This document shows positions 1 to 64,000 of a stretch of 64,000 bases of DNA, piece after piece. Origin of the DNA: Octopus vulgaris (taxonomy: Eukaryota). Under the pieces are notes generated by a model that searched no databases, was not told the origin of the DNA, and saw only the letters and a list, made by a program, of their open reading frames with translations. Every line of letters starts with the position of its first letter. Within the stretch, counting starts at the first letter, position 1. Location of the stretch: positions 46,252,001 through 46,316,000 of the forward strand of contig OX597819.1 in NCBI GenBank assembly GCA_951406725.2, given 5' to 3'. Both the position numbers and the translations under genes were made by a program.

Positions 1-2490
<2,490 letters not shown>

Positions 2491-2699
2491 TATACACTCA
2501 TGTTTAAGCAGCTACAATATCCCTGCTTTTAATCGTAGTTCAAGATGGAGTTTCAGGCAGCGAGTTAAATTGAGCACTAATTGTTGTACTTATAAACCTT
2601 ATGTTATCAGGCATTATATTATCTGAATACGTACATACATGTGTACATACGCATGTAGATTTCTGGAATCGATTAATCTACGAGACTATGAATTTGCTA

Positions 2700-2770
2700 G
2701 TGGATAGCTATATGTGCATCTCTGATCATGAGTAGCAATAATAGGGGATCATCATAGTCATGTGCAAGAT
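2700..2770 (+). mobile_element. Diverged fragment of the element at 4435-4797, opposite orientation
   Basis: gctatatgtgcatctctgatcatgagtagc...catcatagtcatgtg approximates the reverse complement of 4553-4610. Confidence 0.6.
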
Positions 2771-3099
2771 CGAGACGAAAGAGCATGCACCAGATCTGTC
2801 CTCTACATGTCACTTATTTTAGCGAAGGGAAGCGCAATGGTCAATGCCAATACGGCCCACTATCGCTGCTGATGGTAACAGCACAAAGATAATTCGAGCA
2901 TTTGACTATTTCAGGGATTTGCATTTGTTCTCAGGATTTACTCCTAGATCCTCTCAGTTAAGTAAGATAATAGCAAAGCAGTGAATATTCTACATCGATG
3001 TTCTCACTCTCTTAAAAATAAAATACTAGTCACATACTGGTTTTCACAGAACCGACTAACCCGACCATCTCTCATAATTGTGTCTAAATTAGTAAGCGC

Positions 3100-3285
3100 C
3101 GATCAGGCAGAATCGTTAACGCGCTGGACGAAATGCGATATTTCGCCCGTTTCTACGTACTGAATTCAAAATTTCGCCGAGGTCGACTTCGCCTTTCATC
3201 CTTTCGGAGTCGATAAATTAAGTGCCAGTCAAGAACTGGGATCGATGTAATCGACTCTCCCACTCCCCACAAATTCCAGGCCTGT
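3100..3285 (+). mobile_element. SINE family A copy
   Basis: Core gccgaggtcgacttcgcctttcatcctttcggagtcgataaattaagt...gatgtaatcgact is shared with more than 10 copies in the window; degenerate tRNA-like head. Confidence 0.85.
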
Positions 3286-3309
3286 TTTCTAATATTCCTT
3301 TTTTTCAGT

Positions 3310-4063
3310 CAATCCCACCTATTTTTTCTAGCAACTTCTTATGGCGTAATTCTTCTTCATGACATTTTTTTTACTTCGTCCTTTGTTTTGCCTTTTTTTT
3401 TCTTTGCTTTCAATACTCCTTCGTTCCTGACACTAGCAACATCTCTTTACTTTGGGTTAGGTATTTCTTTAAACTCTCGAGTTCGAAACGCATGCAGTCT
3501 TCCACACTTATCAGTCCTTTTCCTCCATTTGTTCTCTTCATGTATAGGCGATCAGTGTCTGCACGGTGATGATGGGCTCTATGCACCTTTAGGAGCTTTC
3601 TTGACTTCCTGTCCATCTTCTCTAGCTCCTCCTCTGTCTACTTCAGGATTCCAGCGCCATACCGAACTACTGCGACTGCGCGCGAGTTTATTACCGAAAT
3701 TATGTTTCTAGCATTCAGTTTTGAAGCCAATATTTTTCCCACTCGCTGCAGGTCCTCGCTTTTCCTTCACGTCGCTGTGTTTAGTTCCATCTGCTTCAAA
3801 TATTTCCAGGTATTCATAGCTTCACTGAGGTTGCATTGCTTCTCATGTTTTCTCATGATTTCTACCACTACATCATTTCCATTGTTCCTATTATCCAGAA
3901 GTGTGATATCATAGCGTATGCTTTTCGATAGTCAACCCATGCCATGCTCAGGTTTGTGTGCCTTCTCTTGCAGTTTCTGATAATTAGATTATCGTTTAAG
4001 AGTTGATACTTCTTTCCCCGGCTCCCCTTTCGGTACCCTTTCTGTTCAATAGGTAGCAGCCCA
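3310..4063 (-). pseudogene. Decayed, internally deleted reverse transcriptase of an R4/Dong-type non-LTR retrotransposon
   Basis: Minus strand reads [15 protein letters not shown]...[20 protein letters not shown] (RT domains 2-3) and DRKSRKLLKVHRAHHHRADTDRLYMKRTNGGKGLISVEDC (post-RT motif of the R4/Dong clade). Frameshifted; adjacent to an (ATT)n run. Confidence 0.85.
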
Positions 4064-4094
4064 CATTATTATTATTATTGTTGTTGTTGTTGTT

Positions 4095-4290
4095 AAGGCT
4101 GTGAGCTGTCATAATCTTTAGCACGCCGTCAACAAAGCTTAGCAGCATTGCATCTGCCTTTACGTTTTCAGTTCAAATTCAGCTGAGATCGACTTTACCT
4201 TTCATCGTTTCGGGGTCGATAAAATAAATACCAGTTGAACACTGGGGTCGATGTAATCGACTCATTCCTGCCTCCAAAATTGCTACCCTT
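4095..4290 (+). mobile_element. SINE family A copy
   Basis: Head aaggctgtgagctgtcataatc, B-box-like gttcaaattc, family core. Confidence 0.85.
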
Positions 4291-4339
4291 ATAGATAAAT
4301 ACGAAGCCATTATTATTATTGTTGTTATTATTATTATTA

Positions 4340-4421
<82 letters not shown>

Positions 4422-4434
4422 TATTATTATTATT

Positions 4435-4797
4435 GAGTGAGAGAGCTGTGCATGCAATCAAAGGTCCCTCAATAAGGGTTGTTTAAGGATGTCGAACGAA
4501 ACACCCATGTTTCCAGAGGTGAATTATTCAAACCCCAAAGAATCCCTCTCAACACATGGTTATGATGCTACCCCACTACTTCTGCTCGTGATCAGAGAAG
4601 TACATATCGTCAGCCACTAAGGGACATGCTCAACTGGTTGAGGTCAAACAACTGACAAGCAAATCTGTGGTATTGAGCAAAATATTTGCTGTAGCCCATC
4701 TTTTATACCAAGACAAAACAATGTACATGATAACACTTTCAATCTGTTAAGATCAGAAGCCACGAGATCCACTGCCTGGTACTGCATCAGGGCATTT
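4435..4797 (-). mobile_element. Short non-coding element inserted in (TAA)n, probably a Dong/R4-derived non-autonomous copy
   Basis: Complex sequence bounded on both sides by long (ATT)n; a second fragment occurs at ~2700. Family assignment and strand are inferred. Confidence 0.55.
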
Positions 4798-4810
4798 ATT
4801 ATTATTATTA

Positions 4811-4923
<113 letters not shown>

Positions 4924-4984
4924 GCAATTTTCATTATTATTATTATTAGACAATAATAATGCGATTGCAATAGATGTTTTATTG

Positions 4985-5112
4985 GTTGAATGACTTTGTC
5001 TTTCATCCTTTCGGGCACTATAAACTAAGTACCAGTTACGCACTGGGGTCGATGTAATCGACTATCCCCTCCCCCAAATTTCAGGCCTTGTGACTATAGT
5101 AGAAAGGATTCA
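4985..5112 (+). mobile_element. SINE family A 3' half
   Basis: tttcatcctttcggg...aagtaccagttacgcactggggtcgatgtaatcgact. Confidence 0.8.
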
Positions 5113-5519
5113 GTATATTCTTTCTATCCGGCATGCTAAATTATGCCTAGAAAACTCTAAATTTGTAAGACGCTAGGATGGAATTATTCAAGGAGTTTTA
5201 GTGTGATATTTGAAACATTTTAACCTTCAGTAAATCAGTGATTACCCATTGCCTCATACATTCGTATATATATATATGCATACATGCATACATAGATATA
5301 TACATATATGAATGCATACAGACATACATGTGTTTTGTATCAACATGGAGCTCAATGTATAATGTGGCAGACTGTATTAGTAGCAAATCAGTTAACAAGG
5401 GAAAAACCATATATTTACTATTCACAGATAAGCGTGAGATATGGAGATGTAAGATAAATATCTCTTAAACCAGACTGCAACTCAGCCACGTATGGTTGGC
5501 CATTACTGCTCACAATAGT

Positions 5520-7320
<1,801 letters not shown>

Positions 7321-7802
7321 ATATCTGCTGCCATTAACGTTGCTCATTCGACCGCTGCTGTTGTTCATACATCTGTTTAACCTTGTTGTTACTGCGGTTG
7401 CTGTTGTTTTAGTCGGCGATGATGTAGACAGTGTTGCCGGGGCGGTGTGTTGTGGTTGTGATTTGGGTGATGGCTGTTAGCGGAGATGGTGTTGCTATTT
7501 GTCCTGCTATGCGACGCTGGTAATTATTGAGCTGCTGATGTAGGTTATGATTGCTATCTCTATTTAGATCTGTTGATATCCTTGACAGTTTTGCCGTCGT
7601 CATTAACAAGATTGATATGTCTGAAACATTTTATAACAAGCTAAAGAAAGAAAGAATGAACGAGCATCCGCCGAAAGCGGTCAAAACGAAATATGAGCAT
7701 CTTACAAGTCAACCATATTTCTGAGACCTTTCTATATAAATCTACGCACCTTAGGACCTAAAAAAAAAAAAACCCCACGCATGCACGTAAAGTGTTATAA
7801 GC

Positions 7803-7950
7803 ACAGGACTGGTTGTGTCGTTCAGAAGCTTGCTCTACAAGCATGTGTTCACAGGTTCAATCTCACTGTGTGGTGTTTTGTGCATGTGATTTCTGCAATA
7901 GCACCGACTCGACCAGTGCAATTCGATAGATGGAAACTGTGTGGAAGCCA
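7803..7950 (+). mobile_element. Degenerate SINE family B head; matching tail fragment at ~8550-8705
   Basis: Similar to 32648-32810 (ggttcaatctcactg...gatggaaactgtgtggaagcc). Confidence 0.6.
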
Positions 7951-8166
7951 GCCGACACTTACCGAAGGTGTCAATTAGTGCGCCTGAGTCCAAAAGTGCT
8001 TGGTATATTTGTATGTGTGTGTGTGTGTGTGCTCGTGTGTGTGTGTATCTGTTTGTATGTATGAATGTTTATGTATGTAGGTATATTATGTATATATGTA
8101 TGTATGTATGTATTATGTATGTATGTATGTATGTATGTATGTATGTATGTATGTATGTATGTATGC

Positions 8167-8520
8167 ATGTGTACACAATTTGTGAGAGACCATGCCTTTC
8201 TTTTGCTGGGCTTAAATCTCATTTGCGGACCCATGTAAAGTTAACCTCTACTAACTACTCTGCCTATCTGAGCATACCTGTCAACACCATGTTTGCCATA
8301 AGGTCTGCAGATCTAACGGAGGCCTCAAAAGACATTTTAAGATCCACAAAGATAATTACTGAACTGCAGATCTTGGTGGTCCAAAGCAGATATGCAATTT
8401 ATGCGGGTGTCTTTTCAAAACATTGTCCAGTTTAAAAAGCAACATCAGACACCATGATAGATCTAAAGTGTAAGTGTAAGAGGTGGTCTACACTCTGCAA
8501 AAGAAGTAGACAGCCATCAT
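8167..8520 (+). pseudogene. 5'-truncated LINE-like 3' end encoding three decayed C2H2 zinc fingers
   Basis: Reads ICERPCLSFAGLKSHLRTH, then after a frameshift VCHKVCRSNGGLKRHFKIH and CNLCGCLFKTLSSLKSNIRHH, stop at 8471-8473. Flanked by (TATG)n-type runs; related fragment at 14357-14692. Confidence 0.7.
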
Positions 8521-8907
8521 GTATTTATGTATGTATTTATGTATGTATGTCTTCACAACCGCTGTTTGTTTCTTTACGTCTCCGTAAATTAACCATAGCA
8601 AAAAATACCTGACTTAAAAATTAATACTGAGGGTCGATTTGTTCGATTGAACTCTTCAAGGTGGTAACCTTGCATGGCAGGAGTCAAATGGCTAACACAA
8701 GTAAAATATAAAACATAACAACGTAAAGCACACGGGGTCTATCAGAAAACACTCACTCACAAGCACCTATAAATACTGAGTCTTTATAAATACTGGGATT
8801 TATATGTGCGTGCTTCTGTTATGAAAATGAGTATTTATGTATATATTCGAGTATGATCCGTATACACAGATTTGTACGCATACAAACATAAATACGTATA
8901 TGTGTGT

Positions 8908-8947
<40 letters not shown>

Positions 8948-9562
8948 AAATCTAAATGGGTGCATACATATTATATATGCGTATTTATGCTTACATAAAT
9001 ACACATACACATATATGTATATATACATATATATGTGTATGTGTGTATGTGTGTATGTATATGTATATACATACATATGTATATATATATATGCATATAT
9101 ATATATACATACATATATATATACACATATGTATACATAAATATATCCTTAAAAAATCCTCAAAATGTTTTAGCCCGAAGGCCGCGGCCATGCATACATA
9201 CACACACACACACATACACACACACACACACACACACTCACAAACACATATATGCCCCATTTATGTGTTTATTTTATGGTTTGTACACCAATGTTGTTTC
9301 TCTCTGCGATATACGACTATTTTAATTGCTCTCACCATATTTCTAAATATATTCCTGGGTCGGTTTGCTTTCTCTGCTATGTCTTATGTGGGAATTTTAA
9401 ATGTTTTATATAATTTCAGTTTGTGTCTGTATGTACAGTTTGTGTCTATAGGTATGATGTACGGCTCTCTTGTTCGTAATTATGTCTTTTTTTTTATGTT
9501 TTCGAAAACAGCACAGCGTTGTTCGTTAAGAAAGGAGACAGTAGATTTAGTTGGTATTCCTT

Positions 9563-10254
9563 TTAAGAGTGTGACATGCTTTGGCACAGCTGTCTCGGCA
9601 CAGCCGTCTTGACACAGCCGTCTTGGCACAGCCGTCTTGGCACAGCCGTCTTAGCACAGCCGTATTGGCACAGCCGTCTTGGCACAGCCGTTTTGGCACA
9701 GCCGTCTTGGCACAGCCGTCTTGGCACAGCCGTCTTAGCACAGCCGTATTGGCACAGCCGTCTTGGCACAGCCGTCTTGGCACAGCCGTCTTGGCACAGC
9801 CGTCTTGGCACAGCCGTCTTGGCACAGCCGTCTTGGCACAGCCGTCTTGGCACAGCCGTCTTGGCACAGCCGTCTTGGCACAGCCGTCTTGGAACAGCCG
9901 TCTTGGCACATGGATTATCCTATATGATTAGGCATCGATATAGTTGAGCAAGTATTGTATGCGATGTTCTAATTTATTAAGAGTGTGACATGCTTTGGCA
10001 CAGCTGTCTCGGCACAGCCGTCTTGACACAGCCGTCTTGGCACAGCCGTCTTGGCACAGCCGTCTTAGCACAGCCGTATTGGCACAGCCGTCTTGGCACA
10101 GCCGTCTTGGCACAGCCGTCTTGGCACAGCCGTCTTGGCACAGCCGTCTTGGCACAGCCGTCTTGGAACAGCCGTCTTGGCACATGGATTATCCTATATG
10201 ATTAGGCATCGATATAGTTGAGCAAGTATTGTATGCGATGTTCTAATTTATTAA
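9563..10254. repeat. Two tandem cassettes, each with a 14-bp minisatellite (TTGGCACAGCCGTC; 23 and 13 units) and a shared ~70-bp tail
   Basis: Arrays at 9581-9910 and 9995-10184 with the same leader gagtgtgacatgct, the same variant units and the same tail. Confidence 0.95.
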
Positions 10255-10469
10255 ATAATTGACGAAATATGTATGCACAATGTGTATTGTATAAAAAGTA
10301 TACTCTATAACATATGCCTATCGTATGATGTAAGTTAAGTGAAGGTGTTTCGTTTGGCTGGGCGGGGCTTTGTGAAGTTGTGAGACTTAATAGGATTACT
10401 TTTTAGACTTTGCACATTTTTACGTTTTTCTCTTTCATATTGCGGTACTCTAATTATTTTTTTTTCTAC

Positions 10470-10670
10470 TGAAGGCACAAGGCCTTCATATTTTTGGTGA
10501 GGGGACCAATTGATTACCTCGACGTCAGTGTGTCACTGGTACTTAATTTATCGACCCCGAAAGGACGGAAAACAAAGTCGACCCCGGAGGAATATGAACT
10601 CAGAACACGAAGACAGGCGAAATGCCGTGAAGCATTCCGCTCGGCGTGCTAACGATTCTGCCAGCTCGCC
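10470..10670 (-). mobile_element. SINE family A copy
   Basis: Reverse complement of family core and head (gctaacgattctgccagctcgcc). Confidence 0.85.
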
Positions 10671-11417
10671 GTGCTCTAATTATTACTGGTACTGAATGTA
10701 CGGTCATTCTCTGCATCTTTCAAGTTCAATAACTTTGTACTTTGACAGTTTCTACACATCCTTCCAGACATATTGCGGTGAGAAAGACAGCAAAGCTTAT
10801 CAGGCTACAGATATTTTTGATCATGCCTTGATAATTATCAAAACGATTTGATTTGATCTTGCCAAAATGGAAAGTAATCCCAGATAGCTAAACACGTCTT
10901 CGTCTTGTATTGTATTTGGTACCTGTTCATTGCACCTTTTATCCGCTTCCATATCCAAATGTCAACAGATTGCTTAGTGGTTAAGGCTACCAACGAGAAC
11001 ATATCAGTGGGTTTACGTTATTCTACTTGAACTGGGGTCCAAGAGATCCGTGTTTGCATCTCTGTGTTAATGACGTTTACGTCATGGTATTGGATACAAT
11101 TCAAACTGGGTGACTCAGTGACATTCTGAAGAAGTATAATGAGGTCAGGTACAAATCGAAGAGATTGCAATTCAGCATCTGGAGAGGCAAGTCCACAGAC
11201 CATTGCCACGACTATTTATCAATAAAATGCAAGGGATATCGCACCATCAACTACATTGCTTGACTGGTCGAAATTTATGAACACTAAACAATATTCCACT
11301 TCCCGGCCGACCATTCTTGATCTTCACTTGGTCTGAAACTGTAACTGAGACAAATAGACGAGTCGTGCGCTCGTACGTTTTGAACTGTAAACATATATTA
11401 ACCACTCTAATATATAT

Positions 11418-11636
11418 TTCTTTACTGCCCTCAAGGGGCTAAACATAGAGGGGACAAACAAGGGCAGACAAAGGGATTAAGTCGATTACATCGACCCAGT
11501 GTTAAACTGGTACTTTATTTATCGAACCCGAGAGGATGAAAGGCAAAGTCGACCTCGGCGGAATTTGAACTCAGAACGTAACGGCAGACGAAATACGGCT
11601 ACGCATTTCGCCCGGCGTGCTAACGATTCTGCCAGG
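11418..11636 (-). mobile_element. SINE family A, near full length with LINE-like tail
   Basis: Close reverse complement of 57358-57572. Confidence 0.9.
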
Positions 11637-12339
11637 CATCATTATATTAACTTACGACTCGTTTCTTTAATATAGAAATGTCCATTATATGTTTCATATG
11701 TCAAGAGAAGAATAAAGGCAGTTTAACTATGATTTTGGCTGTGAAATTAGCCTTCTTCAAAAAAGAAATATTGAATTAATGTTAAGAATGATATTTCGAA
11801 TAGGACACGTTTCAATATAAACTGAATTAACTTATGAGCCCGTGACTGCTTTTAATTGTGTGACTTTAAGATAAATGTAGTAAGATGATTAAGAAATGGT
11901 TCGATGCCAAGAGGAGTAGCTGTGGTTGTATGCCTTCTCATGCTAACCACAAACGTGAAAAATAGTTCTCACGGCGTTACCTATTTTTATGCGTACCGGG
12001 TGGCTCACTAAATCACCATCCTCAGCTCAGCTTTGATAAATCTAATATAAAGACAGTTACATGCATGGCGGAAATATCAGTTAATCGTTTCTTTCCCCGT
12101 AGCAATTTAAACACATTGCTTGTTATTCCCATAAATCCTGCTAGACATTGTGAACGGCGCTACATTAAATTTCAAGTCGTTTGTTTAACTAGGCATGCAA
12201 AAATCAAAAGCTATATTGACATATCTCCACTTATATATCGAGATCATATGTGTGTGTGTGTATGTGCATGTATACATGTGTGTGTGTGTGTGTGTGCGTG
12301 TGTTTGATTTCAAGTAAAGCTATATATATATAAAACATT

Positions 12340-12870
12340 TGGTTTTTGTATTTGGCTTGCAAAATTCTTGATGTGAACTCATACAATGTATTTTGAAGTA
12401 TCTCGAGAGGATCGTTCTGCCAATGATAAACACACGCACTGTTTCTGTTTCACTTCTTCATTTTTCAACTCGTTACCTATTTAAGCAATTAACTAATCGA
12501 TTGTGTGACTAATCGTTCGGACAGTGACTCAATCAATGACCTTGGTTTGTCAAAGTCCTCTCGTCGCCATTCGAAACCTCATCAACATACCTCTACTCCA
12601 GATAGATCTGAAACAGTTCTGAAGATGAGAAGACTCATGAATGATGAGGTCTCCAAAAGGAGATGAAAGGACATTAATATATCTAAGTGATTTAATGAGG
12701 AACAATTAATCAAACAATCATTTAATTAATTGGTCAGGTAACTAATTGATAATTGACAAATGAAGAAATAAAATATAACCAGAACGTACTTTTAGTATTG
12801 GTATATTAACCCTCCAGAGATGCAACCAAATATATATAAAATCAGTTGAATATTAAATTGAAGATTACCT
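12340..12870. mobile_element. Degenerate inverted pair of Penelope-like pLTR fragments with hammerhead-like remnants
   Basis: The reverse complement of ~12400-12590 aligns with ~12640-12820 (tgatgaggtttcgaatggcgacgagaggac vs tgatgaggtctccaaaaggagatgaaaggac). Confidence 0.6.
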
Positions 12871-13063
12871 CAGTACTTTACAGTAGAGTACCATATTAGC
12901 CATATTTATCTATATACACAAAAAGGTTGATAGTAACTTCTGTATACACCCAAATACATACATACATACATACATACACACATACATACATACATACATA
13001 CATACATACATACATACATACATACATACTTACATACATACATACATACATACATACATGCAT

Positions 13064-13425
13064 ACATAGAGAAGAGAAACTAGACACAGTTGTGGAAATT
13101 AGCTGCCCAGTGGATGTTAACATAATGCTGAAGATCAGTGAAAAAGAGAATACCTATGCTGAACTATTGAGAAATCTGCAGTTACTCTATCCAGATTACA
13201 ATTTCAGGTTTATACCTGTAATTATTGGGGTCGTGGGGGTATGTAACATACTGCCTAAATACAAAAAATATTGAGAAATTAGTCTTCTGAAAACCAGAAA
13301 GGATAAAGCTAATTCGAAGACTAAAGATCCAATCCATCACTGGAACTGCAAAATTCTGTGAAAACTTTCCAGTTTATCATTTAAATAGATGAGCATGCTA
13401 GATATGTAACTATAAAACATACAAA
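13064..13425 (+). pseudogene. 3' end of an RLE non-LTR retrotransposon (R4/Dong-like restriction-like endonuclease) in (CATA)n
   Basis: VVEISCPVDVNIMLKISEKENTYAELLRNLQLLYPDYNFRFIPVIIGVVG matches the RLE E...K..KY..L...P..IG..G pattern; frameshifted downstream. Confidence 0.8.
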
Positions 13426-13536
13426 TCTGCACATGCATACATATATATATATATACATACATGCATACATACATACATACATACATACATACATACAGAC
13501 AGACAGACAGACAGACAGACATGCATGCATGCATGC

Positions 13537-13567
<31 letters not shown>

Positions 13568-13582
13568 CATACATACATACAT

Positions 13583-13708
13583 ACCCTGTTGTTGATGTTG
13601 ACATTCCAAATAAAGAACGTTAGCTCTAGGTTAGAAACCGGTTCTTTCTCTATTGGCAGGACATCTTGAAATAAACTGAATGACATACATACATACATGC
13701 ATGCATGC

Positions 13709-13739
<31 letters not shown>

Positions 13740-13757
13740 CATACATACATACATACA

Positions 13758-13790
<33 letters not shown>

Positions 13791-14275
13791 GCGACTGGTA
13801 CGATCAACCATTTTTGTGACAGGCATTTTATTTCTAGCGACACCTTTGCATGATGATTTTTTTTTTATAGCAGGGAAAATATTTGTACAAATCCAATCCC
13901 ACTCTCTGAACAGAGACAACGTGAACTCGAAAACAAAACAAGAACGAGTCTACATCATCGAATATTGTGAATGTCATAGTTTTTCTCTAAGGAGTTTCCC
14001 TCTTCTAGAGACATGTGACAACAACAGAGGAGGCTCCCACTCCCAGTGGGCCAACTGCACGTCTGGACACCAACCCAGTATTTCCATGTCTCCACGCATA
14101 CGTACATACATGCATACATACACATGGACACGTATTGTTTGATGTCCGTTGACTGCTCATGAGCTCTTCCGCCCTTTGACAAGTCTTATTTTTCATCCTG
14201 CAAAGTGTCCAACAATCACCCTCCTCGTCAAGCTTGATGGGGTTGCCAGCTTAGTCACCGACGACCCTATCTTGC
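13583..14275. mobile_element. Three short insertions (13583-13683, 13790-14095, 14125-14275) separated by (CATA)n
   Basis: Complex islands bounded by CATA runs; probable retroposon 3' ends, family unresolved. Confidence 0.45.
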
Positions 14276-14356
14276 ATACATACATACATACATACATACA
14301 TACATACATACATACATACATACATACATACATACATACATACATACATACATACT

Positions 14357-14692
14357 TTATGGCTGCCCCATCGTTATCAAGTATGGCCATTGCACGAAGC
14401 TTAACTGTTACTGGTGCTGTGATCGAATGTGACATTTTAGCCTCGCTAAAGATCTACAATGTCTTGTACAGAATTGGCAACTAAGACCTTTACCGGTAAT
14501 AGCCGGCTGTAATTGTAACTGAGCTTCATGTACTTTTGCATGTCGTTTAAGTCCTCTTGCCGAATTACACTCTCTTCCATATGGCTGAGAGATATGATTA
14601 GTATGGTGTGTTACACCACCACCAGTAGCCAGGTTGTCACTCATCTGTCTCGCTTTATGACTACGAAGATGACTCTTGAGTCCAGCTTTACT
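14357..14692 (-). pseudogene. 5'-truncated LINE-like 3' end with C2H2 fingers and (TATG)n tail
   Basis: ORF 14408-14842 contains SKAGLKSHLRSH, ECNSARGLKRHAKVH and CQFCTRHCRSLARLKCHIRSQH followed by a stop. Confidence 0.72.
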
Positions 14693-15944
14693 GATACATA
14701 CATATATGCATGCATACATACATACATACATACATACATACATACATACATACATACATACATTTAATGTACAAATGCATGTGGTAGTGTGCTTTTGTAT
14801 GTTCCATTCAATTAGCCAACTCTTTTTAGTATTCGCTTTCATTTTTTATCGCTTGTCTTACGTTTCTTTTTATCTATTTTTGGTCGAAAATCATGGATTA
14901 CAGATATGTGTCGCAATTGCATAAGAATACAATTGATGGATGCATAATGAAAAACATTCTTACAACAATTAATTCTGAGTCGGCTTTACTTTGTTCAATG
15001 CAGAAGAAATACAATCGGGGAATATTTGAAATGGACAGTTAATTCAGTTTAAATGACATGTATGATAGAAAAAAGGTAACATCCAGTTATTCAGAATAGC
15101 GTTGCGGTGTTGTGTTGGGTGCGAAAAATCATATACGACTTATAATGAAGTCGGTATGAAAAGTGAACACGACGTAAGGAATGATGCTGGTTATTGAACC
15201 AGCACTTGGATGTGAATCGAAGATTTTTTACATGTCGATTTGTATTATGTCTCATTTCCAAAAATATAAGATCAATCACTTTTGAGTGGATTTCATTCTT
15301 CTTTGTATTTTTTTCTAGCTGGATTTTTGTCTTTGTTGTGTTTTTTTTGTATCCCTGCATAGCCGAATGCACATTTTTAATCACGTTTCAGCTACAATCA
15401 GTGTTTGTAACGCCTTTGTGTAAAATTGCCAAAGCAACTCACAATTAAAGTGAATGCCTCTGTCAGTTTCTTCTTTAACTTCGATCGACTTTTAGGTTAT
15501 TCTTTCTAACGCTTCCTCATCTTCTCAATCACATGTAAAGCACTTTGAATATCTCCTACATGAAATCCTAATAACTATTCAACGTATTCAAACTCCGATT
15601 CTTCAAATCACATTTTTTTATCTCTCTTTTTTTCCTTTTTCATTAACAAAAAGAAGCCTCATATTTTTCCTTTTTATAGATCACTTATGAAATTATAAAA
15701 CTGAAAGCTAGTATGCCATCCGCTTCTTTCTTTCAGATATCTATTCATATTTCATCCACTGACTACGTTCATATTCCTTGAGAACATGTTATATGAAAAT
15801 ATTATTGTAAGATATCGCATATGGAAATGTTATTATAATTCTTTAGCTCTTTTTTTTTTCTGAGATCTTAAGTGAAATTCTGAAAGTCTGTGGAAGCTTA
15901 AATATTAAATTCAATCCCTGATTCCGAGGTAGGATTTTGTGTTT

Positions 15945-16360
15945 AATATTGGTTTCAAATTTAGGTACATGAACTGGAATTTTAGAGGAGGGGACTAGTC
16001 GATTACATCGAAATCCACCTTCTCCGATGCTCAACTGGTATTTATTTTAGTGACTCCGAAGACATGAAAGGCAAACTCGACTTCGATATAATTTGAACTC
16101 TGAACCTAAGGATATACGAAACTACCACTAAGCATTTAACTTGGCATGTTAAACATTGTGCCAACTCACTTATATATTTCAATATTGATTTCAAATGTTG
16201 GTACAAGGCCAGTAATTTCGGGTGGGAGTCGAATAAGTCGATTACATCAACCCTAGTGCCCATCTGGTACTTATTTTATCTACCCCGACAGGTTGAAAGG
16301 CAAAGTTGACGTCGGCGAAATTTGAGCCACTTCACGTGCTAACGATTCTGTCAGTTCGCG
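15945..16360 (-). mobile_element. Two tandem SINE family A copies
   Basis: Reverse-complement cores at ~16000-16100 and ~16235-16325. Confidence 0.8.
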
Positions 16361-16362
16361 TG

Positions 16363-16443
<81 letters not shown>

Positions 16444-16527
16444 GCTTCTTGCTTCCTTGTTACTTATTTAATTAGAGACATACCAGTGTAAACCACGAGT
16501 TTCCCATTGATACTATATCCATTTTCT

Positions 16528-16569
<42 letters not shown>

Positions 16570-16573
<4 letters not shown>

Positions 16574-16745
16574 GCATTTTCGGATAGCTCATCTTTCTTT
16601 TGCCAATAAACACACGCACTATATATTTTAATTCACTCGTTTATTACTGTTCTTATTTTATTAATTAAAGTCGTGTCCATTGTCCGGAAATCTTTAGTCA
16701 CGCATCTGTGACCTCTTAAGCGACACTTTTCGTTTTCGTGTGTGT
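16570..16745 (-). mobile_element. Penelope-like pLTR fragment with degenerate hammerhead
   Basis: Shares gccaat..aaacacacgcact with 12420-12440. Minus strand reads cttaagag-gtcac-agatgc-gtgac-taaag. Abuts (TA)n. Confidence 0.5.
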
Positions 16746-16971
16746 TCTTGCTCCACTTACTCCATTTTTTTTGTTTATTTTTATTTTTGTTGTGTATCTT
16801 TATGTGCGCAAGCGTTTGTGTCCTTGGTTGTCTGTATATGTGTGCGTGTATGTGTGTGTGTGTATGCTTGTGTGTGTGTGTCATAGATTTTAGCAGCAGG
16901 GTGGCCTTCCTCTCAGATCCATCGTCTCACCCCGTTGTGCTGCTGCTGTCCTAAGACCCGAAAAGAAAAAA

Positions 16972-17117
16972 TGTCTGATGTTAAATAAGTGATAGTGGAA
17001 TCAGTAAAGCCAAATAGTCGGTGCCGAAAGGGCTACGTCAAAATATCTCATTTCTATGCTTTTAAATGCTCAAGTACTTGCGAGCAGGAACAAATATCCA
17101 GTCTGTCCGCCCATCGT

Positions 17118-17119
<2 letters not shown>
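16972..17119 (+). repeat. Interspersed repeat, inverted partner of 18275-18446
   Basis: tgttaaataagtgatagtggaatcagtaaagccaaatagtcggtgccg...cccatcgttg aligns to the reverse complement of 18298-18446. Confidence 0.85.
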
Positions 17120-17216
<97 letters not shown>

Positions 17217-18274
17217 GTGTTTAATACTGAATATATATCATTGTTTAGCTCCAGGTTAATCTTGATTGAATTGATGATGGAACATGTCCTTGTATGTTCA
17301 ATTAGGATTGCCCCGTTTTCAGTCATGCCATCCTTATTTTTAGCCATAGTCTGTTTAGCGCTATACTATCCAATTTATGCTTTTTACTAAGATACTAAGG
17401 AGAAATTTGAGGTAGAGTCGGCTGCTGTTTCCTGAAGGTCCCACTACTGCGCAGTAGTCTTCTACTCAGTGCGATATCGAATATGCTGTAAAACGGGGGC
17501 GGCTGAATTCTAGACTCAATAAAATGACGGAGAAAATGATTTGCGTCTTTTTACTCTCCGAGTTCGAATCCCGACGGGTTTGGCCTTGCCTTTTAATTTT
17601 TCCGATGTCAATGAAAATAAGTTGTAATCGTCGCACTTAATCGACTGTTTTCTTTTGCATATTTTATGACCTTTTGGCAATGCTTGAAATATAAGTATTA
17701 AATATTTAGTGAAATGATTTAATATCGATTTCATTCTATTTATCGTTGACTAACATATATTGTGTACATTTCGCCGTAATTTGGAGACGTTGTTCAAAGA
17801 CGTACGTAAATAAAAGAGAACTGAAAAAAAACCGCTTCTAAATGTTTGGGATATGGATTTTTAATTATAAACTGCTCAATAAATATCTCAAAATATAAAT
17901 CAAAGAAGTTAATTCCGTGTTTATCATTTTTTTCCTTTAAGATGTCAACAATAAATACGGTTCAAATATTATGAAGAACAAAGAAAATATCATCTTTCAT
18001 TTATATTTTCTACAAAAATAAGTGCACGGGAAATATGAAACATCAAAAATAAAATAAAAAAAGTATTTTTAAACTGTGTGCTTTTCCAATGTTATTCATG
18101 TTGTTATGTATAATGCTATTCCAAGAGGTTATTCCAGTTACCAATGACTGAGTCGTTAGAAGAGAGTTGAACAGAAAGCGCTGCGATATTTGTTCTGCTG
18201 TTCTGAGTAGAAATCTCGCCGACGTTGAGTCTGTCTTTCATTTTCTTTTTGGCTTCGATAAAGTATCCGGTACA

Positions 18275-18446
18275 GCGCTACTGCAACCTCCTCGTGGCCA
18301 ACGATGGGAGGTCAGACTGCATGTTCGTGTCTGCTCGCGACGACTTGGGCATTTAAAAGCAAAGGAATGAGATACTTTGGTGTACCCGTTCCGGCACTGA
18401 CTATTTGGCGTTACTGATTCTACGATCACTTATTTAACATTAGACG
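18275..18446 (-). repeat. Interspersed repeat, inverted partner of 16972-17119
   Basis: The ORF track shows the homology (MIVESVKPNSRCRKGY vs MIVESVTPNSQCRNGY). Confidence 0.85.
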
Positions 18447-18685
18447 TTTTAATTTTTTTCTTTTTCCATCTCCATCTTTCTCTTTCGTTCTCCCTCCCAA
18501 CCTCTGGTTTTCTCTCTATCTCTATTTCTATCTCTTTCTCTCTCTTTCTCTGTTTATAAGGTTGAGCCGATTTCTCTGTTGGCATGAGGAGAATATGACA
18601 ATCATGTTCAATACATAAATTGTCATGACTATCTCTTTCCATTCTCGCTCACTCTCTCTGTCTGTATGTCTATATTTCTTATCTC

Positions 18686-19090
18686 TTTACTGCCCACAAG
18701 GGGCTAAACATAGAGGAGACAAACAAGGACAGACAAACGGATTAAGTCGATTATATCGACCCCAGGGCGTAACTGGTACTTAATTTATCGACACCTAAAA
18801 GATGAAAGGCAAAGCCGACCGGAATTTGAACTCGGAACGTAACAGCAGACGAAATACCTATTACTTTACTATCCACAAGGGGCTAAACACAGAGAGAACA
18901 AACAAGGACAGACAAACGGGTTAAGTCGATTATATCGACCCCAGTACGTAACTGGTACTAATTTAATCGACCCCGAAAGAGTGAAAAGCAAAGTCGATCT
19001 CCGCGTAATTTGAACTCAGAACGTAACGGCAGACGAAATACGGCTACGCATTTCGCCCGGCGTGCGAACTTTTCTGCCAGCTCACCGCCG
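18686..19090 (-). mobile_element. SINE family A head-to-tail dimer
   Basis: Two copies of tail plus core, junction gaaatacctattactttact at ~18851-18870. Confidence 0.9.
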
Positions 19091-19754
19091 CATCTCTATA
19101 TTTCTACGCGCGTATACGTGAATGTTTGCGTGTGCTTACCTCCAGTGCCAAAAACTACTTTCACCAAAACAGATTTAATATATAATCAGCTGTGCCAAAT
19201 CACCAGCGACTAAACATCCGCGCCCAATCGCCTCATTCTATCGGGACAATTATCAAAAGTATAGTACATGCTCATACAGTGTTATCCGTAACAGCGTAGT
19301 TCCCGTTATAAGTTCTAGATTTCTGCTGTCATTATTTAGCCAATTATAAGTTGTTGTTCGCAATCTTTCAGTCAGAAGAGAAGAGCACAGGACTTGCTAC
19401 AATGCCTCCGCAATTAGTGTGACGGAAAGACGAAGGCATACTCAAACCGGGAAACTAGGCTGAATACTTGCAACAGATGTAGCTTGAAAATATGACAGTT
19501 ATTGTAAGATGTCGCATATGGAAATGTTGTTAAGGTTCTTAAACATTTTTTTTTTCTGACATCATAAATGAGATTCTAAAAAGCTGTGGAAATTACTTTT
19601 GAAAAATATTTGATTACAGATTTGTTTGTTTAGGGTTGACATAAAGCTAAGCAGATTCACCATCAGTGCAAGATAACAAATATTTGAATTATTCGTACTT
19701 TTAAGGCAAGAAATAATTTAATAGAATAATTTTCTTGACGAGCTCCATATATTA

Positions 19755-20060
19755 TGTGGAGACACATGGCCTAGTCTTGAGAGCAGCGAACTCGCGGTCG
19801 AGGGATCGCAGGTTCGAATCTCAGACCGGGCGATGTATCTGTTTATGAGAGAAACACCTAAGCTCCACCCGGCTCCGGCACAAGGTAACGGCGAACTTCT
19901 GCTGACTCTTTCGCCAGAACTTCCTTTCACTCTTTCCTCCTGCATCTTGCAGCTCTCCTGCGACGGACCGGCGTCCCGTCCACGTGGGGAACCTATACTC
20001 CAAGAAAACCGGGAAACCGGCTCTGTGAGCCAGGCGTGACTCGAGAAGGAACAAACATCA
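19755..20060 (+). mobile_element. SINE family C, full length, tRNA-derived head
   Basis: A-box tggcctagt, B-box ggttcgaatc, tail gaaaccgggaaaccggctctgtgagcc; same head at 26352. Confidence 0.85.
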
Positions 20061-20470
20061 AACACATATTATACTGTATAAAAAATATGTACCAGCAAGA
20101 ACTCGATTCAAGGGCATTGTTAGCCTCAATGAGAATAATAATTCACAGACGCCATCTGTGTAGAAAAGGACAGTTAAGTTAGTGTTAGTTTTTCTAATGC
20201 AGTAATCATAAAAGATATCTACTTAGAATTGCAAATATGTTAAGAAAGCCTCCGAATTTAGCTGAAATTCTAATATCGTTTATCAAGTGGTTATGGTTTT
20301 ATGAGAATTACGTCCCCTTATATATTTATTCCTTATGTTTTCACCATCACACTCACACGCGCATACATATTTCTCACTGTCTTTCTCTCTCTCTCTCTCT
20401 CTCTTTTCATATATATATATACACGCATGTATATGTATACATATAATTATATATGTGTGTGCGTGTGTGT

Positions 20471-20526
<56 letters not shown>

Positions 20527-20546
20527 TAGATGGATAGATAGATAGA

Positions 20547-20625
20547 TATTCCTGAGCGTTACACTAATACATCTGTTTGTTTTGTACACTACCTGTCTTC
20601 GTCTTTTGTTTTTTTCGTAAACTCT

Positions 20626-20630
<5 letters not shown>
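20547..20630 (+). mobile_element. 3' fragment of the hammerhead-bearing repeat at 63870-64000
   Basis: ttcctgagcgttacactaatacat...tcttcgtcttttgtttt matches ~63927-63990. Confidence 0.75.
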
Positions 20631-20677
<47 letters not shown>

Positions 20678-20714
20678 ATGCATACATACATACATACATA
20701 CATACATACATACA

Positions 20715-20745
<31 letters not shown>

Positions 20746-21855
20746 GCATTTATGTATGTAAACCATTGGCTTCTTGACGGTTCCCGTTTACCAAATTCCG
20801 TTCATAAAGCATCTGTGACTATAAAATGAATGTAGACTAATGAACTTGCCTTAAATCGAACTCAGAACCGCATTGTTGTAAAGTGTGCTTATCAGCCGGT
20901 GCGTATATAAGCCGGTGCGTATATAATGAAAACTAAAGATTTATTCTGACAACATATTCGCCTTTACATTGAAGGGATTTGGAGAGTCATTTGATTCTGC
21001 CCTATTATATAACTGGTATCCATTCTGAGGCCAATTAATTGCTGACTATTCGCGAATGAAAAATGTCATAGAATTCAAAAACATGGACAGACAAAACTAC
21101 GTAAAAGGCAGAAGTATTTAATCTGAAGCTGTTATCCAGCTCTCACCAGCTTGTACCAGGGCTCCATCACCTAATATATTATTGAATAAACATGCAACCC
21201 AAACTAGCTTCTGTCACTTTTTTTTTTTTGTGTGTATATACAACACACCAGAAAATATCTTATAAACACAACTAAACAAGAAGCAAAAAAAAACAAGAGA
21301 ATTACATATTCACCTAATTTGTTTTGGTTTGATATTTCTAAGTGTATTTATCTATTTTATTTATATATTCTTTGACACAATTTAAGCTTAATAGCTGCAG
21401 GTTAGGTTTTTGGAGGTTTTGTTTTTTATTTGTTTATTTGGTGTTGTTGTTTTGTTTTTTTTTTTCGCTCCTTAGACATTCTATGAAATACACGAAAATA
21501 TAATATAAAAACAAAGAGAGCCTGCCTGGAAGTATTGATCCATATTTCACGCAAGGGATCAAATATTTCTCTTACTTGCATTTATTTCCGCAAAAGAAGA
21601 AGAAATACAAACAGAGGTTTTCGTTCCTTTTTCTCCTAGTTCACTATTTACGCGGAATTTGTTTTATACGTCTCCACCACCCGCACCCACCCCTCCATTT
21701 TTATTTCTATGTTTATTATATTTATTTTTACATACTTGCATTAATTGTATTTCCTTATATAAATAAATATGTGTGAGTCAGTATGTGCAAGTGTGTGTAT
21801 GTGTGTGTGCGTGTGTGGGTCTTAGTGTATTTCTTTATACGTGCGCGCGTGTGTG

Positions 21856-21895
<40 letters not shown>

Positions 21896-22114
21896 GTGTG
21901 TGTGTGTATGTATACAAACATACATATATAGACATAAATGCATACTTGTATTCATAGACATATACGTACGTTATATTTATGCATATATACTCACATGCAT
22001 GCGCACACACATCCATATATATATATACACACACACATATATTTATAAATATATATACTCATATATACATACAAACTTATATATATATGCATATATATGT
22101 ATATGTATATATAC

Positions 22115-22163
<49 letters not shown>

Positions 22164-22229
22164 CATACATATATAGTATGTAGTATATAGTATATGTGCA
22201 TATATATATATATATAGAGAAAGAGAGAT

Positions 22230-22281
<52 letters not shown>

Positions 22282-22284
22282 GGT

Positions 22285-22328
<44 letters not shown>

Positions 22329-23022
22329 ATATATATATATACGCACGCACTATTTTTCCCCTCTTCACTGTAAAATTTATTTTTCGTTTTTCTATCCGTT
22401 TCTATTTATTTATATAAGTTTTTATATATATACATTTTACTTAATTTTTCAGATTTTGTATGGTTGGAAATTATAGTGAAGCCATCTTAATGATATCGAA
22501 TCATCAGACAACATGCAGAGAATAGAAATAGAAATCAGAGAACCAAACAGTAAACGGAAAGAAACGAAACAAATTTATCCAACTACGATGCCCCAATCAA
22601 ACTATATTATTGCGTTTTTCCAATTTCCTGCTGGTTACGGTACCACAATAATATTGAACGAACAAAGTTAAATTTATACCCGTTATATATATGTGCCTAT
22701 CTGGGAAAATAACACAATGTGTATTTGTGTGAGTATGTATCTGTATATACATATATGATATATATGTATATATATATATATATATATGTGTGTATATATA
22801 TATAAAGAGAGAGAGAGAGACATATATATATATATATTTACATATATTACATTTATATCTGTTTATATATATTTGTGGGGCGTATGCTTATATGTATGTG
22901 TATATATAAACATATCTATGTATATGTACGGTTGTATGTATACATATGTAAATAATTTACGTTGCGTATCTGTATATCTGTGTATGCATGCATATGTGTG
23001 TGTGTGTGTGTGTGTGTGTATG

Positions 23023-23086
<64 letters not shown>

Positions 23087-23432
23087 TATCTATGTATGCA
23101 TATAACAGCGAACGCACGGACATGCGCACTCACGCCTTACAATGAATGTGTTTCTGACGGATAAAGCATATGGTAAATAAAAAGAAATAAGAAAAACTTA
23201 GGAAGAAACGGTGTGTACGATTCTAGACGCATGCGTCATCAAGACGATTTACATATCCTTGTTTCTTTTGCTGTACGTGATGATACTGAAAGCTGTACAT
23301 ATGTAACTGTCTTCCTATGCTTTAGGTAGGGTCATAAAAATATACATTTATCCACATGTCTGTTAACACATATTTCTGGGCAAGTAGATATATGCGTGTC
23401 TGTGTATGCATAAATCTGAATACATATTACAT

Positions 23433-23527
<95 letters not shown>

Positions 23528-23864
23528 CATATATGCACACACAAATCCATATTTATACATATTTACATATATATACATACATATGTATATAGACATATCG
23601 GTACACATATACACATACGTTAAATGCATATAATAACGATATCGTTGAGTAAAAGAATGATGCATATTGACAGTTAAAACCGGAATGCTCTCTTAAGGAC
23701 TATGAGTCTGTGTGTGTGTACTTACAAGGGTGGCCTGTGAGAGTGCATGAATGCATGCATTTATGCATGTATGCATGTAGGTATTTTACTGTATCAAAGC
23801 TTATTGTTGTGTGAACATTTTTATGAGATACTTAATATACGTATATCAAATAAAGTGGTGATGG

Positions 23865-23927
<63 letters not shown>

Positions 23928-24309
23928 ATATAAATTTGTATTTAAATTCATCTCGCAATTTCTCACTTGTATACACATGGGTTCTAGTTACGTTCCGTGG
24001 AAGTATTTCAGACATTGAAACAAAACTGATGATGCAATATGTGAAAGTATTCGAGTAATGCGTGATGGGTGATGTTAGACGATTTTTGAGACATGTCGGC
24101 AACTCAATATATTATCTGCTTTACTGATGACCAAAAATATCTCATTATGCCGTCAGTTGGATATTAGCTCTTTTATTCAGCATCACATCCACTCAGTCTT
24201 TTTTTGTTTTTTTATACACTGATAAATGAACGAAACTATGGTATTGTTATAGTTATATAATTTTCTATACAAATATACTTATAATAATTGTTTCTATTAT
24301 AAGCAGAAG

Positions 24310-24490
24310 ACCTGAAATTTAGAGAAAGGGCGCTAGTTGATTACATCGACCCCAGAGTTCAAATGGCACATATTTTATAGACTTTGAAAGGACGAAAGGT
24401 AAAGTCGACCATGGCGCAATTTCAACTTGGAAAGTATAGACGGACGAAACAGCCCTAAGCATTAACAATTCTGCCAGTTCACCGCCTTCA
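24310..24490 (-). mobile_element. SINE family A copy
   Basis: Reverse-complement core and head. Confidence 0.75.
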
Positions 24491-24618
24491 GATCTACATA
24501 AAATAACAGCATTCATATAATTCCAAATAACCATACACACAATCGATTCAAAAGAGCTGCTACAAATCTTCGCGAAATCTACCTCAAATCCTGCATTACT
24601 GCCTTACAATGTAAAGGA

Positions 24619-24733
24619 AGAATGGTTGTATACTGTCAATCAGGAGGCGTTCGATGCCTCCTAGGGCTATACAACGGTGGTGTACCCCCTACTGTCTAAC
24701 GTTCTTGTTAGATTGACAGTATACAACCATTCT
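24619..24733. repeat. 115-bp element with perfect 23-bp terminal inverted repeats (MITE-like)
   Basis: agaatggttgtatactgtcaatc (24619-24641) and gattgacagtatacaaccattct (24711-24733). Confidence 0.8.
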
Positions 24734-24942
24734 ATCGCCCCACCACCGTACATGTCTCTACGAGAGATTTAGAAATTCAATATTTCTTATAATGTAAAGG
24801 AAGTATTTGGGTAACGTATTTCCAGATAAGTCATTAAAGCTTATTTTATTATGGCCATGCTCGAAATGTTCTGGCCTGGGACTATAGAACAATTTCCCAC
24901 ACTGCACATATATATAAAGCAATTTAATATTTATTTCACAAT

Positions 24943-25340
24943 AAGGTGGCGAGCTGTCCGATTGGTAATCGTCTCGGTCAAAATGATTAGCGGCATTTCT
25001 TCCGGCTTTACGTTCTGAGTTCAAATGTTGCCGGGGTCGACTTTGCCTTTCATCATATCGTGAACGATAAAACAATTATTATTTGAGCACTGAGGTCGAT
25101 GTTATCGACTTAGCCCCTCCCCCGAAATTGCTGGCCTTGTGTCAAAATTTGAAACCAATATTTATTTCAAACTAAGGCGGTGAGTTGGCAGAATAGTTAC
25201 CACGCCGGACAAAATGCTTAGCGGCAATTCGTCCGTCTTCACGTTCTGATTTTAAATTCTGTCGAGGTGAACTTTTCTTTTCATCATTTCGGGTCGATAA
25301 AACGAGTACCAGTTTAGCCCTGCGATTGATGTAATCGATT
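24943..25340 (+). mobile_element. Two tandem SINE family A copies
   Basis: Heads aaggtggcgagctg (24943) and aaggcggtgagttggcagaat (25174), each followed by the family core. Confidence 0.88.
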
Positions 25341-25999
25341 TGTGTAAAAATTTGATCCCAATATTTATTTAACATAGATATCCTATAACACAGCCACAAA
25401 CACACACATATACTCATATAAACACTGAGGCCCAAACACTTATACATATGTATATCATAATGGCCACTCCATGACTCTGTAGTTTATATATCACATACAC
25501 ACCCCTAGATGAATATAGGGTAGTGTGATATGAAATATTTTGCCCGGTCCTGGAATTGAATCCACAATCTTACGATCATACCCTAAGTACTAGACCACAC
25601 ATTCACACACACATATACAAACATACATGCAGATAAAGCCAGATATATGGTTCCAATAAAATAATGGTCTGGAAGACTGTCTGACATTAACTGATTTAAC
25701 ACCCTCAACCAGAACACAGTTGTCAACTCTCAATGGATTTAATTCTAAATGGTTGTAGGCTACATGCTGCATAAAACCTTCTAAATATAAATAACTATCT
25801 CACCACTCCTATATCTTGACATCACTATTTTCGTCTGCTGCCCTAAATTATAGTAGGCTTCATAAGAATTGCATTTTTTTCTAAACTCATTCTGCTTCAA
25901 ACATAACATATGGAGACCATGTAATTATTTTGGTTGCTGGTATTTATATAAATTTGTTAAAACTAGTTTATCTTTTATGTTGGAAATCTATATGGTTAT

Positions 26000-26090
26000 C
26001 TACTTTTGAGGAGAGCGGTTTCTTTCAAAGTGATGGATGTAATGCTTTCATTGATCGATTAAATGGAGCCGCTCGAAACGGCTATAATGT
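26000..26090 (+). ncRNA. Degenerate hammerhead-like motif
   Basis: ttgagga, 10-bp stem II gagcggtttc/ggagccgctc, then gaaac. C3 is changed to U and stems I and III are unclear. Confidence 0.45.
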
Positions 26091-26242
26091 ATTGAAACCT
26101 GGACATCCTTGGTATTTATTTACATTCTCTTCACCTAAATTGGAGCCGTGCGGACTATACCGAACTGGCTTGGTGCCTCAATTTAAGTACCTGATTCAGG
26201 TGAATCTTAATTACATACATAAATACATACATACACACATAT

Positions 26243-26275
<33 letters not shown>

Positions 26276-26319
26276 TACATACATATATATATGTGTGTAT
26301 ATATATATACATACATATA

Positions 26320-26351
<32 letters not shown>

Positions 26352-26352
<1 letters not shown>

Positions 26353-26597
26353 GGGGGGCGCAATGGCCCAGTGGTTAGGGCAGCGGATTCGCGGTCGAAG
26401 GTCACGGTTTCGATTCCCAGACCGGGCGTTGTGAGTGTTTATTGAGCGAAAACACCTAATTCTCCACGAGGCGATCCCTGTTGTACTCTTTCGCCACAAC
26501 TTTCGCTCACTCTTATGTTGGCCTGCTCGCTTAGTCAGCGGGGTGGCGTCATTTGACCAGCGATGTGTAGCAAAAATAGTCTGGTCGATCACGTGAT

Positions 26598-26603
<6 letters not shown>
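26352..26603 (+). mobile_element. SINE family C-type head with variant tail
   Basis: tggcccagtggttagggcagcggattcgcggtcg...ggtttcgattcccagaccgggcg. Confidence 0.85.
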
Positions 26604-26642
<39 letters not shown>

Positions 26643-26669
26643 CACACACACACACATATATATATATCA

Positions 26670-26805
26670 CGGGCTTCTTTTTCAGTTTCCGTCTACCAAA
26701 TCCACTCACAAGGCTTTGGTCAGTCCAAGGCTATTGTAGAAGACACTTGCCCAAGGTGCCACGCAGTGGGACTGAACCCGGAACCACACAATTACTCCTG
26801 CGCCT
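26670..26805 (-). mobile_element. SINE family B head
   Basis: ttcagtttccgtctaccaaatccactcacaaggctttggtc...gtgggactgaacccgg. Confidence 0.9.
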
Positions 26806-27529
26806 ATATATATATATATATATGTATGCGTTTCTGTCTGTCTGTCTGTTTGTATGCATGTATGTATGTATGTATGTATATACGTATCAGTACCTACACG
26901 CACGCATATAATCATACATACATACATACACAATACACTATGTTTAAAGTTAATAATCTAGACCATTTTACAATTTTAAGATGTCAGGTGTGTGTGTGTA
27001 TGTTTACGCGCGTGCGCATCTGTGTGTGCGTGTGTGTGTGTGTGTATTCATATGACAGTCAAAAGAGTACAATCGCAAGAATAATTAGCGTTCTAAATAA
27101 CAGCGCGTAAACTTTCAGTTAAAAATACATAAACATAAAGTAAAACATTATGAATAGTTCTTCACTGGTGATGAATAAACTGACGTTAATTTTTTGGTTT
27201 CATTCTCAGAATAAATGGTTAATTACTATTTACAACATTTTCACGTACGGCAATTAGTACATTACTGTTAAATATATTTAAATCCATATTTAAATTTATG
27301 CAAATATATGCCATGAGCCCCGATGAGTTATTTCCTCTGATTAGTTTTATATTTTTTTTCTTATTATGCAAATTAAACTAGTCAAAAATTATTTGTAATT
27401 CCCTTTCTATATTCAAGAATTACTATCAACTGATCGACAGGATCATTAAAACTATAAATGCTGAAGACGTCTAATAGATCGAAACATGAACATACTTGGC
27501 CGTTGCCAGGAATCAAAATTGAATTGCCC

Positions 27530-27668
27530 TTTCCGTCTACCAAATCCACTCACAGGGATTTGGTCGGCCCAAGGTTATAGTAGGAGACATTTACCCAAGG
27601 TGCCACGCAGTGGGATTGAACCCGGAACCATGTGGTTGAGAATTGAGCTTCTTACCACACAGCCACAC
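27530..27668 (-). mobile_element. SINE family B head
   Basis: Same consensus as 26670. Confidence 0.9.
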
Positions 27669-27833
27669 ATATACATGCATACATATATAAATAAATAAAT
27701 ATATATATGTATATATATATATATATATATATTGATAAAACGGTAAGATAACAAAAGAAAGAAAGAGACCTCAATATTATGTAAATAGAGGAAATTTATC
27801 TATACAATATGTTACTACCGAGTAATGTAACAT

Positions 27834-27874
<41 letters not shown>

Positions 27875-28202
27875 ACAACCAAACTACCTGCTTCAATTAA
27901 CGGATAATTAAGTGAGTGTTTCAGAAATAATATATTCTCAGGCACAACAATCACCGTGACATAGCGCATTAAGGCTTCAACACAGTTTCCACCTATGCCA
28001 ATAATTTCGCTCAGAAAAGAATTATATGCTTCATAGGGAGATCGATTCCGGGATCTCGCAGTTACGAAGCGAACTTCTAAACCACTCCGTCACTCTGCTG
28101 TTCCTATATTTAAGTATGTTTGTATGTATGTATGTATGTATGTATGTATGTATGTATGTATGTATGTATTTGTGTGCGTATATATCTATATATGTATGTA
28201 TG

Positions 28203-28247
<45 letters not shown>

Positions 28248-28723
28248 GTAGGTGCACACATACTTACACATAATTACATGCATGCCTATATACACAAGGA
28301 GCAAAGGGAAATATGAGTAATAGAGAGAAATATAGGATGTTAATGTCGTCATTGCTGGTGTGAATACGCAATAGTATGAATATATTTATGATCAACTTTT
28401 GTATGTGCCACAGCAATAGCAATTTACTACGTACGTTTGTATTTAAACATCTGTAATATTAAATATTTCAAAGCGGGGGCAGATTTGAAACGACATGCCG
28501 CTGAGATCTGCGTGTTTACATTATATATGTATATGTATGTGTGCATGAATGTACGGATGTATGTATATTTATATATGCATATATATACATATATATATCT
28601 ATATGTACACACACACATGTATACGTGTCTGTGTGCATATACTTACGTACATAAATATGTGTCTGTGTGTATGTTGAAAGCGAGAGTGAGATACAGAGAG
28701 AAAGAATTTGAATGTTGTGTGCT

Positions 28724-28800
<77 letters not shown>

Positions 28801-30584
28801 TATGTATATATATGTATATATATATGTATATATATACAGGGTGAGAAAATGTTTTAAGTAATGATTTACGTAATATAACATAAAAGGCGAATAGGACAAG
28901 GAGATGAAAATGAAGGAGAAAGACCGAGAGGAAAACCAGACAACTGTGACTGATAGTAAAATAAACGAGGAGGTGCGGGAAGAGGTGAGCGGCAAGAAAT
29001 TACTGCGAAGGAGGAAGAAACCGAAAGTGAAAGTTATATTGCGCGAAAGCTGTAATGCGAGAGTTAGGGTTAAGGGAAAATTTAGTCTGTGATAGAGAGA
29101 ATGTGTATGTTTGAGAGGGAGTGAGGTGAGGAGATAAAGAGAAATGAAGGGAAAGATTATGAGAAGTACTCAAAACTAAAGAAGAAATGAAAGTAATATA
29201 GAGAGGGATTTAGTTAGCAATAGAGAGAGAAGGGAGAGAGATGGGGATGCATTTGGAAGAATGTAAGAGACAACTTGAGCTAGGATATAAGAGAGTAAAA
29301 GATTTATCAGGAGTGAGTGAGCGAGAGAGTGAGACTGTAAGAATGAGGTTGAGACGTACCAAGCAAGAACTATGGAAGCGAAGAGATAAAAAGGAGAAAA
29401 AAAGGAGTGAGGTTTTAGAGAGCAATGATGGGAGATGGGGGAAGTCAACGAGCATAAAGGAGAGAATAGCAGCGAGAGAGAAAGTGGCAAGGAGCTAAAG
29501 CAGGCACGAAAAATAGAAAGCTACAGAGATGTAATGTGAGATTGGGAATGTAGGAATGTAGGAGGTAGAGATAGTAAGAGAGAGAGGGAGTGAGAGAGAG
29601 ATGGTATGAGAGAGAGAGAGAGAAAGAAGGAGAGCAAGAATGAAATAATAATTCATATTTCTTTGAAATAATGAAATTTACGTGTTTAGAAAGATAAGTC
29701 TTTTGATGTTTAAACCCCGCTTCTCCGTGATCCTAAAAGCCGCATAAGTATTTATGACTTCCACGGTTCTTTCGGGATCAAACAGGGCGGAAACCTCCCA
29801 TCCACCCATTTTTTTTCTTTAGAAGTATTACATAAACTGAGGTTATTAACTAAAAGCATATTTCACTCCGGAGGTGAGAAGCTTAGCCACGAGTTTTCAT
29901 ATCTCGCATATTAAACAGTGTCGTAAATTTAGAGAAAGCCTCTAAGCCGTACTGTTGCTGCTTTGCTGCTCTTTTTCTTGTTGTTGCTGCTGATGCTGAT
30001 GCTGCTGCTGTTGTTGTTGTTGCTGTTGTTGTTGTTGTTGTTGTTGTTAATGCTGTTTCTGCTGTTGTTGTTGCTGCTGTTATTGATGATTCAAAACTTC
30101 TTGTCTGGAACACATGCCTAACCAATGGGAGGATTTAAGTTTAGCACTCGTCAGTTAAACACTGTCCTCCAACAATGAACAACACTAACTTGAACAGGAG
30201 CCAAAGGTGATGCACCTACATCAGGAACAGGCAACAAGTTTTCGAAAAGCAGGCCGCATGCGACATACACACATCATCATCAGGCGGGACGTACTGCTAA
30301 AAAATTTCAGGTTAGCTCTTCGTTAGGGGTACCCTTCAAAAAGTGTCACCGATCGCATACGAACCACGGCTGCAGGTTACCCCTAACTGATCGGCATAAT
30401 CGCTAACCTGCTTGAAATAGCTGTCTGACCAACCTAAAATTTCATTCTATCATCTTAACAAAGAGAAGAGCGCAATTAAGTTAAGTAAGATGATTTAGTT
30501 CTAAAACACATAAAGGGCGATAACTGCACCAACAATTGTTTCGATCATAGATTTAGTAAATCAGGTTTACTAATACTCCAGTTA

Positions 30585-30870
30585 TCAAATGTTTGTTCCA
30601 GTTAATCTGATCAACGGAACAGCCGGCTCGTGAAATTAACGTGCAAGTGGCTGAGCACTCCATAGACACGTGTACTCTTAACGTAGTTCACAGGGAAATT
30701 CAGTCCCATACGGAATGTGACAAGACTGGCCCTTTAAATTACAGGTACAACTCATTTTTTTTTTCAGCTAAGTGAACAGAAGCAACGTGAAATAAAGTGT
30801 CTTGCTCCAGGACACAACGTACCACCAGGTATCGAACTCACAGCCTTATGGCCGTAAGTTCCGCGCCTTG
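30585..30870 (-). mobile_element. SINE family D copy
   Basis: Reverse complement of 56645-56960. Confidence 0.85.
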
Positions 30871-31397
30871 AAATAGATCAGGTTTAACCTAGGTCTAAAT
30901 ATAACAATCACAATGATATCAACAATAACTCCAACTACACTTACCTCCACGGTAATAATGTTACTCCTAAGAACCGTTTCACATAGATTAGTTAGAGAAT
31001 AAAGGACAGTCTACTATGGTATTGATTCAAGGTATTCCAGCATCGGTATGGTAAAACAGATGGAAGGAATCACGTATTCAATGTGACCCTCAGAGTGGAA
31101 GCCGGAGATTTGCTCCAAAGAGACTGCCAATGAAAGTACCCAAACATCACGTGCTGGTGTTAAATTATGAAAAGTAGTGTGTCACACCTAAGAATAGATG
31201 GCGCCATTTGTTTCAGAAATTTATCTACAAAAGTCATGAATGGCTGAGTAGTGTAAACGACTCCTATGTTATCCGCAGAATGGTATTGTTACGTAACGAT
31301 CATTTTATGAGAGATTATACATAGGTACCATGAATCCAAGGAGCAGCTGGTGGTGTTAATCCGAGTGGAGTAGCGTGTTACTTATCAAAAGATGGAA

Positions 31398-31570
31398 GTG
31401 ACGCAGTGGGACTGAACCCAGAACCATGTGGTTGGTAAGCAAGCTACTTACGACACAGCCACTCCTGCGCCTATGCTCAAATGTTGTTCTGATACATAAC
31501 GTGCTGTTAGCAATCGAACTTGCGACCTTACGATCCTAAGCCGAATGCTTTAACCACTTAGCCACGCCTT
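31398..31570 (-). mobile_element. SINE head fragments (family B 31398-31475; family D 31505-31570)
   Basis: gcagtgggactgaacccagaaccatgtggttgg...; atcgaacttgcgaccttacgatc...taaccacttagccacgcc. Confidence 0.8.
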
Positions 31571-32647
31571 ATGATATATCGTATGAGGTAAAAGGTATAC
31601 AACTCATAGTGTCTAAATATCATATACCGCATGATATATACTATATTGTATATGATATGTGATCTATGATATATGGTATATGGTGTGCCACACAAAGAAT
31701 TATAAATGGTTTATTATATATGGTAACTGACATATACAATAAATGTGGGTGTATAGAAGAATGCTATAAATCCCTTCCAAGCACCGTCGGACAAATGAAT
31801 GGGTGTTACTTGAAGTAGGTGAATGACAACAACTCTTGAAGACTGTGAACAAAAAGCAAAAAAAAAAAACTCATCTGTTATATCGATATTTGAAAAAGTA
31901 GAGATTTGAAAAGCTTACAGAATGAAGACCTACAAAGAAAAGCAGAAAATAGTAGATCAAGAGGGCAATCAAAGAAAGCAGTGGTGGAACAATATCACGA
32001 GCTGGTTGGACAAGCGTGGCAAGGTAGCTCAAGAATTCGCCCATTAGCCTGCACGCTTCTATTGAGAAGGATAGATGTCCATCATTTGTCTCATGTCAAC
32101 CACAACCCATTTTCTTTTGGTCTCAGTCACCATGCCAATTTCTTGCTTGTTGGACAACAGTGGCAAGGTAGCTCGAGAAATCGCAATTAATCGGGAAGAT
32201 TTTCATCGTTAAATAAATCAATGCGCTGCAGGCATACGATAAATGGTGACGACGAACTGGCATAGGATACGGGGAAAGATTTCAAAGATGCTTTGCCTCA
32301 AGTAGAAACTGAAAAAGCTGCTTAAAGATGTCGTAAGCTTTTATCTCCTAACGCTGAAGAATACAATCGCATTGCTAGAAACATTTAGGCATCTTCGCCC
32401 ATCAGCCTGCACGCTTCTTCTGAGAGAGATAGGAGCTTTCCATCATTGGTATCTTGTCAATAACAACTAATCTTGGTCTGGTCTCAGCCCTCATGGCTAT
32501 TTCTTTAGGAACTTTCTTCAGTTGTTTCTGTTCCAAAGGTTTTCACGCAACAACAAGCTTGCAATTTGCTGTTTCCATATAAGAAGGACGGTTCTTGGTG
32601 ATGTTCAAATTATTTGACAGTTGTTTAGTAATCTACGCTAATTAATA

Positions 32648-33060
32648 GGCGTAGGAGTGTCTGTGTGGTAAGTGACTTGCCTCCCAACCACATGGTTCCG
32701 GGTTCATTCCCCCTGCGTGGCACCTTGGGCGAGTGTCTTCTACTATAGCATCGGGCCGACCAAAGCCTTGTGAGGGGATTTGGTAGACGGAAACTGAAAC
32801 AAGCCCCTCGTATATATGTAAATATATATCCGTACGTGTGTGTATATATTTGTGTGTCTGTATTTGTACCCCAACATCGCTTGACAACCAATGCTGGTGT
32901 GTTTGTATCCCCGTAACTTAGCGGTTCGGCAAAAGAGACCCATATGATAAGTACTAGGCTTACAAAGAATAAGTCCTGGGGTCGATTTGCTCGACTAAAG
33001 GAGTTGCTCCAGCATGGCCGCAGTCAAATAACTGAAACAGGTAAAAGAGTAAAAGAGTAA
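32648..33060 (+). mobile_element. SINE family B, full length with internal microsatellite
   Basis: tRNA-like head, caccttgggcgagtgtctt core, (TA/TG) spacer, tail ending aaaagagt repeats. Confidence 0.9.
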
Positions 33061-33143
33061 TTAAATAAGCGACTTTACACCATCCGTCATTGATATAAAT
33101 AAATATTCATACATACACAGACGCACACCACACACACACGCAC

Positions 33144-33208
<65 letters not shown>

Positions 33209-33415
33209 TGAATATAATCGGGCGGTAATATAACAAACGGATTAGACTCCATGCACATGATTTAGTTCCCTTAACTTATATACGTATGTGTTTGTGTGTA
33301 TGTTTGTGCGCGCCCACGCATACGTGTGTGTGTGTTTGTGTGAGTGCTTGAGCCTTCGTGCTTGTCCCAGATTGTCATTATGTTACATATACATATGTAA
33401 ATACACACTCACACA

Positions 33416-33504
<89 letters not shown>

Positions 33505-33506
<2 letters not shown>

Positions 33507-33795
33507 TTAAAATGAGGGTGAGAAATTGGATATCAATGTAATTAACATCAATTTAACACCAGTGGTCTATCATATTAAAATTCTGAAGGTTCAGTAAATT
33601 GTATTATATACATATGGGAGGGATGACCACCATGTGGACAACCCTTATGCTAGAAGTAGATCCGCTATGGTCTAACCACTAAGAAATATTCTGAAGAAAA
33701 TTTTTTCTTCAGAACATTTTTTAGTGGTTAGACCATAGCGGATCTACTTCTAGCATAAGGGTTGTCTACATGGTGGTCATCCCTCTCATATGTAT
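33505..33795. mobile_element. Palindromic Penelope-pLTR/retrozyme-family terminus in (TA)n
   Basis: ~95-bp arms (33606-33700 and 33703-33795) with a few mismatches; left part homologous to 35538-35735. Confidence 0.8.
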
Positions 33796-34093
33796 GTATA
33801 TATATATATGTATATATATATACACACGTTTAACCCTTTCAAATACAGGTTCTACTCACACAATCATAGTCACAAACATACACATGCGTATCTAAAATTA
33901 TCAGCTATTTTGTAAGTTATGTAATTCCATTGGTATGTGAATATTTTCCAGCTGCATTTAATTACAACTTTCCGCTATTCAGTACATGAATTAATCATTA
34001 ATCCTGTTGACACATAATCAACTTTACTGTGACTATTGCTTGACGTTTAAACCTAGAAAGTAGATAATCTACATTTCGTTTCCTCTTAAATTA

Positions 34094-34659
34094 TTTGGTT
34101 GTCTGGAAAGTTCGTGCCGATTTTTAACGGAAAGAAAAAGGTCAATAAATACTTGCCATTACATTTTTAATCAACCAAATATGAACCATTTTGTTGCACA
34201 ATGCGTCTCCATCTTTCCTTTAACTTGAAAATACCCTCTTCCCAGAATCGAGGTGGTTTCATGGCAAATAATTCATCAAGGTATCTTTTTACGTCATCCA
34301 AGGAATTGAAAATTTTACCATTAAGCCTATTCTGCAGAGACCTGAATAAGTGGAAATCTGAAGGAGCAATATCTGGTGAATATGGAGGGTGGGGTAACTC
34401 ATCCCAGCCGAGCTGCAGCAATTTTTGTCTGGTTCCCAAAGCATCAAGTGCCGAAAATGATCTTTCTTATCTTCCATTTTAAAGGGTTACAGAATTAACA
34501 CAGGTTATAGGAACATAAACCTTCTTCCACGAAAAGATAGCTTAAACTGTGCTCTAAATGGAGGTGTAGTCAAATGCTATTTTATGGACTCAACCATGTT
34601 CTGAAATAAGTCGAAATGTAAGCCGCTATAAATCGGCACGAACTTTCCGGACAACCCAA
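34094..34659 (-). mobile_element. Internally deleted mariner (Tc1/mariner) element
   Basis: ~30-bp TIRs (tttggttgtctggaaagttcgtgccgattt and aaatcggcacgaactttccggacaacccaa) with TA on both sides (34092-93, 34660-61). Confidence 0.95.
34167..34477 (-). pseudogene. Mariner transposase remnant: N-terminal residues joined to the C-terminal domain
   Basis: MEDKKDHFRHLMLW start joined out of frame to LGWDELPHPPYSPDIAPSDFHLFRSLQN (mariner YSPDxAPxD motif). Confidence 0.92.
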
Positions 34660-35279
34660 TACTGTCGCACTTTGTATTCGTCGCATTCTCTATCAGTGGT
34701 GTTTGTCATAAGCTGTGTGGTGAAATGCGTGATTATTTTCGGCTATGTTTTATTGTTACGAATTCCTGTGCTTTACAGTAGTGTAGTTTAACGTGATAGC
34801 TTCTGTTCCAGCAGAAATTAGCCTTGAAGCAAGTTATATCTATAAGATACACTAGGAAGGAATCTACCTAATCCTGGAATTTGTAGTAATGCACTAGCGC
34901 ATCATGGGAGTATCTAAATAGTCGATTCACCTGCTAGAAATTGCAAGGAAATTTAGCTCAAACTATATATTATAATGTTATGAAAAGAAATAGTGAGAGC
35001 ACATTAGATAATGTAGTCGTAAAGACCAGATGGACATAATTGAAATTACGCTCAACGTAGAGTTCTGTTCGACTGGTGTTGACCTCGGACAAAACAACTC
35101 CACCAACAGCGATAACAATGATAAAATAACAAAACAAAATGATTTTCGGCTAAAAATATTAAATTGTTTTCATTAATGCTATTCTTCTTATACAATATTT
35201 ATCAATCGCAGCCAAGATGAGAACAAAGAACAAACACACACACACACATATATACAGAGAGAGAGATTGATATATATAT

Positions 35280-35314
<35 letters not shown>

Positions 35315-35363
35315 AATGTATATAGATATATATAAATGTATAAATATATATATATTTATATAA

Positions 35364-35404
<41 letters not shown>

Positions 35405-35469
35405 TATATATGTATATAAATGTATATATATATATATATACATACATATATACATACATATATATATTT

Positions 35470-35506
<37 letters not shown>

Positions 35507-36221
35507 CATACATATATATATATATTTATAATTAATTAATAAGGGTGAGAGAATTAGATACTAATTTAATAGTATATTTATTCCACACCAAGTGGCCTAG
35601 TGCTACGAGAAACCTGGATTATTATAATATTTTATAACATATTATAATATTTTTACAAAATAAATATAAGAGAGTGGTCACTATATTGATCACCCTAGCA
35701 CCAGTTAATCCAAAAGGTTTCAACCACGAAAAATACATGTTTAATTCATTAATAGCGAAACAATTGTCCCAAAATAATCTGTATTTTTGTTATTTTTTAT
35801 TTGCCCTGTCCGTGTGAGCTAACAGTCGTACTGGCTTTCATGGGAAACATGTATTTTTCGTGGTTGAAACCTTTTGGATTAACTGGTGCTAGGGTGATCA
35901 ATATAGTGACCACTCTCTTATATTTATTTTGTGAAAATATTATAATATGTTATAAAATATTATAATAATCCAGGTTTCTCGTAGCACTAGGCCACTTGGT
36001 GTGGAATAAATATACTATTAAATTAGTATCTAATTCTCTCACCCTTATTAATTAATTATAATTATGCTGCATTTATTTCTAAATGCTGTATTTGTTTTCC
36101 GTGAGAGTTTGGCGCGCTGTTGGTTGGGGCATTTGAATTATAACGTCCGATGTAATCAATTGAACCGCACGCGTATTTATCGTTATGGTAAAATCTGGCG
36201 TGTGATTGAGTGGATTTCATC

Positions 36222-36315
36222 CAGATAGTCTTGGCTGAAGAGCTACAAATGGATTATTGTAAGTAATATTACATTTAATTCATTAATAGCGAAACAATTG
36301 TCCCAAAATAATCTG
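36222..36315 (+). ncRNA. Type I minimal hammerhead ribozyme, copy 1
   Basis: Stem I cagatagtcttgg/ccaaaataatctg, CTGAAGA at 36235, stem II gcta/tagc with long extension, GAAAC-AATT-GTC; predicted cleavage after 36302. Confidence 0.88.
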
Positions 36316-36759
36316 TATTTTTGTTATTTTTTATTTGCCCTGTCCGTGTGAGCTAACAGTCGTACTGGCTTTCATGGGAAACATGTATTTTTCGTGGTTG
36401 AAACCTTTTGGATTAACTGGTGCTAGGGTGATCAATATAGTGACCACTCTCTTATATTTATATATTTTGTGAAAATATTATAATATGTTATAAAATATTA
36501 TAATAATCCAGGTTTCTCGTAGCACTAGGCCACTTGGTGTGGAATAAATATACTATTAAATTAGTATCTAATTCTCTCACCCTTATTAATTAATTATAAT
36601 TATGCTGCATTTATTTCTAAATGCTGTATTTGTTTTCCGTGAGAGTTTGGCGCGCTGTTGGTTGGGGCATTTGAATTATAACGTCCGATGTAATCAATTG
36701 AACCGCACGCGTATTTATCGTTATGGTAAAATCTGGCGTGTGATTGAGTGGATTTCATC

Positions 36760-36853
36760 CAGATAGTCTTGGCTGAAGAGCTACAAATGGATTATTGTAA
36801 GTAATATTACATTTAATTCATTAATAGCGAAACAATTGTCCCAAAATAATCTG
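36760..36853 (+). ncRNA. Type I minimal hammerhead ribozyme, copy 2
   Basis: Identical to copy 1; predicted cleavage after 36840. Confidence 0.88.
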
Positions 36854-37293
36854 TATTTTTGTTATTTTTTATTTGCCCTGTCCGTGTGAGCTAACAGTCG
36901 TACTGGCTTTCATGGGAAACATGTATTTTTCGTGGTTGAAACCTTTTGGATTAACTGGTGCTAGGGTGATCAATATAGTGACCACTCTCTTATATTTATT
37001 TTGTGAAAATATTATAATATGTTATAAAATATTATAATAATCCAGGTTTCTCGTAGCACTAGGCCACTTGGTGTGGAATAAATATACTATTAAATTAGTA
37101 TCTAATTCTCTCACCCTTATTAATTAATTATAATTATGCTGCATTTATTTCTAAATGCTGTATTTGTTTTCCGTGAGAGTTTGGCGCGCTGTTGGTTGGG
37201 GCATTTGAATTATAACGTCCGATGTAATCAATTGAACCGCACGCGTATTTATCGTTATGGTAAAATCTGGCGTGTGATTGAGTGGATTTCATC

Positions 37294-37387
37294 CAGATAG
37301 TCTTGGCTGAAGAGCTACAAATGGATTATTGTAAGTAATATTACATTTAATTCATTAATAGCGAAACAATTGTCCCAAAATAATCTG
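37294..37387 (+). ncRNA. Type I minimal hammerhead ribozyme, copy 3
   Basis: Identical to copy 1; predicted cleavage after 37374. Confidence 0.88.
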
Positions 37388-37584
37388 TATTTTTGTTATT
37401 TTTTATTTGCCCTGTCCGTGTGAGCTAACAGTCGTACTGGCTTTCATGGGAAACATGTATTTTTCGTGGTTGAAACCTTTTGGATTAACTGGTGCTAGGG
37501 TGATCAATATAGTGACCACTCTCTTATATTTATTATATTATATATATATTTATATATATTTATATATATATATATATATAAATG

Positions 37585-37699
<115 letters not shown>

Positions 37700-38074
37700 A
37701 TGCAAACATATGTATATACATATATATATGTATATTTGTGAGGGAGGGCTTATATATATATGTAAGTATGTAAGTATGTATGTATGTACGTATGTATATG
37801 AAAACAGCCAATAGGAGAAAAAAATTATTCTTTGTATGAATGAGCATTCGAATGGCGTGGTCACGTGACCTTGAAGCAACGCTACAAATGAACAGGAATC
37901 AAGAGTTACTCCCATGCTCCCAGTGCACAACAAAGGACACTGATAAGGATATACGAGAAATTAAAAATAAAATATCGTAAAACAGAATGCAGTTGTGTTT
38001 TCAATGGAACACGCGCACAGGGGCAACCATTATATTATGCATTCATTGCTCGTGCAACGGTCAAATACACTCAC

Positions 38075-38088
38075 AATCATACATGTAC

Positions 38089-38123
<35 letters not shown>

Positions 38124-38218
38124 GACACGCGTATATGTGTGTTTGTTTCTGAGCATATGAGTGTGCGCGCGCTCGTGTATGTATGCATATATGTATATAG
38201 CTATACATCTATATACAT

Positions 38219-38263
<45 letters not shown>

Positions 38264-38357
38264 TGTATGTATGTATTTTTACATATGTACACACGTGTGT
38301 CACTTTTATAGCAAACATACACATATATACGATTATTTAGATATATATACATACATA

Positions 38358-38388
<31 letters not shown>

Positions 38389-39329
38389 GCATGTATATAT
38401 ACACATGTATGGATATATATATATATGTGTGTGTATATGTGCATGCACATACATGTGCACAAATATACATATGCACATACGCGTGCACATACATATACAC
38501 ACACAGATACATACATGCACACACATACACGCACACATATACACTCAGATACACACGCAGAGACATACATACGTCTATATTGTATCGACTATCATGTAAA
38601 TATTCATGTACATGTGTATGTGTGCATAAATATTCGTGTCCAGATGTACACACATGTATGTATGCATGCATGAGTTTATGCACAACGTGCCCATTTAAGC
38701 ATATCTTTAAAACAGAACCCTCTTTTCAGCCATAATAGTTGGACCTATGCAAATATTAATCCGCTCGATCTGTAAAAGATAAGAAATACTGAAATGAAAG
38801 CGAAAATCTCAATGAATGACATTTCAATATTATCAGCACAGAGCATTACTGACGTTTTGATAGCATTTTAGCTAAATAACACAGCGTGCGAGTAGCCTTG
38901 CACATTTCGTCAGCTTATCCATCGGTATATCCGTCCGTTCGCTTGTGTACGGATATTTACACACACACACACACATATAACATTATTTGCTTTGGGGTTT
39001 GTTCCCACACATGTACATACTCGTGTACATATACGTATAAATATATGTATATATGCATAAATATGCATCTAAACACATAACGATATACGTGTGTATATAT
39101 ATACACATATGTATAGTGTTTATGTATATATAGAATGTATACAATATAATGTGCATATGTATACATATATCTACATATGTAGATTACTAATATATGCATA
39201 CACACACATACACTCACACACACACATTTTTACATATATAATTATTATTACATATTATGATATATATCATTTTGTGTGTACGCGTATTTATGTATGGATA
39301 TAGCCCTGTCTCTCTCTCTCTCTTTCTCT

Positions 39330-39388
<59 letters not shown>

Positions 39389-39440
39389 TATACATATGTA
39401 TATGTGTATGCATTTGTGTATAATGTATGTCTATACAAAT
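38075..39440. repeat. Degenerate (TA/CA/TG) microsatellite mosaic
   Basis: Directly visible. Confidence 0.9.
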
Positions 39441-40008
39441 ATATTGATATAAGAAGATGGATTGGACATCATTTTGTTATATTCTCTACAATTGTTTCAA
39501 CACATCGTTTATTACCAGCGACACATTGATAAATGTTACATATAGTATAAACAACATTGCATTAATTAATATAACTCAGCAATAGTAGCAGATTCATTTC
39601 TTCGGGTGAGTAGTTTAAAAATGTTTTTCATAAGATATGTAACATTCAGCAGTAAACAAATGATAAAACAATTATTAAAGTATTAAACGAATGATAAAAC
39701 AATTATTAAAGTATTAAAACAATTGCAGAGGTATGTAAAATAGAAACCTGTTCAAACCCATCTTTTCTCATTAATATTTTGTATGTAATATAAGGATATT
39801 TGAGGATTTCCACAAGTATATCCAGTGACAACATATGTTACACCGTATGATAGCATTTGATAGCCGATATCGGTTGAAGAGCTCTGGAAAGCACGCTATA
39901 AGAATTTTTTTATACTCAGGTTATATTAAAATAATGTGTATATGTGCGTGCGCGTGTATGTATGTATGTATGTATGTATGCATGTATATATGTATTATGT
40001 ATGTACAC

Positions 40009-40345
40009 AGGCGTAGGCGTGGCTGTGTACTTAGAAATTTACTTCCCAATGACAATGCTCTGGGGTCTGTCCCACTGCATGGTATCTTTGAAAAGTGTCT
40101 TATTTTTATAGCACCGAGCGGACCAATGTCATGTGAGTGCCTTTGCTGAAGGAAACTGAAAAAAGCTTGTTGCGTGTGAGTGTGTGTTTGGGGTGTCTGT
40201 CTGTATATCTGTGTCTCTGTGTGTGTACGTATGTGTGTGTGTGTCTGGCTTTAAAAAATAACAGGCCTTGGTACCGATCTGTTCATCAAAACACTTCAAG
40301 GTATGGCTGTTGTCCAATGACAGAAACAAATAAAAGCCAAGACTG
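40009..40345 (+). mobile_element. Diverged SINE family B copy
   Basis: ggcgtaggcgtggctgtgt head, ggaaactgaaaaaagc, tail tccaatgacagaaacaaataaaag. Confidence 0.75.
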
Positions 40346-40599
40346 AATGCTAAATCAACGTGTTTCTCAACACACGTTCTCTTCTGAAGCGTTTACCAAT
40401 TCTATTGACAAACCAGCTTGTCACAAAACTTTTGGTACCATTGCTGTTACAGATATCGTCATTGACATTGTTCTCGTGGTGGTTGCTGCTGCTGCTGTTG
40501 ATGAAAATGATATCCACATTGATAAATTATATTTGCTGATGAGAAGAATAACGTATTACTCAGCAGCTTTACCTATGTGTTAAAATCATATATGCGGTG

Positions 40600-42890
<2,291 letters not shown>

Positions 42891-43094
42891 TATTTCAACG
42901 ATGATTACTCAGTCGCTTGAAATGTCTACTCTTGAAGTGTGTGTGTGACAGATATTTGATTAAGCATTATTATGCGCTCAAACACCTTCTTTCTAATCTT
43001 ATACACAAAATCAGCGTTCAGCTCAAATTGTCGCCATGAACTAAATTTCATGCTTATGAAATACAAGGCAAAACCTGGAAGTAAAAGTCTGGTA

Positions 43095-43285
43095 AAATCT
43101 TTAGCTGGTCGGGGAAAAAATACTGATTGCTATTGCACTTAATATTTTGAATTCAAGTTCCACCTAGATTGATTTTGCCTTTCATCCCCTCGGGGATTGA
43201 TAAAATAAGTACCAGTTGAGTAATGGGGTCGATGTAAATGACTAACCCCACTCTAGAATTACAGTCTTTGTGCCGAAATTCGAAT
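43095..43285 (+). mobile_element. SINE family A copy with (ATT)n tail
   Basis: tttgcctttcatcccctcgggg...aagtaccagttgag...ggggtcgatgtaa. Confidence 0.8.
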
Positions 43286-43296
43286 TATTATTATTA

Positions 43297-43365
<69 letters not shown>

Positions 43366-43368
<3 letters not shown>

Positions 43369-43626
43369 GTTTGACTTTTGCTTTGTATTTGCATAAGTTG
43401 ACTCCAAAGAGATCTCAAGAGACAAGGCAGAAGTTCAAGCTGGTGTTATGCCTAGGGTGTCATATATTTGATTTTTCACATAGTATTGTTCTAGAGAATG
43501 TTTAAGAAAACATAAGAAAATTATAAGTATGTTTTAAAATTTGAGATTACATAGACAGTAATTTATGTAGGATATGGGCAGTTCCCAAGAGCACTATCAT
43601 TTGAATTTCTGCCATTTTGGGTTTTC

Positions 43627-43627
<1 letters not shown>
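43366..43627 (-). mobile_element. 3' end of a Dong/R4-like retrotransposon in (TAA)n
   Basis: Minus strand encodes NPKMAEIQMIVLLGTAHILHKLLSM-stop (R4/Dong C-terminal Q...LLGTAHIL) then a 3' UTR; (ATT)n on both sides. Confidence 0.82.
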
Positions 43628-43677
<50 letters not shown>

Positions 43678-44957
43678 GTCATTACTATTATTATTATTAT
43701 TGTTGTTGTTGTTGTTATTGACTCGGTTTCAAGTATAGTTTACTGTAAAGTCGAGCACACGAAACGTTTAGGTGAGAGCATAAAATTATGTTTATCCTCA
43801 AAATATTGTATGTCTCTGTATGCGTTGTGTGGGTGGTTATCTCTTTGTGTGAGTTTGGTTTCGTTAGTGTGTGTGTCTGTGTCTGTGTGTCTGCGCGCGC
43901 GTGTGCGTGTGTGTGTGTGTGCGCGCGCTCGTGTGCGTGTGTGTGTGTGTGTGTTTGTGTGTGTATGTGTGCGTGTGTGAGTAAGTGATATTTATTTTTA
44001 TAGTGAACAACTGAAGGAAGTTAATCCGTTAGTTAGAGACTTTTTTCCTGTAAGTACATAATATTTTGAACTCTAAATATTCAATATTTGATGCACAGAA
44101 ACACATACGATTTTCCTCTGATATTTGCATAACGAATGCACAAATTGTCTCTTTGATGTTGCCACAAATTTAATAACATTTTTTTTAAAAACTAATAAAT
44201 GCTTATTACCTAACAGAGAAACAACACAAGCATAACTTCATTAAATACACATAAGACCCAGTGGTAGTACATTCATTACTGAACAAGGACACTAAGGTAC
44301 CATATTTATTTGTTAACTGGCACAATATGGCTAACTCGTACGCGTGGAAATGTTCAATGTGTCTGCCAAAATAAAAAAAAATTAAAATATAGACAGACTA
44401 CAGACGGCTAAAACATTGACTTTACTAAAAAAATTATGTCAGACGGTTCATCATATAATATCTTCGTCTCACTTTAACTTCTAAGCTGCAATAGAGACCG
44501 TGAAAGTAAATAAACGAAAGGGAAACTTATTGAAATATAACGAGTTTATTATCTGGTCAAAACCTGCACTGGAACAGTCATAAATATTTTCTCAGCATGT
44601 CTTCAAGTGACGATCAAAATAATCTATGTCTACCATAATTTGCCTTTGATTCAGTAGACGTTGACATGTAATCTCACAACAACTGATCCAGCTACACAGT
44701 TAAGTGACTGATTTTTTTCTAAACACTCTGTCGTAGTCGTATTGTATAGAATACGCCATCAGACACGAAAACAAAAATAATTCCGAAGACGGAAGAGAAA
44801 TTAATAAACGAAACTCTCTGACAAGAAGCCTAGAATTATATCAGCGACAATAAAAACCTCACAAGCCTGTTGCCACCACATAAATAACAAAGAAACTTTA
44901 CCCACTGCAGGTACTCACTGCCAATATTTGTCTCAACGAATAATGTTTATTTACTTA

Positions 44958-45188
44958 ATAATGCGCCCTTTTAAAGCCTAGCGAGGCTCATGGGCCCGGT
45001 TTCCCGATTTCTATGGATGGGACGGCAGTCCATCGCAGCGTTACTCATTTTTGCCAGCTGAGTGAACTAGAGCAACGTGAAATGAAGTGTTTTGCTCAAG
45101 AACACAACGCGTCGCCCGTTCCAGGAATCGAAACCACAATCTTACGATCATGATGCTGACACCCTAACCACTAAGTCACGCGCCCCCA
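44958..45188 (-). mobile_element. SINE with family D head and family C-like tail
   Basis: Head matches 56645-56780; tail (reverse complement of ggctcatgggcccggtttccc) matches 20005-20035. Confidence 0.8.
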
Positions 45189-45756
45189 CGTTTATTTACT
45201 TGGCTACTTCTAAAGAAAGGTTAAATGATGTAAAACGAAACGCTGACATATACATTCAGAAGAAAGGCGCCAGTTAACATTTTTATAGTAGATAAATAAA
45301 TTAAATATAATCCAAGGCTTGATTATTCTCCTCTACATTAGCATACGGACAAACCAGACACACAGTCATTTCACAAAATGCAAGCGCACAACTCAAACAA
45401 AATCCTTTTAGAAATACTGTAACATCGACCTAGCTACGGAAAGAGCAACGAGGAAATATTTTACATGGTTGATGTACTTGCTAGCAATAGCAGCAAAATT
45501 TCCTTTAAATTGCATCCAATCGCCTTGAAGAAGAGAAGGGTACATTGATGAATATATACCACGATACCTCGTCATTTTCATAGCATTTTTTGTTTTTTGG
45601 TGGCCCAATAACTGAAGAGATGCCGGCGTGGGTTTCCGCCCCGACATCCGAAACTTATCATGGCTACCGAATAATTGTCACAACATGTATTTACAGATAA
45701 ATTCCTCTATTTACATAATATTGAGATCTCTTTCATTCTTTTGTTGTCTTGCCATT

Positions 45757-45829
<73 letters not shown>

Positions 45830-45847
45830 ATATATATATATATATAT

Positions 45848-46010
45848 ACGATGGGCTTCTTACAGTTTCCGTGTACCAAATCTATTCACACAGCTTTGGT
45901 CGACCCGGGGCTATATTAGGAGACATTTACCCAAGATTCCACACAGTGGGACTGAACCCAGCACTACGTGGCTGTGAAGAAAGCTTCTTGCCACACAACC
46001 ACGTCTGAGC
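45848..46010 (-). mobile_element. SINE family B head
   Basis: cagtttccgtgtaccaaatct...gtgggactgaaccc. Confidence 0.85.
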
Positions 46011-47324
46011 CTATAGAAGTTGTCCCTTATGGCACTAGGGTTTAAGAATCTTTTGACAAATATAAAGAAGTTTCTCTGAGATGAAGGAATATATATTAAC
46101 ATCTTCCTCATTAGGGACATGAACTTTCTGAGAGTACAGTAGGTTGCATGATATATCATTTCGAGAGCTTTATTTAAAAATCAAACGGAAATGTTGGCAT
46201 GAATTAAGACTACCTAAAACCTTTTTATATAACAACTTTATGTATCAACTATACACAAATATAACGATATACCTTACATCTACGGACAATACAGATGTGT
46301 CAGATCATAACCATATCTTCTTTCGCAGACCATAATATTTATATAGCACCCTATGTTTAATACAGGAAAACGTTCGAAATCCGAAATCGCAAAAATGCGA
46401 GTTTACATTCTCAGAAATTAACTTCCACAAAGCTGACTTCGAGATAACTGATGCTAAACAGCGAGAAATATATTAGAGTGATAATTTCAAAGAACTTCGC
46501 CTGAAGATAGAGAGAGAAAAAAGAAATAGAATTTTTGTAGCCAGATTTACTGAAATCTCTCAAATATTATCCTTCGCGTAAGCGTTTAAAAATACAATAA
46601 AACACAACCGCACTATCCCCATAAAATAGACGAATTCCCATGAGGACACAATCGTATAATGCTTGAAGGAGCGATAAAACAAATGATTCATGAAGGTGGC
46701 AAAAGAGTGCTGATAAGCAACAGTAGACTCGTATCACTTAAATCACATTTTTCCCAAAGTTCTCAAGAGATTTATGTATAGAAGATAACAAGCGTTTCAA
46801 AAATTTCCCAGAACGATTTCCATCCCCGAAAGAAAATTCTTGACACTTATCTAGTGAAATCCTGAAGAGTTCATTTCCTAGACCAGCGGTTTTCAAACGT
46901 ATTCTTCTGTTAGAGAACCTTAACAAGATATTCGAAAAAGTCATGAAACCCCCGCCCCCAGTTTATATTTCACAGACAACTGCAACCACCTAATTCTCAC
47001 ATGATTTTAAATGAAAGAAAACTCTTTAGTATTTGTGTGTGTATGTGTGCGTGTATAGGGGGGGGTATTCACTGGACTGTGGCCATGCTGGGGCACTACC
47101 TAGTTGATCAAATCAATCACAATACTTCTGTTTTTTGGGGGTTTTTTTTGTATTCTTGTCATATTTTTTGAAAGTCAATAATTCATAAAGGTGCAACGAA
47201 ACCAAAATTAGCACTGAAGCTTTGACACAAACAGAAAGATGCACAACACACACACACACACAATATACATACATACATACATACATACATACATACATAC
47301 ATACATACATACATACATACATAC

Positions 47325-47662
47325 ACAGGTGTGGCTGTGCGGTAAGAAGCTTTCTTCCTAACCACATGGTTCCAGGTTCAGTCCTACAATGTGGCACCTT
47401 GGACAAGTGTCTTCAACTATAGCCTCGGGCCGACCAGAACCTTGTGAGTAGATTTGGAATTGGTAGACGGAAACTGAAAGAATACCGTCGTTTATATATA
47501 TATTTATATATATACATGTGAGTGCGCATTTGTATCTCTAGTTGTTCCCCCACCACTACCACTTGACAACCGATGTCAGTGTGTTTACGTCTCCGCAAAT
47601 CGTTCAAGGCGGTGCTCCAGCATGGCTGTAGTCAAAATAACTGAGGTAAATATAAGAATAAA
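47325..47662 (+). mobile_element. SINE family B copy
   Basis: Head, internal microsatellite and tail as in 32648-33060. Confidence 0.88.
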
Positions 47663-47994
47663 AGGACAAAAGAATATATCTATATCTACATACATGCACA
47701 CACAAACACACACAAACACACACACAATGCAGACTTTACGCTTAAAATGCACCAGGAATCTTTTATTAAACTCCAAACTACACAACGAAGAAAACGAACC
47801 AGCCAGCTCCACGCGAGTGTGATCTAGTGCTACTTTCAGCTGTTCGAAGACCGCATGCAAGTTCCAAGGTATTATTTACCGGCACGTGGTTTCTTTCATC
47901 CAATCAGAAACCATAAACCGTCATACAGACTCACTCATCAACATTGTTACTCCGCGATAGACTGTCTTTCATTAATTTTTCGCGGGAAAGTCCA

Positions 47995-49300
47995 TCGCTG
48001 CTGCTGTTGTTTTTATAGTTGCGTCTACTGCTACTACTGCGTCTACTGCTACCACTGCGGCTGCTGCTACTACTGCGGCTGCTGCTGCTGTTATTTTTAT
48101 AGTTGTGTCTACTGCTACTGCGGCTGCTGCTGTTATTTTTATAGTTGTGTCTACTGCTACTGCTGCTGCTGCTGTTCTTGTTATTGTTTCTGTTGTTGTA
48201 GATATTTTTGCTGCTTTTGTTGCTGCTGCTGCTGATGATGATGACGATGATGATGATGATTGTACTATTACTGCTGTTGTCGCTGTTGTTATTGCTGCTG
48301 CTGTTGTTGTTGTCGCAGCTGCTGCAGTTTATGTTGTAGACACTGCTGATATTGACTCTGACTCCTACCTCTGCTGCTACTACTATTACTACTGCTACTG
48401 CTACTGCTGCTACTACTGCTGCTACTACTGCTGCTACTGCTGCTGCTGCTGTTGCTCTTGCTACTTTTATAGCAATTACTGCTCGTGTTTGCTGCTGAAA
48501 TTGCTGCGGTATCTGCTGATGCTGTTGGAGCTGGGATGATGATGCTGATCTCATTGCTGCTGATGTTTGTGACCTCTTGAGAGCCCTACTGCTGCTGTTA
48601 CTCTTGGATTTACTGCTTCTGCTGCTAATGATGGCTTACCTACTACTGCTGCTGCTGGATTTGATGCTGCTGCTGCCACTGGCTATGATGCTGCTACTAC
48701 TGGTGGCTTTACTACTGCTGCTGACTTTGCTGCAGGAGTCGGCTTTGCTGCTGCTGTTGCCTGTATTTACTGCTGCTGCTGGCTCTATTGCTGCTCCTGC
48801 CCCTGCTAGCTTTACAGCTGCTACCCCTGCTGCTGCTGCTGGCTGTAATGCTACTGCTGACTTTGCTGCTTCGGCTGCTGCTACTGGTGGCTTTACTACT
48901 GCTGCTGGCTTTGCTGCTGCAGCCGGCTTTGCTGCTGCTGCTGCTGTTGGCTGTCTTTACTGCTGCTGCTACCCCTGATAGCTTTACAGCTACTGCTCCT
49001 GCTGCTGCTGACTTGCTGCTACTGCTGCTGCGTTGCTGCTGCTACTGGTGGCTTTACTACTGCTGCAGGCTTTGCTGCTGCTACTGCTGCTGCTGCCTTT
49101 GCTGCTGCTGGCTTTAATGCTACTGCTGCTACTGCTGCTACTGCTGCTACTGCTGGCTTTATTGCTACTGCTACTGCTGGCTTTGCTGCTGCTGACTAGC
49201 TGGCTGACTGGCTGGCTTTATTGCTGCTCTCGGCTTTGCAGCTGCGGTTGCTGCTAGCTTTGCTGCTGCTAGTAGCAATAATACTGTTGTTGTTGTTGTT
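47995..49300. repeat. Degenerate (CTG/CTA)n trinucleotide tract with higher-order units
   Basis: Recurring ggcttt(a/g)ctgctgct and ttttatagttgtgtctactgct motifs. Confidence 0.9.
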
Positions 49301-49819
49301 AAGCAACAAGATGGGTAAGGGTGATTAGGTGATGGTCTAGGGCTTAGGGGCGGGAGACCCCAGACCTTGGAAGAAAATAAAACTTTGGTCGTCTTGTTGT
49401 AGTCGAGGGCTCTTCGTTGACGCCCGACACCACTAGGAGGTGGCCCTCGAAGACGCTGGAAATGGAAATCTCCAGGTCCAAATTCTTGAACGGCTCTGAT
49501 GAGTAACTCCCAGCAACGACTTCGTGTCTTCTACTGTATCCGAGACAATAATTAAACTCAGCGGTGGAAATGAAGCTGAGTACACAAGAAGTACGGTGTC
49601 CTCTTTTCAGCTAACTAGACGTGGTGGGGTGCTTATAACGTTTTGTCCCACCTTCACAAACCTCACCCTTCCGGACCTTAGTGTACCCCTAGTTCTTAAC
49701 TTCAATTACCATGACGAAGTAAAATACTCTTGCTAAGAAAGCATCGCAAAATGGAATCGAACCCGGAACCACATATTCAGAAAAGAACTTCTTAACTACT
49801 CAACTATGCTTTAGTTTTT

Positions 49820-50076
49820 CTTGTTGTTGTTGTTGTCGGTGGTGGTGGTCGTGGCGGTGGTGGCAGTGATGCTGGTGGTGGTTGCAGCGATGGTAGTGGT
49901 AGTGGGGGTTGTGGCGGTGGCGATGGTGGTGGTGGTGGTGGTGGTGAATTTTGGATCCAAATCGATCAGCTTCCTCCTTTTATCGTAATCATCATCATCA
50001 TCATTATCAGTAACAACATAACCATCATCATCATAATCATCATCACAATCATCGTCATCATCATCATAATCATCAG

Positions 50077-50124
<48 letters not shown>

Positions 50125-50125
50125 T

Positions 50126-50165
<40 letters not shown>

Positions 50166-51135
50166 CCATCGTCATCTATGAGCAATGGTGTTCCAGCTGT
50201 GACCATTTCTTTCAAGCTTAGCATACATTGAGAGTACCATTCCATATGCTTCCCCTCTTCGCGTGTGATTTGAGCGGGATGTGGCTGCTTCGATGATGTA
50301 CTAGAGGAGATTTGACTGCTTCTTTTAGATTGTCGATCGACCACTTAAAGAGGGACCCTCTTTGTTGTTAGTGATGGGACTGGTTCTGTTGCTAGTGCCG
50401 TTACTTCTACCGCGGCCGCTGATGGTCATACAGGCAACGACGGCGACGACGACAATGCAGCTTCTTCTTCTTCTTCTTCTTCTTCTTCTTCTTCTTCTTC
50501 TTCTTCTTCTTCTTCTTCTTCTTCTTCTTCTTCTTCTTCTTCTTCTTCCTTTTCTTCTTCCTTCTTCTTTCTTCTACTGCTTTTCCCCCTCTCCAACTTC
50601 TCCTTCTTCTTCTTCTTCTTCTTCTTCTTCTTCTTCTTCTTCTTCTTCTTCTTCTTCTTCTGCTGCTGCTGCTGCTGCTGCTGCTTTTTCTTCTGCTTCT
50701 TCTGCTTCTTCTTCTTCTCCTCCTCCTTCTCCTCCTCCTCCTTTTTCCCCTTCTTTCTTCTCCTCCTCCTTCTTTCTTCTACTCCTTTTTCTCCTTCTCC
50801 ACCTTTTTCTTCTCGTTCTTCTTTTGCTTCTTTTCGTTCTTCTTCTCTTTCTTCTTCGTCTTCTTTTTCTTCTTCTGCTTCTTCTACTCTTTCACCTGCT
50901 ACTGCTGCTGCTTCAAATGATGATGATGACGATAAAGAGAAATAGGAGGGGGAGAGCAATAATGGTTTCGATAATAATGGTAAAGACGATGGCAGTGGTG
51001 ATGGTGCTGGTGGTGATGGTGGTAGAGATGATGATGATGGTAGTAGTAGTGGTGGTGGTGGTGGTGGTGGTGGTGGTGGTGGTGGTGGTGGTCATCGTGG
51101 ATGTCGTTGTGGTAGCGCATGATGCGGTGGCGACT
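49820..51135. repeat. Trinucleotide mosaic (GGT)n, (CAT)n, (CTT)n, (GTG)n
   Basis: Directly visible. Confidence 0.92.
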
Positions 51136-51589
51136 TAGTCGGGATTTGAACCCAGAACGTAAAGAAAAGTAAGAAAATATTTTAAGTCATTTTTCTCCAA
51201 TACTCAACCAGATATTTAATACTAATGAGAATAACAGGAAAAAAAATTAATAAAATCTTGTGTTTGAGATGCTGAAAAGAGATGGCGAGATTTGTTCACA
51301 GGAGGTAAAGTGTTGCAAGCTATTTTAGTGACAGGTCAAACGTTATTGCGAAGTAGAGATAACACTATTGCTCAACATAGGAAAATGGCAAGCAGATCTC
51401 TCTCGAAACACACGATATTGATTAAAAACATAAAAGGACCATATTGGATTCTTTGCGCCAAGATGCATCTTATCTGAAAAATATCAGACGTGATGGTCAC
51501 AGATAGAATAACTAGGTTTGTACGTTCAGATTCATCGGCTTCCTGCTAAAGCTACAACTTTATTCTCTTTCTCTCTCTTTCTCTCTCTT

Positions 51590-51636
<47 letters not shown>

Positions 51637-51748
51637 ATCTATCTATCTCTATCTCTCCCTCTCACTCTATCTTTATCTCACTCTCTCTCTATCTATCTCT
51701 ATCTTTATCTATCCCTCTATCTTTCACTCCCTCCCTTTCTCTCTCTCG

Positions 51749-51791
<43 letters not shown>

Positions 51792-52179
51792 TCACTCTGT
51801 GACGAAGTACATTGATCCGAAACGTCGATTACTTTACTCCTTGGGGCAATTGGATAAATCAATTTAATCTACGAGGGTTAACATATAGTAGACCAGTGCT
51901 GGACGTATCCCTCTTAATGGCCGAATGCTTTCGCTTGTACTACTACTACAATTACAACTGATACGATAACATAGCTACGCTAATTTGACACTGTACAGGA
52001 GCTTTTTCAGTTTCAATACTCATACTTGCCAGAAACGAAGAAACGGAGCAAAGTGAAGGTACCTTGCCCATCAATACAACATCCTACTCGAACCGAGAAT
52101 CGCACCCATAACCACCCAAACATTAGTCTGCGTGCCTTCCAAATATTATCATTTTATCATTTATTTTGAAGAGGGTCTA

Positions 52180-52492
52180 ACCAAATAGTACTTATTTATT
52201 AAGTCTGGTACATATTTTATTGGTGTCTTTGCCGAACCGCTAACTTCCAGGAACGTAAACAAACCAACCCAAGCGATAGGGGGAAAGGCACACACATACA
52301 TATACACGCTCGGACGCGCGATACGCACAATGCACACATATATTCAATGGACTTATCTTAGTTTCTGTCTACCAGATTCCCTCACAAGACTTTGGTCGGC
52401 TCGGGGGCTATTGTAGAAGATACTTGCCTACGGTGTCCCACAGTGGGCTTGAACCATAAACCTCAAGGACGGGAAACAACCTTCTTACCACA
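52180..52492 (-). mobile_element. Diverged SINE family B copy
   Basis: tttgccgaaccgctaact tail and gtttctgtctaccagattccctcacaag head. Confidence 0.75.
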
Positions 52493-53270
52493 CTTATATA
52501 CAACCTACTTTTTTTTATTCTCTTTTTATTTCTAATACAGTAGATTCTCTTTAGGAGGCTAATTGGCTGATATTTCTAGCAAATCGAGCGGCCATCTATA
52601 GGCCGGCTAGTTGGCTCGTAGTATTGATGTATATGGAGCCTGAAAGATGATGAATGACGGTTGGGCGGGTAGAGTATTAGTGTGTGGTTGTGGTGGGTGT
52701 GATGGAGGGAACTACCAGTTCTCGTGGTGCAGATATCGATGGACATATCTGTTAAAATAAAACGAATAAGTAAAATAAAATAAAATACAAAAATAATACT
52801 AATAAGCGTAAAACAAAACAAAACAAAGAAACAAAAGCAAAAATAATAGAAAACTCCAACCCTAACGGTTCAGTGGACACAGTTCATTTCATCCACCACA
52901 CCTTCGTTCGACATTCGCCCGAGCGATAATCGGCTTTGTCTATTTAGCACGCATGCGTAATCAGTAACGGCTGGATGACGACAAGGCTGTGACGCTGGCC
53001 TTGCTGTCTGGCGTGATTCAGAGACAGTGGTTTTTGAGAGATCGTTGATATTTCTCATGTATGACTCTAACGATATGGCATTTTGTTATTAATATTTTTG
53101 CTATTTTTTCTTCAAATGTGTCTATTTTATTGTTTCATTGATTTTCTTTTTCTCTGTCTGACGTTTTGTGTCTGTCAAATATGAAAAAAAAAAAAAACTA
53201 TTCGTTTTGTAACTTCCTATTTTTTCTATTTTTCTTCTATTTTCGTTGTTTACTTTCCGTTTCCGTATTA

Positions 53271-53419
<149 letters not shown>

Positions 53420-53685
53420 TTGTATTAATAAAATATTTTTTTGTGTGTGTGTTTGCATTATTTTTTGTAAATATTCTTACTTTTGTCCATTTTAGTATTT
53501 GCCATTGATAAGCAAATACAAACGAAGCGACAACTTACACATGCACATACACGGACACAGATACAAGCATACACACACGTATATACATATACATCTAAAT
53601 ATTTACTTGAATATGCGTGCGTATATGTATATACGTATCGTCATCATCCTTCCACATGATCAGCCCACTGTATGTACACATACAC

Positions 53686-53755
<70 letters not shown>

Positions 53756-53818
53756 TATCATATTCTATATTACATTGTATATATATATATATGTGTGTAT
53801 GGGGTTTGTGTTATATGT

Positions 53819-53893
<75 letters not shown>

Positions 53894-54211
53894 TTATTTA
53901 TTTATACTGAGAAAGAGAGAGAGGAGGAGGGAGGGATATGACAGTCACTTCGAAATTTCGGGATGGTGGTTTTGTCTCACATTTTGAATAAGCTTGCACT
54001 GGCGAAACTTCGACAACTGATCACAGTATAATAGAACTTAGATTTTACATCTATATACAAACTTTGTTGGCTCTGCATCGCAATTCTTAACATTTATGTA
54101 TTAACTTTCTTGGGTACTTCCCTACCAGTATATTGGATATATGTTATTCCATGGAGGGTTGCATTTACAACCCCTATCTCAATTTGTATATATATATATA
54201 TATATATATAT

Positions 54212-54252
<41 letters not shown>

Positions 54253-54313
54253 TAGATAGATAGAGAGAGATAGATAGATACATACATACATACATACATA
54301 CATATCTATCTAA

Positions 54314-54383
<70 letters not shown>

Positions 54384-55025
54384 GTGTATGTGCACACACG
54401 CACATACACGTACACTTGAGGTAAGGGGAATAACTCAGAATTATCAGTTGCATGAATTTGGATAAGAACAAACTACTTTACGAGATAAATTTCTGCTTAT
54501 CCGCGCTGTCAGAGAAAGCAGACAAGAACATAATGGCAATTGGAGCCACCTCTGAACGTGAAGAGACAATAATCTCAAGCCATTATTAATTTTCCGAAAT
54601 AAGCAAGCCATTATAAAATGATACAGTCTGCCGTGTTTTCTTCTGGAGACAAGACGGCATCTATGAACACACGTTTCTACCTCCATGGGTATCATCAACA
54701 CAACGTTGCTCTACCTAGACTCCAATAGATATATACAGGGTAGCCATATAAGAGTTGAGAACATTTATGGCCAGGGGAAATGTGCATACTTCAAACATAC
54801 TTCAAACATTAGCTATAAGACGTAAATTTGTAAGGCCAGCAGTATGAATTTGGATAACAAGGAAAACGAATATTATACTGAATACTATGGAAGATAAATT
54901 CATTGCTGTATCAAAATTATTTTCCTTTCGAGAGAAAAGTCCGCAAGATCCAGGATGCTGCAAGCCTACCGATCTTACCTAGCCAATTAGTAAAATAAAT
55001 CAACCGCGGAGCAGTTGCCGTTTTG

Positions 55026-55225
55026 TTACCTCCGCCAAGGAAGGAGGTTGTTTTCATTGGCGTTCGTTTGTCCGACTGTCCAACTGTATGCAAAATAACT
55101 CAAAAAGTTGAAAACAGTATTTAATGAAACTTGCGGAAAAAGTTGGTAATGACATAAGAAATAGATGATAAAATTTTGGTTGTGATGCAGGAATTTCTAT
55201 GGATTCTTGAAGGATTTTTCATTTG
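55026..55225 (+). mobile_element. HINE/DINE-1-like (Helentron-associated) element, 5' part
   Basis: subTIR acctccgccaagg followed by ggagg, short gtcc repeats and a core similar to 60430-60550. Confidence 0.7.
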
Positions 55226-55678
55226 TTATATTTACTACATGAAGTATTACAATGCTACATTCTTTGCTTACCTCCCTTGAAAGCACATCGTTTCCACGTA
55301 ACCTATGGTAGTGTTGCTGTTTAGAGACAGTGTTGATGATGACGATGGTCGAGATAAGTATGGGAGGATAAAATAGTATCGGTGGTTATAATGGCAACAG
55401 GAGCGGTGTGATATGTGATGCTGAGGTGATGGTGGTAATAGTGGTGTTGATGATAGTGTTAGTTGTGTGACGGTGGTATTACAGTGGTTATACTGGTTGT
55501 GGTGGTGAAAGTGACTGTCAAGGTAACCGTCATGATAACATTGATGACGGTGTATGTGGTTAAAGTGGAAGCAATGACAATGCTGCTGATGATGTTGGTG
55601 ATTGTGAACTGCTTCAGATGATTCCTGTTTTTAAAGGGTTCTTTTTCCTTAAAATCATATGGCTGAGTTATTTTTATT

Positions 55679-55810
55679 TTACCCCCGCCAAGGAGGTTAT
55701 GTTTTAGCTGGCGTTGGTTTGGGAAATTGGGCGATTTTCAGCATGCTTGTATATGGGTGGAAATGAGCTGCTTGGCGGAGGTCTGCGCTCTCCGAGTGCT
55801 TTTCTGGTTT
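55679..55810 (+). mobile_element. Miniature complete HINE-like element
   Basis: 5' acccccgccaagg; 3' cttggcggaggt, then hairpin gcgctc-tcc-gagtgc and a T-rich end. Confidence 0.78.
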
Positions 55811-55965
55811 TATATTGTAAGCAGGATGTAGGTTGTACTTCAACTATATTACATAAAGGGCAACAAAGAAACACATTTAAACTCACACGTGCACATGCAT
55901 ACACACACACATACACCTACATATATACAAACATACATGATACATACATACATACATACATACAT

Positions 55966-55996
<31 letters not shown>

Positions 55997-56644
55997 TACA
56001 TACATACATACATACATACATAGGAGCGTACATACATCATTATTACTTCATAGGGCACATTATAATTAATCCTAATTAGTTTTGTTAAAATATTGCTCAC
56101 CAATGTGTTCAAGAAACATACATTTTATTAATTATTTGGGGAAAGGATACGAAAATTATTTACAGGGAAAGAATAAGAATAAAGCGTCAACTTCTGATAT
56201 ACAGTGAAAGGGAATACATGTGATCCTTGTTCGTGGCAAATATTATGCTACAAATTATCTGTTTCGAGAAAAGTGTCTCTCATCAGGCGGTGTAAGATAC
56301 AGTACCTCAATAGACAGCAGTGTATTTCTATCTGTTACGAGAAATTAACTACAAAAATGCACTGACGAACGAATGTACATAAAAAACAGACACATTTTAA
56401 GAACAACCAGATGGACTTGTTTGCTAAGGAAAAGCTACAGATGGAATAATCTTCTGAGAGGAATACATAGATGGAGATACGATGCATACTACTCCACAGA
56501 GTACATAATTTTTTAGTCATAGCAGGGTGTTTTTCCCCAGAAGTGCTCAACAAATGCTGATATATATTATTTTTTAACGCTATGGTTTTGTGTGTGTGTG
56601 TGTGTATGTATGCGTGTGTGTGTATGACTGTGTGTGTGTGTCAA

Positions 56645-56960
56645 GGCGCGTGGCAAAGTGTTTAGGCTATTCAGCTAATGATCATAAGGGCATGAGTTCG
56701 ATTCCCAGCAGTGCGTGTTATCCTTGAGTAGGACACTTTATTTCACGTTGCTCCAGTCCACACAGCTGACAAAAATGAGGTTGTGCCTGCAATTCAGAGG
56801 ACGAACCATGTCACATTCTCTGTCACGCTGAACCTCCCTGAGAACTACGAGAAGGGCACGCGTGTTTGTGGAGTGCTCGACCACTTGCACGCTAATTTCC
56901 TGAACAGGCTGTTCCGTTGTTCGCATCAACTGGAACTGTCATCTTCGTAACCGTCTGAGT
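56645..56960 (+). mobile_element. SINE family D, full length
   Basis: tRNA-like head (tggcaaagtg...gagttcgattcc) and ccttgagtaggacacttta core; second copy at 30585. Confidence 0.88.
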
Positions 56961-57288
56961 GCCAGTGTGTGTGTATGCGTGTGCTTGTATGTGTGAGTAC
57001 GTTTACATGTGGATACATCTGTGTAAACGAAAGGAAAATATTTAATTAATGCAATTATATAAACATTTTCAATCGAGTCTGATATATTATTTGTTCGCAA
57101 CCATGTGTGTGCAAGGCACATTCTTCTATCGCTTGATTGAACGTACGTATGAATACATGCATGAATGCAAGTATGTGTGTAGGCAGATGTATGTCTCGAT
57201 GTTTTAATTTATAGATGTATATACATACATACACATATCTGCATGAATACATATATACACACAAAGAAAGACAGAAAAAGGGATATAC

Positions 57289-57357
<69 letters not shown>

Positions 57358-57359
<2 letters not shown>

Positions 57360-57733
57360 ATCGTTAGCACGCCGGGCGAAATGCTTAGCGGTATTTCGTC
57401 TGCGTTACGTTGTGAGTTCAAATTCCGCCGAGGTCGACTTTGCCTTTCATCCTTTCGGGGTCGATAAATTAAGTACCAGTTACGCACTGGGGTCGATGTA
57501 ATCGACTTAATACCTATGTCTGTCCTTGTTTGTCCCCTCTGTGTTTAGCCCCTTGTGGGTAATAAAGAAATAGGTATTTCGTGTCTTTACGTTCTGAGTT
57601 CAAATTCCGCCGAGGTCGACTTTTCCTCTCGAGGTCGACTTTTCCTATCGAGGTCGATAAATTAAGTACCTGCTGAGCACTGGGGTCAATATAATCGACT
57701 TCAAGCCTTGTTCCTATGGTAGAAAGGATTATT
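57358..57733 (+). mobile_element. SINE family A head-to-tail dimer
   Basis: Near-consensus monomer to aataaagaaata, then a restart at ggtatttcg (57573). Confidence 0.92.
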
Positions 57734-57842
57734 TTCCCAACCTATTCTCTTTCCGCTTTTTTTTTTTTTTTTGTATATGCCACTTTAGACATTGTTCTGT
57801 TTTTTTTTAAATTCAATATCTCACTCGCTTTCTCGGTCAGTA

Positions 57843-57962
57843 TGAAGGACTCTCCCTCTTTATTCTACTTTATTTATGTCCAGATCTTTCTAAGTATACT
57901 CATCCTCGTTTGAAAACTTCCCTTGTTATCTTCCTCCTCTCCCAGCCTAATTTCCCTCAGTC
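57843..57962. repeat. Interspersed repeat also present at 60853-60972
   Basis: gactctccctctttattc...tgtccagatctttctaa...ccttgttatct.cctcctctc is shared by both. Confidence 0.8.
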
Positions 57963-58859
57963 TTTATTAAGCCTACCTCTCAGAGACAGTTCGTACCTCT
58001 TTCATTCTTTTTATCCCACTCTTTGGCTCCTTTCTCTGTTCTTTCTCCCCTCTCATTCATCTTAAGCAGCCTTAGCTTTAAACACTGCATATCTTTTATA
58101 TCTCCCCCCTCCTTCTCTATATGACAAATAAATATGCATTCCTTATCTTTACGTCATTGTTTCTTTCTCCCTCCTCTCTCTGTCTCCCTGTCTTTCATTT
58201 TGCACCCTTATCTCCTTCATTTTCTTTCTCCCGCTACTCTTCTGCATTTCCATTCTATCTTTTATATCTCTTTAGAGACACCTCAAGGCTTTCTCTCTAT
58301 CTAACGCTCTCATCTCCATCTACTTTTCCCCCTTTCTCCACCATACTCGAACTTTCTAAACTCACAGAATCTATACAACCCTAAATCACTCTCATATTCG
58401 ATTCAAAATCTCAACGTATCCCTTTAGCTTTTCCTTCACCATATCTCTTTCCCTAGCTCGGCTCACATCACCTCCAACATCGTCGACACGTAAAACGCTC
58501 ACTTAGTCAATTACACCAACGGCGGCAATCTATACTTTTGAGCTTCAAATCTTTCACCAAACATCCAGTGTTTGAACAGTTAATCCAACACGGAGACTAC
58601 GGAACAGGGTAAATGGCACTCGACTATTCGACTATTAATTCATGGCCGTCTTCTCAGTTTCGATCAAGTGATTATATTACAGAGTCCAGACGTAGTCTGT
58701 GTTTGTTTACGCACACGTCACTCTGTGTTTATAAACAGGGAAATACAAATACGCGTACATATGCGTTTATGTAGGCACACACAACCACATACATACACAC
58801 ATATGTATAATTGAAGCACATATGCATACATACTCGAATATATAATACACGCACACAGA

Positions 58860-58907
<48 letters not shown>

Positions 58908-58993
58908 TACACACTCATACACACACCATATATATATGTGTGCACAAGCGTTTTATATATAGATAGATGAATTGATAAATAGATAGATAGATA

Positions 58994-59281
58994 AGTTTCT
59001 TTATTGGCCACACAGGGCTGCACACAGATGGGACAAGTTACAAGGTAGAGCTTTTCTTTTGGGGGATGAAAATAGATAGATAGATATGTTTCTTTATTAG
59101 CCACACAGGGCTGCACACAGATAGAACAAATTACAAGGTAGAGCTTTTCTTTTGAAGGTTTAAAAAAAAAAAAAAAAAAAAAAGGAAGGGGGAGTTTCGA
59201 TCAAAAGGGATCGTAAAAGGAGAGAAAGAGGACAAAAAAAAGGGGGTTAAAAAAAAGGGGGAGAGGAAAAAAAATTGATCA

Positions 59282-59285
<4 letters not shown>
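58994..59285 (-). mobile_element. Tandem LINE 3'-end fragments in (GATA)n
   Basis: gtttctttattggccacacagggctgcacacagat...agagcttttctttt occurs at 58994 and 59088, each after GATA repeats; longer copy at 61092. Confidence 0.75.
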
Positions 59286-59379
<94 letters not shown>

Positions 59380-59544
59380 CTACATATATACATCATGTAT
59401 ACATGTATATATAGTGGGATGAATATATAACGGATACCGTAAGAGCTCAACTGTTAAATTAACAGAAAATTTTGAAGATGTACCAGTCTCCGTATCTCTA
59501 ATTGTTTTGGATTTACACTCCTGAATACAAACACACACACACAA

Positions 59545-59623
<79 letters not shown>

Positions 59624-60364
59624 CTCACACAAACACACACAAACACGCATATAGGTACGCACACGCGTGCACATACATACACGTGTACATATATGTATGT
59701 TTATTTTCGATTGTACGTATGTATGTATGTATGTATGTATGTATGTATGTATGTATGTATGTATGTATGTATGTATGTACGTACGTATGTATGTATGTAT
59801 GTATGTATGTATGTATGTATGTATGTATGTATGTATAAGGTAAATTCTCGAATAATATTCCAGGCTGCACCTCGAGGAAGAACTTAAAACGTAGTAATGT
59901 AGAAGGTATAATTATTTATTTAAAAGATATAACCTAACTTGACTTTTATATTTCATGCGGATGAAATTTTGTGAAGGTGTCTCAGGTGATATATGACTGG
60001 TGAACAATTAGGGTTTTCATTCCATTCAGCCTTTTCCTTTTAATTACGTGGTTGTTTCCACCCAACCCACCTTGGTATTTATAAAATTTTAATTGTTGGC
60101 AATGCAATCTTAATTACGTTTTATGAAGGCTGCAGCACCGGAATTCTAGGAAGGTCATGGGCCCCTCATCAACAATATAATTTTGTCATATTCATTAAGG
60201 AACAGAATCACACTTTTCGGCGCACACCCGAGGCAATGAACACAAAAACTGTGACCTGAATGTTGGTGCCTTTCTTTTTGCAGGTGTTGTTTAAGTAGGA
60301 GGTGCTTGGAAAGGTGTTATAAATATTTTCTTTTAAGCTTTATTCGTTTTGTTTGATTTTCTTG

Positions 60365-60717
60365 TTACCTCCGCCTTAGCGAAGGCAGAGTTATACTTTG
60401 CAGTCGTGTTTGTTTGTTTGTCCGTGGACAAGATATCTCAAGTACCGCTGGATGGATTAGAATGAAACTTTCAGGGTTGTTTGGTCTCGTGACAGGCACA
60501 AACTGATTTGATTTTGAGACCGATCCGGTACCGGACAAGGATTCTGAATTATTTTTCCTGTTTTTTTCCTTACTTTTTGAGAGCGGTCGGATTCAGTTTT
60601 AGTATTCCCGTTTGTGAGAACAGTCGAGTTTAACCCTAAAAATCATCTCTGGCTAATCGTTGAGAAGACGTTGGTGTTGCCTTGGCGGAAGTTTGCGCTC
60701 TCTGAGTTCTCTTGTTA
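60365..60717 (+). mobile_element. Complete HINE/DINE-1-like element
   Basis: 5' acctccgcctt/aaggcagag stem, (GTTT)n, core, 3' ccttggcggaagt plus hairpin, TT flanks. Confidence 0.8.
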
Positions 60718-60852
60718 TATTTTGTTTCGTTGTTGTTGTTTTCGACTTATTTTGATTCTCAGCGATTGCCTATGGGATTGTATAAAGGTTTGGAAATTGT
60801 TAGATTAGCTGAAACTTTTTGATTCTATGTCTTATTCTCTTCCTCGGCCTGC

Positions 60853-60972
60853 ATGAACGACTCTTCCTCTTTATTCAACCTTCTATGTGTCCAGATCTTT
60901 CTAAACATACACTTCATCCTTTCAAAACTCTCCTTGTTATCTACCTCCTCTCTTAACCTAATCTCTTTCAGT
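60853..60972. repeat. Interspersed repeat also present at 57843-57962
   Basis: Direct similarity, see partner. Confidence 0.8.
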
Positions 60973-61091
60973 TTCTTTTGTCTACCTGACGTATTGAGAA
61001 AGTTATTTCGTAAAATTAACGCTTGGAATTTATGCCAACCACTGGTATAGTGGAGTACTATCCACAAATCGTTGCATTGTGATATGTAGAA

Positions 61092-61400
61092 GTTTCTTTA
61101 TTAGCCACACAGAGATGAACACAGAGGGGACAAATTACAAAGCAGAGCTTTTCTTTTTGGGGAGAAAAAAAAGAGGTGGTAGGTTTTCGATCAAAAGGAA
61201 TCGTAAAAACAAACGATCAATAGGGATCGTGTATCACAGAAATGTCATGATGTAAAGTGTAAAGGGGGAAACAGATAAGGTTTATCCGTGGAAAGAAAAG
61301 CATACGGAAAAGACCACGGTAACCTCGGTCAATTATGTCACATGTTAACACATTTATTTGCAAGTAAGAGTAAGTAACTCTCTGTTTTAAATTTTTCCGG
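61092..61400 (-). mobile_element. LINE 3' UTR fragment
   Basis: Ends tgtccccctctgtgttcatctctgtgtggctaataaagaaac on the minus strand; same family as 58994. Confidence 0.7.
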
Positions 61401-61503
61401 GTTTATGCTCAAAGTGGCTTCATCATTGCTACATTCTTGCTACATTCACCCATCTTTTTTTGAAACACTCGCTAGACAAAACTTGCCTCTACTCTCATGT
61501 ATA

Positions 61504-61552
<49 letters not shown>

Positions 61553-61844
61553 GGATGTGCGTATTTTTCCCTTGTTTACAATTAACACGGCAAAAATAAA
61601 TAAACAGTTACCACGGTAGCAACAAATCACACAAGTAATAAGGACGTAACAGCCTGTTTGTAAAGGTAGAAACTCCGACTTGCTGTGAAATATTTTGTAT
61701 AGTATATATAAATATATAAATGTAATTAAACACAGGTGTTATTCAAATTCGTTTTTGAATTACACTTGCGTTTAACTCCATTTATATATATATATTTATT
61801 ATTATCATTATTATTATTATTATAATTATTAATAATAATAATAA

Positions 61845-61968
<124 letters not shown>

Positions 61969-62074
61969 TGGTAAAATTAATTAATCAATTAATAATTAAT
62001 AATTTTACCAAGTAGTTCGGTATGTTAAAAGAACCATTATCGGTCACCTTATACAAAAATTCTATATATACAAA

Positions 62075-62235
62075 AGGCTTATTTCAGTTTCCTTCAATGA
62101 AATCCATTCATGAGGCTTTGGTCGGCCCCCGGCTATAGTAGAAGACACTTGCCCAAGGTTCCACACTGTGGGACTGAACCCGGTACAATATGGTTGCGCA
62201 GTAAGCTTCTTACCACACAGCCATACCTGCGCTTA
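62075..62235 (-). mobile_element. SINE family B head
   Basis: Consensus match. Confidence 0.88.
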
Positions 62236-62679
62236 TGTCTTTATGGAATTTTAAAATTTGGATTGTAAATGTTTTTGCGCACGAATCTCTCTATTGTTTG
62301 TTTCTTCTAAAGCTGTTGACACGTTTCAAAATCTTGGGTAAGGATATCTGGATATTCTGTCGCTGTTGATGCCACCACTATGGCACATATCCCTTCCGAC
62401 AACAACTGACGTGACTATTTTGAAATGCAAACGGAATTACAAATGACCGTCTGCACTGTTAAAACAAAATTGTCAATACAAAACTTTTTTTTTTTTTTTC
62501 CATTGCTGGAAAATGGGTCGGATATTTAATAATCCTAAAAGCCGGCTTGTCAATAGTCCAGAATGAAGAATGAACAGGAAAAAAAACCCGGAACTCCATT
62601 TTATTCTTTTTTGTCACAAGTAATCCATGATAAATCGCTTTGTAAGCGGGGTATCTCTGAACGCGTGTGTCCACACAAA

Positions 62680-62729
62680 GCAGCAACAACAGCAATAACA
62701 ACAATAACAGTAGCAGCAGCAGCGACGAC

Positions 62730-62792
<63 letters not shown>

Positions 62793-62898
62793 GGTGGTGG
62801 TGGTGGTGGTGGTGGTAGTGGTTGTTGTAGTGGTTCTAGCAGCAGCAGCAGTGGCGGCAACAGCGGCAGTAGGTGTAGTAGCAGCAGTAATTATTGTT

Positions 62899-62948
<50 letters not shown>

Positions 62949-63035
62949 TTACAGCAATTCGAGTAGCAGCGGCAGTAAAAGCAACGGCAGCATCACCACC
63001 ACCACCAGCAGCAACGGTGACCAATAACAACAGCA
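62680..63035. repeat. Trinucleotide mosaic (GTA)n, (GTG)n, (GCA)n
   Basis: Directly visible. Confidence 0.92.
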
Positions 63036-63644
63036 TTTAAAAGAAGAACAATTGTAGAAGACTCGTAGAACAACGCAACACTCCAGAAGAATAATTCCTA
63101 CGCTACAATCAATACAATCATCCAATACATTATAGAATTCGGCCATAACAGAACCACATATCCGAAATGCTCACATAAGCGTACATACTTCTTCACTCTA
63201 TCTCTGTAATCTCGAATTCTGAAATCTCGCAGTGCGCCGAGGTTGAGCTCAGCCTACTGCACGCCTCGTCGGAATATGTTATTGTAACCGAAACGAAGCG
63301 AAAAATTAGAAAATAAATACTTAAATACATAAATAAATAATTAAATAAATAAATAAATAGATAATTGGTTGCTCCATATTCAGTATCGGAAGCTTCAACG
63401 TGGCGCCAGAGAGGTCATCGACCAGCTACACAGCGCTACCACCGACAAAGCAACAACAGCCAAACTAGGAAGTACCCCGTCAACTATAAACACAATGGGA
63501 GAGACAGATCACACGAAAAGAAACAACAACAGCAGCACCGAGGCCAAGTACACGAAACGCAAACAATAGCAAGTTCATCGTTGTCAATAGTAGCAACCGG
63601 GAATTGAGGAATCATTTAATGGCGTTGTAATTGTTTCAGTTATT

Positions 63645-63830
63645 AGATTGCGACCATGCTGGGGCACTGCCTTAAAGAATTTTAGTCGAACGTCCCCGGT
63701 TCTTATTTCTATCTTTATTCAATCGGCCATTTTTTTTTTTTTTGCTGCAACGTTACGTTACGGAGACTTAAGCACACCAACAGAAATAGTCAAGCAATGG
63801 TAGGGGATAAAAACAGACACAGAGACGTAC
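63645..63830 (-). mobile_element. SINE family B tail fragment
   Basis: gcgaccatgctggggcactgcctt...gttacggagact matches the reverse complement of the family B tail. Confidence 0.7.
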
Positions 63831-63876
63831 TCATATAAATATATACTTTTTCTATCTCCGTTTTTCCCCTCTTAAT

Positions 63877-63914
63877 CCTTTCTGCTGAAGAGCGTAGGCT
63901 CGAAACGTAAAAGG
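63877..63914 (+). ncRNA. Minimal hammerhead-like motif with variant core (CUGCUGA)
   Basis: ccttt-CTGCTGA-a-gagc-gtag-gctc-GAAA-cg-ta-aaagg; stems I and II pair perfectly. Confidence 0.6.
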
Positions 63915-64000
63915 CTTTTCCATTTTTCCTGGGCGTTAAACAAATACACGTGCTTGTTGTTCCTACGCCTATCTTCGTCTTTTGTTTTCTATAAATTTGA

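What the first reader, a model, noticed from the sequence alone, without database searches (positions are those of the whole stretch)
35527..36060. ~216-bp near-perfect inverted arm capping the array
Seen: 35527-35742 is the reverse complement of 35845-36060 (one mismatch noticed, ~102-nt loop). The forward strand begins mid-hammerhead, so only the GAAACAATTGTC half is present at 35757-35768, with microhomology at the switch. Known: inverted, 5'-truncated pLTRs are a hallmark of Penelope-like element integration. Inference: mobilisation in trans by a Penelope RT; transcripts would form long dsRNA.
Basis: partly seen in the sequence, partly recalled or inferred. Interest (0 to 1): 0.7.

Follow-up and report, generated by a model that had tools for sequence, protein, structure and literature searches.

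The report
Two-armed Penelope-type retrozyme insertion
This inverted repeat is the short left arm of one young copy of a protein-free jumping element that carries a predicted self-cutting RNA motif; back-to-back arms are a known mark of Penelope-type retrotransposons, but across the genome the two arms end at two different fixed points and share one sequence variant, which suggests both cut DNA strands likely copied the same RNA.

Summary
Confirmed: 216-bp arms, one mismatch, 102-nt loop, 3-nt overlap at the switch. The arm belongs to a head-to-head insertion of a 534-bp tandem unit with a type I hammerhead motif (a non-LTR retrozyme) in a (TA)n tract. Of 66 complete copies fetched, 50 are two-armed. 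In 48 of 50, one arm ends about +290 and the other about +161 from the ribozyme cut; none pairs like with like. Both arms carry the same haplotype (332 of 333 site comparisons; about 76 mismatches expected). Fold-back fails for 13 of 50. Three copies in unique DNA have 14–15-bp target duplications. An active Penelope-like element in the genome obeys the same long/short rule (12 of 13) with a 34-nt tail. Best reading: a Penelope-type enzyme primes both cut strands at two fixed RNA sites and the two cDNAs are end-joined. The partner enzyme was not identified; cleavage, circles, dsRNA and reads across this junction are unshown. Inverted arms and a one-sided tail are published Penelope hallmarks. 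This scan reported the same architecture earlier on other DNA of this genome.

The parts
35270..35526 (.). left (TA)n-type microsatellite, insertion target
35527..35742 (-). short arm: unit +77 to +292 (numbered from the predicted ribozyme cut), 3' end at the long fixed site A pointing outward; one private change at 35654
   Evidence: locus L070
35543..35547 (-). CACCC motif 14-15 nt inside the long end (unit +272 to +276)
   Evidence: ends in unique targets at +289 to +291
35740..35742 (.). head-to-head junction, 3-nt overlap TTT; joins unit +77 (minus arm) to +506 (plus arm)
35740..35772 (+). 3' half of a hammerhead (truncated in stem II); not expected to cut in cis
   Evidence: inference for activity
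35740..37534 (+). long arm: 29 nt + three units (534, 538, 534 bp) + 160 nt, ending at the short fixed site B
36231..36306 (+). complete type I hammerhead motif 1 (predicted cut after 36302)
   Evidence: no Rfam match
36769..36844 (+). complete type I hammerhead motif 2 (predicted cut after 36840)
37303..37378 (+). complete type I hammerhead motif 3 (predicted cut after 37374)
37517..37521 (+). CACTC motif about 15 nt inside the short end (unit +143 to +147)
   Evidence: ends in unique targets at +162 to +164
37535..37735 (.). right (TA)n microsatellite, insertion target
33500..33798 (.). separate, older insertion of a homologous 527-bp retrozyme family (F2) with the same head-to-head long/short layout

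Best explanation
The arm is one half of a head-to-head insertion of a 534-bp hammerhead retrozyme, whose two arms end at two different fixed sites and were likely written by a Penelope-type enzyme priming both cut DNA strands on the same RNA. Shown: head-to-head layout, fixed ends near +290 (A) and +161 (B), strict A+B pairing, the same haplotype in both arms, variable junctions with short overlaps or insertions, 14-15-bp target duplications. Inferred steps: (1) the unit is transcribed and the hammerhead cuts it into monomers, linear oligomers or circles; (2) a PLE RT/GIY-YIG protein supplied in trans, probably a dimer, makes a staggered cut in AT-rich DNA; (3) one 3' end primes at site A and the other at site B, each about 14-15 nt 3' of a CAYYC motif; (4) both cDNAs run upstream through uncut ribozyme sites for variable distances, which needs strand displacement if the template is one molecule; (5) the free cDNA ends are joined end to end and repaired. 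If one cDNA is lost or tiny, a single-armed copy results.
For: 50 of 66 complete copies are two-armed; 48 are A+B, 2 are A+other, 0 are A+A or B+B (2^-48 if the sites were chosen independently at 50:50). The rule holds in both samples: 30 of 31 from the best-score search and 18 of 19 from the motif listing. Arms agree at 332 of 333 polymorphic-site comparisons in 41 loci; swapping in another locus gives 76 mismatches on average, minimum 48 in 2000 draws. Variants private to one sampled locus are fixed in all covering units in 15 loci and shared by both arms in 7. Target duplications of 14-15 bp at L036, L068, L097. CAYYC lies at +143 and +272 in this unit and at +143 and +247 in the collinear F2 unit. 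F2 shows A+B in about 26 of 32 two-armed loci (hand count). An active PLE (784-aa frame, RVT_1 E=3.5e-8, GIY-YIG E=3.8e-4 below cut-off) shows long+short ends 34 nt apart in 12 of 13 scorable inverted insertions (hand count). In vitro, an anole PLE cuts and extends both strands, starts RT internally at two sites that match the genomic tail, and is predicted to be a dimer (PMC11167929, parts 1-2 of 4).
Against: No autonomous PLE with a homologous pLTR was found among the families examined. The best candidate shares only the 10-mer TCACCCTTAT at the long end and spaces it differently from the end. The tail here is about 130 nt against the published 30-40 nt. [quoted passage not shown] Two sibling RNAs from one source locus would also give matching haplotypes; 'private' is judged against only 67 of roughly 190 or more loci. 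Arm lengths are uncorrelated (Spearman 0.16, p=0.28), so nothing shows simultaneous synthesis. Five left ends were classed by eye (two as near-A at +273, three as B with mismatches). One PLE locus (L248) is near-long plus long, and one F2 locus (L199) may be B+B.
Confidence: 0.72

Rival explanations
1. Two RNA molecules from the same source locus, one per subunit of a PLE dimer, each primed at a different site.
For: Needs no strand displacement although 31 of 48 loci have both arms passing the other arm's start site. In PLE locus L246 both arms hold the whole 784-aa frame. If one source dominates a germ cell, haplotypes would match.
Against: Does not by itself explain why two equivalent RNAs never use the same site (0 of 48). 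For an RNA mobilised in trans from many haplotypes, 332 of 333 agreement requires one source per event every time.
Confidence: 0.15
2. Fold-back or self-priming: the first cDNA (or an antisense RNA) folds on itself and the inverted arm is copied from it, as proposed for rotifer PLEs.
For: Explains the shared haplotype. Geometrically possible for the window copy (short arm lies inside the long arm, offset 105 nt, 3-nt overlap) and for 37 of 50 loci. Self-priming is the hypothesis in PMC3846280 (passages). L077 and L092 have palindromic junctions.
Against: In 13 of 50 loci the short arm holds sequence absent from the long arm, for example L087 with arms +116-162 and +262-290. Offsets between the two 5' ends look uniform over the unit (KS p=0.40), not short. 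It gives no reason for the second arm to stop at the fixed site that the first did not use.
Confidence: 0.06
3. L1-type twin priming with collision: the second primer anneals just upstream of where the first cDNA stops on one linear RNA.
For: Same head-to-head outcome (recalled: Ostertag and Kazazian model). 5' ends are enriched at +1 to +10, next to the predicted cut (8 of 100, p=6e-4 against uniform, p=0.002 against local density), which fits some linear, ribozyme-cut templates. L035 fits the model exactly.
Against: Only 9 of 48 loci have one arm's 5' end within 25 nt of the other's start, against 8.7 expected by chance. The second start is a fixed site, not an opportunistic one.
Confidence: 0.04
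4. Assembly or long-read chimera.
For: Palindromes are known assembly hazards (PMC8557442 passage). No contig bridging this junction was listed.
Against: 50 loci with different junctions but the same two fixed outer ends, target duplications, one mismatch between the arms, and a + arm that begins at a different unit position. Contigs of another study's run (X12) show head-to-head joints of this family at other positions (7 of the 9 joint rows shown, sides only 20-28 nt).
Confidence: 0.03

Closest known systems
Metazoan non-LTR retrozymes (Cervera and de la Pena 2020, PMC7229834, passages read; Li, Clavereau and Pollet 2026, bioRxiv 10.64898/2026.07.22.740005, part 1 of 5 and passages)
   Same: Non-coding tandem unit, one type I hammerhead per unit with a 2-bp stem III and tetraloop, low GC, highly self-paired monomer (z=-6.9), coexisting with PLEs; PLEs proposed there as the mobiliser.
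   Different: Unit 534 nt against about 170-400 nt; long stem II (41-nt insert). 'Inverted' does not occur in the first paper's main text and only in a reference title of the second, so two-armed insertions with fixed ends are not described there. Cleavage and circles were shown there, not here.
EN+ Penelope-like elements: inverted 5'-truncated pLTR and one-sided 30-40-bp tail (PMC8557442 passages and section 11; PMC3846280 passages)
   Same: Head-to-head inverted truncated copy, partial tandems, tail on one end, (TA)n preference, target duplications, trans-mobilisation of pLTR-flanked sequence.
   Different: No ORF; tail about 130 nt; duplications 14-15 bp against 8-10 bp in rotifer. The papers call the tail optional or often one-sided; here it is a counted near-strict rule with shared haplotype.
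Poseidon of Anolis carolinensis (PAc) in vitro (PMC11167929, parts 1-2 of 4)
   Same: Both strands cut and extended, AT-rich target, internal RT start at two sites downstream of the hammerhead.
   Different: Sites adjacent (30-40 nt) and inside the ORF start; pairing of sites per event and inversion formation not addressed in the parts read.
LINE-1 twin priming (recalled, no call)
   Same: Two primers from the two target strands, head-to-head product, microhomology junction.
   Different: L1 arms do not overlap and meet near the second priming site; here the starts are fixed, arms overlap by whole units and show no collision signal.

Membership tests
non-LTR retrozyme | [quoted passage not shown] | tested here: met
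   Three complete motifs at 534-538-bp spacing; stems I-III form under constraint at -16.6 against -17.9 kcal/mol free. No Rfam hammerhead match.
non-LTR retrozyme | no protein-coding capacity, no LTR features | tested here: met
   No frame of 120 aa or more inside the unit; the only one touching the array runs into the (TA)n tract.
non-LTR retrozyme | small unit (about 170-400 nt), GC under 45%, highly self-paired | tested here: inconclusive
   GC about 33% and fold z=-6.9 fit; 534 nt is above the published range.
non-LTR retrozyme | dispersed, recently mobile copies | tested here: met
   581 exact matches of a 27-mer; 29 loci on the largest contig; many units 99-100% identical.
non-LTR retrozyme | self-cleavage of the RNA | not testable with these tools
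   Indirect only: 5' ends enriched next to the predicted cut, which RT pausing could also cause. Stem I changes compensate between this family and F2 (TTGG/CCAA against TCACA/TGTGA).
non-LTR retrozyme | expression as monomeric circular RNA | not testable with these tools
   No run on record as RNA was listed and only contigs were available.
Penelope-like insertion pattern | inverted 5'-truncated copy, head to head | tested here: met
   50 of 66 loci; 19 of 29 motif-selected loci on contig C1.
Penelope-like insertion pattern | 30-40-bp tail at one end | tested here: inconclusive
   One-sided extension present in 48 of 50, but about 130 nt long.
Penelope-like insertion pattern | AT-rich or (TA)n target and target-site duplication | tested here: met
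   Most ends abut (TA)n; 14-15-bp duplications at 3 loci in unique DNA; not readable at the window copy.
autonomous Penelope-like element | own RT + GIY-YIG ORF | tested here: not met
   No such frame attached to any of 67 loci; PLE frames near L068 and L069 belong to separate insertions with unrelated ends.
non-autonomous derivative of a named PLE | pLTR homology to an autonomous family in the same genome | tested here: inconclusive
   None among the GIY-YIG families sampled; searches score only top candidates, and Hydra or Naiad clades were not searched with a query of their own.

The most novel reading that the evidence does not exclude
Penelope-type inversions are programmed twin priming: one asymmetric RT dimer holds one RNA, possibly a 534-nt circle, at two CAYYC-marked sites, each cut DNA strand is committed to a different site, and both cDNAs roll round the same template by strand displacement. 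The PLE tail and the inverted pLTR would then be two faces of one reaction, and retrozyme arrays direct rolling-circle products.
Probability: 0.4. Interest if true: 0.7.

Novelty: new member of a known kind. Interest (0 to 1): 0.42.

Why it matters
How Penelope-like elements make their tandem and inverted structures is stated as open in PMC8557442, and which enzyme moves animal retrozymes is a hypothesis in PMC7229834 and the 2026 preprint. This family gives counted genomic footprints: a PLE-type signature on a retrozyme, a near-strict long/short pairing and one haplotype per event. They can be tested directly in the existing in vitro PLE assay. The single inverted arm in the finding is otherwise an ordinary PLE hallmark, and any effect on the host (dsRNA, editing) is unshown.

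Tried and rejected
Rfam found no hammerhead at gathering score or up to E=5; the miRNA-family hits are below threshold and reflect perfect hairpins and TA repeats. Public runs: no RNA holder listed. Laying contigs on the junction gave no listed bridging record in X1, X12, X15 and nothing in X2; unitigs in this repeat are 31-60 nt and a hole proves nothing. Partner search: PLE families seeded from L069, L068, L179 and from PF01541 have unrelated pLTRs; a motif search for a third related end found 0 matches; the CTCACCCT end at window 28838 is single-copy by DNA search; the 3.9-kb gap at C4:173.17 Mb is a duplicated F2 copy around a satellite, not an ORF. The supplement of PMC8557442 has no TCACCCTTAT. 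The PLE frame has no solved relative at E up to 0.01. RNA editing as the source of private variants: A>G is 5 of 18, not persuasive. Circle against linear template is unresolved: among 10 loci with an arm ending at +1 to +17, the other arm runs deeper in 4 (L035, L047, L062, L064), against a single linear RNA with both sites in one unit, while L095 has both arms ending at the same cut. No host gene was identified around the insertion (ORF lists only). My hammerhead regex missed the window's own motif through a lazy match; the motif was confirmed by constrained folding. The first F1/F2 alignment was out of phase and was redone.

Full report
Observation. The stretch 35527-35742 is the reverse complement of 35845-36060 over 216 nt with one mismatch at 35654, and 102 nt lie between the arms. 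The + strand carries a tandem array of 534, 538 and 534 bp units from 35740 to 37534, between two (TA)n tracts. Each unit has a type I hammerhead motif: stem I TTGG/CCAA, core CTGAAGA and GAAA, a long stem II, a 2-bp stem III with the palindromic loop of CAATTG, and a GUC cut triplet. That fold lies within 1.3 kcal/mol of the free minimum. Rfam does not recognise it. The whole unit folds far better than shuffles (z=-6.9). Positions below are numbered from the predicted cut (+1 = window 36841).

Family. The genome is 2.8 Gb with 227 contigs; earlier scan notes call it an octopus. A DNA search gave 784 candidates, 40 scored, many units 99-100% identical. A 27-mer has 581 exact matches. I fetched 67 loci: 40 from the best-score list, which favours long arrays, and 27 from the start of the motif listing on C1 and C2. 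One (L054) is cut by a contig end and was dropped. Of 66, 50 are two-armed and head to head and 16 are single-armed; on C1, 19 of 29 motif-selected loci are two-armed. The window copy is therefore typical.

Two fixed ends. Outer ends fall at site A (mostly +286 to +293; +289 to +291 in unique targets) or site B (+155 to +164). Of 50 two-armed loci, 48 are A+B, two are A plus an odd end, none is A+A or B+B. Five ends were classed by eye. The window copy has A on the short minus arm and B on the long plus arm. Single-armed copies use A in 10 cases and B in 6. Both sites lie 14-15 nt 3' of a CAYYC motif (+272, +143). The older, collinear 527-bp family F2, with a copy at window 33500-33798, has the motif at +143 and +247 (alignment score 349 against 209 +/- 11 shuffled) and is A+B in about 26 of 32 two-armed loci, with 5 complex and 1 possible B+B (hand count; both F2 samples were selected by sequence at these ends).

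One template per event. At 11 polymorphic sites the arms agree in 332 of 333 comparisons over 41 loci; the one exception is a 35-nt arm at a hairpin. Random partners give 76 mismatches on average. Eighteen substitutions private to one sampled locus are fixed in every covering unit (15 loci), and shared by both arms in 7 loci. This fits a monomer circle or a homogeneous source array; it cannot separate one RNA from two siblings.

Junctions. Inner ends are scattered over the unit. Twelve of 36 junctions without insertion overlap by 3 nt or more (7% expected, p=4e-6), and 12 of 50 carry insertions. In 13 of 50 the short arm has sequence that the long arm lacks, and offsets look uniform (KS p=0.40), against fold-back. 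Only 9 of 48 show an L1-type collision, 8.7 expected. Eight of 100 inner ends lie at +1 to +10 and none at +525 to +534, which suggests some ribozyme-cut linear templates or RT pausing. Target duplications of 14-15 bp flank L036, L068 and L097, as expected from a staggered cut that leaves a primer on each side.

Partner. The genome holds several PLE families with GIY-YIG frames, some young and intact. One has a 784-aa frame with RT and GIY-YIG matches, ends in (TA)n at two sites 34 nt apart, and is long+short in 12 of 13 scorable inverted insertions among 14 fetched; L241's long end is inferred from a cut stretch, L249's is 8 nt short, L248 is the exception and L250 was unscorable. Its long end shares TCACCCTTAT with site A, but its pLTR does not align to the unit, nor do those of the other families. 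The enzyme class is inferred; the family is not identified.

Artefact check. No listed contig bridges this junction. Other head-to-head joints of the family appear in contigs of run X12, from another study, and of X1, a possible source of this assembly, though with short sides. Together with fixed ends and target duplications, a chimera is unlikely.

Literature. Inverted truncated copies and a 30-40-bp tail often at one end are described in PMC8557442 (passages, section 11, supplement searches) and PMC3846280 (passages), the latter proposing self-priming. PMC11167929 (parts 1-2 of 4) shows both-strand cutting and extension and two internal RT starts. Retrozymes and the PLE hypothesis are in PMC7229834 (passages) and the 2026 preprint (part 1 of 5 and passages). 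Five searches listed no paper on A+B pairing or shared arm haplotypes; I saw only listings for the other hits, and subscription papers are outside the library. That PLE RTs lack RNase H, which would let one RNA be copied twice, and the L1 twin-priming model are recalled, not from a call.

Earlier scan notes. I stated the two-site reading before the first look-up. Notes on other retrozyme families in this genome, including a 535-bp one that may be this family, reach the same reading. They are unchecked AI notes and are not counted as support. Look-ups by this unit's sequence and by place returned nothing.

Verdict. Real, and a new member of a known kind. The arm itself is a textbook PLE mark. 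The value lies in the family-wide rule, which makes the origin of PLE inversions and the mobiliser of animal retrozymes testable. Interest 0.42.

Noticed in passing
window 33500-33798: Older head-to-head insertion of the homologous 527-bp hammerhead family F2 (3,598 candidates genome-wide); its near-perfect 190-nt hairpin mimics miRNA precursors in Rfam below threshold.
   Followed up: yes
L241-L254 (e.g. L246:2006-4357, minus strand): Active Penelope-like family with many identical 784-aa frames; its hammerhead-like motif has TTGAAAAG in place of CTGANGA, read by eye.
   Followed up: partly
L128-L152 and L256-L285: At least two more young PLE families inserting in (TA)n (one with 781-aa frames), with two 3' ends roughly 30-35 nt apart by eye in the second set.
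   Followed up: partly
L095: Both arms stop at the predicted ribozyme cut (+1 and +4) after passing exactly one uncut site, as if one linear dimer RNA was copied twice to its end.
   Followed up: partly
L038: The two flanks appear to share a long (60 bp or more) microsatellite-like stretch, possibly an unusually long target duplication.
   Followed up: no
L208:1580-5560: An F2 two-armed copy is itself duplicated in inverted orientation around about 3 kb of a 20-21-bp satellite.
   Followed up: partly
window 9581-10184: 43.6 copies of a 14-bp repeat (TTGGCACAGCCGTC).
   Followed up: no
window 28836-29620: Purine-rich stretch abutting a (TA)n tract with a CTCACCCT motif on the minus strand like site A; single-copy by DNA search.
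   Followed up: partly
L069:5456-6967 and L048:4875-5360: Some units in two-armed loci are riddled with small deletions (80-94% identity), perhaps consensus errors in long palindromes.
   Followed up: no

What the first reader, a model, noticed from the sequence alone, without database searches (positions are those of the whole stretch)
36193..36315. Ribozyme design suggests dimer-dependent and switchable cleavage
Seen: stem III is only GAAAC-AATT-GTC with a palindromic AATT loop. Stem II is extended (gcta/tagc, aatggatta/taattcatt, tgtaa/ttaca). Upstream atctgg (36193) can pair with ccagat and compete with distal stem I. Known: minimal PLE hammerheads with palindromic stem III loops cleave efficiently as dimers. 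Inference: adjacent units activate each other, so only multimeric transcripts are processed efficiently.
Basis: partly seen in the sequence, partly recalled or inferred. Interest (0 to 1): 0.75.

Follow-up and report, generated by a model that had tools for sequence, protein, structure and literature searches.

The report
Pair-cutting hammerhead in Penelope-type retrozyme
This stretch has the full sequence pattern of a self-cutting hammerhead RNA and sits in a short jumping repeat with about two thousand genomic copies; it likely cuts best when two copies pair up, a mechanism already described, while the proposed upstream off-switch is predicted not to form.

Summary
36222-36315 is a type I hammerhead in a 534-bp tandem unit with 2,050 exact core copies genome-wide. 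Insertions are head-to-head arms in (TA)n ending at two fixed sites, the Penelope 'tail' signature, so this is a non-LTR retrozyme or non-autonomous Penelope-like element. Dimer support: stem III barely forms alone (P 0.035). Across other families the loop changes sequence but stays self-complementary, including the inner pair (93 of 100 listed copies; 10 of 10 clusters not forced by the pattern). This mechanism is published. 'Only multimers' is not shown: 2-bp-stem invertebrate hammerheads cleave as monomers in vitro (PMC7229834), and the energy model does not rank the double fold above one active monomer. The ATCTGG/CCAGAT switch is not supported. With full upstream context a longer, covarying hairpin (36149-36221) replaces it (P 0.00 in 33 of 36 copies; covariation 0/500 against 400/500 shuffles). 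No cleavage or expression was shown here. The scan noted dimer-type hammerheads before in other genomes.

The parts
35522..35742 (-). Inverted arm of the insertion (unit positions about 77-297), ending at fixed end site S2 next to (TA)n
35740..37534 (+). Direct arm: partial unit, three full units (534, 538, 534 nt between predicted cut sites after 35768, 36302, 36840, 37374) and a partial unit ending at fixed end site S1 next to (TA)n
36149..36221 (+). Long upstream hairpin (predicted, supported by covariation); it takes the strand that the short ATCTGG hairpin would need and leaves CAGAT free for distal stem I
36193..36198 (+).
36222..36234 (+). Hammerhead stem I, 5' strand (distal CAGAT; proximal 36228-36234 with a C.A mismatch at 36230)
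36235..36241 (+). Catalytic core CUGAAGA
   Evidence: sequence
36242..36290 (+). Extended stem II (4 bp, CA/AA internal loop, 9 bp, 5 bp, 6-nt loop)
36291..36302 (+). GAA, palindromic ACAAUUGU (2-bp stem III plus AAUU loop) and C17; predicted cut after 36302
36303..36315 (+). Hammerhead stem I, 3' strand
36285..36328 (+). Predicted downstream hairpin that would sequester GAAAC and the cut site once transcribed; conserved but without compensation
36760..36853 (+). Second complete hammerhead copy (possible cis partner)
37294..37387 (+). Third complete hammerhead copy

Best explanation
The motif is a type I hammerhead ribozyme sequence in a 534-bp non-coding tandem repeat whose insertions carry Penelope-type ends; it likely cleaves most efficiently as a double hammerhead in which two ACAAUUGU palindromes form one 8-bp stem III. 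A transcript through the array would be cut at each unit, and the released monomer is predicted to be ligated into a structured circle. A Penelope-type reverse transcriptase supplied in trans would copy it from two fixed start sites into (TA)n targets. Shown: motif, repeat structure, copy number, covariation of stems and loops, fixed ends. Inferred: transcription, cleavage, dimer advantage, circle, mobiliser. The short ATCTGG/CCAGAT hairpin is predicted not to act as a switch, because a longer conserved hairpin occupies that strand.
For: Core complete and helices covary (66 against 16.3 cells, 0/500). 2,050 exact copies. Stem III P=0.035 in the monomer. The intermolecular double fold is 11.2 kcal/mol below two monomer folds at 37 C, and in two-unit transcripts it is 4.0-6.7 kcal/mol below two monomer folds (5 of 5). 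Loop III is self-complementary in 93 of the first 100 of 9,015 hits with a non-A second loop base (hand count; 76 by Watson-Crick pairs only). All 10 sequence clusters from that search have complementary inner and outer pairs, with inner TA, CG, GC and TG. Non-complementary N-A-V-N loops give only 82 hits, control 10, against at least 2,050 AATT copies. All 15 insertions with both arms resolved, of 35 examined, have one S1 end and one S2 end, the PLE tail signature (PMC11167929, PMC8557442, PMC3846280). Units differ by 1.37 substitutions within arrays and 8.38 between them (80 units, 20 arrays). The circle folds at -195 against -153+-7 kcal/mol, 0 of 40 shuffles. Sister hammerhead families lie beside GIY-YIG ORF pieces. 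Long hairpin: 45 against 19.3 cells, 0/500; short hairpin: 4 against 4.7, 400/500.
Against: No cleavage or expression was measured. In the two-unit energy model one active monomer costs less than the double fold in 4 of 5 transcripts and about the same in the window. In L075 the double fold cost 35 kcal/mol; I attribute this to its inversion junction but did not test that. The active monomer costs only 2.8 kcal/mol in the circle. Coral and mussel monomers cleave well (PMC7229834), and 8 of 9 Xenopus dimers did not cleave in vitro (bioRxiv 2026.07.22.740005). One family has a non-palindromic TGAC/TGAT loop (8 of the first 100 hits). Copies and clusters are related, so counts overstate independent events. 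No autonomous partner of this family was found.
Confidence: 0.68

Rival explanations
1. Monomer-competent hammerhead: the 2-bp stem III suffices, helped by a tertiary contact between the internal loops of stems I and II or by a protein; dimerisation is only a modest or vestigial aid.
For: Monomers of coral and mussel retrozymes cleave at 0.8 and 0.1 per min (PMC7229834). The Anolis PLE hammerhead is protein-assisted (PMC11167929). Internal loops sit after 7 bp in stem I and 4 bp in stem II in this clade, close to the canonical 6/4 spacing (PMC4209133). One active monomer is energetically as cheap as the double fold.
Against: It does not explain why the inner loop pair covaries (TA, CG, GC, TG, AT) across families; two adjacent loop bases cannot pair within one hairpin.
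Confidence: 0.2
2. One reading: upstream ATCTGG pairs with CCAGAT, strips distal stem I and holds the ribozyme off until a partner or refolding releases it.
For: The hairpin is -10.4 kcal/mol and more stable than most shuffles in 5 of 6 representatives when about 45 nt upstream are folded. 89% of its cells can pair across 34 copies. TCT is conserved and unpaired in the long-hairpin model.
Against: P=0.00 in 33 of 36 copies with 112 nt upstream and in 3 of 3 full units. No covariation above shuffles. It would leave the 7-bp proximal stem I intact (P 0.97 in L152b with the hairpin formed). An apparent triple covariation at offset -13 came from a one-base register shift between subfamilies.
Confidence: 0.08
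3. Co-transcriptional time window: the ribozyme can fold only briefly, until a downstream U-rich strand (36320-36328) is made and pairs with the GAAAC region; this, not dimer need, protects the mature RNA.
For: P(stem I) falls from 0.63-0.99 at +13 nt to 0.07-0.29 at +45 nt in 3 of 3 full units. The blocker keeps 9 or 10 of 10 pairs in 41 of 48 copies.
Against: None of the 5 copies with the AAUAGC to AACAGC change compensates in the blocker. In the circle MFE stem I is formed. Prediction only.
Confidence: 0.15
4. This genomic copy is inert: the family was ribozyme-driven, but the insertion is never transcribed and has no effect.
For: No annotation or long coding frame is tied to it. Most TE copies are silent (established knowledge).
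Against: Units are intact and near-identical, and retrozymes are abundantly expressed in other animals (PMC7229834). This rival concerns the locus and is compatible with the main mechanism for the family.
Confidence: 0.5

Closest known systems
Animal non-LTR retrozymes (Cervera and de la Pena 2020, PMC7229834, parts 2-4 of 6 read; Li, Clavereau and Pollet bioRxiv 10.64898/2026.07.22.740005, parts 1-3 of 5 read)
   Same: Non-coding AT-rich tandem units, one type I hammerhead per unit, 2-bp stem III with tetraloop, dispersed arrays, predicted structured circle, proposed PLE mobilisation.
   Different: Unit of 534 nt (150-450 in the 2020 paper; within the 51-972 range of the 2026 preprint). Stem II is 18 bp and lacks the canonical terminal loop 2. 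RNA circles were not shown here.
Hammerheads in pLTRs of metazoan Penelope-like elements (PMC4209133, passages read; Lunse et al. 2017 seen only as cited in PMC6765202, paper not held)
   Same: Type I, palindromic positions 15.2-16.2 and loop 3, long helix II, dimer cleavage proposed or shown.
   Different: Not a minimal motif (helix III present); no ORF between repeats; no autonomous partner identified.
Newt satellite 2 and axolotl Amex1/Amex2 hammerheads, ASBVd(+) double hammerheads (PMC7229834; PMC6466107 passages; Forster 1988 not seen, only cited)
   Same: Short stem III with a palindromic loop; the double-hammerhead fold raises cleavage. Amex2 has the same 2 bp plus tetraloop design (22% cleavage in 1 h as monomer, better as dimer).
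   Different: Those keep canonical loop 1-loop 2 contacts and short stem II.
PLE insertion structure with tail and two RT start sites (PMC11167929 parts 1-2 of 4; PMC8557442 and PMC3846280 passages)
   Same: Head-to-head inverted arms, two alternative 3' ends, AT-rich or (TA)n targets.
   Different: The tail here is about 130 nt, against 30-40 nt reported, and both ends share a CAC..CTTAT motif.

Membership tests
Type I hammerhead ribozyme | Core CUGANGA / GAAA / UH with G10.1-C11.1 | tested here: met
   CUGAAGA 36235, G36242-C36290, GAAA 36291, GUC 36300-36302
Type I hammerhead ribozyme | Three helices, open at stem I, supported by covariation | tested here: met
   97% of cells paired, 66 double changes against 16.3, 0/500; stem III itself is invariant in this clade
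Type I hammerhead ribozyme | Match to an Rfam hammerhead model | tested here: not met
   No match at gathering score or E<=10; the long stem II is the likely cause (inference)
Type I hammerhead ribozyme | Site-specific self-cleavage | not testable with these tools
   needs an in vitro assay
Double-hammerhead (dimer) type | Stem III of 2 bp or fewer with a self-complementary loop | tested here: met
   ACAAUUGU; P(stem III)=0.035; loops covary genome-wide
Double-hammerhead (dimer) type | Dimer fold favoured over monomer fold | tested here: inconclusive
   Better than two monomers in 5 of 5, not better than one monomer in 4 of 5; 11 kcal/mol gain for isolated motifs
Double-hammerhead (dimer) type | Cleavage faster in dimer than monomer | not testable with these tools
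   needs kinetics
Non-LTR retrozyme | At least two consecutive tandem units each with a complete type I hammerhead | tested here: met
   three complete copies in the window; arrays of up to 13 in one arm
Non-LTR retrozyme | Non-coding, no LTR/PBS/PPT, GC below 50%, dispersed | tested here: met
   no ORF of 170 aa or more in the array; GC about 31%; hits on many contigs; PBS and PPT were not searched separately
Non-LTR retrozyme | Expressed as unit-length linear and circular RNA | tested here: inconclusive
   contigs only; they cannot show ends, strand or circles
Non-autonomous Penelope-like element | Head-to-head inverted arms with a tail at one end, microsatellite target | tested here: met
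   15 of 15 resolved two-arm insertions have S1+S2 ends in TA-rich flanks
Non-autonomous Penelope-like element | Homology to the pLTR of an autonomous PLE | tested here: inconclusive
   no ORF-linked copy among the loci fetched; only a 44-nt core match among 80 other-family loci; the genome was not searched exhaustively
Conformationally switched ribozyme (ATCTGG competitor) | Alternative helix forms in native context and is kept by compensation | tested here: not met

The most novel reading that the evidence does not exclude
The palindromic stem III is also a template-dimerisation signal, like a retroviral kissing loop. It would hold two element RNAs together so that a dimeric Penelope reverse transcriptase primes one at site S1 and the other at site S2 on opposite strands of the target. 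This would explain why all 15 resolved two-arm insertions have one end of each kind, why either arm can be the long multi-unit one, and why arm truncation points do not sit at the other arm's start site. It would also explain why palindromes persist in families with mostly solo copies.
Probability: 0.1. Interest if true: 0.72.

Novelty: new member of a known kind. Interest (0 to 1): 0.3.

Why it matters
As it stands this is one more animal retrozyme family using a mechanism first described for newt and viroid RNAs. Its value is practical. It is a young, high-copy, intact substrate with natural compensatory variants (five subfamilies). It comes with a genome-wide set of loop palindromes (12 of the 16 possible perfect tetraloop palindromes seen) that allows orthogonal-loop tests of dimer cleavage. 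Its two reverse-transcription end sites lie about 130 nt apart and are easy to tell apart, which helps in studying how Penelope elements form head-to-head insertions. If the template-pairing reading were true, it would tie the ribozyme's palindrome to the still unresolved PLE integration mechanism.

Tried and rejected
Rfam scans found no hammerhead. Expression: no RNA holder listed. Four runs guessed to be RNA gave contigs over all 30 bins and across the cut site, one with a loose end resembling a cDNA template-switch adaptor (identity recalled), but contigs cannot show ends, strand or circles; not used as evidence. Runs of four other organism labels hold close copies (one 563-nt contig with 13 differences), too similar for covariation. 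The short ATCTGG hairpin looked supported with 52 nt upstream and was rejected after extending the context. A second competitor (TTGGGGCA with TGTCCCAA) appeared when folding began 112 nt upstream; in full units the best partner of position +3 was stem I in 11 of 12 folds. An intramolecular third base pair was considered for AATT/GATT/GATC but does not explain inner-pair covariation. Classical one-template twin priming was considered: arm starts are scattered, and about 2 of 21 lie within 15 nt of the other arm's end site (read by eye, no test run). Autonomous partner: tblastn hits near L011, L147 and L210 lie outside the insertion ends. Dropped rows: of 27 clusters, 17 had inner AT forced or favoured by my patterns and were left out of the inner-pair test. 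L155 was left out of the offset counts. 48 of 73 copies were aligned in A1 and 36 in A2. Sister-family units L197-L199 were missed by the pattern. Loci are top BLAST hits or first-listed matches, not a random sample. Lunse et al. 2017 was not held. No supplements were read; those of PMC4209133 and PMC7229834 may show long-stem-II motifs or this family. Searches for a prior description listed none for this family, which is weak evidence.

Full report
Observation. Together they form a type I hammerhead: stem I 36222-36234 with 36303-36315, core CUGAAGA 36235-36241, an 18-bp interrupted stem II 36242-36290, GAA, a 2-bp stem III closed by AAUU, and a predicted cut after C36302. ACAAUUGU is a full 8-nt palindrome. 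Rfam does not detect it, probably because of the long stem II (inference). In 48 of 73 collected copies of this family and four sister subfamilies, the helices are 97% paired, with 66 double-sided changes against 16.3+-4.4 in shuffles. The proximal stem I has 7 positions and is contiguous in the relatives; the window variant has one C.A mismatch.

What it sits in. The motif lies in a 534-538 bp unit repeated three full times (35769-37374), preceded by an inverted 221-bp piece and flanked by (TA)n. The genome is 2.8 Gb. A BLAST search gave 198 matches from 40 of 834 candidate places scored, and an exact 33-mer occurs 2,050 times, control 0. Insertions are head-to-head arms. In all 15 of 35 loci where both ends were resolved, one arm ends about 160 nt and the other about 292 nt after the cut site. 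This is the Penelope-like 'tail' signature, tied to two internal RT start sites in PMC11167929 and described in PMC8557442 and PMC3846280, though the tail here is about 130 nt. Units within an array differ by 1.37 substitutions, opposite arms by 1.10, and different arrays by 8.38 (80 units, 20 arrays). That fits copying from one unit variant (a circle) or from a homogeneous master array. The unit folded as a circle is far more stable than shuffles (-195 against -153+-7 kcal/mol, 0 of 40). No ORF of 170 aa or more overlaps the array, and no autonomous partner was found. Other hammerhead families in the genome lie beside GIY-YIG ORF pieces. This meets the working definition of an animal non-LTR retrozyme (PMC7229834), which a 2026 preprint argues are non-autonomous PLEs (10.64898/2026.07.22.740005).

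Dimer claim. In the isolated monomer stem III forms with P=0.035. Two motifs in the double-hammerhead fold are 11.2 kcal/mol below two monomer folds at 37 C. The strongest evidence is comparative. Among 9,015 core matches whose second loop base is not A (control 32), 93 of the first 100 listed have a self-complementary loop and 7 do not (hand count). The 10 sequence clusters from that search all have complementary outer and inner pairs, with inner TA x3, CG x3, GC x3 and TG x1. Loops with A followed by a non-T give 82 hits, control 10. Adjacent loop bases cannot pair within one hairpin, so covariation of the inner pair points to pairing between two strands (inference). This is a published idea (PMC4209133, PMC6765202, PMC6466107; Lunse 2017 and Forster 1988 seen only as citations).

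Limits of the dimer claim. In two-unit transcripts the double fold beats two monomers in 5 of 5 cases, but one active monomer is cheaper in 4 of 5. L075 gave a 35 kcal/mol penalty for the double fold, probably from its inversion junction (untested). Coral and mussel monomers cleave at 0.8 and 0.1 per min, and the axolotl motif with the same 2 bp plus tetraloop cleaves 22% in an hour alone and better as a dimer (PMC7229834). One family has a non-palindromic loop. Palindromes persist where sampled copies have no partner within 3 kb (26 of 30 and 25 of 30), so the partner may be in trans or in rare tandem masters; 23 of 32 loci of this family are tandem. Dimer-assisted cleavage is likely (about 0.7). 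Strict dependence on adjacent units is less so (about 0.4).

Switch claim. Folding only 36185-36330 does give the ATCTGG/CCAGAT hairpin and loses the hammerhead, and the hairpin is stable in 5 of 6 representatives. This depends on where the fold starts. With 112 nt upstream its probability is 0.00 in 33 of 36 copies, and in 3 of 3 full units, because a 30-pair hairpin at 36149-36221 forms instead. The long hairpin has 45 double-change cells against 19.3+-2.7 (0/500); the short one has 4 against 4.7 (400/500). The shuffle control ignores relatedness, but it was applied alike to both. The long hairpin leaves CAGAT free for distal stem I, as in the circle MFE. Even when formed, the short hairpin would leave the proximal stem I intact in relatives. 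ATCTG stays unpaired and partly conserved in an internal loop, so some role is not excluded. A different gate is predicted: stem I probability drops from 0.63-0.99 to 0.07-0.29 as the downstream U-rich strand emerges. However, 0 of 5 informative copies compensate in that strand.

Mechanism. Shown: motif, tandem and inverted anatomy, copy number, covariation of hammerhead stems, long hairpin and loop palindromes, and fixed ends. Inferred: transcription of arrays; cleavage, likely best through paired hammerheads, which in cis would cut both ends of a unit and leave its ends held by stem I; ligation by a host enzyme as shown for other retrozymes (PMC7229834); and PLE-driven reverse transcription from two sites into (TA)n. 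A lone circle lacking a partner would be partly protected from re-cutting, as proposed in PMC4209133. No cleavage or expression was demonstrated here.

Novelty and verdict. This is a new member of a known kind. Two paper searches listed no description of this family, and no supplements were read. The scan has noted dimer-type PLE hammerheads in other genomes, nothing near this place or by sequence, and unrelated permuted hammerheads in this genome. The boldest reading not excluded is that the palindrome also pairs two template RNAs for twin-primed insertion (probability 0.1). Interest 0.3.

Noticed in passing
window 35522-35545 and 37517-37534; loci L067-L075 and others: Every resolved two-arm insertion (15 of 15 among 35 loci) has one arm ending about 160 nt and the other about 292 nt after the cut site. 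The tail is about 130 nt, against 30-40 nt reported for PLEs, and both ends share a CAC..CTTAT motif. The same two ends appear in sister subfamilies.
   Followed up: partly
L067 and L012 flanks: Probable 8-10 bp target-site duplications where the target is not pure (TA)n (read by eye); ambiguous in the window.
   Followed up: no
L006, L013, L024, L039, L055, L070, L071: Both arms start at nearly the same unit position (within about 20 nt), giving near-palindromic inversion junctions, as described for rotifer PLEs (PMC3846280).
   Followed up: no
L144-L146 (G000:C1:21143774 and others): A second tandem family with 353-bp spacing, short canonical stem II and a TCGA stem III loop.
   Followed up: partly
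L142 (G000:C1:12597815): A hammerhead-like family with a non-palindromic TGAC/TGAT loop, 8 of the first 100 hits; an exception to the palindrome rule.
   Followed up: no
G000 genome-wide: Long stem II is the norm here: 9,015 + 2,557 + 231 hits with a 30-60 nt (35-55) spacer (patterns may overlap slightly) against 1,009 with 4-29 nt.
   Followed up: partly
L061:4270-4932: An intronless dCMP-deaminase-like ORF (PF00383, E 1e-27) lies between two copies of a 2.5-kb direct repeat that each carry a family-B hammerhead; possibly a retrocopy.
   Followed up: no
L062, L063, L064: Hammerhead families B and C lie beside broken GIY-YIG and RT-like ORF pieces, likely truncated autonomous PLEs (the RT reading rests on recalled motifs, no Pfam hit).
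   Followed up: partly
window 36230 and 36148: The youngest variant carries changes that break one stem I pair and the closing pair of the long hairpin relative to older family members, yet it amplified recently.
   Followed up: no
window 9581-10184: A 14-bp minisatellite of about 44 copies.
   Followed up: no
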